A DNA stretch of 64,000 nt, from NCBI RefSeq assembly GCF_041956535.1, contig NW_027192192.1, positions 307,051 to 371,050 on the forward strand, given 5' to 3'. This stretch comes from Calcarisporiella thermophila CBS 279.70. Lineage: Eukaryota; Fungi; Calcarisporiellomycota. Positions 1 to 64,000 of this stretch are shown one piece after another. The translations under genes were made by a program, and so were the position numbers. Position 1 is the first letter of the stretch. The number at the start of each line of letters is the position of its first letter. The notes under the pieces are model-generated. The model saw nothing but the letters and a program-made list of their open reading frames with translations, was not told the DNA's origin and ran no database searches.

Positions 1-1878
1 TCGTGGTGGTGAAGGTCGGAAAGCCTAGCGAGCGCTCTCGTCCGGGCAACCGAGGAAAGCGTGACTCGCAAGTCATCTTGATGAGGTTCCTAAACAAGGT
101 GCATTTTGACGCGGAAATGACGCCTCTTGAACTCGAGATTTACCACCAAATGAAGAATGTCATTGGGGTCAATCCGAGCTTTTATGAGTTTATCTTCATG
201 GTTGATGCCGACACAGAGGTACTCCCAGACTCGCTGAGTAGGCTCATCTCCTGCATGAGCCACGATGCTCGCACCATCGGCATTTGCGGCGAAACCCAGC
301 TTGCAAATGAGAACAACTCGTGGATTACCATGATCCAGGTTTGTATGCAGACGCCTTCTTTGGCTGCTGACCCAAACCCAAATCTAACGCACCGCTCCTC
401 TTTCCCCTTGGATGCTCTTAGGTGTACGAGTACTTCATCTCGCATCACATGGCTAAGGCTTTCGAATCCCTCTTCGGTTCTGTGACGTGTCTTCCCGGAT
501 GCTTCTGTATGTATCGCGTGCGCACCTCTGTAAAAAACATACCGCTTATCATCTCTAGCAAGGTAAAGAACACTACCCCTTCACTTCTCACCCATGGTTG
601 TGGGTGGCTCATCTCTACCATTGCTTGCCACAGGTTATCAACGACTACTCTGACAACCACGTGGACACCCTGCACAAGAAGAACTTGCTCTCTCTCGGAG
701 AAGATCGATATCTCACCACCCTTATGATGAAGTATTTCCCCCAATATAAGATGACGTTCACCCCGCACGCCAAATGTAAGACGACCGCTCCGGACCGGTG
801 GAACATTCTGCTGTCTCAGCGCCGGCGCTGGATCAACTCGACCATCCACAATCTTTTCGAGCTGATTTTCCTCCCGGAGATGTGCGGCTTCTGCTGCTTC
901 TCGATGCGATTCGTGGTGTTCGTGGACCTCCTTAGCACGTTCATCCTGCCGGTGACCGTGATCTACCTTGGGTACCTCCTTTATATCCTGATCACCGCCC
1001 GCGACACCCTTCCCAAGGTCGCGTTTATCATGCTGGCGGCCGTGTACGGGCTGCAAGCGGTGATCTTCATCCTGCGAAGGCAGTGGCAGCATGTGGGGTG
1101 GATGGTCATCTACCTGATTGCCCTCCCGATCTTTGCCTTCTTTATCCCTCTCTATGCATTTTGGCACTTTGATGATTTCTCGTGGGGGAACACGCGTGTC
1201 GTGGTGGGGGAGGGGAAGAAGCAGATTATTGTGGAGGATGACGAGCAATTCGACGAGAAGATGATCCCCATGAAGAAGTGGAGCACCTACGAGCAAGAGC
1301 TGTGGGAGGGCGGGTCCATGAGTGGAAGGAGCGGATCGGAGACGGTGAGCGGCGGGTCGTTCCGCGGGATCGCCAGATCGTTTGTGGAGTCCCCTGGCAG
1401 CGTGATTGGGGGGGTTGGACCAGAGCCCGATATGGATTACTACAGGGACACCCACTTGACCCGCGGGAGCGGCTTCAGCTGGAACGAGCGGGATGAGGTC
1501 GACTACGATGGAGGCAGGCGGGTATCCCGGGGCATCTCCCAGGATTATGGGGGGAGCGGGGCCGGGTGGGAAACGGCGACCAACCCCGGACGTCGCAAGC
1601 ATGGGAGCAGCGCCTCAATCCACACCACCTCCCGGGGCGCGCGCCCCACCTCTGGCTCCAGCTACCTTCAGCAGCCTCAGCAGCCAAGGCGCCGGGACCG
1701 TGACGAAGACGAGGAAATCATTGCAGAGGTGCGCAAGATCCTTGCGGATGCGGACCTCATGAGCACGACAAAGAAACAAGTGCGCGAGAGTGTTGGGGCG
1801 AGGTTGGGCTTGGATTTGAGTGGACGAAAGGAGTACATCAACTCGATAATAGATGCAGTGCTGCAAGGAAGAATCTAA
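1..1878 (+). CDS. Chitin synthase, division 2 (class V/VII type, C-terminal DEK_C domain); 5'-truncated, 2 introns (~339-421, ~562-632)
   Basis: Motifs [45 protein letters not shown] and [12 protein letters not shown]; C-terminal DEK_C-like [23 protein letters not shown]. Confidence 0.95.
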
Positions 1879-2193
1879 AGAACTCGACATACGCTATATG
1901 CTGGGCAATCCTGACATGAAAATGGAAGACAGCCGGTGTCCCACGCGGCCGATACTTTTCTTTACTATCTGTTTTTTTACTCTTCATTTATTCAATCACA
2001 CAAATTTTTCTATATATCTCCTCCTCTCCTCAGTTTTTTCTGGTTTTTTTAGTATAATTAACACCTTGCACTTTTACAATAATATAATGTCTCTCTCCAT
2101 CGGATTTATGGTTTATTCCTCGACAGTCTATATTTTTAGCAGGCTATTTACAAGTAACGCTATAGGATGTGACAAAGAAAGAAGCGAGACTGC

Positions 2194-2589
2194 TTATGTA
2201 TTTGGGCGTTGGCTCTGTCCCGCTTTTTCCCCTTTCTCCCCCTCTCTCGCCTTTGCCTCCTGACCAAACCCAAGATTAACCCAATCGTCTTTCTCCATGA
2301 GGCCCCGCTCCATCCGGCACTCCAAGTAAGCGCGCGACAGCTCTCTGCATACACCGTTGTCATTCTTGTTCTGCCGAAGGCAGAGCAGGTATTTTTTGAC
2401 CAATTCCTTGCACTCTCCTGTAGAAAACAAAGGGGTGCGAAAATTAGTTCATCGGGGAGGTTCAGATCACTCTCGTGGGTAGACATGGAGAGAATGAAGC
2501 ATACCATCGTGGTCGAGGGGAAAGCTGCCGCGATCTGGAGGTGCGGGGGTGAATGAACCTCCGGTAGAGGGTGGGCGGCCAAAACTCAT
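2194..2589 (-). CDS. COX19: Cytochrome c oxidase assembly protein COX19 (twin CX9C), 1 intron
   Basis: Exon 1 MSFGRPP...PPDRGSFPLDHD joins GECKELVKKYLLCL...CRELSRAYLECRMERGLM..DDWVNLGF. Confidence 0.92.
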
Positions 2590-4478
2590 TCTTATTCTTT
2601 GCTGTTTGGACTTGCAACAGGATTCTTTTCATGCTGTATGGTTGTCCTAGAGATTTGAGGCTACAGAGCTGCGCCACTTGTGGCTTGTCCGTATAGCCAT
2701 AGCAGCATCCGAGGAATAGGTTAGAAACAAAAGCGGGGTAAAAATTTTCTTAGGAAATAAAGCACATAATAGTTATTCTTCAGGCCAAATTTAATATGAC
2801 GTGAGAAATGGAAAAGAGAAAAAAAAAAAAGCTAAAAGATTAACGAGAACACAAGCAAAATAACAATAGATGATAAGCATTATTTGAACTTGTATAGCTT
2901 AACTCTATGGAAAATTTGCTCATAAAAGGAAACCTCCAGGTCCCGATAAGCATAGCCCGAGAGAATATCGGCTCCCTCAGCGACAAAGCGGTGAGGAGTG
3001 AGAAATCAGCAACACTACGTGGGAAAAGCATCAGGTAATCCCCTGCGGCGGACGGGCGTCGGCGCGACAGAGGGGCCGTTTTTGTAGAGATAGGGTTGCG
3101 AGCCGAAAGAAACTTCAAGGCGTGCCATTATCGCGCACCCATGCAAAACAGAGTGTGGCCGTTGTAGAGTGTCTGAAGGCAATTTTAACTTTGGGATCAT
3201 ACCAAGTTAGCATAGATGCAGCTCAATCCCCTCACTCATGCGCGCGCGTAACACGCGCCCCTAAGCGGATGCTCGTTGGTCTCTCTCCCCTGAGCCGCCT
3301 GACCCCCAGCCAGACAACCCCCTCCCCCTCGAATTGAGTGTGTGTTCTCTTGGCGATGTCGGCTGAGCCTTGGCATCCCTCCCGCCCCCTCCTCCACAAT
3401 TCCTTTAATACTGCGGAATGAACTGTATTAACACAGCGCATTTTTCGGTGTAGATTTCTCATCCCCTTGAAGCTCTATAGGCCGGGAGGAACTCGGTCTT
3501 GTTCTCATCTGAGGAGCCATGATCACGCTGTTTGCTATGAGGGCATCGGGTGTATATCCTCCATTTGTGGTTGATAGCTGATTGCGCTGATAATGTCGGA
3601 TTGTGCACCTACGAGTCATCCTCACAGAATCCTATTATGGGTATCCGGATCCTTGACCGAAACCCGATGTACAACCATGCGGAGAAAGAAGAGGGATTTC
3701 TATTTTCCCCTGTCCTGCCCTGATGACCCCTGGTGAGATCATCGTTCGCCCCCTCGGCTCGTATTAGCAATGCTAGCCTTGCCTCTATCGCGCTCCGCAC
3801 AAGCGATAAAAGTGGCTAGCGTCTTCTTACGTTATCGCGCAAGACATCATAGCAATAATGCTGGAGCGCACAACGTTCGGGTATTCCCTTCATGTTGGCC
3901 GAAATTATACACGCTCAGTAGGGGATTTAGAAGGCAGCGGTTCGTTTGGGACACCGAACCCGAGATGCCGCGGTGGCCGTGAAAGTTAAGTCTTATCATG
4001 GTGTGGGGGCAAGCTGGCTCTGGGTGCATGCAACGCGGGCCAACTCTCATGGGGCCCATCAGGAGGAGGGTTCCCGTTTTGGTAGGGTGCCACTGGAATC
4101 CCGCCTCGGAGCTGTACTAACTTTCGTGCTTTCGTACATCGAGCGTCGCGAGCACAAGCAATGCACCACATGCAGTAACAAGCAAATTGGCGGTAGTTTT
4201 CCGCATTGGAGGCGGTTGCGAACTTAAGACGCCGGATGTAGCGGCGAGGGGAGTGGGGATCCTGTTTATCTCTTGTGCCACTCCGGGTCCGGCCACGAAA
4301 ATCCGACTTCAATAAACGCTCCGTGCATGTGAACGGTTATAAGGCGAAGCTTGCCCCGCGCTTTTCCTTTGCTTTTTTGTTCTCCCTTGTATGTCGATTG
4401 CTCGTAGCCGTTTGTTGGGTAACCCGACGAACCTCAAAGCTCAGCCAGCCGCTTCGATTGCGCATTGAATCCCTTGAG

Positions 4479-5399
4479 ATGGAATGCGATTACACCATTT
4501 CCGCCCGCTATCATCCCTACCTTCGAATGTCCCCATCCGCTCGATCGCCACCCGCCCCTGGGGGCGTCAATGACCCCTACCTGCATGCCACATTGCCTGG
4601 TCCTTCCAACAGCTATCCAGTAACGCCAATCCTGCACCCTCTGAGCCCCTATCCATTGCTGCCAGAAGAGCTGCCAGGTCCTAAAGAGCCCAAAAACCCT
4701 TCGCTCTTGGCATTCGTCCCAGACGGTTTGGAATGGAGCCCATCTCCCCAAATGTACCCAAGCCCATCCCTAACGGATTTCTCTCCGAATGAAGTCATGT
4801 CCTCGACATCGCCGGCATCCTCAGCATGGGAATCAGCCAATGTAAATCTTGGCATGAATGAGACTTCTGAATGTTTCGAAGAGATGCAGGATTTAAGCCA
4901 ACCTTTCAGAATGGATGACCAGCTATTATACATGTACCAGGAGCTTCAAGTCAGCAACCCTTCATCTGATCCTTTCCTCCCTACGAAGTCTCCCCATCTC
5001 ATGCCGAACACACCGATGTTTCCCTTCCTTACCGCTTCTCCCGCCTCTCCCGCTTCTGAGCATAGCCAATCTCCCGGCACACTCCCCTTAAGCACTTACA
5101 TAAGGAATGGTCCTCCCCCTGTTCCCCATTTATGTCATATCTGCTCGAAGTCTTTCACCCGCCCTTACAACCTGAAATCTCATATGCGAACGCACACCAA
5201 AGAGCGGCCCTTTGCTTGTCCGCACCCTGGCTGTAAGAGAGCTTTTTCGCGACAACATGATTGTAATAGACACGCTAAACTTCATACGGGGGTCAAGCCG
5301 TTTTCCTGCGTCTTCTGTGGAAAAAACTTCGCAAGACAAGATGCATTAAACAGACACCAACGGACAGAGTCTGGTAATTGCGCCAAGAGTGACCGGTGA
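4479..5399 (+). CDS. C2H2 zinc-finger transcription factor with Crz1/CrzA-type DNA-binding domain
   Basis: Three fingers: [61 protein letters not shown]; S/P-rich N-terminus; first ATG at 4479. Confidence 0.85.
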
Positions 5400-6327
5400 T
5401 CCTTGAGCTGATGACCATGTTAAGGTTTATTTCTATTCTTGTCCTCCAAACTCTTCCATCTGCATGCTCCCCTGCTATTTTATATTATACCCGCCGATGT
5501 AAAGAAGATGGGGCGTGTATATTCTCCCTGTACACATTTATTATTTACTCCATCTTTTTTGTATTATATCCGGTCTACTCATCTCGTGTACGGTTTATCT
5601 ATATTAAACTAGGCCCATATATACCCTATTTTCCTCTTTCACCCACTATTTGTCCCCAGGCCGGTTCCTTGCCTCCTCCCTATTGTGGCGTTGAATGGTC
5701 TTCGATCCGACCTAGAGTCAAATAAAGTGACTGACCAGAAGGTCGGCATTTCTCACTTTAAGGAGAGGATAATTTCTATGCAGACATTTCTCTTAGCAAG
5801 CTGAAACCATCCTGTTCTAATAGAACACTTGATGATGGCGCTCGAGGAGATGGCCCATCTTCATTCCATTTATTGGCCAGTTGTGTGTAGAGAGCAAATA
5901 TAAGTTCAAAGCACACTGCTTATTTCGATTTGGATTATCCTACCGATAAGCATCTCGCGCATTAACAATGGTTTCCCAATGACGCTATTTTGGTACGAAC
6001 TACAAATGTTGTGAGAGGGTGTACCTTGAAATTTGTGAGACGAAATACAGAAAAGCTTAATTTCAACTATTACTTCCCCATGCTTTTATGGAAAGTAAAT
6101 GTCTTAAAATAGCTTCAAAGAGGGGAGGAGAGGATTCATATATCAACTTAGAGAGGTCGCATCCATCTTACAAAAACGATAGATCGATTACAATAACACC
6201 GAATAATATGACTTTGAACCTCTGTGGAGAATTAATGATTTTGGATGTTTGGTAAAAATTATATAGTTATCAAAATATTTTATTTTTGTTCATAGTATTT
6301 TAATATATTTGAAAAAAAGGAACACTC

Positions 6328-6795
6328 TTAAGATGGACAATAAGAGTATCCATAGAAGCATGCAATATTTCCTTTCGAATGAGATCTTTGCGCACATCGA
6401 CATTCGACGGAACCAGCAGAAGTTCTACAACATTTAAGCTGCAAACTAGTGCATTGAACCTGTCCGCTACCAGCACAGTCGGGGTTTTCGTAAGCATGGC
6501 TGGAGCCAAATCCAGTGTATCGGTTGTCTACTTCTAGTTTATACCAGCAAGAACCTTGATTTGTCCCTGAGCGACCTCCCGCAGAACCAGGTGGGGCCCA
6601 GCATCAATTATTATATCCATTCCACACCTTGGTGGTCCGGCATCGAAAATCGTCGCTAAATACTGAGCGGTCTAACCTATATCCGTCATTGTAGTCGTCA
6701 TGAGTGCATTCAATTGTAACCGACTCAGATGTATCGTCCCCGCGGATTGGGGAGAGAGTTCCCAGAAGTACTGTGAGAATGATTAAGACGCGCAT
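6328..6795 (-). CDS. Secreted cysteine-rich protein ORF (155 codons) with one in-frame TGA at 6604-6606; either a recent nonsense pseudogene or a recoded gene
   Basis: Signal peptide MRVLIILTVLLGTLSPIRG; the frame continues past TGA as CWAPPGSAGGRSGTNQGSCWYKLEVDNRYTGFGSSHAYENPDCAGSGQVQCTSLQLKCCRTSAGSVECRCAQRSHSKGNIACFYGYSYCPS-TAA(6328); 12 Cys. Confidence 0.6.
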
Positions 6796-7737
6796 GCTGA
6801 CAATAAAGATAGTTAACGTAATTGATTGTGGTGTTAACTTGATTGAAGTGTAAGCTTTTGGATCACTTTAAATAGATGTTCTGAAAAGCCTAGACTTTGG
6901 AAAAGGAAGCCAGTGGCGAACCTGATCATAATTTTTTTTTCGAGAAACAATTAACTGTTGGACTTTACTTTGGAAAAACCAACGCTAAACTACGTCAAAA
7001 AACAGGTAAACAGTCTTTGTGTCTTCTCGATACAACTATTCTTGCCCCAAAACTTTTTACTAGCATATATCTGCTTATGTGATAGGAATTATGAACCAAC
7101 CCACTATAAAGACTCCAACTGCCAACACGAACCTATCACATAACCTAAGAATTGTGATCGGGTCCTCCACTGGCTTCCTTTTCCAAAGTCTAGGCTTTTC
7201 AGAACATCTACTTAAAGAGATCCAGAAATGCAACCAGGGGTTCGTGAATCTTCCACGCTACCATTCACACGTTTATGCAATCCAATCTTTTTCGATAAAG
7301 AACCTACTACTTGGAATTACGTATGGTATTTCAAATTAAACTTATTCGAAGACACCAGATAGTTTGTTAGAAACATCTACAGTACATGCCATTCAACCTC
7401 CCGGATTCCAAGTTCCGAAATAGTACCATTGCCTATTAAACCCTCTTTGGGCAGTTTGAGGTAAACATAATTATTAGTGATAATGTGCTGGTCAATCGAG
7501 AAAAATCTTAGTGTATAGTAAATATCCCTTCGTACGGGCATCTTTAACATTCCTGTGCGTTCGGTGCAAATTAATGCAGCGGCTTGAATAGGAATCTGAA
7601 ATTACAATATTTATTATATGTATTTTTGATTTAAACACGTATACATTAAAAGCACCATTTTATTCAACTTGGATCAAGAAAAAAAAAAGGACATCTACTG
7701 TCTATATTCTCTATTCATAAACAAACGAAAATGATAT

Positions 7738-10564
7738 CTATAGGTCCATTAAACCAAAGTGCTGTGCCTGAACCACCTCACGCAAGAAGGCGTCCACCGT
7801 GCGTCTCAGCTCTTCCCGCGCATACTCCTCGCCGCGACTACTTCCAAGTTCACAATAGTACTTGATCTTGGGTTCGGTTCCACTATTGGTTCAAGAAAGA
7901 ATTGTGATCAGTGAGATTATTCAACTATCGATAAAAGCCTTCTATCGTGTCCCTTCTTCTTTCTGTTAAATAGTACCTTGTGCGAAGAGTAATCTCTACT
8001 TGATTTTCTAGCCAGAAGGTAATCATTTGGGAGGATCGCGAGACGGGAAGACGTGGTTTATTATCCAGCTCATTTGAATCATAGCCAACGGTAAGGTCAC
8101 GCACACGCAGGACCTTGTGCGAACCAACCAACTCTGGGTAGCATAAAGTATCATTTTCCCCAATCGACTTTTTGCCATAGCGAATGCGGTTGAACAGGGC
8201 TGAAATAGTCTCGGGTGAGTGGCAGATAAGATACGAGTTCTGACTTACAAAATAACCGTATCTGAAATAGGCGAGCACAAACACAAATGAGAGCTCGGAT
8301 AAGCATCAAAGAATAAAAGCAAATCCAATCAAGGCTCACTTTTGATACAGGGATTCCAGGTATTGAAGCACGGTGGTGTCTTGCGCGGCAAGTTCTACCG
8401 CAAGCTCGGCAAAAGTGGCGGCCGCACTGACACCATCTTTATCTCGGACGATGTCGCTGATCATGAACCCTTTGATGGAAGACGTGAAATGGTGAAACTG
8501 TCTTTTAGTTGCCGTGTAACACGAGAAAAACGATGCTAAGCCTTACCGATGGCTTCCTCAAATGCGAAGACCACATCTGCTCCTTCCGATTCCATCTGAA
8601 TGGCACGATTGCCAATCCATTTGAAGCCGGTGAGAGTTTCATCGAACTGGAAACCCTCGACTTCGGCCATTTTGCGAAGCATTTTCGAGGAGACTACGCT
8701 GCACAGCATAGCTGCCTTACCTATTGAGATTGAAGATTAAATGCATACTCTTAGTAAATGAAATTAAATTTGGTTTTTCGATGGATATATTACTGATGGG
8801 CTTAGCCGAGGCTCGGTATTTCTTAAGCGCAGCCGATGCCAAGATGATACCTAGCTGATTGCCTGTAAATATGTGCCATTGGCCACTACAGAAGCGAAAA
8901 TTGTCGTTATATTACTCGTTCGCACGTGAATATATTGTCTATGCAACTTACTTCTCCTTCTTTTCAGCAGCGGCGAGACGATCCGCATCCGGATCATTAG
9001 CAATGATTAGACGCGCACCAACCTGTTCTGCTGTCTTAAATGAAAGTGCCTGCATTTTGACATATTCAATGTCAATATATTCCACTTAACATGCATGTAC
9101 TTCAGGAGGATATCTTACTAGTGATCCTGTAGCCACGTAGAGTTAATAAATAAGGAGTAAATAATAAATTGGTTCAAATGTGGTAATATAGCAATGCTCA
9201 CCTTCGCCTTCTTCAGGATTGGGGAACTCAACCGTGGGGAAATCTGGATCTGGCTCAACCTATGCAGAAAGCTGGTTATAGCATTTGGAATACGGGGGTG
9301 ATAATGGAGATGGTATACTTGTTCTTTGACCGGAATATAGGGTTTAAGTCCAAACTCCTCAAAGGCCCGCTTTACAAACTGAGCGCCTACACCATGCATG
9401 GCGGTATAAACAATGGGCAAGGTAGACATGGAGTTGGCCTCACGATTACTGCAGATGGCTGATAGATCTTGGAAGTAGAGATCCGCGATTCTCGCACTTG
9501 GATCGGTGCAGAGGGGATGGTTGTCAACAAGAGATTCATCCCATAGCCATGGTTCGAGATTCTGCTCAATTGCGGAGGCAATTCCTTGGTCATGGGGAGG
9601 AATGATCTATGTAATCGGATGGGGAGAGTGTCCAAAAAAAGAGTGGATCTCATGAATGAAAATAAGGGTAGGCTTACTTGGCAGGCATTTCCCCAATATC
9701 TGTAAATAATATTAGATTTGAAAACATACCTTAGTCACAAAATGAAGAAATAGAGTTGATGGGATGCAATACTTACACTTTGTAACCGTTGTCGTTCTTT
9801 GGATTCTGGAGTAGATTTTTAACAGATTAAAATTGGTGCATAAGATATTGGAAAGAAACGTGGTATCGGACTATACTTACATGTGAGGCGGTAATCATGA
9901 TACCGCAGGCAGCCTTCAATGTTTTGACCCCATATGGCTTTAGGAAGATGAAAATGAATGAAATACGAGTTAATTGGCTATTGATAACGTCAATATAGTT
10001 ACCACCAAAGGAGTGTGGACCAAGTCTCGATAGAAATAAACTTTGACGGATTTGGAGAGGAACACTGCAGCAGCAAGTCGAGCAAAAGTTTCGGAATGGT
10101 GACGATGGTCATGTCCAATGACAATTCCTCGCGACGCAGCGTCCGGAACGGTGGAGAGAATGTATTGGCACAGTCCCTATTAAGATAGTTTTAGTATATT
10201 GTGAGAAAGAGAGAGAGAATATATAAAAATAGCTGCCTGGGTGGCCTGAATGACTGTTAAATCGTTCATCCTCGAGAAACCCGCCTCCATGCTTGCACGA
10301 AGCCCTGTCAATCCAATATATAAGTATAGGCATATAATAGAGTCGAATTTTAGGGTTTACCCGCCGTGCCAAACTGAATCCGCTTCCGCAAGCGATCTTC
10401 AAGTCCAGCATAATCTTTGGACTCCAGCATGTCGGCAATTTCCTTGCGAGTCTCGGGATTCTAAAGTGAGAATTAATTTCGAAGTCATTGCCCCTGAACA
10501 GGAATGAAAATACCTTATCAAGCCGGAGCCATTCTTGAGCCAGCTGTTCAATAGAGGGTTGCAT
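7738..10564 (-). CDS. Phosphoglucomutase/phosphopentomutase (PGM2 / yeast Pgm3-Prm15 family), many introns
   Basis: Spliced motifs FGTAGLR, MITASHNP..DNGYKVYW, YTAMHGVG, NDPDADR, FAFEEAIG, DKDGV, TLRTSGTEPKIKYY. Confidence 0.93.
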
Positions 10565-11229
10565 GGTGTTTTCTTTCTTTGATATACCTGTGGACACTCT
10601 TAATGAGCGCTGAAAAGCAAGAAGAAAAATACTAAGCGTTCGTTACTTATAGCTTTTTTGTCACACGGTGACTGCCGATTCGGCTCTCTTTTTCATATAA
10701 ATTTCAATTTTGCTTGTTCACTTCTTTTGTTTTTTAAGAGAAATTAAGGGGGGAGCATGGAATCATCCGTGACATGTTCAATTACCTTGCAATGGTATGT
10801 ATATTCACATATACATTCATCATTGTAATTTTTCTTCGAGAGAGATATTCAATCGTTGAGTCCGGTTGCACCACATCTTAATGGTGAAACCGGAATTGAG
10901 TATTGAGACATTATTGCAAAAAATAATAAACATATATATATAAACGTTTTTACCCAAACGCATAATAAACAGACCCAAAAAAAACTAACTGATGTAGGGA
11001 AATATTCTCTCCAAGATTTTGAACATCTAACGTGTGATCCGCATATAAAGACATTCTATGTTAGTTTGTTTATAAAGGTGACTATGAAACTTATCTCGAA
11101 TACGTCACCAAGTTGATTTATTTTCTTTTACTTCAACTGCCTCAACTTTAACTACTTTGTTTCTTAAAAAGTGGTAGTAACCTATAAAGATTGCCAAAGG
11201 AGAGCGTCTTAATTTTATTTCAAAACATT

Positions 11230-14200
11230 ATGCAGACAAACACCATGAATTTTGGTCCAGAGTGGTGAGCCATCGTTCTTTTTATGATCTTGCCAATTGA
11301 AAGTGTTTTAAACGCGATGTTCCTTGCCAACCTGCCGTTTATGCACTTCCGACTGGCAATTCCATTCCAAGCTCGATAGCAGCTATCTCAACTCAAATTC
11401 TTTGCTATATTTACAGGATGAGGCGGTTCCCAAAATCTTCAACAGGGGACAGTACCGCTGCCCGCTCTGGATCTCCTACTTCCCAGAATGCTTCAAGTTT
11501 GCCAAACGCATCTTCTAGCCAGCAATCCTTCTCTTATTCATCCATTGCTGCAGGCTCTTCAAATGCTCGCCAAGGCACCGAGATCGTTGAAAACAAACTG
11601 ACTTCGGATGTTACAATCACAGACAAACTGAATCCTTTCAAATACTCAAGGGAGCTTATGCTGTCACTATTCAAGGCGAGTGAGATTCCGCTCGAGTTTG
11701 AGAGGTACGAATGTGTTACTGCCGAGGAGGGATTCCCGCCATTATCTCTTATACCTATGACAGAAGAGGAAAAAAAGGTACACGGTTGATTTGTTTTTTT
11801 TTTGGATAGATTGCTAATTAAATCTGGATGTTTAATTAGCTTTTCTCCGGTAATGTAAACTCTGATATAACCCGACGTATGGTCAATCACACGCCAAATG
11901 AGCGCGGTGAGCGACCAGAGAGACATTCTCGTGATCGTCGCAGTTCAGTTACATCTCCTGCAGAACGACAGGGTGCAAGAGGAAGAGGTATTTGCTTCAA
12001 GAGCAATTCGGATGGCTGAACTAGTGCATGACTAATTTCGTGCTCATGTGAATGAACAGGGCGCGATTATTTTTCATCCAAGAATAAGGAAGAGGGTGCT
12101 AAAGAGGACGATCGCAGTGCTGAGGCTGGAGAACAGGCAAGGTCTCGCTCTCATGGCTTAAACTTGGATCATGACCAGAAAACGCAAGAGCTCTCGGGGC
12201 AAGATATGTGGGGTGGAGCGTCGCGTTACACTGTTGGCTCATTTGATGCTGACGGGGTATTCCGCGTGGGAGGCTCTGCTGGAGAATTGCTAGAGCAGCC
12301 AAATGTAGACAAGCAAGTGGCAGGGAACGGTGAACTGCCGGCCGAGAGTTTAGCTTCACACAAAACATCCCTCCCGGATGAGCCTTCCGTCGACCGATTG
12401 GAAACAAAGGTACAAGCCAGAGATTGTATTTCTAATAGATCCAAGTCTAACCCTCCTTGTTTAGCATAAGGATGATGGTGAACAAACAAGTTTGCAAAGC
12501 AAGCCACCGCAAGAAAGCCATGCAGATCAAAGCAGCAGCGAGGTAGAGGTTGCCAGTGAACTTGGCTCAGTCCTTCGTACTTCGCAACAAGACACATCTG
12601 CAAAGGAACATGTGGGTTCCCGCTTCCCAGCCCATTCAAGCCGATCTTTTGACGTTTCTCATGATGACGACGTTTTGAAGGAGGCGTTTTCTTTCACTTC
12701 CCCCGGTCCGTCTCGCGGTTCCCCCTTTACCTCTCCTATCACCTCCAATCCCAAACCTCAAAACATTTTAGCTGGGGGATTCAATACAGCCAGTGAAGCA
12801 GCATCTGCTCTTTATAATGAAATCCCTCTTCGAAGCCCTCCGATCAAGTCTCAGTGGTTTTATGAGGATACTTCTGGGAGTGTTCAAGGTCTGTATACTT
12901 TTGAAACCGAGTTTATCCCCGTTAGCTCGATCCCTAACCCCTATGTTTATAGGCCCGTTTTCCAGCAAAGAAATGCATGATTGGTATAAGGCAGGATTCT
13001 TTAGCCACAGCTTACTTGTAAGACGTGAGGATGAAGCGCGATTTAGGCCGCTTGGTTTGCTAATCAGCGAAGTGGGCGAAGAGCAGCCATTCTTATCTCA
13101 GCAGCGTCACTCTCCTCTTCCAATTTCGATGCAACAGATGCCTTCTCGCATCCTACAAGATCCACTAAACCGAAATCTATTCGGGCCTGGACCAGGGTCT
13201 CCGGGTGTTCAGTCCCAAGCACAAGATCAATCTTCCATTCTCCTTCAGAAGCAGGATATTCACCAGAGATACGGTCATTTTACCAGTCTCTCAACCCAGC
13301 CCCCCCTCGCCTCTCCCTTCAGTGGCTCTAACTTTAATAGCTCCAATTTCAGTGGCGAGCCGTTACATCACCGCTTAGGTTTATTTGATCGTACCTCTTC
13401 CGTTGAAGCTGGGTGGGGAGATATCGGCGCTGGGAGACTGGGCGGCAATCAGCTCTACGGCATGTTCGGAGGTGGATCACCCGCAGTTGGCCCAGGAATC
13501 CAACGCGCTAATTCGTCATTCAACGCATCGAATACGGCAGGCTTTGCTGGTTCACTGCCTCAAGTCCAGCCTCAGCAGGACAGCTTCGATCACCAACGTC
13601 TACTTGCTCAGCAGCTTGAACGGCAACAGTTCCTACACCTCCTTCAGCAGCGTAAACAGTTTCTTTCGCACCAACAACAGCAGCTACCTTTGCATCAGCA
13701 ACAGCAACTTCTGCAGCAACTTCCGCACCAAACTCGCCACGCGGCATTCTTCCAGCCTCCACAACAGAATCAGAATCTACAAGAAGACTTTCTTTCATAT
13801 CCTGGGCTTGGCGACCATCAACTCTCGACTTCCTCCACAACATCCCAGGGCTTTTCCGCTACCCTTTCAAACCCCTCATTCAATGAAAATCCAATAACCA
13901 CACCTAACTGGCCCTTGGCAAGTCTTGACCGCAAGCCTTTAGGAGAAAATAATGTCATGGCTAATGACTGGGGAGGACAGCTGTCATCAGTTGGCGCGCG
14001 GCTTCCTACAGAGGGCGGATTTTTTGGAGCCGATAACGCCATCCTTGGTAGTCTAAAACCGATCACCCCCATCCATACGCAAGAAACTAGTCGTGAACAG
14101 CCAGGGGCTTCTGTTCTTTCTCCTGTCTCGTACCCACCCGAAAATCCACTCTCACCACCCCAAAGCATTCAACCCCAAAGCATTCAACCCCAGCCAGTCG

Positions 14201-15513
14201 CCTCAGACCCATCCCCACAAAATCTGGAAAAAGTGACCGTAGCCGCTTCCGAGCACCAGACAGTGCATGGACTCTCTTCGCTTTCTCTTAATGATGCCCA
14301 GACGGCGGAGGAAAGCGAGCATGTAGCTGACATGCCTAGTCAAATTATTTCGAGTCCGCAGGCGTCCGAAAAGAAACAGACCAATATAGCGAGCCCAATC
14401 TCCTCGGAGCCTTCGGTAGATGCGCCCGTCTCACTCCCATTCCCTGTTTCCTCAGCGCCTAAACAAGCGTCGGCTGTACCTTCTGTATGGCCTCCAGGTA
14501 AAGAAAACAAAGCTCCCTCATTACGCGAGATTCAGGCAGTTGAGGAACGTGAAGCCGCTGAGCGGAAAGCGGCCATGGCTGCGTCCTCGCTTGCGCAACA
14601 GGCCACCTCGAATGAGGGTCGTCATACCAAACAACCCCCCCTCATTTGGGACACTCCCCTGTCAGCTGATCATGCCGCCGACGAGTCGCATAACTCTTCA
14701 ACTGGTCAACCCGCAGCTCCCGCTTGGGGTAGCACCTCAGCTCCCAAGAAGACACTACTTGAGATTCAGCGAGAGGAAGAGGAGGCCAAACAGCGTCGCA
14801 ACCGATTGCGCGAGTCGCAGGCACAAGATGGTAGCGGATTGGTCTTATCCCAAGCTTCGGGAAAGCGATATGCTGACACAGTTGCGGCTAATGCCTGGAA
14901 GACCCCCTCTTGGACTGCTGTGGCCACCCGGAACACTACCGCTGGAGTCAAGACCATCTCTGCGCGATCGCAACCCATTAGCCCGCCTACCAGCAATGGA
15001 CCGCGCCAGATCACTCCTTCTGGCGCCGCTCCGCCTGCCTGGGATACTGAGACTCTCAAAGGTCCCGTTAATGGAAATCGACAGCCAGGCGTTCAGCAGA
15101 GCGTAAAGCAGGCCAGCGCCGGGAAGTCAAGGAGCCAGCCGACCTCGTCACACGACTCAGGTAACTCGAAGGGGCCTGGAGAAGAATTTTTGCGCTGGTT
15201 AAAACAGGCACTGCGGGGATTGAGTGAGGTGAACGTGGAAGAATTCATCCAGATGCTCCTCACTTTCCCGCTTGATCCTCCGCCTGGGACTATGGAAATC
15301 ATCTCGGAGTCGGTCTACGCACACTCACAGTCCCTCAATGGTCGTCGTTTTGCCGAAGAGTTCGTGCGACGTCGCAAACTAGATGCTCAGGGCTTGCCCC
15401 AGCCGGCCTTCGTGGACCTTCATCGCACTGCGGCTACCACCCGTGAAGACCAAGGCAACTCGGGCTTCAAGGTGGTGACCACCAAAAAAACCAAGAAGAA
15501 AACCTCAGCTTAA
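11230..15513 (+). CDS. GYF-domain protein, GIGYF/Smy2 family
   Basis: N-terminal MNFGPEW; 4EHP-binding-like FKYSRELMLSL; intron-split GYF domain QWFYEDTSGSVQ|GPFSSKEMHDWYKAGFF; SLREIQ/TLLEIQREEE repeats; C-terminal FAEEFVRRRK. Confidence 0.88.
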
Positions 15514-15694
15514 GATACTCTGAATTTTGGACATTTCCCCATTTCTCTAAGGAAAAAGGATGATGGCTGTTTTCTTATTTTATTTATCGATGGAACATTA
15601 CAATATGCCATGAAATAAAATTATTATTCCAACAATGCAAAGGTGTGTGATAAAAAGAAAAGTCGCGATAATAAGTTACAGGTGTATAAGTCCG

Positions 15695-17561
15695 CTAGGA
15701 TTTTGTCTTTTTCTGGCCCGATGCCGCTCTACCTTTGGCGCTCTTGATTTTCTTTTGCGAATTGGCCTTCGCGTCCGCTCCTTCAAGAAGTTGCCGTTTC
15801 TTGGCGTGGAGCTCTCGCCGCTCTCCAAACTTGATGTCGTGCAGGTGCTTTAAGGAGAGAAGTCAGAGGCTCACTCAGTTCAACTATCAAATAAGCTCTG
15901 GCTTACCATGCTTGCCACCCGCTTGGCGGTGGTCACTTCGGTGAGTAGGTCGAGGACCTTTTTCTCGACTACCTCATATTCCTCCATAGTTTTCCCTTTT
16001 AAAACACACCCGGACACACAAAGAAAAAACAAAATTAGTCACTACCAAAAATCCTTCATAAAATGAAGAGAGGGGATGGGGCAATGATTACATACCGGTT
16101 CTTTCCTCGATGCTTTGCACCAATTGCACATCTCTTTCAGACACAAGGGTCAGTGACATACCCCCGCGCCCAGCTCTTGCGGTACGTCCCACGCGATGGA
16201 TGTAGTCAGCGGGATCGCGCGGCACATCATAGTTGATGACTAGTTGGACAGTCGGGATATCAAGCCCACTAAGATGGGTTGACTTTGTTAAGAAGGTCCC
16301 AATATAAGAGAGGAGAGCATCAGGCAAGACTTACCGAGAGCCCACATCGGTCGCGATGAGAACTCGGACTGTTTCCGCCTTGAACTTTCCCAGACTAGCC
16401 AACCGCTCCGACTGTTTCATTTCCGAGTGCAGTGCTGTACATCGCACGCCAAGCTCGCGTAGCATCACGTTTAATAGCTCGGCTGTTGCACATCGTCCGC
16501 AGAAAATAATGGTTGATCGGTCTTCGAGTTGGGGTATCCGTAGTAAATACGTGAGATAAGTCTCGCGCACGTGGCTCGGTATAAATACATAGCGCTGGTC
16601 AAGTTTGGAAACGGTTTGTTCTCGTGTATCGCATATATATACAAAGGGTTTTTTGGATGGGTCTGATTCACTATCGCGCAGCGCCAAAATATTTTCCGTC
16701 ATAGTGGCGGTGAAGAGGAGCGTCTGGCGTTTTTGTGGGAGTTGGTTGAATATGACGGAAAGATCGGAGGCAAAGGTAGACGAGAGAAGGCGATCGGCCT
16801 CATCTAGTACGAGGAATCGCACCCGTGAAAGACTAACCGCGTTAGGGCTGCTCTCTATGTGATCACGTAAGCGACCAGGTGTGGCAATAATGACGTGGGG
16901 CCGACGGGAGAGCTCGATGGCCTGCTTCATCATGTCTATGGAGCCAGAGATATTAGGGAGAGTGTGGCTGTAAATTCTGAAAAAGGTGTGAAGAATACCT
17001 AGTCCCCCCACAACGACACAATCTTTGAGGTTAATACCGCGACCGAGCACACGAAATTGTTCAGCAATTTGGAAGGTCAGCTCTCTGTTGAAAATCCAGA
17101 CCTCAGTGAGATTGCTTGTTACTGCTTAAAAGAGGCAACCTACAAACCTTGTCGGGGTTAATACCACAGCAAAAACTCCATAGGGATCTTCAGAGAGTTT
17201 TTGAAGGATGGGCAAGGCAAATGCCGCCGTCTTCCCGGAGCCGGTTTTGGCCCCTCCAATGACATTTTTTCCTTTCCATGCAAAAATTAGAGATCAGCTT
17301 TTGCTGTAAAAGCAGTTAGGAAGAAAAACACATACCTTCGAGGATAGGCGGAATACAAGCTCTTTGAATCTCGGACGGCTTTCGGATAGCCATTGCATCC
17401 AAGGCATCGACAAGAAATTCGCTCAATCCCAGCTCGCCGAAAGTAGCAGAGGGAATTTTAGCATCTTCGTCATCCGAGTCTATCCCGTTGTGTTTTCTGG
17501 TATCTTCCTCGTCTCTTAGGCCTAGTTCTTTTAACAAGTGCTCTTGCGGTAAATGTGTCAT
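15695..17561 (-). CDS. DBP8: DEAD-box RNA helicase DBP8/DDX49
   Basis: [38 protein letters not shown] variant of [30 protein letters not shown]. Confidence 0.92.
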
Positions 17562-17835
17562 TGTGTCATCTATCGGTCTAGGAGAGATGAAATTGTATTT
17601 GTTTGCTAATTTTCAATTAAAATTAGCAGTCACTTAGGCCTCAATGCTTACTGTTTTTGTGTAACCAGCAGCGGAGAACGCTCTAACAGCGCGTTACCAA
17701 CCATTACATCGGCAGAGAGAGAACTTTTCTATTAATAAAGTTAGTGCATCATCGTTCTATTTTCCTTTTCGCCCATTTCTGATCTATACTCTTTGTCCCC
17801 CTAATTTTCCCCCATCTCGCTGAATTGAGACGCAA

Positions 17836-18906
17836 ATGAAGGCGACTCCCTTCCTCTACTCTCTGGCCGTTCTTGCCGCCGTTCAAGCGCAGGTCCCATC
17901 TAGCGCGCCTGGTATAAGAATGCAGAACATAATGTAGATTAGGTCTTATGATTAACTGCTGATTTTGTTTACAGTTTGCGACAATTGTCCCGCGGTAATT
18001 CCTACTACGTGCACCAAGGTATGCCCTCAAGTTGCCCCCTCATGTCCCGCTGGCTGCCCGGGCGGCTGTAAACTGTATAACACGTAAGTTGACACTGTCT
18101 TGTGACTCTTGTTAGTGCACCTGCGGATTTATGCATTACATATATGCAGTGATCCGTGCTGCCCGAATGTCGGGATTCCCTACTGCCCGCCCACTCAGGC
18201 TTGTACCAAGATTGCATGCCCGCAAGTTGCGCCTGCCTGTCCGGCCGAGTGCCCTAACGGTTGTCTGGTCACCGCTGCAGACCCTTGCTGTCCTCTCGCT
18301 GGCACTGCTACTTGCCCTGCAAATAACACGTCGGCTGGAATTCCTTCTGCCTCAGTGCCGGCTTCCCATTCGCTCTCGCGGACTTCGGTCATCACAAGCA
18401 TTCTTACGCAGGCTCCGTCGTCCTCCGCCCCCCCTGCTGCAACGAGCATACCCGCTCCGAATTCATCCTCAAAGCCCGCAGACTCCAGCTCCAGCAAGCC
18501 CCCCTCATCCACGATCATCCCGCCCGTGATCACCTCGGTCCTCACCATTACGAAGAGCGCCTCCACGGTTGTCTCAACGACGGTCGTCGTCTCCAGCGTC
18601 ACCTCCTCCACTTCAATCACCTCTTCAGCCACCAAGACAATCACCAAGACGGTGACTCTTGCGGACCCGACCACGGTGAAAGAAAAAGAAAAAGATAAGC
18701 CGGAGCCCACCCCTGACGAGCCTGAGCAGGATCCCGGGGTGGATGTGGTTGTCGTGACCATTACTTCGAAACCTGCCGGCGGCGCCGCGCCCTCTAACTC
18801 AGCCAATCCTCAGATTCCGTTTTTGCAGTCGTCTAGTGGCTTCAAGTTGAGCGTGCAGAGGATTGTTTCAGGTGCATTGATTATGCTTGGCTCGATCTTA
18901 TTCTAA
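17836..18906 (+). CDS. Secreted, probably GPI-anchored cell-surface protein with tandem Cys-rich repeats and an S/T-rich stalk (2 introns)
   Basis: Signal MKATPFLYSLAVLAAVQA; two CTK-x-CPQVAPxCPAxCPxGC...DPCCP repeats; S/T/P-rich stalk; hydrophobic C-terminus after SSG. Confidence 0.78.
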
Positions 18907-19414
18907 TATTTAAAGCCTATTTATTAATGTTGTATTATGATTCCCTTTGCCTTTGTTAATGAGTGTGATAACCTATATATTTATCAGCATCCTGCCAATA
19001 ATAAAGGATATTTCTAATTTTCCTCGTGGCAATGCCATTCATGTTAGCCTCAACGTGTACGTTTTAATTTTCAAGAAAAGAGACACCGATCCCGCAGCAT
19101 AGCCCCATCACTAACAAGCCTCATTTTTGCAACTGATTTTACTTTTCTCAGGTCTTACTTTTCTAATCGAACATTTTGAATTTGGACTAAGTGTCGCGTG
19201 CAGCAAATTGCAAGCTTGCTGAATCAATCGCAAAAGTTCAAGAATAAGAAAGGGCACATTACAAGGAATCGTCAAGTAGTAACGGCGACATCAAGGGGGA
19301 GGAAAACGATTAATCGACACTTCGGCTCATTTCCCTCGCTTTTTATTCTTTTTTTTTCACTTTCTTCTCAGGGGCACATTGTTACATGAGCACAGCCCTC
19401 AATTACATGCTGCA

Positions 19415-22400
19415 ATGTCACTGAAAAGGTTACAGAGGTCCCTTCCCCATCTTATTGCGTGTCTCCTAACACTTGATTCCACTCTCTAATTTAGACATCG
19501 GCCGGTTACTTCGCTCTCCACCCGAAGCCGGGTGAATCATCGGCCCGGTCAGCTCCCCCCTCTTCAGACAGCAGTATCCGAAGATTCAAATGCACTAATG
19601 AACGAACTCATTGCGATCGCTTCCGGCGGTCCTGACTCAGCCAATCTTACTGATGGCAACTTTACTCACTCTCCTCATCCCATAAGCGCATCCAGCCACA
19701 ATGCGGAACACCCTCCAGATCGCAGCATTCCAACAGCCAATACGCAGTACCTCACGCAGGTCGAGAGTGTTGTAGGTTTCTCTTTAGTCAATTACAAGGA
19801 GTTGCTCGATTTTCTCATACTGATATAATTGTAGCTGCTTCAACCCCGCCAAAACTCGACAGCTTCCGTGGTGGATCCAAGCTACGAGCCAGGTGTCAAT
19901 TCCACCCAATACCCGCAGTATGAATACACTAGAGGACAGGAACGCGTTTTTTACGGTCCCCCAATTTCGTTAGAGCAGTATGGTAACCTGCCCGAATTCT
20001 CTCCCTATCACTCATATCCTTTGCCTGGTGATGGCACAATTCTCATGCCTACACCGGAGGGACAATATACTTTTCAGCCCTATACTCCTGCCGGGAATCC
20101 TGAGTCCAATCCTGGAGCGTATCCCCCTGAAACATACAATCCTTATCCGCAGATGATTGCAGTAGGCTATCCCTATATGACTGACGCTTCTGGAGGATAC
20201 ATATACCCCCCAGAACAGTTTGCTCCGAGTTTATACCCATACGCTTACTACGGCCCAAATTATCCTCCTGACGAAAGCTACTATGATGGGCGAATTACAT
20301 CAGAGAGCGAACCTAGTGGTGGTTCCCAACAACATCAACAACAGCAGCTACAACAGCAACAACAGCAGCAGCAGCAGCAGCAATCACAACAGCAACAACA
20401 ACCGCCAAAACCGCCAAATCCGCTACAATCCGATGAAAATGGAAGTAAGATAACTTCAACCACACTAAATAATACCTCTAGCAGTAGCAAAACCGGATTT
20501 GTCGGCACCAGGATTGGTAGCACCATTACACCAATAACTACAAGAACTAATAGAGACGATAGCGATGATGATTGGCTTGAATCACCTGGTTTTCACCCTT
20601 CCAAAACTCTACCCCTTCCCCTACCTTCCGAAAATCCTGTACTTACAGAATCCATCGCAACCCCTCCTCCCGCTTCTGAGACGGTCACCGTTGGCCCTCG
20701 ACATACTACAAATAATGGGGATGAAGACTGGCTTTCGGGTTCTCCAGGTTGGCAGCCAAGTGGAGGGGGCAGAGAGGATGATTCCCGCGAATGGCGGTCG
20801 GAATCCGATGGTTCACCCGGGTGGCAACCAAACTATACCGCAAAAAAACAGGCGGAAGTATCTACCGAAAACCAGCTTCCAGAAGATTTTGTCCCGCATC
20901 TCAATCTTCCGCTACCCAAACAAACTGCACCTCAGTGTGATCCTGCACTACTCTCCACCCTTGGTTATTGGTTTTACAAAGAAATCGTCGCACACTGTTT
21001 AATGCGTGACCTCTACTGCACGCTAGAATACCCGCTTAGCTTTACCGGATCTGAAGCGGTGGTAATATTGATTAATAATTCATTGATCATTTCGCAGCTG
21101 CAACATATGTAATTTTCTATGTCTTAGGATGTGATGCGTAAGCTGCACCCAACGGGGTTCCCGGAAGAATTTATACTCAATTCCCTCAAATCTCTCATCA
21201 AGGCAAAGGTGTTTCGGGCTGTACCCGAGTACTCTACTAAACGCAAGGAGGTCATCAATTCGATTAGTGAAATTTACACTTTTGACGAAGAAAACAGCGA
21301 TAATTTTGGCTATAGCCATGGTATATATAAGAATGCCTCTATTTTAGAGGAGGAGCTTCCACATATACCGCAGACAGTTTGTGTGTGGTCCTCTCCTTGC
21401 TATAGCTGGTCGTGTCGTGCTGGACTGTCGGGCCCATGCTACGCTATTTCATGTCCAACTAGGTATAAACTAGAGGTAATTCCGTCGAGCGTGTATTCTA
21501 GTATCTTCGATCGATTAACTTTATTACCTCAATTTCTCAGAGCGAGGCATTGAGTGAAGGCTCAGATCTTGGCCGCAAAACCAGCGTATCCTCTAACTCC
21601 TCTTCCTCAGAAATTTCGGTAATATATCTAGTTGGGCACGATTCCAGTGATTATTTTATATAGGTAACCTTTTTTTTGCTACTTCTATCTATATTATAGT
21701 ACCAATCCTCATGGTCGGAGTCAGTGCCGAGAGAAACACGAGAGACTTTATCTAAAGACGAAATTAAAAGACAAGAGGCCATATATGAACTCACCTACAC
21801 CGAAGAGAACTACGTGCGTGATCTTGAAATTTTGGATGAGGTTAGTAATCGTCGTTCATAATTTCATAAAGCTCCGCTCTCAACTAATTTCCTATTAGAT
21901 TTTCGCGAAGAATATCTGGAACTCTACTGCGATTGACATCGAACGACGCGATAAATTTGTCCGTGAAGTATTAAGCAATCATAAGGAACTACATAAGCTT
22001 CACCGCGCTTTCTCCCAAGCTCTCCGCAAACGACAGGAGAAAATGATTGTCGATTATATTGGCGACATTCTCACGGACCACTTAGGCAGGCTCCAAGCGG
22101 TATATCTTATTTACGGACCGAATGTCCCGCTGGCAGAGGGTAAAATAAACCAAGAAAAAGCGAGCAACCCAGAGTTTGCAGCCCTGATTCAGGTAGCTTT
22201 GTCAATGCTTACCCAATCCTAGTTTAAACCGACTCATTGATTTTCAAAACAATTGTTTAGTCGTGCGAGAAACAACCAGAAACTCAGCGACATTATTTCC
22301 GGCACTTTTTGATGTCGCCTATCACAAGAATGCAACGCTATCCCTTACTCCTAGACGCCATTCTCAAGCGCACGCCGGAAGATCACTGGGATTATACCAT

Positions 22401-24386
22401 GATCCGAAGCTGCATAGATACGGTGCGTGGTATCTGCGTCGCAATGGATGAGAAGACGAAAGAGACGAGGGATCGCGTTAAATTCAGGCAAATCCAGGAT
22501 GGTCTAAAATTCAAGTCCGAAAATGACGTAGTAGACTTGTGCCTTGGTCAGCAAGGAAGAGAATTGATCCATGAAGGGCGACTCAAGAAGCGTTCTGCAA
22601 TGGGTCTCGAGATGCTTGAATTGACTTGCTTCTTGTTCGACCATTGCCTGCTGATGACAAAAATGCGCAAGACGCGGAATCAAGTAGAATATCGCGTCTC
22701 TCGTCGGCCAATCCCGATTGAACTGCTTGCCTTTTCCCATTCCGAGGGAATCTCGCCCAAACGTGAAACGTCCGCTTTCTCGATTTTCTCTCATGGGTCA
22801 ACGACCAACGTTCCATCAGGAGGTGGAGCAGATAGTGGGCCCCTCACCGACAAGCATGGTCCGTACTCGTTCAATATTGTCCACTTGGGCCGACATGGTG
22901 CAACGTACACATTTTATGCGAATTCAACCATTGAGCGGCGAGTGTGGTTGGAGAAACTGTCGCTTGCATTGCAAAAGCACCGTGAGCGCAGAGCTGGACA
23001 AGAGCCTTTTATTGCCAACCCGTTACAGACAAGCGCGATCAGTGGGCGAATTACATGCTCGGCAGCATTCAGTAAGCACCCTCGTTTCATGTATATTCGG
23101 CTTGATTTAAATACACTTCTCTTTAATATAGCACGAGGCGACGGCACACAATCGGTCGTCGTTGGCACAAGTGGAGGTGTTTGGGAAAGCTTCATTAGCG
23201 GTGGGGAGGTTCGCTTCCAACAAGTGTTGAGCATTCAGAATATTACACAGATGGAAATACTCGAAAAAGAAAGGGCATTCATCGTCCTCGCTGGTATTTC
23301 TATCTTGAAGCAGTTGGCATTTCAGCATACTAATGAGATTTTTTCTTCACTCCAACCAAGACAAATTTCTCTATGCTTTCTCCCTCGATGCTCTGTTTGC
23401 TGATCCCTACAGACGTTCAGGGATTCCTGTACCGCGTGAGCCACAAAAGCTCGATAAAAACGTGAACTTCTTCCAGGTTGGGTATTGGGTTGATGATCTG
23501 ATAATTATTTCAGTGCGGCGGAAGAGCAGCGAAAGCAACTTCTTGGTGCTTGAGTACATTGGGAATTGCAATCAGCCACTCACCGATAAAGTGAACTGGT
23601 TCCGTGCAACGAGGGTATGTTACCGCGGGGACTGAAGGAGACATCAGAGAGCTTATTGGATTTTGTATTAGAATTTCCAAATCAATGGAGAAGCGAGTCG
23701 CATCCAGTTCTTACGTAGCCGAATTGCAATCGCATGTAAGCGTGAGTTCTCTCTTGTCAACCTCGACCACCTGGGCCATAACCGTCAGCTACCGGATGTG
23801 AAAGATCAACAATTCAGCTTCGTGGCTAACTCAGATAGCTCGCTTAAGCCCCTAGGGATGTTCCGATACGGGGGGATGTACTTGCTGTGCTATAATGGTG
23901 GGTGTATTTTTACCCGGATATGCTCGACGGTATATTAATACTCTTGAATATGATTAGCCTTTTGTTTCTTCGTGGATGACCACGGCCGTTTTGCCCAGAA
24001 TTCGGTTCGATTTGAATGGGTGGGACTACCCGATGACATCTGTGAGTATAACCCTCACATTACGATTTTACTTTCGTACCATAAAAAATGGCAAACTTTC
24101 GTAGATCTCTATGACCATTACGTTATTGGTTTTGACGAAAACTTTATTGAGATACGCTCGGTGCAAACGGTAAGCAAGCGTCATTTGTTTATATCATTTC
24201 GGGAAAAACCAGAGATTCTAACCCATAAGGTTATAGGGTGAACTCGTGCAAATTATCCCAGGCAAAGGCATGCGCTGTCTCTACTCCTCGACCAACTTTT
24301 TCTCAGGCGAACTCATGCTTTTTGCGTGCTGCGATCAACCTGGAGCTACTGACCGAGTTTTCCAGCTGAAAATGAATCCTCTCTAA
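19415..24386 (+). CDS. Rho1 guanine-nucleotide exchange factor, ROM1/ROM2/Rgf type (DEP-like, DH, PH, CNH domains); start codon inferred
   Basis: SFTGSEAV; EIKRQEAIYELTYTEENYVRDL; SPITRMQRYPLLLDAILKRTP; PH region FLFDHCLLMTK..RRPIPIELL; CNH region FEWVG, FDENFIEIR. Confidence 0.9.
20327..20401 (+). repeat. CAA/CAG microsatellite encoding polyQ in the RhoGEF
   Basis: caacaacatcaacaacagcagctacaacagcaacaacagcagcagcagcagcagcaa... Confidence 0.9.
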
Positions 24387-25103
24387 GCGCTGTCTTTTAT
24401 TTTCTGTTTCTTTTAATTGTTTTTTTATTTTGTTTCCCCTATTTCCCCCCCCCCCCCCCTATAAGATCAAAATAGCAAAGTTTACCTCCCTCCGCTTTTT
24501 TTTTATTCACATATTATGCTATTTAATTTATTTTCAAGTTCATAATTTTTTATACTTGCCATAGAACTCTTAATAGCTGCTCTGTTCTCATGCTTTCACA
24601 CCTTTTTTACCCGCGTTATTTTTTTCTATATTATTTATTACATACTTTTTAGTTACAGTTTAGTTTCTTGTCTTCAATGCTGACACGTTAAGTAATAAAA
24701 GAATTCTCTGCGTTTGTGGCTTGTTCAAGAAATTTCTCTTATTTCATTCCTGTGTGGAACTATTCTATCTTGCCTTGCTCTATCTCTTCAAGTCTGCTCA
24801 CCTAGGCTAATTGCATTGAAATTTGAATACCTTCTCGCATTTTGTTTTCGCATGGTATTATTTCCCCTATTTTTCTAGCATTATATTTAGTTTCCTTCAT
24901 AGCTCCTTCAAGCCTTTTAGGGCCATTGCCCTTTAATGACTGCGTCAGCTGCACATAGAAGAGCCAACTCACCGCCCTCCCCTGCTCTTTAAATTGCCTC
25001 ATACTATTTTTCCCTCTCTCCTCTTCAGCTACCCCCGAATCTTCTGCACTAGTTTACATTTGCACCTCACTCTGCCCTTTTTTACTAATTATCTCCATTC
25101 TCG

Positions 25104-27363
25104 ATGGCTGCTCTTCCTCCCAATTCGCGCATGGTACTGGGTGGCTATGGCGACCAGAAGAAACATGCACCAGCAGTAGCATTTCGACTAACCAAAGAAG
25201 CCTTGGATGCAATTCTCGATGGACACAAAAATAACATATCTATCAAGGTCCAACTTGGGAAGAATGGGGTTACTATCACTTACAAGGGAGCTTTAATTGA
25301 GATTGCTAATCCTGGTTTATATTTTTATAAAGGTTCTCACGGTTGGGTCTCAAACCTTCCACATTGCAAGCGTGGATGCCATCACACAGCCGACAGATTT
25401 GTACAAAAGCGCTACATTGCAAGGGGACCAACGACTAGACTTGACAGCGCGGATCACACATAAAGCCACGGTGCGGAGGGAGCTCAGTGCTGGCCTTAAG
25501 GATCGGTTCAAGAGTCTGACCCAGGCTGCGGAACAAGAAAAGCATGCTCGACAGTCAGTGTTGCTCGACCCGGCAGAAAGTGAGATCTCCCGCTCTACCT
25601 TCTCCTTCTATCTTACATCTGTGAGAAATGCTTAATTCATTTCCAATTCCTCTACTAGTTATGGCAGAAAAGAAACGATCCAAAGCGCAGGCTTCGCGGA
25701 AAGCACGGCCAACTTCTATTATTCCACCAACGGTGACGGTTACTGCACCCCTCTCCAGTCCAAGCCAGCTGCAGTCCTTGCGTAAGCGTGTACTGCAGTT
25801 CCTAGCGCTCTCCAAGTCGGCAAGCGATTTCGATATGATCATGAGTAAAACCTACTCACGAAAAGATGATTTATTGGCGATCCTCAACTCAGTATGAGTT
25901 TAATCTGTCATGCTGCAGCTCTTTTTTTATTTACATCCTTCTTTTCTATGTGCAACTAGGTGGCGATCAACGTTGGCTATAACAAGTGGACACTTAAGCC
26001 CCAGTCTTATAAAGAAGTTGATTACTATTGGCGAGTATATACCACTCATGATCGCGAACAAGCCATCCGAAATGGGCGCAAAGCGTTCGAGAGTCTAAAA
26101 CTTCCTCCTGATGCACCAGAGTGGGCACTGCTTGAACCACCTGTTCCTTCGCCTCGTATGGTCCCACCGGCATCCTATCCTACTAGTACATCTGGCACCT
26201 CGACACCTGCCGTCAAAAGTAATGAATCCACGCCAGAAAGTGCGGCCTCTAAGCGAAAAACTTCAGGGCGGACCGCTAAAGGGACCAAAGCTAGCGCATC
26301 AAAAACTAAAACAAAAAAGACGAATAAAAAGGAATTATCCGAGATGGAAACGGACGCGGCGACGTCTACGGCAGGCAAAACAGTAGCAGCTTCACAATCA
26401 AGGAAGGCGTCCGGTGCAAACTCTTCCGAAGAATTGAGTGGGAGTGGTAAAAAGCTCAAGGGAGCGGACTCCCTGACCGGTGTTCGAGATCATTCTCGCA
26501 AACGCCAGCCGGCGGGAGGAGGAGCAGCAGCAATAGATTCCACTGATTCCACTCCGCCAACTCGACGAGTCAACAAGCCCAAATCAAACGATATCAAACC
26601 AAACTCACTAGAAAAGAAAGCGTATATATCACCATCGTCATCGTCCCACAGCATCTCCAAGCGAGAGATCCCGCGCTCCGTAGCTGATTCCATGTCTTAC
26701 AGCAGGCAACACTTATCCCCACTTGTGGGAGAACTGTCAGACACGGGAACAAAAGCTCTTAGCCAGTCAAATCGAAACGGCCATACCCGCAGCACAAGTG
26801 CAAGCTCACTCTCCTCACCTGAAACGGCAGCCGCTGACCGCAAACGAAAAGTCGACACCGGCGCAAAGTCAGACACCACGCGCCCCTATAAAATCCCCAA
26901 GCGTAATGGTGGCCAGGTTGCAAATGAGCTCAAAATTGTGGACAATCTTGACGCGGTGTCCACATCCTCTTCCGCAAGCAACAGCGCTTCCACCACTCCC
27001 CTTCCCCGAGTAACAACTGTTGCGGAACTGCGCTCACTGCACGAATTATTCGCTGTTAAATACGCCGAGTACTCTGCTCTTAATGATCGCATTCAGCGCG
27101 AGCGACCGCAATTGGACGAGCTTTCTAAAAGGCTACAGCAAGCGCCTGCTGGTAGCGCAGAATACTCTCGAACTTTACACAAGATGACAGACTTAGTTCA
27201 GTCTCTTGGCATACGACAGATGTCAGCGAAATATATGCGGCTTCATAGAGAGATCGAGCGGATGAAGCGTGAGATTTGGAGCGCACATGAGCAGCTGTTC
27301 AAAGATCACCCGCATCTCCAACATCTTCAGCAACAGCAACACCATCAGCCCTCGGCTGCATGA
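25104..27363 (+). CDS. RNA polymerase II elongation factor ELL-like protein
   Basis: N-terminal ARITHKATV; central LRKRVLQFLAL...YKEVDYYWRVYT; C-terminal occludin/ELL-like helical domain FAVKYAEYSAL...KYMRLHREIERMKREI. Confidence 0.72.
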
Positions 27364-28317
27364 CGCCTCTATCAAATAGGTGCGATACTCTGTAAAAATA
27401 TTGAGAATGGAAATATATATTTCTATTTACAATGCCATTTATTACTATATAATCATTTATTTTATTAAACTTGAAAATTTCTACCTGAACTCTTTAATAA
27501 TATATTTCCCTTTTATTTCACTTTATAATTTTCACTGCGTTTGGATCATGCCTCTCATAAACTCTCACCAGATAGATCACTCAGTTAAATATTTACAATG
27601 CTGGGCGATAATGAAAAGGCTACTTTCCCTTGGCTATATGCCGCTGGGACGCCCTGATAACTGAGATATCCAAACGTACATGTATTCTGGAGATTGCAAG
27701 TTAGTTGCCTTGGTATGCTCGAATAATTCGAAAAAAAAAAATAACGAAGGCTAGATTTCGCATTGTGTTATCGTTACGTGGTAACTCCGTACAATCTCAA
27801 TTCTATTGAAGGCCCTAGTATGCATTGACCACATTAGTTGTCATTCAAATAATACTTTGGCACGCTAGTATTTTAAATGAACGGGGCCAATACCCATCAC
27901 AGGCAAAACTTGGCCAGTGCTAAAAAACCATTGAGGGGAAATTTCGACTGGTAGGGGTGCAGGTACTGTTGCGCAGATAATGGCTCAAAGAAGAAGAAAT
28001 AAAATGAAAAAAGTGTATAGGGAAATGCAGATTGTTTGTATGTGCAGACCATTGCATGAAAAAGGGGGAATGTACGATCAATGCGGGTACGATCCATAGA
28101 TGCTGAAACGAACAAGTTTCAATTGGAATTTTTATTAGGAAGAATGTTGCGAGGATGGTATAACGGGGTATACTTCTATACTAAAATAACCCAAGAAGGT
28201 TCTACATGATTAACTCAATACGATTTAAGTGTTAGATAACAATGTTATATGAAAAAATATATTTGAGATGACTATGAAAACTACTAGGCTGAATTGTATT
28301 TATTTAATTTAGATATT

Positions 28318-28490
28318 TTTCTTTTGAGATTAAAGGATCTTTTATTGAAAAGTCTCCTATACAAGTTAAATGAAAGGATTATACACTCTCTACCATTGCT
28401 TACATGTATTGCTTGTTTTACTGATGTCTACCAATATCAAACTATTAACGAAGTAGCTTAATACTCGATTCCTAGAGTATGTCCAGCACT
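28318..28490 (-). mobile_element. Possible older, 5'-truncated retroposed fragment at the same target site as the SINE
   Basis: Bounded by ATTAAATTTAGATATT (28491-28506) and a 1-mismatch copy ATTTAATTTAGATATT (28302-28317); A-rich end (AAAAGAAA) on the minus strand. Confidence 0.4.
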
Positions 28491-28506
28491 ATTAAATTTA
28501 GATATT

Positions 28507-28841
28507 TTTTTTTTGATCAATCAATGGAAACTTTTATTTAATTTCCATATATTACATGAAGTTAATGTCAATGGACTTAACGAGATATAGGTCCTTGATC
28601 GATAGACTTTCAATCGATATGCGTGTATCGCAGTTGTCGTGAATAGCATGTACGTGAAACCGATGTAATCTTTTGTACTTATCGTAAGGGCGGTCTTTTT
28701 TTCAATAATCAAGACTCAGCTTCTGATCAAGTGGATAGCAGTCACAAACTAAGAGTAAGTGCTGGTGGGGGAAGTGGGATTCGAACCCACGCCGTTCACA
28801 TCGGCATCCCAGGGATAGTCCACTACACTAACCCTCCCCCC
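28507..28841 (-). mobile_element. tRNA-derived SINE-like retroposon with 16-bp TSD
   Basis: tRNA-like head 28841-28763 (A box TAGTGTAGTGG, B box GGTTCGAATCC, acceptor GGGGGGA/TTCCCCC, A-CCA); ~250-bp body; 3' hairpin 28524-28548; oligo-A tail; identical flanks ATTAAATTTAGATATT at 28491-28506 and 28842-28857. Confidence 0.8.
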
Positions 28842-28922
28842 ATTAAATTTAGATATTATTAATATTTCGACTGCGCCACATTTGCAAATACTAACATTAT
28901 TCTGTGAAACATTTTTTGTAGA

Positions 28923-29006
28923 GGTGATATGGTCGAGCGGTCTAAGACGTTAGACTCAAGTTCTAATCTGCGTAAGCAGGCGTGGGTTCGAATCCCACTG
29001 TCACCA
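28923..29006 (+). tRNA. tRNA-Leu (anticodon CAA), intronless
   Basis: Full cloverleaf: GGTGATA/TGTCACC-A, anticodon arm TTAGA-CTCAAGT-TCTAA, long variable arm, GTGGG-TTCGAAT-CCCAC; oligo-T terminator just downstream. Confidence 0.96.
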
Positions 29007-30422
29007 ATTGTTTTTTCCAATTTTTTTTTATATTTTTATATACTAAACGTAATGATTTGGAATTTATGCACACAGGCTATAAACTTATAAGTATAACAAT
29101 AGCATAGGCAGTAGCGCTAAGATATTCAGTTCAAAATTTTTGTTTATTTAAAAATCAACTTTTTTGACTATTTCTAATCAGAACTTTAATGCAGAATTGG
29201 CTCCGAGCAGAACGATTCGTTTTACGACAAAGTTCTGTGAGAGGCTCCGTGTTTGATATTCTGAATGTTTTTGTGCCATCATCGTTAGTCACCCTCCAGA
29301 CACGAACCCTCACCACCGGAGCATACCAGACTGTGGCTGTTGCATTAATTCCAAGAGATGGAATAATTCCTTATGCATTTGTATCTAATTGCTTGTGACG
29401 AATACCTATTCTCAACCTGTTCCACACCCATTCAGTATCCTGGTGCTTATTTGAGAAGGCGCAATATACCTCAAAAGTTTATCCCAGCAAATGAAATTGT
29501 TTAGCTTGGTTTATTATCAACTTTCACAAGGTTTATTATGTGCACACAACCACAGATATTCGCATTCTTTCTTTAGCACTTATGGCTTTTCTCTCTCACC
29601 TCAACACGCCTAAACTTCTTAAGCCAAAACAATAGCCTTCCTCTTCTGGTTCGCTTCTCTGCGTTTTTTTCCTTGGAATATCGGTTGCTTCTCTCCCCTC
29701 TCGAGAAAATATGCCAGGCTCTGATCTACATCTTTAAATATTTTGTTTAAAGTGCTACGCAATCTTTTCTCCAGCCTGAAGTTTTAGCGCACTGCAGTTT
29801 ACATTATCGGCTCCTCTTCAACAATTAATGAACATAATGAACACCAGGGCCACCGCAGTTCTTGTAGACCAATTTTCGACAGAGTCCTTTCTAGAAGTGA
29901 ACCAAGAGAAGAGGAGAAAGGCAACGATACAGGAACGCGTGAATCATCGTGCTTTTATAACCCGCACTAAATGTAAAAAGAGAAAACATAAAGGGGGGAA
30001 AGAAAATATCCCTCCTTTGCCCGTGCAGCATATCTGCCTTCCGCGACCCAAACTGGTCCCAGTACTGTGTATACTGGAGCCGACTCGGCTAGGTCAAGGG
30101 GTTCGAGTGCTCAATTCTCGTCATGGTATGAGCGGGAAAACCTTACCGAAAGGTAGGCTGGCTAATGTCTTGGTCGAGTGTTCACGCTAGATTTCTATTA
30201 TCATGTTTAACTCGACAACATTCATTCGTTCACCCATTCTATTTCACATCCAAAGAAAAGTTTATGCATTTTTCTTCATCCATTGCAGGAACGGGTCGGG
30301 ACTGGTTTATCATGATCCAAATTGTAGGCTGTAAATATCGATTATCATTTATGTATGATCATAATAATATATGCGTTTAATATCTTCAAAATATAAGCTA
30401 TTTTGTTTTATAATTCTAAAAC

Positions 30423-31225
30423 CTATTTCTGCTTATCAGCACCCCTCTCTAACTTGTCAATTACCACACTTGTCACCAGCTCACGTAGTCGTTCATCCTT
30501 TTCTTCCTCGCCCACGCTAGCAGTCATGATTTCCTCCACACGGTTAAAGAATGCACTTCCATTGGGTATATCATTTTCTTCGCCAGTTGCGTTTTCATCA
30601 TGATTGACTTCTTCATTCAAATGTGAATAAGCTTCTGTGATCTGTGGTGGGACCTCCTCGCCTGTCTTGGACCTTAAATATGCAGCAGCTTCTTCCCAGC
30701 CTTCTTCAAATGCAACCACTGCAGCCTAAATAATAAACTGAGTTAGAAAGGTCGCAACCTTGTATATCGCGATCATATCCTACCGTTTTTCCTTCTGAAT
30801 TCTTAACTGTAGGATCCGCTCCAAATTCCAAAAGCATTTCTGCCATCTCTTTCTCCTCTGCAACATAGAGAGGTGTGTCTCCGCAGTGATCGCGTTGATT
30901 TACATCTGCTCCACGCTCTATGAGGAACTTAACGAGTTCATAGTGATTGTAGGAAACTGCTGCTTGTCTAAAACCAATAACAAAATAGCATGGATTAAAA
31001 TTAACGAAGATATTGTAGTAGTCGGATTAATTCCAATACTTTACAGTGGCGTATACCCAAAGTCATCTTCAGCATTTACATCTATTCCGGAATCAAGAAG
31101 CTCCTTAACTCGATCCAGCTTACCATCCCCTATACTCTTATAAGAATTGATGGATACTTGCAATTCACGGAGAAATTACGATTAGTTTTACCAGCAGCCA
31201 GCCAAATATTATCTGTTGTTGCCAT
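30423..31225 (-). CDS. Small ankyrin-repeat protein (yeast YCR051W-like), 3 introns
   Basis: MATTDNIWLAAGDGKLDRVKEL..VNAEDDFGYTP..AAVSY..GADVNQRDHCGDTPL..GADPTVKNSEGKT; acidic C-terminus. Confidence 0.85.
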
Positions 31226-31355
31226 TGTCCTCTGATATTTTTGAAATCGAAGAAACTAATTTTAATAGTTAAGCAAATATAAAATAACGGTCACGATATT
31301 TTCAGATCGAAAACAGCTCGAAGCCTAAGTTAGATAATCTTCAGCTCTCTCCATA

Positions 31356-32433
31356 ATGGACACTAGCAAAGCTGATACGCCAGCGTTTACATTTGATGTC
31401 TTTAAGCGCATCCAGCCAAGTGAATACATTCGCCGCTTTTTGGAACAGCAAGTACGCCCAGATGGACGTCCCTTAAATCGGTTTAGAAAGACCGCGCTTA
31501 ACACCGGCACAATCACAACTGCCGACGGATCGGCAGTTGCGCGGTTAGGTGGAACTACAGTTGTATGTGGAATAAAGGCTGAAGTTGCAGAGCCAAAAAT
31601 TAATAAACCAAACGAAGGATATCTAGGTATTACTCAACAACGTCCAATGGCTTTTGAAGTGATGTTTAATGCAGTTTATCTTATAGTGCCAAATCTGGAG
31701 CTATCACCAATATGTTCGTCCAAGTTTAAACCCGGTCCACCTATGGAGCAGGCTCAAGTAATGAGTGAACTACTAGATACAGTATTTAAACAGTGAGTCA
31801 TCAATAAATTGTAAGAGACAAAGTTCGAAATTAATATCGATTGTTCATGTATAGGTGCTCAGTGCTACGATTATCAGACCTTTGCATCGAGGAAGGAAAA
31901 GCAGTATGGGTTCTCTATGCAGATCTTTTGTGCTTGAATTATGATGGAAACGTTATTGATGCGGCTTTAATTGCGTTAGTTTCTGCTCTAAAAAACTGTA
32001 ATACCTATGCATATTTAGTGAATATATATAGTTTATTAATATGCTGTCAATTTAGTGCGACTTCCCAGTGCAAGTTATAACGATGGTTTGGTGAAGGCAA
32101 CTGAAGATCGTCCCATCCAAATTCAATTGCAACGGATCCCTCTTTCCTCTACTTTCGCTTTATTTGAGGGGTATGTCTGACCCGCTTTTTATGATAGCAA
32201 TTATCTAGCACTATAATTTAATTTATTGATATTACAGGCAATATCTGCTCAGTGATCCCAATGAGGCTGAAGAGTCTATAACCGAAGAGATGATAACAGT
32301 GGTGGTGGATGAGCGTGGCCAGTTGTGCCACGTGCGTAAAACGGGCGGCTTAAGCACAACACCAGAAATACTTCGGCAATGTATTGAAGCGGCAAGAAGC
32401 CGGTATTCCGAAGTAGAAAAGATTCTTGCATAA
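31356..32433 (+). CDS. RRP43: Exosome complex RNase PH-like subunit RRP43/EXOSC8
   Basis: FKRIQPSEYIRRFLEQQVRPDGR, ADGSAVARLGGTTVVCGIKAE, LCIEEGKAVWVLYADLLCLNYDGN, DPNEAEE. Confidence 0.9.
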
Positions 32434-32662
32434 TATTTGTAAATAAAAGTTGTTTTACAACCATGGTTGTAGTGAAAGGACATTTTTTTTCTCGCATATA
32501 AGTGAGCAAATTAAGCCTACTATAGAGCTGAAAGATTCTGCGCAAATTTTATTTCATTAGCAATCAAAACTTGGTCTTTATTCTCGATAAAAAGCAATAA
32601 AAATTTTTTTGGAAAAAATCATAAATAAATATTTGAAAATCTGCTAGATTAATTCAATGTCT

Positions 32663-33705
32663 CTAGCATGCTATCGCTAGCGCAAGTGGTCCTCCCTTAG
32701 GAGATTTGACTACACCAGCAGAATATTGTGGCATGAACACACGTCTGAATTTGGACGTAGAGTTGCCAATACTACGGTGCCGGACATATCCGGACATAAA
32801 CACAATGCTTCCTGCTTGGATACGTACAGTCACTTGTGAGGATGATTGAGCATCTGTAATAGGAGGATAGAGTTTAGCGAGCCCACGATGAAATTGCGAG
32901 TATTCATCAAGATTATTTGGAGTCACATCTTCGCTATACTCTGAGACATATGGTTCAATGAATAGCGTGCCATTATTCTAAAATTTCTAGATTCAGTACA
33001 ATTTTATCAGTTCCTTAACCCGCGAAGTATTACCTCATCAACATCGTCAAGCGCTATCCAGCAAGAAATTGAAGGAACAACACTTGATATGTTATCCATA
33101 TACTCTGAATCCTGGTGCCACGCAAACTGCGCTTGAGAACTCCTAGGAGGTTTGACAATATACTGCTCATTAAACTAAAAGATTTATTGACAAATTGTAT
33201 AGTATAATATGAAAGAACTTTATAATCATTATCGGTATTTACCAAATATACATTTTCAAACAGCAAAAACTGCTTGGCAATAGCAGGAATTTTTCCTAAA
33301 AGCAGTGATATAACATCTCTATTAATTTGTGAGCGCATGTTTACGTAGGTATCACGATTTGTCTTGTAATCTTTATCATCGGGAGCATCAAAGTATCCAC
33401 AGGAGAGTGTCTCTGCATTATGATGGTAAGCGAAGCATTCAATATTACTTTTGATGAAGCATTTACCTATAACGCATCCCATATCGCAAAGTAAGTCGCG
33501 ATCGTTGTAAACAAAATTAACTAATACATCGCATTCATCGCGAAGTAGTTTGATTTCTGTTTGCGAAAGAACTGTTTATTTGAACAGAGATGAACTATAA
33601 GTTGAAAATAAGGAAGTCATCAAAAAAAATAAGACCATTCTCGCAAATCGCATAGCCTTTCGTGTGGAATTGGTGAATTAGAGAATTCGAGATCCTCATT
33701 TTCAT
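32663..33705 (-). CDS. Phytanoyl-CoA dioxygenase (PhyH)-family Fe/2OG oxygenase, several introns
   Basis: Spliced HQFHTKGYAICEN, FAWHQDSEY (HxD), SCWIALDDVDENNGTL, AGSIVFMSGYVRHRSIGNSTSKFRR. Confidence 0.82.
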
Positions 33706-33806
33706 ATATACAAATTTTTACATTAATTTAAGTCTAGGATTCCATTACTCTTCCTTCGATAGAAAGTCACAATTAAAAGCCACAGAATGGTTTATTTCTC
33801 CTATAT

Positions 33807-35475
33807 CTAATACACTGGAAAATCGCTATCTATCTCTCGAGACCATTGTCTTAGTCCTCCGATAATATCTTTTGATATAATTCCAAATCTTCTCAAAATA
33901 TCGACTGCTAATTGTGAATCATTTCCCAGACGGCATATTACATACACTATCAATATACAGTTAATAAAAGGAAATTTGTAAATATCTTGAATAAATATTA
34001 GCTTACCTGGCTTCGACTCATCTTTTATTGATTCTCTCACCTCGTCGATCCGAGATTCAAGCTGTTTTATAGGCACATTCACACTGCCGTCCAACGCACA
34101 TATTTCATATTGCACCTTCTCACGCACATCGAGCAACAAATGAGGAGATGTGCGGTCTTTGTTATATTCTTGAACCGTAATACGATCTTGTGGTGACAAA
34201 ACTGTTATATCAGGCGTTTTGTCGAGTGCACCTCTTCCACAAAAGGCTACATAGTCAATAAGGCTGCGTTGTGTGGGATTCTCACCACATACACTACAAT
34301 CATGTCGTCGTGCGCGTAACTTGATATGCCGGAACATCGGTGCGGTGGTAGCGGAAAATAGAAGTAGCCATGGCTGCACCTGGTCTAAAGATTTATTATA
34401 ATGAGAATTGAATTCTACTCTGACGAGATAAAACGCTAAAATAACCTTGAATTTCAGCTAAAATTTTGATTGCTTCTAAGGCTTGTAAGCATCCAATGAT
34501 TCCCGGGACTATAAAAATAACAATGAAAATATATCTTATTGATACAGTAGTGAATCAATTCCCATAAATTATTCACATACCAACTCCAAGGACCCCATTG
34601 TCGGAACAATTTTGAACTGTTTCTGGAGGAGGTGGGGTAGGGTATAAACAGCGATAGCATGGCCCACCCTTCCAGTTATATACAGTAAGTTGACCTTCAG
34701 TGCGAAGTGCGCTTCCAGAAACAAGCGGTTTTCCAAGCATAACACATGCATCATTTAAAAGGTATCGTGTTGCTGCATTGTCGGTACAATCGAGGACAAG
34801 ATCATAAGGCTTTATAAGATTGAGAGCATTTGAGCTGTCGATAAGTAAATCATGAACATGTACTGTAACAGTTGGGTTCAGACTAAGAAAAAATTATATT
34901 TAAGTTAGTTCTAGTTGAAGAAATAATGTTAGGAAAAATTGAGTATTACTCTTCAATTGCCATCTTTGCAGAAACGACCTTCGAGATACCCGTACGAGAT
35001 TCTCCATGAATAATTTGGCGATGAAGATTGGATGTATCTACTGTGTCATAATCCACAATTCCAATTTCTCCCACACCCGCACCAGCAAGATAAAGTGCAG
35101 CAGGGGCACCAAGTCCCCCTGCACCGACAATGAGTATCGATGCTTGACGTAATTTGAGTTGCCCTAAATATAATGTTAGCTAGCCGATATTTTAAAACGA
35201 AAAGACAGTATTGCAATAAAAAAACCTTTCATTCCAAATCCATCTAGAATTAATTGCCTCCCATATCGCATTATCTCCTCCTTATTTAATCTATTTTCTC
35301 CTTTGCTCATGCTACTCTTTTCTATGCCTTCATTTTTCCTGGATTCTGGGAGCAAAGAGGATTCTACATTGCCGATTTGTAGCAGTTCCTTTAGCTGTTT
35401 ATTTTCTAATTCGAGCTTTGCAATCCTGGCTTTAAGCTCATCTATTTCATCTAATTTTATCGTATCTGAAGACAT
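33807..35475 (-). CDS. UBA4: Adenylyltransferase/sulfurtransferase UBA4/MOCS3
   Basis: [38 protein letters not shown]; C-terminal rhodanese ICRLGNDSQ...DFPVY. Confidence 0.95.
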
Positions 35476-36528
35476 CGCTTAAAGAGTTTTTAAGTGTGGC
35501 AATTATCTCTACAAACAAATGCTTAAATGCAGCAGTCACAGTCAATTTGACTAACGAATTGCCACACCGCAATTGCATAATTACAAATATAAAGTATATC
35601 AATCGCTCAAATTATATCCAGACATTAAAAAATAGTAAAGTTCGCTGAATGATTATAATAATCATTGAACAATGTACTACACACAGTATTTTCAATAATG
35701 TATTCAAACCATAGTTGAAGGAGAGAAAGCATAACATCAGAGGGATTAAGACGAAGTAAATATGCACATTGTGAATATCCTATTAATATACACATTATAA
35801 AAATTGGAATTTGTTCTCTTGTTTACTGATACTTCGTGTGTCCTTTATAGCTCACAGCCGTTTCATCATGCTTACATAGAACTTGTTGATATACTCCAAT
35901 TCTATATTCTTTCACTCATCTGCTCGTTCCTATAATTCCTCCTTATTCTAAAGAATTAAATTTGCCTTGGTTCCTTAACTGTTTCAGGTCAATTTCAGAA
36001 CTCCATGAAATTAGCCTATAATTCGCAATGCCCCTATTGAATGCTCATTAATTATTTCTTCTATTACCTGGAGTACGCATAAATTAACCCTTTCCAAGGA
36101 TTTATGTATTTTCAAGGTCTTTCTTTTATTTAGCATTTACTAATCTGATTGTATGAAAGAGATGATTCTCCCCTACAAAACTTGTTCACGGAAAAATCCT
36201 ATCGGTATCTAACCTAGGGGAACTTAATAACAGGTACAAGATAATTAAATACAAGGTTTGGTCTTTGGCATAAGGCTTTTGCATATATTTTGTAGGAGTT
36301 GTGACAATTGGAACTAGTATCATATTATCTCATTCCTTTCTATTTCGAGAAAAAAAAAAAAAAGACTGATGGAGTATATGATTAAAATATATGAAATATT
36401 ATATAAAAAAGTACGAGGATAGGTTTAAAATGATAAAATTCTAAAGAAGGGAAAGAATAAAAAAGAGGTCGTGAATTTCTATATCTATGCACAGATTTCT
36501 GAATTTTATTTTATAAATACTCTCGCAT

Positions 36529-40583
<4,055 letters not shown>

Positions 40584-41197
40584 TATGGAATTGAGAAAAA
40601 GAGAAAAATAGAGAAATAGCTATACAAGAAAAGAGGAAATCCAAGGAATTTTCTTCAAGTTTTTTGGCGTATATATTTCGTAGTAATAGCCTTCTTTTTT
40701 TCTTAAAAATTTACAGAGGACATTCGGCGACGGTCTTTTTTAATAACACTAGTTCAACTTCCACTTTGGAACTGAGCAAGTCGGCAAAAAGAAAAACAAT
40801 ATCTGAATGCGTCAACAAGTTACGTCACCACATATCGTTCGGAAATTTTCCTTAACATTAATAGACATGAACGGTCGTTGTATTATTATATTTTTGGCAT
40901 AGTAGCTTAAGATTTTGATAGATTTGTAGATTTCAAAAAGAATTGTAGAGAATAGCAGAATCATTTAATATACGTTAATAATCACTTTTACTTTCTTATT
41001 TTCACGCGAATATTTAACTAATACCGAGAAGTCGAAAAATTATCGGCTCACCACACGAACCACCAATCGATGCGTGAATCGTACCACCAAATCGATTAAA
41101 TAAGAACAGAAAACAACCATTTCGCCTCTCTCTCTCTTTTATTCACAATTCCCTTCCTTTTTTCTTACCAAACTAGAATCATATACGCCCATTCGTA

Positions 41198-42389
41198 ATG
41201 TCGGCTGATCATAAGCAAGACCTCGAGTTCTCCAATGCTTTGCACGGCAAGGCTGAACAGAAAAACTTCATCTCTATTACTGGCTCGAAAAACCAGGAGT
41301 TGCACAAAGAAGCTGTGAGCTCGTATGCCGATTTCTGGGACGGCAAGGATCCCACCAAAGAGACTGAGGAAGAGCGCGCTGGTAGACTGTCTCAATACAA
41401 AAAGCTTACCAATACGTATTATAACATCGCTACTGACTTTTATGAGGTATTTATTTGCTTATTTACTTGCAAAATATACTTCATCATCTCGGTGAATTAA
41501 TGATTTATTTCCACGCTTTTTATAGTATGGTTGGGGCCATTCATTCCATTTCTGCCGATACCATGTTGGAGAAGGATTCCAACAAGCGCTTGCTCGTCAT
41601 GAGCACTGGCTCGCCCTTCAGTTGGAATTGAAGCCTGGTATGAAGGTACTTGACGTCGGCTGTGGTGTCGGCGGTCCTGCACGTGAAATCGGTCACTTCA
41701 CTGGCGCATACATTGTCGGGTTGAATAACAACGATTATCAGATTGAACGGTGTCGCATGTATGCCAAGAAAGAAGGCTTGGAAAATAACTCTGAATTTGT
41801 CAAAGGCGATTTTATGAATATGCCTTTTGAGGACAACACATTTGATGCAGTGTATGCCATTGAGGCAACTGTTCACGCACCATCCCTTGCAGGAGTTTAC
41901 AGCGAGATTAAGCGCGTTCTTAAGCCTGGAGGCAAATTTGCATGCTATGAGTGGGTCATGACCGATAAATACGATCCAAATAATGAAGAGCATCAGCGTA
42001 TTAAGCGTGGAATTGAGCTCGGTGATGGAATTGCACAGATGTGCACTACCAAGGATGCTGTAGACGCATTGAAAGAATCCGGGTATGAGGTGGTCAAATG
42101 TGAGGATCTTGCTGATCCAAACGACCCTATTCCTTGGTACTATCCAATGGCAGGTGAATGGCGAAAAATCCAAAAACTACCTGATATTATCAATGTACTT
42201 CCATCGACTGCACTTGGTCGTTTGTTCACTCAAAATATTTTGCGTGTGCTTGAGGCGGTGCGACTCGCTGCACCAGGCAGTGTCAAGATTGGTAGCATGT
42301 TAGAAACGGCTGCAGACACTCTTGCGGCAGGCGGCAAGCTTGGCATCTTCACTCCGATGTTCTTTTTCCTTGCGAAGAAACCTGAATAA
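41198..42389 (+). CDS. ERG6: Sterol 24-C-methyltransferase, 1 intron
   Basis: YYNIATDFYE|YGWGHSFHF, VLDVGCGVGGPAREI, GLNNNDYQ, YAIEATVHAP, GIFTPMFFFLAKKP. Confidence 0.97.
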
Positions 42390-42791
42390 TCCGTGGTATA
42401 TTCCTAGACTCCGCCCTCTTAATCATTTGTTACTATCGTTCAGATAGGAGGGAAATCAAAATGTTTTTTATTTTCTTTTTATTCATTTGGTTATGTACAA
42501 GGTCTACTTAAATTTTTCCCTAACACACTTTTATTAGTTTTCTATAAATAATAATTACCTTCCCCTAGAGATTTTAAATCCAGTTGTTGAAATATGAAAA
42601 TCAGATAGGTTGGCTACTTAAACAATTAAATAAAATTGAATATACACGGAAAAATACTCCTAATATAAACCACAACCATGATAATGCGTCGGAGTATAGC
42701 CTAGATTTTCGGGAGTGTATAGATATGAAAAATTGCATATTATAATCAGCAGGGTAGTATAATCTCGCTTATGTTGTTACAGGAGAGTATA

Positions 42792-44347
42792 TTATCGCGA
42801 AGAACTTATATCAGATTCGTCCTAAATGTAGTTTGCAATTTAGTCAGATATTTCGATAGAGCCATGAACAGGATAAGATTACCAGAAAGAGGTAGCACCA
42901 TTTGTCAGCTGCCTAAATAAAAGTTCACCCGTTTAGATATTGGCTTGATTGATTAAATATGATTTGAACCTACAATTCTTCGACATCTAGTGATCTCACA
43001 TATCCTTTTCATGCACTTATCTTCGTGTAATTGCTCATCGCCCTCATGTTGCAAAAAATAGAGTTGTGTTGAAGGCATAAATGCCCAAGTTGCTCCAAGA
43101 GCAGGTCGAGTGTTTGTCCCGACAAAATTGCCTTGTGTTGGGCGTCGAACACCAACAGCACCATTAACGAGCTAGGAGAGGTCGAAAAAAAACACGGTCA
43201 TGTTGCATGTTCCATCATTAAATCGAATGAGATATTCCCACCAATATTACAATATTACGGTCCAAACAAAGATCCTGCAGGGCTCTACCGGCCATTGCCA
43301 TAAGCGCATGTCCTAAAAAATTTATCAATTTAAATATTCTATATCTCTATACAGCATATCAAATACCTTGACTTTGTGAAAAAGAGAGTAAGGGAGCAAA
43401 CACAGTTGAAATACAATCGATTACTATCAAACAAAGGTTGCCGTAGAAGCCACTCTTTTCACTCAAATTATCTCCAATCGCTTCAATAACCGCAAGGAGG
43501 GAATACGCGTCAAAACACTGTATATGGTGTATTCTCGAGAGGATATTTTGTGTCGTCTAGACCGTTATTAGATTAGAATTGAAAATCCAAGTAGAAGTTA
43601 GTGGCAAACTTACTAATTCTGGCTCTCTCAAATTCTTAAATTGCTCTGATGTGTTTAACAGGGTCTCCAACCGATTTGCTGAAAAACAGTTAACGGTGTC
43701 AATAAACATCGCGGTGGAATATGGTCGTGTAATTAATGTATTCAGAAGAGTATAAAATGCTAGCTGATAAATGAAAAATATTCGTTATTTAAGCATCTAA
43801 TCGTTACAATATTTCAACTCGCTTACTTGAGTTTTCCCCGAACCCGATGGTCCAGCAAATTCCGAAATCTCTCCAGCCAAAAGCCCTCCTTCAAGAATAT
43901 TGTCGACTCTATAAAAAACGTAAGCTCATTATATTTCACTTGATTGTCAAAATATAGCATACTCTCGGCAACCGGTTGAGAAATATTCCTTTTCTTGCTG
44001 CCACGAATCACCCGTTACTACGACGGCACTACATTCTTTAACTGCCAAACTAATAAGCTCTTGAACATACTTAAGAAACCATTGTTAGGAAAATGATTAT
44101 ATTAGAAAATTGTTTTTAATCACCTCAGGTCGAATTACTAGTTTCGAATAGATATCTTTTTCTTCTCTGAGAATTAAATCTCTATCTACTTGAAGAATTA
44201 AATTCTCGGATGCCAAGCGGATAATATATAAAAAAAAATTTTACCACTCACTATACCGATTGAAGCAAGCTTCTCCAGAACTTCATCCCAAATTCTGTCT
44301 TTCAAATTTTCTTTAGACCTCTCTAATACTCTTCGTAATGTCGGCAT
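42792..44347 (-). CDS. RAD51D: RAD51 paralog, RAD51D-like (about 10 short exons; missed by the ORF track)
   Basis: Spliced exons FSTGC..DNILEGGLLAGEISEFAGPSGSGKTQ (Walker A), FIDTVNCFSANRL, CLIVIDCI (Walker B), GHALMAMAGRALQDL, RPALGATWAFMPSTQL. Confidence 0.8.
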
Positions 44348-44909
44348 GTTGGATATGGAGTTAATATGTGGCAAAACATAGTTTCATGGAAACAAGCCAC
44401 CATTAGTACTAAAATAATGTTCAGCAATAGTCATCCAGAGCCAAAAATGTGTCATTTTGGAGTATTACTTGATCTCTTTCAGTTCATTCATCTTTTAGCC
44501 TTAGCTCTAGTTTTCTCGCAAGCTGTCATAATAGGTTTTATAATCGCAAGCTTGATGGTTTTAAATTTGGGATATTTACAATTGAGTATATCCTGATGAT
44601 CAAAGCACGTATTTAACAACTGTCTTAACACATTAGTCGAGATCAACACAATATTCTTTTCGTACTTATCGTTTTAATAATCAAGTCAAAGTAAGTTTCA
44701 ATATCAAAATAATATGTAAGTTTCTCATACATGTTATTTTGATATTTTGGCATCTGAAGACAGGAGGATGTGGCCTTGTATATTCCAACTTGTGTATAAT
44801 GAATATTTAATTGTACCTAAAGCATTTTATATTATGCTGAGCATTCAATAATGGTCTACATTTTGTTAATTAATAAAAAAAAAATCAAATAAACCAGGAA
44901 AATGGTCGA

Positions 44910-45386
44910 CTATTTCACATAGAGCTTCTCACAATTCCATACACTATAGAAAATTAATTAGATAATAAGTTAAATGGATTCTTGTGAATGAGAATATACT
45001 AGCAAATATTGTTTCCATACCTATTGGTTGCGAAACCTTCAGGTGCCTCGAGATTACTCTGCAATCAAATTAAATCAATTAATTTAATAATATAATATAT
45101 AAATGACTAGAGTGAATTACCGATTGTCCACGAAGAGAACCAGTCAGTCGACGATCACGTTCCATCATTTGGCGATCCCATCTATCCAAATTGTACCGGG
45201 GAAACTTTAAAATAGCGCAATAGGGTTAATTTTAAAGAGATCATCGCTTTTGGCCGAAAATGTGTAAATCGAACTGACCTTGCCATCATTGTCGGATTTC
45301 TTCACTGCAGTAAGCAATGTACCAGTAACCCCGAACATAGCAGTAATAATGCCAAGGGGAATGAGAGCTTCAAATGGAACCGGCAT
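44910..45386 (-). CDS. NDUFA1: Complex I accessory subunit NDUFA1 (MWFE/NIMM), 3 introns
   Basis: MPVPFEALIPLGIITAMFGVTG...GK|FPRYNLDRWDRQMMERDRRLTGSLRGQS|SNLEAPEGFATN|SVWNCEK. Confidence 0.9.
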
Positions 45387-45593
45387 TATGTCAAGGTTGT
45401 CAATAAGAGGGATCTAAAATTTGATTCTATTTAGTGCAAGTACAAGGGAATAAAATATGATTACGTTGCGTGACTGCTTATGTTTAAATACAATTTATTC
45501 AATAAGCTACATATCCATGAGATTCAAATATATAATAATATAACTTTCAAGCGCGAAGTAATCAACTACAATATGTTACAGCCTTGAAAAAAT

Positions 45594-48025
45594 TCAAGGA
45601 GATCCATCCAGATATACACCTTTGGATCCAACAACTGCTCGTCGCTTTAGCATTTCCTCTGCCTCTCCACTTCCTATTGAATCGCGACTTGATTCATCCA
45701 TTCCTAGCCCTTCGTCCTCGTCATCATTGCGCAAGGCAAGTTCCGCCTGGACATCTTGACCACGGGCAAAATAAAGAGGGCTTTTCTTCCCTTGAACTAC
45801 ATCTCGGGTAATAACCACCCGGCGAACTGAGGATGCAGGCGACTCATACATGGCGGGTAATAGTAAATTTTCCTATTATGACAATTCTACGTTATTCTAA
45901 TAATTAACAAAACGAATTAAACCGGGATTGTATTTTACCATTATTCTCCTTAAACCACGAGCGCCTGTCTGCTTCTGAACAGCAATGTTTGCAATTGCAC
46001 GGATAGCGCTGTTCGAGAATTTCAAATCCACCTACAGAATAAATAAATGTTAACATATTGTACCATTCCCTCTGATAAATTGCTATACCTGATTCATATT
46101 GAACAAATCTTGATACTGCTTCACTAGAGAGTTTCTTGGTTCGGTCAACACTCTTACTAAGTCGCCTTCTTTAAGTTGTGCCACAGAGGATACCACCGGA
46201 AGACGTCCGACGAATTCTGGAATCATTCCGAATTTGATCAAATCTAGATAAAGCAAAAGGGTTTTAAAAAGAGAAACGTCTAAACCTAAATACTCTTGCC
46301 TATATTACCAATAGGCTCCACTAATTCAAGCGGATTGTTATAGACTTTATAGGTAGATTGAGAAGGGTCGCTAGACTCAGACCACCCCAAGTTTACCTCA
46401 AATCCAATAGACTATAATAAATAAAATAATTGTAGGCTACTTCTAGCGATAAGCTCTTTTGTAAAAGGCTTACCCCTTTAGCAACTCGATCCATCACAAT
46501 CTTGTCCAAACCAATAAACGCACCACTCAAAATGAAGAGAATATTGCTTGTGTCGACTGTGTATACTCCAGCACCCGGTGCAGCACCAGCTATTCCACCC
46601 CCGCCTCCTGCTTTACGTCCCCCACCGCAATTGAGCTGCACTACAGTTCCTTCTAACAGCCGTAAAAGTGCCTGCTGAACCCCCTCACCAGACACATCAC
46701 GGGACGCAGAAAAGGACTCGCGGCGTGCTATTTTATCAATCTCGTCAATAAATACAATGCCAGTCTGAGCTTTTGCCACATTATAATCGCAGCTCTATTA
46801 TTTTAATAGTTAATAATAATCAAGGGACTAAAAGTTAAAATCATAATCACTTGAAGTAAACGCTGAATAACCATTTCTACGTCCTCTCCAACATAACCAG
46901 CTTGTGTAAAAGGCGTGGCATCTGACATCGAGAATGGAACTTGTAATATCCTAGCTAGAGTGCGAGCAAGTAATGTTTTGCCTAGAGTTGATAGAGAATG
47001 TTAAATTACAATCCTAATGGCATTAGGCAAAACGCATATAAAAATCCCACTAACCAGAGCCAGTCGGCCCTAGCAACAGCACATTGCTTTTTTCTAAAGA
47101 AACAGTCAGAGGAGCTGAGCCATTATTTCCACCTCTTGATGTTGTCTCGAATAATTCAGGACTGCTCATCCACGTATTCAATCTGGCTACATGGTCTTCC
47201 TCTAATGATAATGGGCGACGACTCATGTGCTCTTGGCCGTCAAACGATTGCAATTTTCCAGGCATATCAGAGGACGATATTTCTCCCTGCTGTTGTGATT
47301 GTTGCTGCTGCTGTTGCTGCTGTTGCTGCTGTTGCTGGTGCTGTCGCATTCGTTCGCGCATTTCCTCTCTTAAAGATTCTTTCTGCTCATTAAATTGATG
47401 CTGAAGATTGACGCGCACACGGTTATAATGATTGCATACAGCAACTGCCAGCACTCGCTTGGCATAATCTTGACCGATGATATATTCATCTAGATGTTTG
47501 ACGATCTTATATTATATGGAATTTAAGAAATAGTGCAATATCAATATTAATTAGTTTACGATTACCTTTCTAGGATTCATGAAAGGGGGGCTCCATTTGC
47601 TTTCTTCCGGAGAATGCTGAGCAGAATTCTGGGAGGCACTTACACTATATCGCCTCAATTCATGCGGTTGATTATGTATGAATCGCCGTTTTCTGAAGTA
47701 TTCCTTTGATGAAATCGAAGAATGGAGTCGCGTTGGTAGATTACATCCGTATATATCACGTAGTCTGAAGCTCCGTTGACCCTTAGATTCGGTTAAAGTA
47801 ACTAAATAATGTGTAAGCAAAATGTTAACATTAAGATTAAAAGGATAAATTGATATCCGAGGTAAAAAAAATAAAAATACCTTGCAGGTTAGGCTTATAT
47901 TCACTAGGAAGTATACGGTGAGTGGTTAAAAGGTGGATTTTATTGGTTTGCGTGCTAAAGATTCGAGTACGTCTCGAGGAATATGTGACCCCGCCTCTTG
48001 GAGCCTTGCAAACGAACATATTCAT
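45594..48025 (-). CDS. MCX1: Mitochondrial ClpX-type AAA+ ATPase (Mcx1/CLPX); start approximate
   Basis: [91 protein letters not shown]. Confidence 0.92.
47287..47343 (-). repeat. CAG/CAA microsatellite encoding polyQ in ClpX
   Basis: Plus strand tgctgttgtgattgttgctgctgctgttgctgctgttgctgctgttgctgg. Confidence 0.85.
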
Positions 48026-48379
48026 TTTACAAAAAAAAATAAAGGGACAAAAAGGATAACTAAAAAAAATAGGAGCCAGCAGGTTAATTTTGGAAAGAAA
48101 AAAATATTTAATTATAATCGTAGATTAATACTTATTAACGTGGTGAAAATCCAAGACTTAGATGATAAAGCGGCGAAGGGTCCTTAACCTCCTTCCTGGG
48201 AAACATCTCGTGATAAGTGACTGCTAATTGATTTTTTAATAAAATCGATATGAAGAATACCGTAAACATATCATTGTCTCCTAGATTTCACAAAAAGTTG
48301 TACATTTTTACTTACACCATTTATTCGACATCACATCTCCATTTCATATCCAGCTACTCCTCATAACCTCTAAGATATC

Positions 48380-49191
48380 ATGGCTAGACCTCGCAGAAGA
48401 AGAACAATTAAGAATCCTAACTCCAAAGTTACTCGTAAAACTGCGAATAAGCATTTCAAAAAAGTTGATATAAAGGTAAATGCTTTTTAAAATCAGACGC
48501 TGTCTTTAGGCTAAATTATTCAAATATTTTAAATAATTGCAACAGTCCAATGATATCATCCGAAAAAACTGGGATAAAACACAAACATTACGACAAAAGT
48601 AAAATTATTGCAATCAATTTATTATTGATCTTGATTGATAATATTGTTTTCTCGATAATTAGCTATGAACGGTTAGGGCTAATGTCTAGACTCAATGGCC
48701 TGAGCGGTGGCCGAGAAATAAATGAGCCACCAAAAGCTGAAGAGTTAACAGAAGAAGATATTAAGAAGTTGGCGAAAACCCTCGGGCCCGAGCATGGAAT
48801 TATTCAAAGAGACGAGGAAGGGAATATAGTAAATGTCATTATAGGTGAAGCTCAGGATCCGGATGCAATATTCGATGCTGAACCTGAAAAAGTAGAGGCA
48901 AAAACTGATGTGGTTAGAGGTGGGCTAGTCAATTGACTACTGTCTATTTAATATTTTGAACACAGATTAATTCAAATTTTTGGAAAAATAGCATTAGAAG
49001 AGAGAGCATCAAATGCAGTTAAGACGGAAAGACACCAGTCTGAAGGAGAACAGAAATGGGTCCAATCTCTCATCGACAAGTACGGCGACGATTACGAAGC
49101 CATGTTCCGCGACATCAAAATGAACAAATATCAGCAAACAGCTTCACAGCTCCGAAAGCGATGTGAAAAATATCTAGCAAGTTTAAATTGA
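48380..49191 (+). CDS. NOP16: Ribosome biogenesis protein NOP16
   Basis: MARPRRRR..IIRKNWDKTQTLRQNYERLGL..SEGEQKWVQSLIDKYGDDYEAMFRDIKMNKYQQT. Confidence 0.9.
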
Positions 49192-50058
49192 TGTTTTTTG
49201 TTTTTAAATAAATCTGCCAGTATGTATTTCACATTGAAGAGCTGCAAATTTATTTTATATGTAAAGTTTAAGATGAATTATATGGATATATACTCCTATT
49301 TACCAACTCGGACTGAGAGGTCATTTGCTAAAAGCTGCCAACTTTATGTGAGATCAATATTGAAAAAAAGAGTGTTTATGCTTTATCTGTTATTTGCTGA
49401 TGTACTGTTGTAGCATTAGTGGAGAAGTTAGATTTTTGCTTTTCGGTCGTTAAAAATTAATGCCCTACTATTATAACTGGTAAAAAAATCAGTAACTTCA
49501 AGTTTATAATTTCGATGAGAAGTCTGATCGCACCTTCACTCTCTTTTTATATTTTATTTTGTAATCCTTACATTAGATTTCTCCAAATTTTAATATAATA
49601 AAAATTTTTCACATATAAGAGGTATATGGGTGCTGAGTAATTGTCTGTAGCCTAAGTTTTCCGCATCCAGACTTTTTTTTGAGGAATTAGAATTTAGTAT
49701 AATACAAAGGAAAACAAGCTCCTCTATAGTATATTGTCTCCAATACCAAAAAAAAAACATTCTTCATAACCGCTATTTATTATCTTATTTACTGTGAAAC
49801 AGACAACACTTGGCACGTTCTTCAAGCCAGAAGAGCAAAAAGAAGCAGAGCTCTGGCTACTTTTATTCGCTTTTTTTTTTTTGAGAGGCTCTATTGATGC
49901 GTTAATTTTTCTTCGCTATATTTCTTGTATTTTTAGGGTGGCAACGTGCCTATTGTTCTAGTATATGACTAAGCAAACAGGATCGGAAAATCAATCATCA
50001 GTTGTAAAACAACTCAGGATGAGGCTGTAGATGGAGAAAGCAACTGCTTCTGAATGGA

Positions 50059-50220
50059 ACCGCAAGGTTGCACAAATGAATGACGACCTTATCGGTTGCT
50101 CACTGAGTACCTTACTGGCCAAAGATGACAAAAGGCGACCTTATCGGTTACACTCTGCAAATAACTCCCCGCTGCTTTTTCAATTGAAACCTTATCGGCC
50201 ATCAGTTGTTTTGGTATAAA
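50059..50220 (+). promoter_or_regulatory. Array of ZRE-like motifs plus TATA box upstream of the ZIP transporter
   Basis: ACCGCAAGGT 50059, ACCTTATCGGT 50086, ACCTTACTGGC 50109, ACCTTATCGGT 50138, ACCTTATCGGC 50189; TATAAA 50215; resembles the yeast Zap1 ZRE ACCTTNAAGGT. Confidence 0.65.
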
Positions 50221-50299
50221 ATCCCCCCCATAGATTTATTATTTTTTTATTTTTTTTTTCTATCCTTTCGTGCTCTTCTATCTTCTATATATTTGCGAT

Positions 50300-51941
50300 A
50301 TGAATCTTTTTGCCTATATTATCTTCTTTTTTCATATTTTTTTGACTTCGACAGCGCTACCATCTACTGGTAAAGATGCTGGGCACCAAATACAAAAAGG
50401 AGGGCTTGAGCAGGATAATAGAAACTCTCATATTTTATCCACTCCAAAATCGCAAGCTCAATTTATACTGCCATCTTCTGCAGCAGTGCCCTCGCGTTCT
50501 TCTAATGGCTCACCGTTCTTCGATACAAGGGCCGATTCCAAACCGACTTACGATGTGCTCTTAGTCGCTAAGCGTGATGAACACGTTCACGAAGATGGCC
50601 ACGACCACGACCACGACCACGACCACAATCACGATCACGATCACAACCATGAGCAACAGAATGATTCAGATAGCCATAATCACATCGGTCATACACATGG
50701 TCCTTCTGCTGAATGTATGTAGACGGACAGCTCTCTTATCGCCACCTATGGCATACAATTACTCATTAATTTCTTCCTTTATAGTAACTCAAGCTGAAGT
50801 TGACCAAATTTGCCGGCCTACCGCTATTGATGATTATAATCTGGAACTGCATATTGCAGGATTTTTTATAATACTTGTTACTAGCGGTATGGGCGTTTTC
50901 TTCCCCATATTGATAAAGAGATTCGTTGGAGCGGCACCCAAATTTGTTAAAAACACCTTATTGATCGGAAAGTTTTTCGGTGTTGGGGTCATTATCTCTA
51001 CAGCGTAAGTCAGTCGCTTTTCTCTCATTAAATTCCAATCAATAACCGCGGCTTTTTGAATAGCTTTGTGCACATGCTACTAGAGGCTTTCGGCAGATTC
51101 TCGTCACCTTGTCTTCCTCCGGCTTTTAAAGGGTTTGAGGCATGGGCACCGGTCTTTTGTATGATCGGCACAATGCTCGTACAGCTGATTGAGTACATTG
51201 CTATCGAACGCACAGATCATTTATCAAAAGACCTTCAGCTTCCAAAAGACAAGAACTTTGTAGAGTCAGATCATACCTTAAGCGGCCAGCTCGAGACTGA
51301 AGTTGCTCAGGATCAAGGCGAAGCCAACGGCTTGCATCACAATCATACGCACCATCACCATGGCGCCGGCCTTCTTGAGAGCAGTGATTCTTCACTTCAT
51401 ATTGGTACCCTCTTACTGGAAATGGGCATCCTCATCCACAGCATCATTATCGGTGTGACGCTTGGGATAACTTCGGGAAAAGAGCATATCAGTTTACTTA
51501 TAGCTATTACATTCCACCAGGTAAGTGTATGGTCACTGAATTCTGTATAGAGCATCTATCTTAGTTTTATTGTATAATACATAGTTTTTTGAAGGAATTG
51601 CGCTTGGTACACGGATTGCGGAGCTTGATTTCAATTCAATGAAAAAGCCGACCATAATGGCTTCGCTATTCGCGCTTATTACCCCACTTGGGATCGGAAT
51701 AGGGATGGGTGTGCGACAGTCGTATTCAGGTCACTTTGGAGCCGGTCTTGTTGTTCAGGCCATCTTGGACTCATTTGCCGCAGGGATTCTTATCTATGCT
51801 GCCCTTGTGGAAATATTCTCTATGGAGATCAATCATAATAAGAGCTTCAGAAAACAGAGTATTCCCCTTAAAGTGTTCTGTTTTATCTCAATGTACCTAG
51901 GAATCATTGCTATGACTTTGGTTGCGCGCTTTGGTGCCTAG
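50300..51941 (+). CDS. ZIP-family (Zrt/Irt) zinc uptake transporter with signal peptide and His/Asp-rich ectodomain
   Basis: YNLELHIAGFFIIL, GKFFGVGVIISTA|FVHML, LEMGILIHSIIIG, AITFHQ|FFEGIALG, ITPLGIGIG, AAGILIY. Confidence 0.93.
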
Positions 51942-52205
51942 TTTATTTATTTATTTATATTATGCCTTGCTGAATATCTCATTGGTCTTATTTTGTAGCA
52001 AAATTATTTAAAAGCGGTTTATGCTTGTATAAAATATAATTCATATCGGTTTTAAAGATATATAGATTGAGATTTATCTTGCGCTATAACAAATTTACAA
52101 GTTTATGTCAGCTCACTTTTTGAACCTGGAAAAATAAGAGAAAAACAAGAGAAAAAAAAATACACGTTGTAGTCTACTTATTGAAAGTAGCTCTAATAAA
52201 TAAAA

Positions 52206-53528
52206 TCATTTAGAAGCACAAAGAACCGGGGCACAATGCTGAGTAAAGTACTCCTCTATCTGTACTGTACTATGATGAATTCCAAAGTCATCACAAAGCA
52301 AATGCTGAGCTTCAGTCAAAATGCGCGAAAAATCCGGACGAGAGTCGCTAGGTGCTGTTGCGGGTTCGACTTGTAGATGGACGGCGAGAGAAGTTTTACC
52401 CGCTGTGAGCGTCCAAATGTGCAAGTCATGCACAACACGAACCCCCTGGATTTTCTCGAGAGCCTCTTTGACCTCTTGAGGATTGATATGGGATGGGGTG
52501 CCTTCCATCAAGATTGAGACTGAATCCACCACCAAGCGATAGGTGGTGAAGAGCACCAAAATAGAGAATATGAAAGTACATATCGGATCCACGATAGTTT
52601 TCGTAGGGTCAATCATAATAATAATGGAGGAGATGAGAACGCCAATCGAGGAGATCAAATCGCCAATCACATGCAGCGCCTAGAATTAGAAAATTAATAA
52701 TCTAATTCGAAAAAATAACGAAAATATCCTGCATATTATACTCACTGCAGCTTTAACATTGATATTGGCCTCGACTTTTGGTTTTTGGCTAGCCAACCTG
52801 CCTCTTTCAGCCTCACTCACACATTGCTGCTGACCATCATTTTCCACCTGGTGATTATTAGAATCAGCAATGGGATCATGGTCATGATCATGATCGTGCG
52901 AGTGGCCGTGTGAATGGCCATGTCCCAGAGAGAACATGAGAATAAGATTGACCACAACACCAAGTGATGAAACTATGAGCATAGTCTTCCCATCTATGGG
53001 CTGGGGATTGCGAATGCGCTCGATTGCCTCACTCACTAAATAAGCTGTCAAAATCCAAATTGTGAAAACGCTGACTAGAGCGGCAATAACTTCAGCACGA
53101 TGAAAACCGAATGAATGTCGTTTGGTCGCTGGCATTTCAGCCAGGAGAATTGCCGCAAGGGCAACTGCGAAACTAGCGATATCTAGCAATGTAGGAGTTA
53201 AGCCGAGTATTCAATCAGAGAAGTGATAAGAGATGGATCTACCAGAAAGGAGATGAAAGGCATCGGACATGAGCGCAAGTGAATTAGCAATGAAACCACC
53301 AGCTAATTCGGCAGCAAAGAACAAAAGACAGAGTGTGGTAGCAATGATGAGTCGCCGCTTGGTTGCCTGACCATTTTCAGTGCTCTGTATGCCTGGGCAA
53401 TGCGGACTAACAGAAATATTGTTCTCTAGAATCCCACCAGGCGCAGCAGAAAAGTAGGTAAGGGAAGGGGATGAGGGATCGAGCAGAGGCTGTCGCTCAC
53501 TCGTGCCGTTGTTCGAGTTTTTGGTCAT
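52206..53528 (-). CDS. CDF-family zinc efflux/sequestration transporter (ZnT2/Zrc1-like), 2 introns
   Basis: SLALMSDAFHLLSD, FGFHRAEVIAAL, His-rich loop GHGHSHGHSHDH, NINVKAA|ALHVIGD, ILMEGTP, HDLHIWTL, HSTVQIE. Confidence 0.94.
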
Positions 53529-54041
53529 TGTAGAATCTCGGTGTATTGGAATCAGCAGAGGTGAAAAAGTATCCGACCGAAATTATCAGCAGATTTTTAC
53601 GTCACCCGAGTTTAAGAAATATATAGAGTTAAAGGAACGGTAAAAATTACTCTGTTCGTAAAATTTCAACTTTGAGGCGCCCTTCATAAAGTGTTCGCTA
53701 ATAGCATGAGAAAATTAATAGAATTAGAAGGGCACGCGATTGAGATTATTACGTATTTGGGGATTGATCTCATGCGATTATATCAGAACACAGCTGTTAA
53801 ACTCTGCTGTAGTCATAGTTTGAAATTGTGAAAAAAACATTATGTAGAGGCGCAAACAATTAAAATCGATGATAGCAGAACTAGTTGTCATTTTTAATAA
53901 GTATTACTATGAACAAGTAATTATATCTAAAGGTAGCTGAGTGGAGTTTTGTCCCAAAATATTATTTTATTTTCAGAAATATAGGCATGAAACTGCGACA
54001 TAAAATGAACAAAAGATATTTTAGCTGGTGGCCGAAAATAT

Positions 54042-54439
<398 letters not shown>

Positions 54440-55296
54440 TGTCGAATTTGATTATGGGTTGTATTAAGATGATGGCTAAAATATTGAGGTAAATCAGGAT
54501 CTAAATGTTTTTCAGGAAAAGTGAAGAAAAAATTTTAGCTCTTGCGCGCGTTTTGAAGTTTCTCCCTTATCTTTTCAGGTATTGGCCAACCAATAAAAAC
54601 CTGTTTAAACGGAATTGAAAAAAAAACAAGATATAATGGAAATGCTGATAACTAAACAAGCTTACGGGCAATTTAGTGTTCGTTTAATATTACTTGTCGC
54701 TCCCATCTTCCTTTTCTAATGGATGTTCGTTCTCCTTCGTTTTCATATTTTCCAGTTTCACAACTCCAACTCTGAACGAAATGGAATTTTCCTATAGTTC
54801 TTCCTCGCTTACAGTCTCGGAGGCATGTCACCAGGCTGCGGGATCGGTTTCTGCAGGCGAAGAGAAAATGCTGGGCATTTCTCAGGGCCTAGCTACTATC
54901 ATCGGCATACCGGTGAAAGCCAATTCATACCATAAGGGCTACAAAAATAGATGTCACCATCCACAAAATAACTTTATATATAGGCGGTCCGACTAGTACC
55001 GAGACGGTACCGATGCGATAACCTACTTTAATAACATCAATTGTATGTAGAACTATCTGCATTCCAGGAGAGAAAATAAAATTTGACGTAGATACTCTTG
55101 GAAATCCCCAGCACTAGCCCTATTTTTAGGATCCTATTAGGTATGATTCGGATTTTCTCATGGTCTTCAAAGTGGGAATTGTGACCGCTTGTGACTGTTT
55201 CGCGCAGCAAATGGTATTGTTTACACAATTCAAAGGAGCTGAGGACTAGATTCCGTTACAGAACTTAGACATTCGGTGCACCAATCTCTTAAAAAA

Positions 55297-57753
55297 ATGG
55301 AGGTTCATCGGTGCCGGTTTGTAGATTATACCCCGGCATCCATTAATGCACTCGCCTTTTCACCTCCGTCTGCCACTGACTGCCAGGGCACTACGGCTCG
55401 CACATTACTGGCCTGCGCAAGATCGAATGGTGATATTGAAATATGGAACCCCAAAGACGAGTGGAATCTTGAAAAGATTATTCCTGGAGGAAGTAACATG
55501 TCCATTGAGGCACTTACTTGGGTACACCAGACAGTGCTGACAGATGCAGAGGATTACGACGATCCTAGAGAACTTAAAGCAGCTCTTAAGGAGCTTGCCT
55601 CTGAATCTCCACGTCTGTTCTCCGCCGGCCTCAATTCCATCATAACCGAATGGGATCTGGATACTATGACTTCACTTCGATCCATCGATTCTCACGGAGG
55701 CGCTGTGTGGTGCATGGCTACGAATCACTCGGGCACCTTTATAGCAATCGGATGCGAGGATGGATGCGTACGACTCTTCAATGTATCGGACGGTGGGCTG
55801 GAATTTACCAAGAGTTTTGACAAGCAAAAGGGACGGATTCTTTCGATTGCTTGGTCAGCAGACGACAAATACATTATTACGGGCTCATCGGATAGCAGTC
55901 TCCGTAAGTGGGACGTATCTCAGGGCCGAGTTGTTTCTAGGATGACCGTGGACCGGGTGCGAGGCGAGGACACTATAGTATGGGCGGTGAATGTGTTGCC
56001 GGATGGCACCATTGTTAGCGGTGACTCGCTGGGGCATGTAAAATTCTGGGATGGAAATCTGGGCACCATGAAACACACCTTCAATGCCCATGGTGCGGAT
56101 GTGCTCTGCATGGCGGCAATGCGTGACGGTTCAACCGTTTATACGTCTGGCGTGGACCGAAAAGTGAATCAGTTTAAATTGGTGGAGAGTCAAATGAGAA
56201 AGCGAAAGACTGACGGCGGCGATGAGGCCAACGTCAAAAGCCGTTGGGTGCTCACTGGGAGCCGCCGCTATCACTCTCATGATGTTCGGGCGATGGCACT
56301 GGAAGAAAACCGCCCGGTCAATGCGCTGGTGACGGGAGGCGTCGACCTGTCGCTCGTGGTTTGCCCAGCTGCTGAATTCCCCAACATCAACCAGCGCCGG
56401 CTTCCTATATTCCCACAAAAGCCCCTTCTTTCGATGTCGCGATCGGAGCGATTAGTTTTGTGTCGATTCCAGAATTCTCTCAAGTTATGGCGAATGGGCC
56501 AGTCCTCACCCCCCGAGGATCCGTATTGGCAGATGAAAGTTGGCTCGCAGCTCCGCCTCCTGCAGCCTCAGCAAGCGCTTGCTGAGCTTTCGCTTAAAAA
56601 CGACTGCAATCTCATAGCCAGTGCTCTTTCTGAGAATGGCCGCTGGATTGCGGCTGCAACGGTTGAGGAAGTGAAGCTATTCCACCTGCAGTATAATGAG
56701 CACAACCAGGTCAGCGTGCAGAAAGTGCGCAGCCTCCCCAACCTCTCTGGTCCGGACGCAGAAACCATGGGTGCACACCAGCTCCTTTTCACGCCGGACA
56801 GTACGAAGCTAATTGTGGCCAGCCTGGACTCCACCGTGGCCATTCTCGATCTCAGCCAGTGGCCCGGCGAAATCAAGGTGCTGCGACGGTTTGGGCAGCA
56901 CCAGGGGACAGGGGACGGCGGGGAGAGCGAGCAGGGGAAGCCGTCCTCCGTCATTTCGCTGGCCGTCAGCGCGGATGGCCAGTGGATGGCGACCGGGGAT
57001 CTGCTGAATCGCGTGCACGTGTTTAACCTTGACACGTTGCAGCACCACTTGACCCTTCCGCGCTACGGCTCGACGCATACCGCGCTGAGCTTCCACCCAT
57101 ACAAGCCCAACACGCTCGTGGTAGCGCTTGCGAATAATGAGCTTTATCTGCATGATCTTGAGACGCGGAAGCTCACCGATTGGTCTCGTCGCTGCTCACA
57201 CCGCCTTCCTCGCAAGTTCCTCCGGCTCCGTGATAAGATTGTTGGGATCGCTTACAACCCCGCGCGACCATCCACCCTGATGGCATGGGGGGCCACGTTC
57301 ATGTGCCAGGTCGATCTCGATCGAGACGTGGGCGACCGCAACTCGGAAATCAACGTGATCAAGCGGAAGCGGATGGAAATGGCCGGCAAGCGGAGGGAGG
57401 AAAAGAATCGGAAGGCAAAGGGGGGAAACAAGGTAAAGAGGAATAGGCCGGAGACTTCGGGGGATGAGGGGGCGAGGATGGAGGTGGACGCGGCCGGGGA
57501 TGCTGCGGGGGAGAAAATGGAGACGAGCGAGGGCGAGGGGAAGGCTGACTCGAAGGTGGGCAGGGAGGGGTATGAGGGCGAAGAGGAGGGGGAGGAGGAA
57601 GACATCCATAATTTCCGACTTTTACACAAGTACCAGCCGCTGTTGTTCCTTGATTTCCTCTCGGGCGAATCGCTCGTTGTGATCGAGCGGCCCTTCTTTG
57701 ATATCTTGGAGAAGCTTCCGCCCTCGTTCTACCGGGCGAAGTATGGCACATAG
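55297..57753 (+). CDS. UTP4: U3 snoRNP/t-UTP WD40 protein UTP4 (cirhin), single exon
   Basis: MEVHRCRFVDYTPASINALAF, GDIEIWNP, HSHDVRAMA, C-terminal KYQPLLFLDFL..LVVIERP..LPPSF...YGT. Confidence 0.93.
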   Translation: MEVHRCRFVDYTPASINALAFSPPSATDCQGTTARTLLACARSNGDIEIWNPKDEWNLEKIIPGGSNMSIEALTWVHQTVLTDAEDYDDPRELKAALKELASESPRLFSAGLNSIITEWDLDTMTSLRSIDSHGGAVWCMATNHSGTFIAIGCEDGCVRLFNVSDGGLEFTKSFDKQKGRILSIAWSADDKYIITGSSDSSLRKWDVSQGRVVSRMTVDRVRGEDTIVWAVNVLPDGTIVSGDSLGHVKFWDGNLGTMKHTFNAHGADVLCMAAMRDGSTVYTSGVDRKVNQFKLVESQMRKRKTDGGDEANVKSRWVLTGSRRYHSHDVRAMALEENRPVNALVTGGVDLSLVVCPAAEFPNINQRRLPIFPQKPLLSMSRSERLVLCRFQNSLKLWRMGQSSPPEDPYWQMKVGSQLRLLQPQQALAELSLKNDCNLIASALSENGRWIAAATVEEVKLFHLQYNEHNQVSVQKVRSLPNLSGPDAETMGAHQLLFTPDSTKLIVASLDSTVAILDLSQWPGEIKVLRRFGQHQGTGDGGESEQGKPSSVISLAVSADGQWMATGDLLNRVHVFNLDTLQHHLTLPRYGSTHTALSFHPYKPNTLVVALANNELYLHDLETRKLTDWSRRCSHRLPRKFLRLRDKIVGIAYNPARPSTLMAWGATFMCQVDLDRDVGDRNSEINVIKRKRMEMAGKRREEKNRKAKGGNKVKRNRPETSGDEGARMEVDAAGDAAGEKMETSEGEGKADSKVGREGYEGEEEGEEEDIHNFRLLHKYQPLLFLDFLSGESLVVIERPFFDILEKLPPSFYRAKYGT

Positions 57754-57985
57754 ACCGCTTTTTTTTTTCATCTTTGCTTTTCAAATATTTCCCCCCTTTT
57801 ATTTCCTTTTCCTTCCAAAACAAGGCTTCGCCGTTTCTTTTTTTTTTCGTATTCCTTTCAATTCTTGCTGACTCTTGTTATTATATATAAATTCGAGTTT
57901 CTCTTTACACCCTCCCCAATAAATGAACACTTAATTTTATTAACAGAAGCGACGGATGAAGTTGGCAGGATGAGGAGGAATGAAT

Positions 57986-59029
57986 TCAAGTGCGGCGGAT
58001 ATGGTTGAATCTTGGCAGGATCTGTCCAAGGGGAAGGTTTGCAGAGCATGAGCCATTGGGACGGGTTCACAAACAGGTCCGCTGCTCAGCTTACCTCTCG
58101 CAGATACTCCAGGTGTCGAGCTTGCAGGCTGGTCTGAGTCTGATGGCCAACAGGAGGATGAGAAAACAGTGGGCAACGAGATTTCCCTCTGCAAGAGGGT
58201 ACTCACCGAACTCAGTGCGCTTTGGGAGCGCCTCTGCCTCTCGTGCCCATAGATGACGGTGTTGTCGGGCAAAACCTCGTTCGCTTCTGTGGAACAGGCC
58301 GTTCCAACCACGCAGTTATTCCCAATTTTAGTTGCCCCGAGAACCTTGGCTAAGAATGATAGGCTGAATCAATCCGGCCCAGCGAGGGTCAATCAGCACC
58401 GAGGAACTTACCAAGCGGCTCAAAGGTGTTTCGATTCCCAATCCGCTCACCCTCGATATCTACAAACAAAACGAGAAGAAAGATAAGGAGACGAAGAGAG
58501 GGCCAGCACGGCACATGGATGGGTGTATAAGCATCGATACACTCAAACACGTGCACCACTATGGATATATACAGCATCTGACTTCGAATATGTTCTCATC
58601 CCCGATGACGAGGGGCTCGGGCCGTCTAGAATCCAAGCGACAAAGGGGGATCAGTAGGGGCGCCATCGATGCATTGCAGGGGGCATACTTATTGACGATG
58701 GTCACTTCCTCCTCGATGATGTTGCCAGCCCCGATCACAATAGGGCCGGTCTCCGCGTGAATGTGACATTTTGGGTGAAGAACAGTACCTAATGGGGGAT
58801 GGTTCAGCTTAGTCATCGTGGCTGAATGGCAAGAAAAGGAAATTGGTGGTGGTGATAGGGTTACCGGATCCTATTTTCCCATCGGACAGGCCAAAGATGA
58901 CGAAGAGGATTAGGGGGGGGAGGATGGGGGCTATCACACAGATGACTTGCCTATGGCGACGTCGCCGCGGATGTCGGTGTCCTGGCACACCAGCGCGCGG
59001 TCGCCGATCGAGATGTGCGTGCGTGACAT
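57986..59029 (-). CDS. DCTN6: Dynactin subunit 6 (p27, left-handed beta-helix), many small exons
   Basis: ALVCQDTDIRGDVAIG|SG|TVLHPKCHIHAETGPIVIGAGNIIEE..IGDENIFEV..LPDNTVIYG..HLEYLRE|ILPRFNHI. Confidence 0.88.
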
Positions 59030-59988
59030 GGGACGCGTTGAGAGCCAGAGGAAGGGCGGTTTCAGTTGAGGGAGAGACCGTGACTTGCTTAAGCTCGGTA
59101 AACACCGCTTCAATCACAAATCGAGGATATTAGGCGAGGATCCCGGCGGGGGGAGGCAAAGCAATTTGCCAGATTTCTTGCGAACACAACAGAACCTCTT
59201 CGTAGCTTGGAAAGCGGCCTGCCTTTTCGCTTGGGTGGGGCTCTGCGGTTCCATGCCAGCGACGCAAGCGTCGCTAACAAACATTCTCCACCCAATGCAA
59301 AACTCGCGGGCCCCACGGGAGGGTGCTAGCCTCGCGCGCTCTCTCGCCCAAACATTTCCCGCGCCCGATTAGGCAGCGGGCTGCGCCTCGAGGCCGGGGT
59401 GACGCAAACAACCGAGAAGGTCATTTTGGCCGCTTTTTATTGTTTTGACGGCAGGCAATGCATTGCGATTACGTGAGGGCAGCTTGGTTGGGCAGGTTAG
59501 CAATGCAGCGCATTAGATAAGGATGCACCGGGAGAGGGCAGCGGCAGGGGGTGCGGGCGAGCCAGCGCTGGCGAGCGGGCCCGCGGGGCAAGGCTTCCTG
59601 GTTTCGTTATATTAGCAATAAAAAAACAGAATATTTATGCTATGCTAACCCCCCCCCCTTTCCTCCCTCTGCCCTCTCCTTCCGCCCTTTCCCCTTTTCC
59701 CCTTTTCCCGCCCGCGCTCGTTCCAAAGGAGAACAGGCAGCCCAAAAAAATATCCGTCCCGGACAAAGCTTTTTTCTGCCCCCTTCGCCCCTCGCTTGCC
59801 CTTTGCAAACAAAGAGTATTACGCTACCTCGCACCGGCATACACCCAACCCTATTTCTTTAAAAAAGCCCCCGCCCGGCCAAAAGCAATGATCTTCCATC
59901 GCTCTCCCATCGCATAACTTCCCTCTCTCATCCCTTTCATTTGCGCCCTGCATTTTCTTCAACAGAAAGCCCCGCCATCCCCGCCGCC

Positions 59989-61844
59989 ATGCAAGCCCAT
60001 CCCCTGGCCGCCAGCGTAAGTAATCCCTCCCCCCGCCCCATCCAATCAATGCGGCGATCATGCTAACCCCCCCCCCCCCGCCATGCCGTAGATGGAGCCC
60101 TTCTACGCCCGCCTGATCCCCCTCACATTCTCCTCCGCCAAGGAGGCCACGGATTATTGCCGACAGCTTGCGAGGCAGTTTGGGTTCACCGTCAAGCAAG
60201 AAACAAGCTCAAATAAGGTATTTTAACAGCACTTTGTACGAATATTACGGTTGCGTCACCCAAGCTTATTTGGGCCCCCGGCAAATAAGGAGGGGCCGCC
60301 CGCGGACAGCCTATTCCAAACACTAACCCTGTATATCCTGATCCCGCTAGAACGTCTATCTCTACTGCTCACGTGAAGGCTTGCCCGATTCGGTCCGCAA
60401 CAACAAGGAGGTCAAGCGGAAGCGCTCGTCGCTGCGCTGCGACTGCAAGTGGCGGGTCGTGCTCTTCGAGAACAACCAGGGCCGCTGGGAGTTCCGCAAG
60501 TCCATGAACCCCCAGGCCTCCGAGCACAACCACGAGCTGCTGCCGCCCGAGAACCTCCCGCAGCCCTGGCCGCCCGAGGTCGTCGAGCGCATCGCCTTCC
60601 ACGCCCGCCGCAACCTGCCCACACACGAGATCCGCCGCTACATCCAGCACGAGTTCCCCGCCATCACCTGGGACGAGCGCCGCTTCTACAACCGCCTCTC
60701 CGAGGAGCGCAAGCGCATCAAGACCCGCGAGACCGAGCAGCGGGTCAACAACATCATCCGCCTCGCCGCCCGGGTGTGCAGCGTGAGCTGCGGCGACCAG
60801 ACCATGGCCAACTACGTCGTGGGCAAGCTGGAGGCGCTCCTGCTGGAGCTCTGCGAGCAGCTCAAGCTCGACCCCAACCTCGGCGGCCCCATCGCCGCCC
60901 TCTCCTCCCTGTCGTCCGCCCCTTTCGCAGAGCCCTCGGATACCACGGTGGCGGCAGCCGTTGCGCACCACCAGCAGCACCAGCAATCCCTGTCGGCGCA
61001 ACTCCATTCTCCTCAACAGGAGCATATATCTCGCCCTCAGCAGCACCAGCAACCATTCTTCTCCGCACCCTCCACATACACAAGTCTGTCCCCCCCGTTA
61101 CCCCCGCGCCGATTCTCCTTCCAGCCCCCGCAGCCCTCCTCGCCTATCGCCTCTCCATCCTCCGCCTCCTCGCCCTCCTCCGTCTCCTCCGCCCCAACCT
61201 CAGTCCAGGTCGGCGTCCCGACCTCCACCCTCCTCATCTCCGCGTCACCCCAGACCTCCTCCGATTACATCGTCACGGTCCCCTCCTTCCAAATCGCAGT
61301 CAAAAGTGTTCCCGGGCAAAAGGGGCGCCCGGCCAATGCAAAGAAGATTGCGCACCGCGCCGAGTCCGTCATCGCCCCGCCGCCTCCTCCCCCACCGCCG
61401 CCGCCGCCACCGCCACAGCAGCCTCCGTCACACCGGATACCTTCATCGAGCGTGGGGCTTCCTCCGGATTTAATGCCTCCCACCGTCCAGCAGACCGCTA
61501 TGCCTCTTCATGCCTCGCCTCCTCCATATCCATTCCCCAGTCACCAGCAGCAGGGCTTCTACGCTTTTCAACCCCCGCAGGAGTATATCCCCTCGCAAAC
61601 CGCCACCGGATATTATGCCACCCCTCCTTTTCCGACGTATGGTTTCGGCGGCCAGGGAAGCGGACAAACGCAACCGCATCATTACCATGTCGCCACCGGG
61701 GCCTATCCTCTTGCTGCCCCCAGCGGGCCGGCCGCTCACCCCGGTGCCGGCGGAAATGCGGGCGCAGGCGGAGGGAATGCTGGTGGGCAGGGGAACGATA
61801 ATAATACTGGAGAGGGTCAAGGAGGAATGTCGAATTTCGGATAG
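59989..61844 (+). CDS. FAR1/FRS-type (WRKY-GCM1 fold) DNA-binding protein with P/Q/S-rich tail, probable transcription factor; 2 introns
   Basis: Spliced FSSAKEATDYCRQLARQFGFTVK..|VYLYCSREG..KRKRSSLRCDCKWRV..EHNHEL; no DDE transposase core. Confidence 0.78.
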
Positions 61845-62636
61845 AATATATTATTTATATTTGGAGAAGAGAATTTTAGGACATAACGCTCTCTTAGATA
61901 TTTTTTTTTTGCATTCAGTGTTTTCCCCAGGTTTCCCCCTTTTATTTTTGTCTTTCTTTTTTTTTGGGCATAGAAGGTCTCTTTTTTTTTTACAATTTCC
62001 CCTTTGTTTATGTACCCTTTGTGTACTCTTGTATTTTTCCTTTTTTTACAATCTTTTTTTCGTATATAGAATTTAATTTTATTAGTTTTAGTTTCAAGTT
62101 AGTATAAGCTTTAATTCTTCAGTTATTACCGTTGTAAGTTTCTCCCTTTCTCTCCTTTGGTCTTGCTCTTGGGTTTTACAAGTTTTCTAAAATAATTAGT
62201 ATAGTTATATTGTTTCATTCTTCGATTCTAAAACGGCATATTAAAATGGTACCATACATTAATTGTGTACCAAGGACTCTCCCTCCCCCCGAAGTATAAT
62301 TGGAATTATTATATTTGGTGTTTTTCAAGCCAATTTTATGTTGAATTCGTGATCATTGAAAAATTTCGAACCAATAAAAAAATTGAAAAAATTAAAAAAA
62401 CCAAAAAAATTTTCTTTTATAATTTTTATTTTTTTCAATTTTATATTTAAATTATACCCAATTGTTTTTAAATTTATTTCAATTTTATATTCTGTCACAT
62501 ATTCTGAGTGGAATACCTTCAGGAACTATCTGATTTATTTAAAAGATATATTATATAAGACATTATATATAAGGAAAATCTACAGTTTATCAGATGAGGC
62601 AGCAAAAAGAGGAATATAATAAATATCATTCTATAT

Positions 62637-63491
62637 TCAGGTGACCAGCTCGGTTGAATTTCTTCTCCAGCCATCCAAATCAACCTCTCGCTGCATCGAT
62701 GCAAATACCTCCGCAACAATTGTATCTTGTTCGATAAGAAACTCTCCTATGTCTCCAAGTGCTCGCATAATCGTGCGTAATATGTGTACCGGAATACTAT
62801 ATAGTTATCCACAGCCATGTTTATTGGTCAGCAGAGCAGTTTGTTTGAAGGTGGAAGAATTGAGCCTTACCCAGAGGGGCCGGAATGATCTAAATCATGG
62901 AGCCTCCAAGAATCTAGTGCCGAATTGTTATGCAAGCTGTTTTCTTTTTGCAAAATATCTGTGGTATACTCCTACACAATAAAAAGATTAGCTTCGAATC
63001 TGAAACCTGCAAAATTCTTAGGAGGATCGTACTATGTCAGATAAGTCTATGTTATGCACGTCGATAACTTCGTTACAGATACCCCTCCATAACGCAGCAA
63101 TTTTTCTCAAGTTTAATATCAAGCCATTCCTTTTTCCTTCTCCGCCCGAAATCATTTCCTGCTGTAACATTTCAAGGGAAAACTCGTTATCCTCTCCATT
63201 GCCGAAAAATCCTGTGCCATCGTGGGAGGGCATAATACTTTGTGTCATAATATGATCCCAGTCTGCTTCGGTGTCGCTAAGAGATTGCACGCAGGACGAA
63301 GAAGAATTTAAAGTAGTGGGAGAATACGGGAAGACGGAAGGGCGCGGGGAGAGGACATGCCATTCATCATCACTGGAGTGGGAAGTGTACGAAAGTTTGC
63401 GTGCGACCACCCACTCTGCAATAGACTGGTCGTCGTCGTTCGACTGAGAAGGGCGGCGCCACGATATATGTTGTTTATAAGAAGTGGCCAT
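62637..63491 (-). CDS. Hypothetical protein (3 exons) with acidic-W-x-x-L/I motifs
   Basis: Clean GT-AG splicing joins the 63018-63530 ORF to EYTTDILQ.. and IPVHILRTIMRALGDIGEFL..TELVT*; motifs DDEWHVL, EADWDHI, MPSHDGTGFFG. Confidence 0.6.
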
Positions 63492-64000
63492 CTTATGTTT
63501 AGAAACCAGCGGGAAGAGACAAGGGAGCAAGTGTCTTAGTTCTAGGGAGGGCGACTAAATAAATTTCATTCCAAGTTATCTGTTCCTCAGCCCACTTAGA
63601 TAGTGGTCAGGTGAGTGGACGAGGGATTTCCTAATATTTTGACAGGATGATGACTGTGCTACGTTTGCACCCGATTGTATTTCGGCTATCCATCTTTGAA
63701 AAATTTCCGCACAAATCAACTTACCTATCGATTTACCTATCAAATCCATATACCTCTTCTACGATGCTTATCAAAACAGCAATTCCTCTGCTCCTTTTGA
63801 GCTGAAATTTTTGATATCGGTGTTGCTAAAGCCAATCTCTCCAGTATTTACCACTCGGTCAGGACACTGCCATAAAGATAATTCAGAACTTGCGCACAAG
63901 GCACGTAAACTGATATCTTGGTCGACTGATGAGTTTCAGAAATAGTTTCAGCTGTGACGCAATCGCAAATATTACCCTAAAATTGCGAGGATAATTTCGC

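Follow-up and report, generated by a model that had tools for sequence, protein, structure and literature searches.

The DNA analysed here, referred to throughout as the window, is a stretch of 64,000 nucleotides from the genome of the fungus Calcarisporiella thermophila CBS 279.70. Reading outward from a tRNA-Leu(CAA) gene, the window carries one copy of a target-site duplication (TSD), a 335-nt tRNA-derived SINE on the minus strand at 28507-28841 that we have named SINE-A, a second copy of the TSD, a fragment of a different SINE, termed SINE-B, and a third copy of the TSD (Table 1). The tRNA gene points away from SINE-A, such that the two are divergent, and its first base lies 81 nt from the 5' end of the SINE, with the near TSD edge at 65 nt. 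The other genes of the window are ordinary eukaryotic genes; the host Utp4 homologue reaches no more than 56-57% identity with proteins of Endogonales and 54% with those of Mortierellaceae.

Table 1. Features at the SINE-A insertion site of the window (window positions), followed by the tRNA gene clusters of the genome (contig positions).
Feature	Position	Strand	Evidence or remark
tRNA-Leu(CAA) gene, presumed integration landmark	28923-29006	+	ARAGORN; Rfam tRNA 60.4 bits; T6 run after gene
TSD copy 1, tRNA-proximal, adjoins SINE 5' end	28842-28857	.	exact 16-mer ATTAAATTTAGATATT
Full-length SINE-A copy, 335 nt including one extra 5' G and A8	28507-28841	-	genome matches; TSD; 3.0% from family majority
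tRNA-derived head, encoded CCA at end	28763-28840	-	Rfam tRNA-clan partial match at exactly the same coordinates
A box TAGTGTAGTGG	28820-28830	-	within tRNA-like head
B box GGTTCGAATCC, perfect	28777-28787	-	within tRNA-like head
SINE body, ~210 nt, unrelated to tRNA	28553-28762	-	without T4 run
3' module: hairpin, then TTGATTGATC, then A-tail	28507-28552	-	folds; matches LINE tails at 84-85%
Hairpin with 9-bp stem, loop has most of AATAAA	28524-28548	-	RNA folding
A-tail (A8)	28507-28514	-	3' end of SINE-A
TSD copy 2, between SINE-A tail and SINE-B fragment	28491-28506	.	exact 16-mer ATTAAATTTAGATATT
SINE-B copy, 5'-truncated and internally deleted, own hairpin and A-rich tail	28318-28490	-	BLAST matches in >10 loci
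TSD copy 3, 1 mismatch to 16-mer	28302-28317	.	window search
tRNA gene clusters	C8:936352-1028213; C10:204460-214457; C24:86478-89080; C25:432532-437740; C29:5704-150948		

A sequence-only reading of the window had described an intact tRNA-derived SINE at 28491-28857, and every feature it listed is found in place: the tRNA-like head with Pol III A and B boxes, which Rfam also matches to the tRNA clan, the terminal hairpin and the oligo-A tail. That reading had also seen no oligo-T terminator past the head, and we likewise find no T-run after the encoded CCA of the window copy. The perfect 16-bp TSD that it reported is exact at both flanks, and no chance copies of the 16-mer are expected (0 from 100 shuffles). 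Its length is less certain, however, given that the repeat opens with two A's that are indistinguishable from the A-tail, so that the TSD is better given as 14-16 bp. Within the head, the acceptor stem, the T arm and some of the D arm are retained while the anticodon arm is degenerate, and RNA folding returns a cloverleaf-like structure. The Rfam match of the head is no more than a partial one to the tRNA clan, and ARAGORN makes no tRNA call on 28763-28840. Right though it was on the SINE, the reading did not take in the tRNA-Leu(CAA) gene, the third TSD copy, the second insertion at the site, or the fixed position and orientation that we describe below.

We searched the genome of C. thermophila CBS 279.70 (28.2 Mb in 116 contigs) for further copies of SINE-A. 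From 182 candidates, at least 40 full-length matches were recovered at 92-98% identity. A census with a 32-nt pattern for the head, allowing 3 mismatches at most, found 99 SINE-A heads, compared with 0 for the reversed-pattern control, and all 99 sites were taken as loci L001-L094 for the analyses that follow. The canonical tail lies 327-352 nt from the head in ∼74 of the 99; the rest are mostly cut by N stretches or carry variant tails. A TSD of at least 12 bp was scored in 58 copies (median 15 bp), and its sequence differs from site to site.

The sequence-only reading had proposed that the element was inserted by LINE target-primed reverse transcription, and had looked to dispersed copies, variable TSDs and a LINE with the same 3' end. 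The first two are as just described; as for the third, a LINE family has 3' ends that match the final ∼60 nt of SINE-A. Since the element is multi-copy, has TSDs that vary and ends in a LINE-matching tail, we conclude that it is a LINE-mobilised tRNA-derived SINE. The reading had also called the insertion young. Its perfect TSD agrees with this, but at 3.0% from the majority-rule SINE-A reference the window copy sits at the median of a family whose divergence, measured against the same reference, ranges from 1.2% upward. The window copy is thus a genuine and fairly young member of a tRNA-derived SINE family of ∼100 copies.

SINE-A is probably an undescribed family. Nothing matching it was found in Rfam or in the literature that we searched, and metagenome scans returned 0 matches to the SINE head and 0 to the shared tail. 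A comparison with 37 sampled anticodon types gave no convincing source tRNA for the head. Among the 71 complete copies, 65 have no T4 run (longest T run 3), and so Pol III could read through SINE-A; this lends indirect support to the proposal that the element may be transcribed by Pol III. tRNA-derived SINEs are already known from fungi, namely Mg-SINE, Foxy and AfuSINE2 (PMC5063351). Compared by description, SINE-A resembles these in its tRNA-related head with A and B boxes, its short TSDs and its LINE-like 3' end. To our knowledge, tRNA-gene targeting has been reported for none of the three.

The position of the window copy relative to tRNA-Leu(CAA) recurs across the family. Using ARAGORN to locate tRNA genes, 57 of the 99 heads have a tRNA gene whose first base is 76-110 bp away, with a median of 84 bp and an interquartile range of 81-86 bp, and for a further 13 heads there is a tRNA gene at 180-1278 bp. 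By our estimate the chance expectation is ∼0.1 of 99 sites, even given 1,500 tRNA genes. Orientation is divergent in 69 of the 70 heads with a tRNA neighbour, the one exception being an ARAGORN pseudo-call, and the neighbouring tRNA genes represent 33 anticodon types, so insertion is independent of tRNA identity. When introns were allowed, ARAGORN gave false tRNA genes spanning SINE heads, and these were left out. The median distance from the tRNA gene is 67.5 bp for the near edge of the TSD, a value that may move by 1-3 nt since the leading A's are ambiguous, and 84 bp for the far edge. The near edge is the site of the first nick of target-primed reverse transcription, on the tRNA-sense strand. 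An independent check that used Infernal coordinates only, on the 63 top-scoring Rfam tRNA genes of the genome, found a divergent SINE-A head 78-90 bp upstream of 11 of them. For annotation, this means that roughly one tRNA gene in 6 of an unbiased sample is preceded by SINE-A, whose head can itself be mis-called as a tRNA gene.

What, then, is being recognised at these sites? One explanation is that a LINE endonuclease reads some DNA sequence found by coincidence upstream of tRNA genes, for instance within the LTR-like repeats that begin 8-16 bp away from many of them, and it is true that many of the target sites fall inside a few LTR-like repeat families. Against this, both the TSDs and the flanks are unrelated between insertion sites, including the unique flank of the window, the nicks show no base motif apart from A-richness on the near side, and the spacing to the tRNA gene is the same with and without an LTR-like repeat. 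We therefore regard recognition of sequence as very unlikely, and conclude from the lack of a nick motif and the unrelated flanks that the landmark is a position, not a sequence.

For around 30 of the 99 heads, the 0.1-1.5 kb examined upstream contains no tRNA gene, and so the targeting may be strong without being absolute. Many of these heads adjoin N stretches, contig ends or other retro-tails, and some are in apparently unique or LTR-like DNA. An Rfam scan of 20 loci without an adjacent tRNA gene found no 5S, U6 or other Pol III gene. At one locus (L044:940-1480), a SINE-A head and a full-length SINE-B face each other head-to-head across 107 nt. From this single case, it may be that SINE heads, being Pol III promoters, can themselves act as landmarks.

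The arrangement in the window also records the order of events at the site. SINE-B is a second tRNA-derived SINE family, known in full length from L044 and L071, to which the window fragment was aligned. This fragment has the second and third TSD copies at its ends, and the presence of that third copy indicates that one site has been struck twice. The truncated SINE-B landed first, and SINE-A second, nearer to tRNA-Leu(CAA); the TSD copy that bears a mismatch is the outermost of the three. Such serial insertion is not peculiar to the window, since 12 of the 58 SINE-A copies with a scored TSD have at least 3 copies of that TSD in their locus. Some of the inserts in these stacks are no more than the terminal 15-40 nt of a LINE tail. 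Displaced SINE-A copies are more diverged than tRNA-adjacent ones, with medians of 4.8% and 3.0% respectively (n = 8 and 38, one-sided p = 0.011). A third tRNA-derived family, SINE-C, is ∼300 nt long (L052:753-1055; also in L042 and L065); its tail is the closest match to that of SINE-A, and a short motif just past the CCA is common to both. In one region (L101:1292-1503, the same region as L016), ∼130 nt are duplicated on either side of a 20-N scaffold gap, probably an assembly artefact inside a retroelement stack.

These observations bear on a second explanation, namely that SINEs insert nearly at random and survive mainly beside tRNA genes, with selection removing the others from a gene-dense genome. 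The flanks of tRNA genes are indeed known as safe havens (PMC5911963), and ∼30% of the copies have no tRNA gene in the sequence examined, as random insertion would allow. Selection, however, cannot yield an interquartile spacing of 5 bp, a 69:1 bias in orientation, or the exact reuse of two nick positions, and we consider this account very unlikely. That SINE-A has no mobility of its own, being a tRNA pseudogene with a long trailer or having been spread by segmental duplication or gene conversion along with a tRNA gene and flank, as the clustering of tRNA genes in this genome might suggest, can effectively be dismissed, given the 33 anticodon types among the neighbours, the A-tails, the 5' truncations, and the individual TSDs and flanks of the copies, whose differences had already refuted this reading.

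The 3' end of SINE-A points to a LINE partner. The last ∼60 nt of the element match two other types of tail at 84-85%, that of SINE-C and that of a LINE. This LINE has a 276-nt 3'UTR, present in at least 40 copies at 91-99% identity, the last ∼60 nt of which are 84% identical to the SINE-A tail. This LINE also occupies the same position as the SINEs. The order at L095 is tRNA-Gly, TSD, a copy of this LINE of ∼4.8 kb, TSD, SINE-A and TSD, with the same TSD occurring all three times, while at L096 another copy of it begins ∼73 nt from a tRNA-Met gene; both LINE copies are divergent to the tRNA gene. The L096 copy starts inside an endonuclease-like coding region, recognised by eye only (a stretch ending FLQETH), and a search with its 80-aa N-terminus found no match in Pfam, in PDB or by word search. 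No start codon is visible, and the copy is therefore probably 5'-truncated.

In the long LINE copies the ORFs read as N, as do parts of some SINE copies (for example L095:700-5173 and L051:1090-2101), and ORF listing turns such stretches into giant false ORFs. Evidence on the LINE proteins comes from unmasked 5'-truncated fragments in the stacks, which are not linked to the LINE with the SINE-like tail: their RT fragments score 160 bits to human L1 ORF2p compared with 87 bits to R2, and zf-RVT is found in 5 C-terminal fragments. The RT pieces are just 35-40% identical to one another, which indicates that several LINE families are present. Judged from coordinates alone, intact-looking LINE frames exist elsewhere in the genome (for example on contig C3). 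A common feature of five element families is the 3' module, comprising a hairpin of 7-9 bp with AAUAAA, located ∼9-17 nt before the A-tail. This shared module is likely to act in cis as the signal by which the SINEs use the machinery of the LINEs.

The LINE at L095 has a further peculiarity. Inside its TSD pair, the 5' end of the LINE is joined to a 98% copy of a tRNA-Asn locus (L095:5174-5395, minus strand). The source lies at C23:564399-564566, and the copied segment spans from 18 nt upstream of the tRNA to the T7 terminator. The junction looks like a template-switch chimera of pre-tRNA and LINE. We ruled out that tRNA-Asn is a regular part of the LINE 5' end, because the sequence is a copy of one particular locus.

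Our explanation for the SINE-A family as it appears in the genome, with its TSDs, its spacing and orientation, its indifference to tRNA identity, its serial strikes and its LINE-shared tail, is that SINE-A is mobilised in trans by position-specific LINEs, which read position and not DNA sequence at tRNA genes. We hold this to be very probably correct. In the mechanism that we propose, the A and B boxes of the SINE-A head would direct transcription of the element by RNA polymerase III, and an L1-like LINE protein would recognise the shared 3' module (the AAUAAA hairpin, TTGATTGATC and the oligo-A) in the transcript. The LINE protein would then copy the SINE RNA into the genome by target-primed reverse transcription, making a first nick ∼65-68 bp upstream of tRNA base 1 on the tRNA-sense strand, and a second ∼15 bp farther out from the tRNA gene. 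The resulting element would always stand head-to-head to the tRNA gene, with ∼84 bp between the gene and the element's 5' end and a duplication of ∼15 bp at its flanks. Later insertions would reuse both nick positions and push older ones outward, building ordered stacks whose members are parted by one repeated TSD. For the landmark itself, we infer, by analogy with TRE5-A of Dictyostelium, the complex of TFIIIB and TFIIIC on the tRNA gene.

The closest behavioural parallel is provided by the TRE5 elements (TRE5-A/B/C) of dictyostelid amoebae, non-LTR retrotransposons which insert 44-54 bp upstream of tRNA genes, beside any tRNA and in the opposite orientation, and by NLTR-B of Polysphondylium, whose tRNA targeting is similar; the ORF2 of both has endonuclease, RT and zinc finger domains (PMC5911963; PMC5006619). 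The ORF1 protein of TRE5-A binds TFIIIB subunits, and targeting requires an intact B box (PMC5911963). Like TRE5, the SINE-A/LINE system keeps a fixed upstream distance, inserts divergently, and does so independently of tRNA identity and local sequence. The two differ in that the 5' end of SINE-A is ∼84 bp from the tRNA gene, with the first nick at ∼65-68 bp, compared with 44-54 bp for TRE5; in that the host is a fungus; and in that one slot serves several families of LINE and no fewer than three of tRNA-derived SINEs, whereas no SINE partner is described for TRE5 in PMC5911963 or PMC5006619. The likeness is one of position and orientation behaviour, and is not a statement of homology.

A SINE following a target-specific LINE has a precedent in crocodilians, where SINEU takes on the target preference of the L1/Tx1-type LINE Tx1-Mar, and tandem SINEs sandwich a shared TSD (PMC4494074). 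SINE-A shares both of these characteristics, including the TSD sandwiched between tandem copies. The target of SINEU/Tx1-Mar, however, is a DNA sequence in a Mariner transposon and its heads derive from snRNA, whereas SINE-A has a tRNA head and is placed by position beside Pol III genes.

Targeting of tRNA genes by non-LTR elements is listed only for dictyostelids in the reviews PMC5911963 and PMC5006619, and our full-text literature search found no fungal case. We are inclined to believe, with rather more reserve than we attach to the mechanism, that a TRE5-like system has arisen independently in an early-diverging fungus, in which LINEs of several L1-like families, together with tRNA-derived SINEs of at least three families, insert at a fixed distance from Pol III-bound tRNA genes, in one orientation, beside Ty3-like LTR elements at the start site. 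If so, this would be the first position-specific consortium of non-LTR elements and SINEs outside the dictyostelids, and the first example of tRNA-derived SINEs homing to tRNA genes, a habit of non-LTR elements described until now only in social amoebae. Integration guided by the Pol III complex is a classic survival route for mobile elements in compact genomes, and for non-LTR elements our understanding of it rests almost wholly on Dictyostelium. A second, independent system in a fungus could inform how a protein landmark, rather than a DNA sequence, steers target-primed reverse transcription. With its many young copies, exact reuse of nicks, and SINE passengers that carry cis signals alone, it would offer a comparative handle on the mechanism, and the 335-nt SINE-A would be a natural minimal substrate for defining what the LINE protein recognises.

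A short motif, ATG-GCGCAGT, lies at 28870-28885 in the window, and recurs ∼25-30 nt from SINE heads in L004, L010, L015 and L035. In other loci it belongs to an LTR-like repeat; the window has the motif alone. We rejected an LTR remnant beside the window tRNA-Leu gene, as the rebuilt empty site matches no other locus, leaving the short likeness of the motif.

LTR retrotransposons that use tRNA genes as landmarks include Ty3 in yeast and DGLT-A in Dictyostelium, both of which are inserted by an integrase at the Pol III start site. SINE-A and its LINEs differ from these in using target-primed reverse transcription, 65-85 bp upstream. In C. thermophila, at least 26 of 70 sampled tRNA genes are preceded, at a distance of 8-16 nt, by the start of an LTR-like repeat; these repeats belong to several families, all beginning with TGTT (they are seen at L034, L013, L024, L040 and other loci), and the genome contains a Ty3/gypsy element with gag and PR-RT-RH-IN (ORFs at L097:1293-5859). 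There seems to be, besides the LINE/SINE slot, a second slot at the Pol III start site that is like that of Ty3 and DGLT-A. The tRNA genes themselves are strongly clustered in this genome, and several of the clusters hold identical copies.
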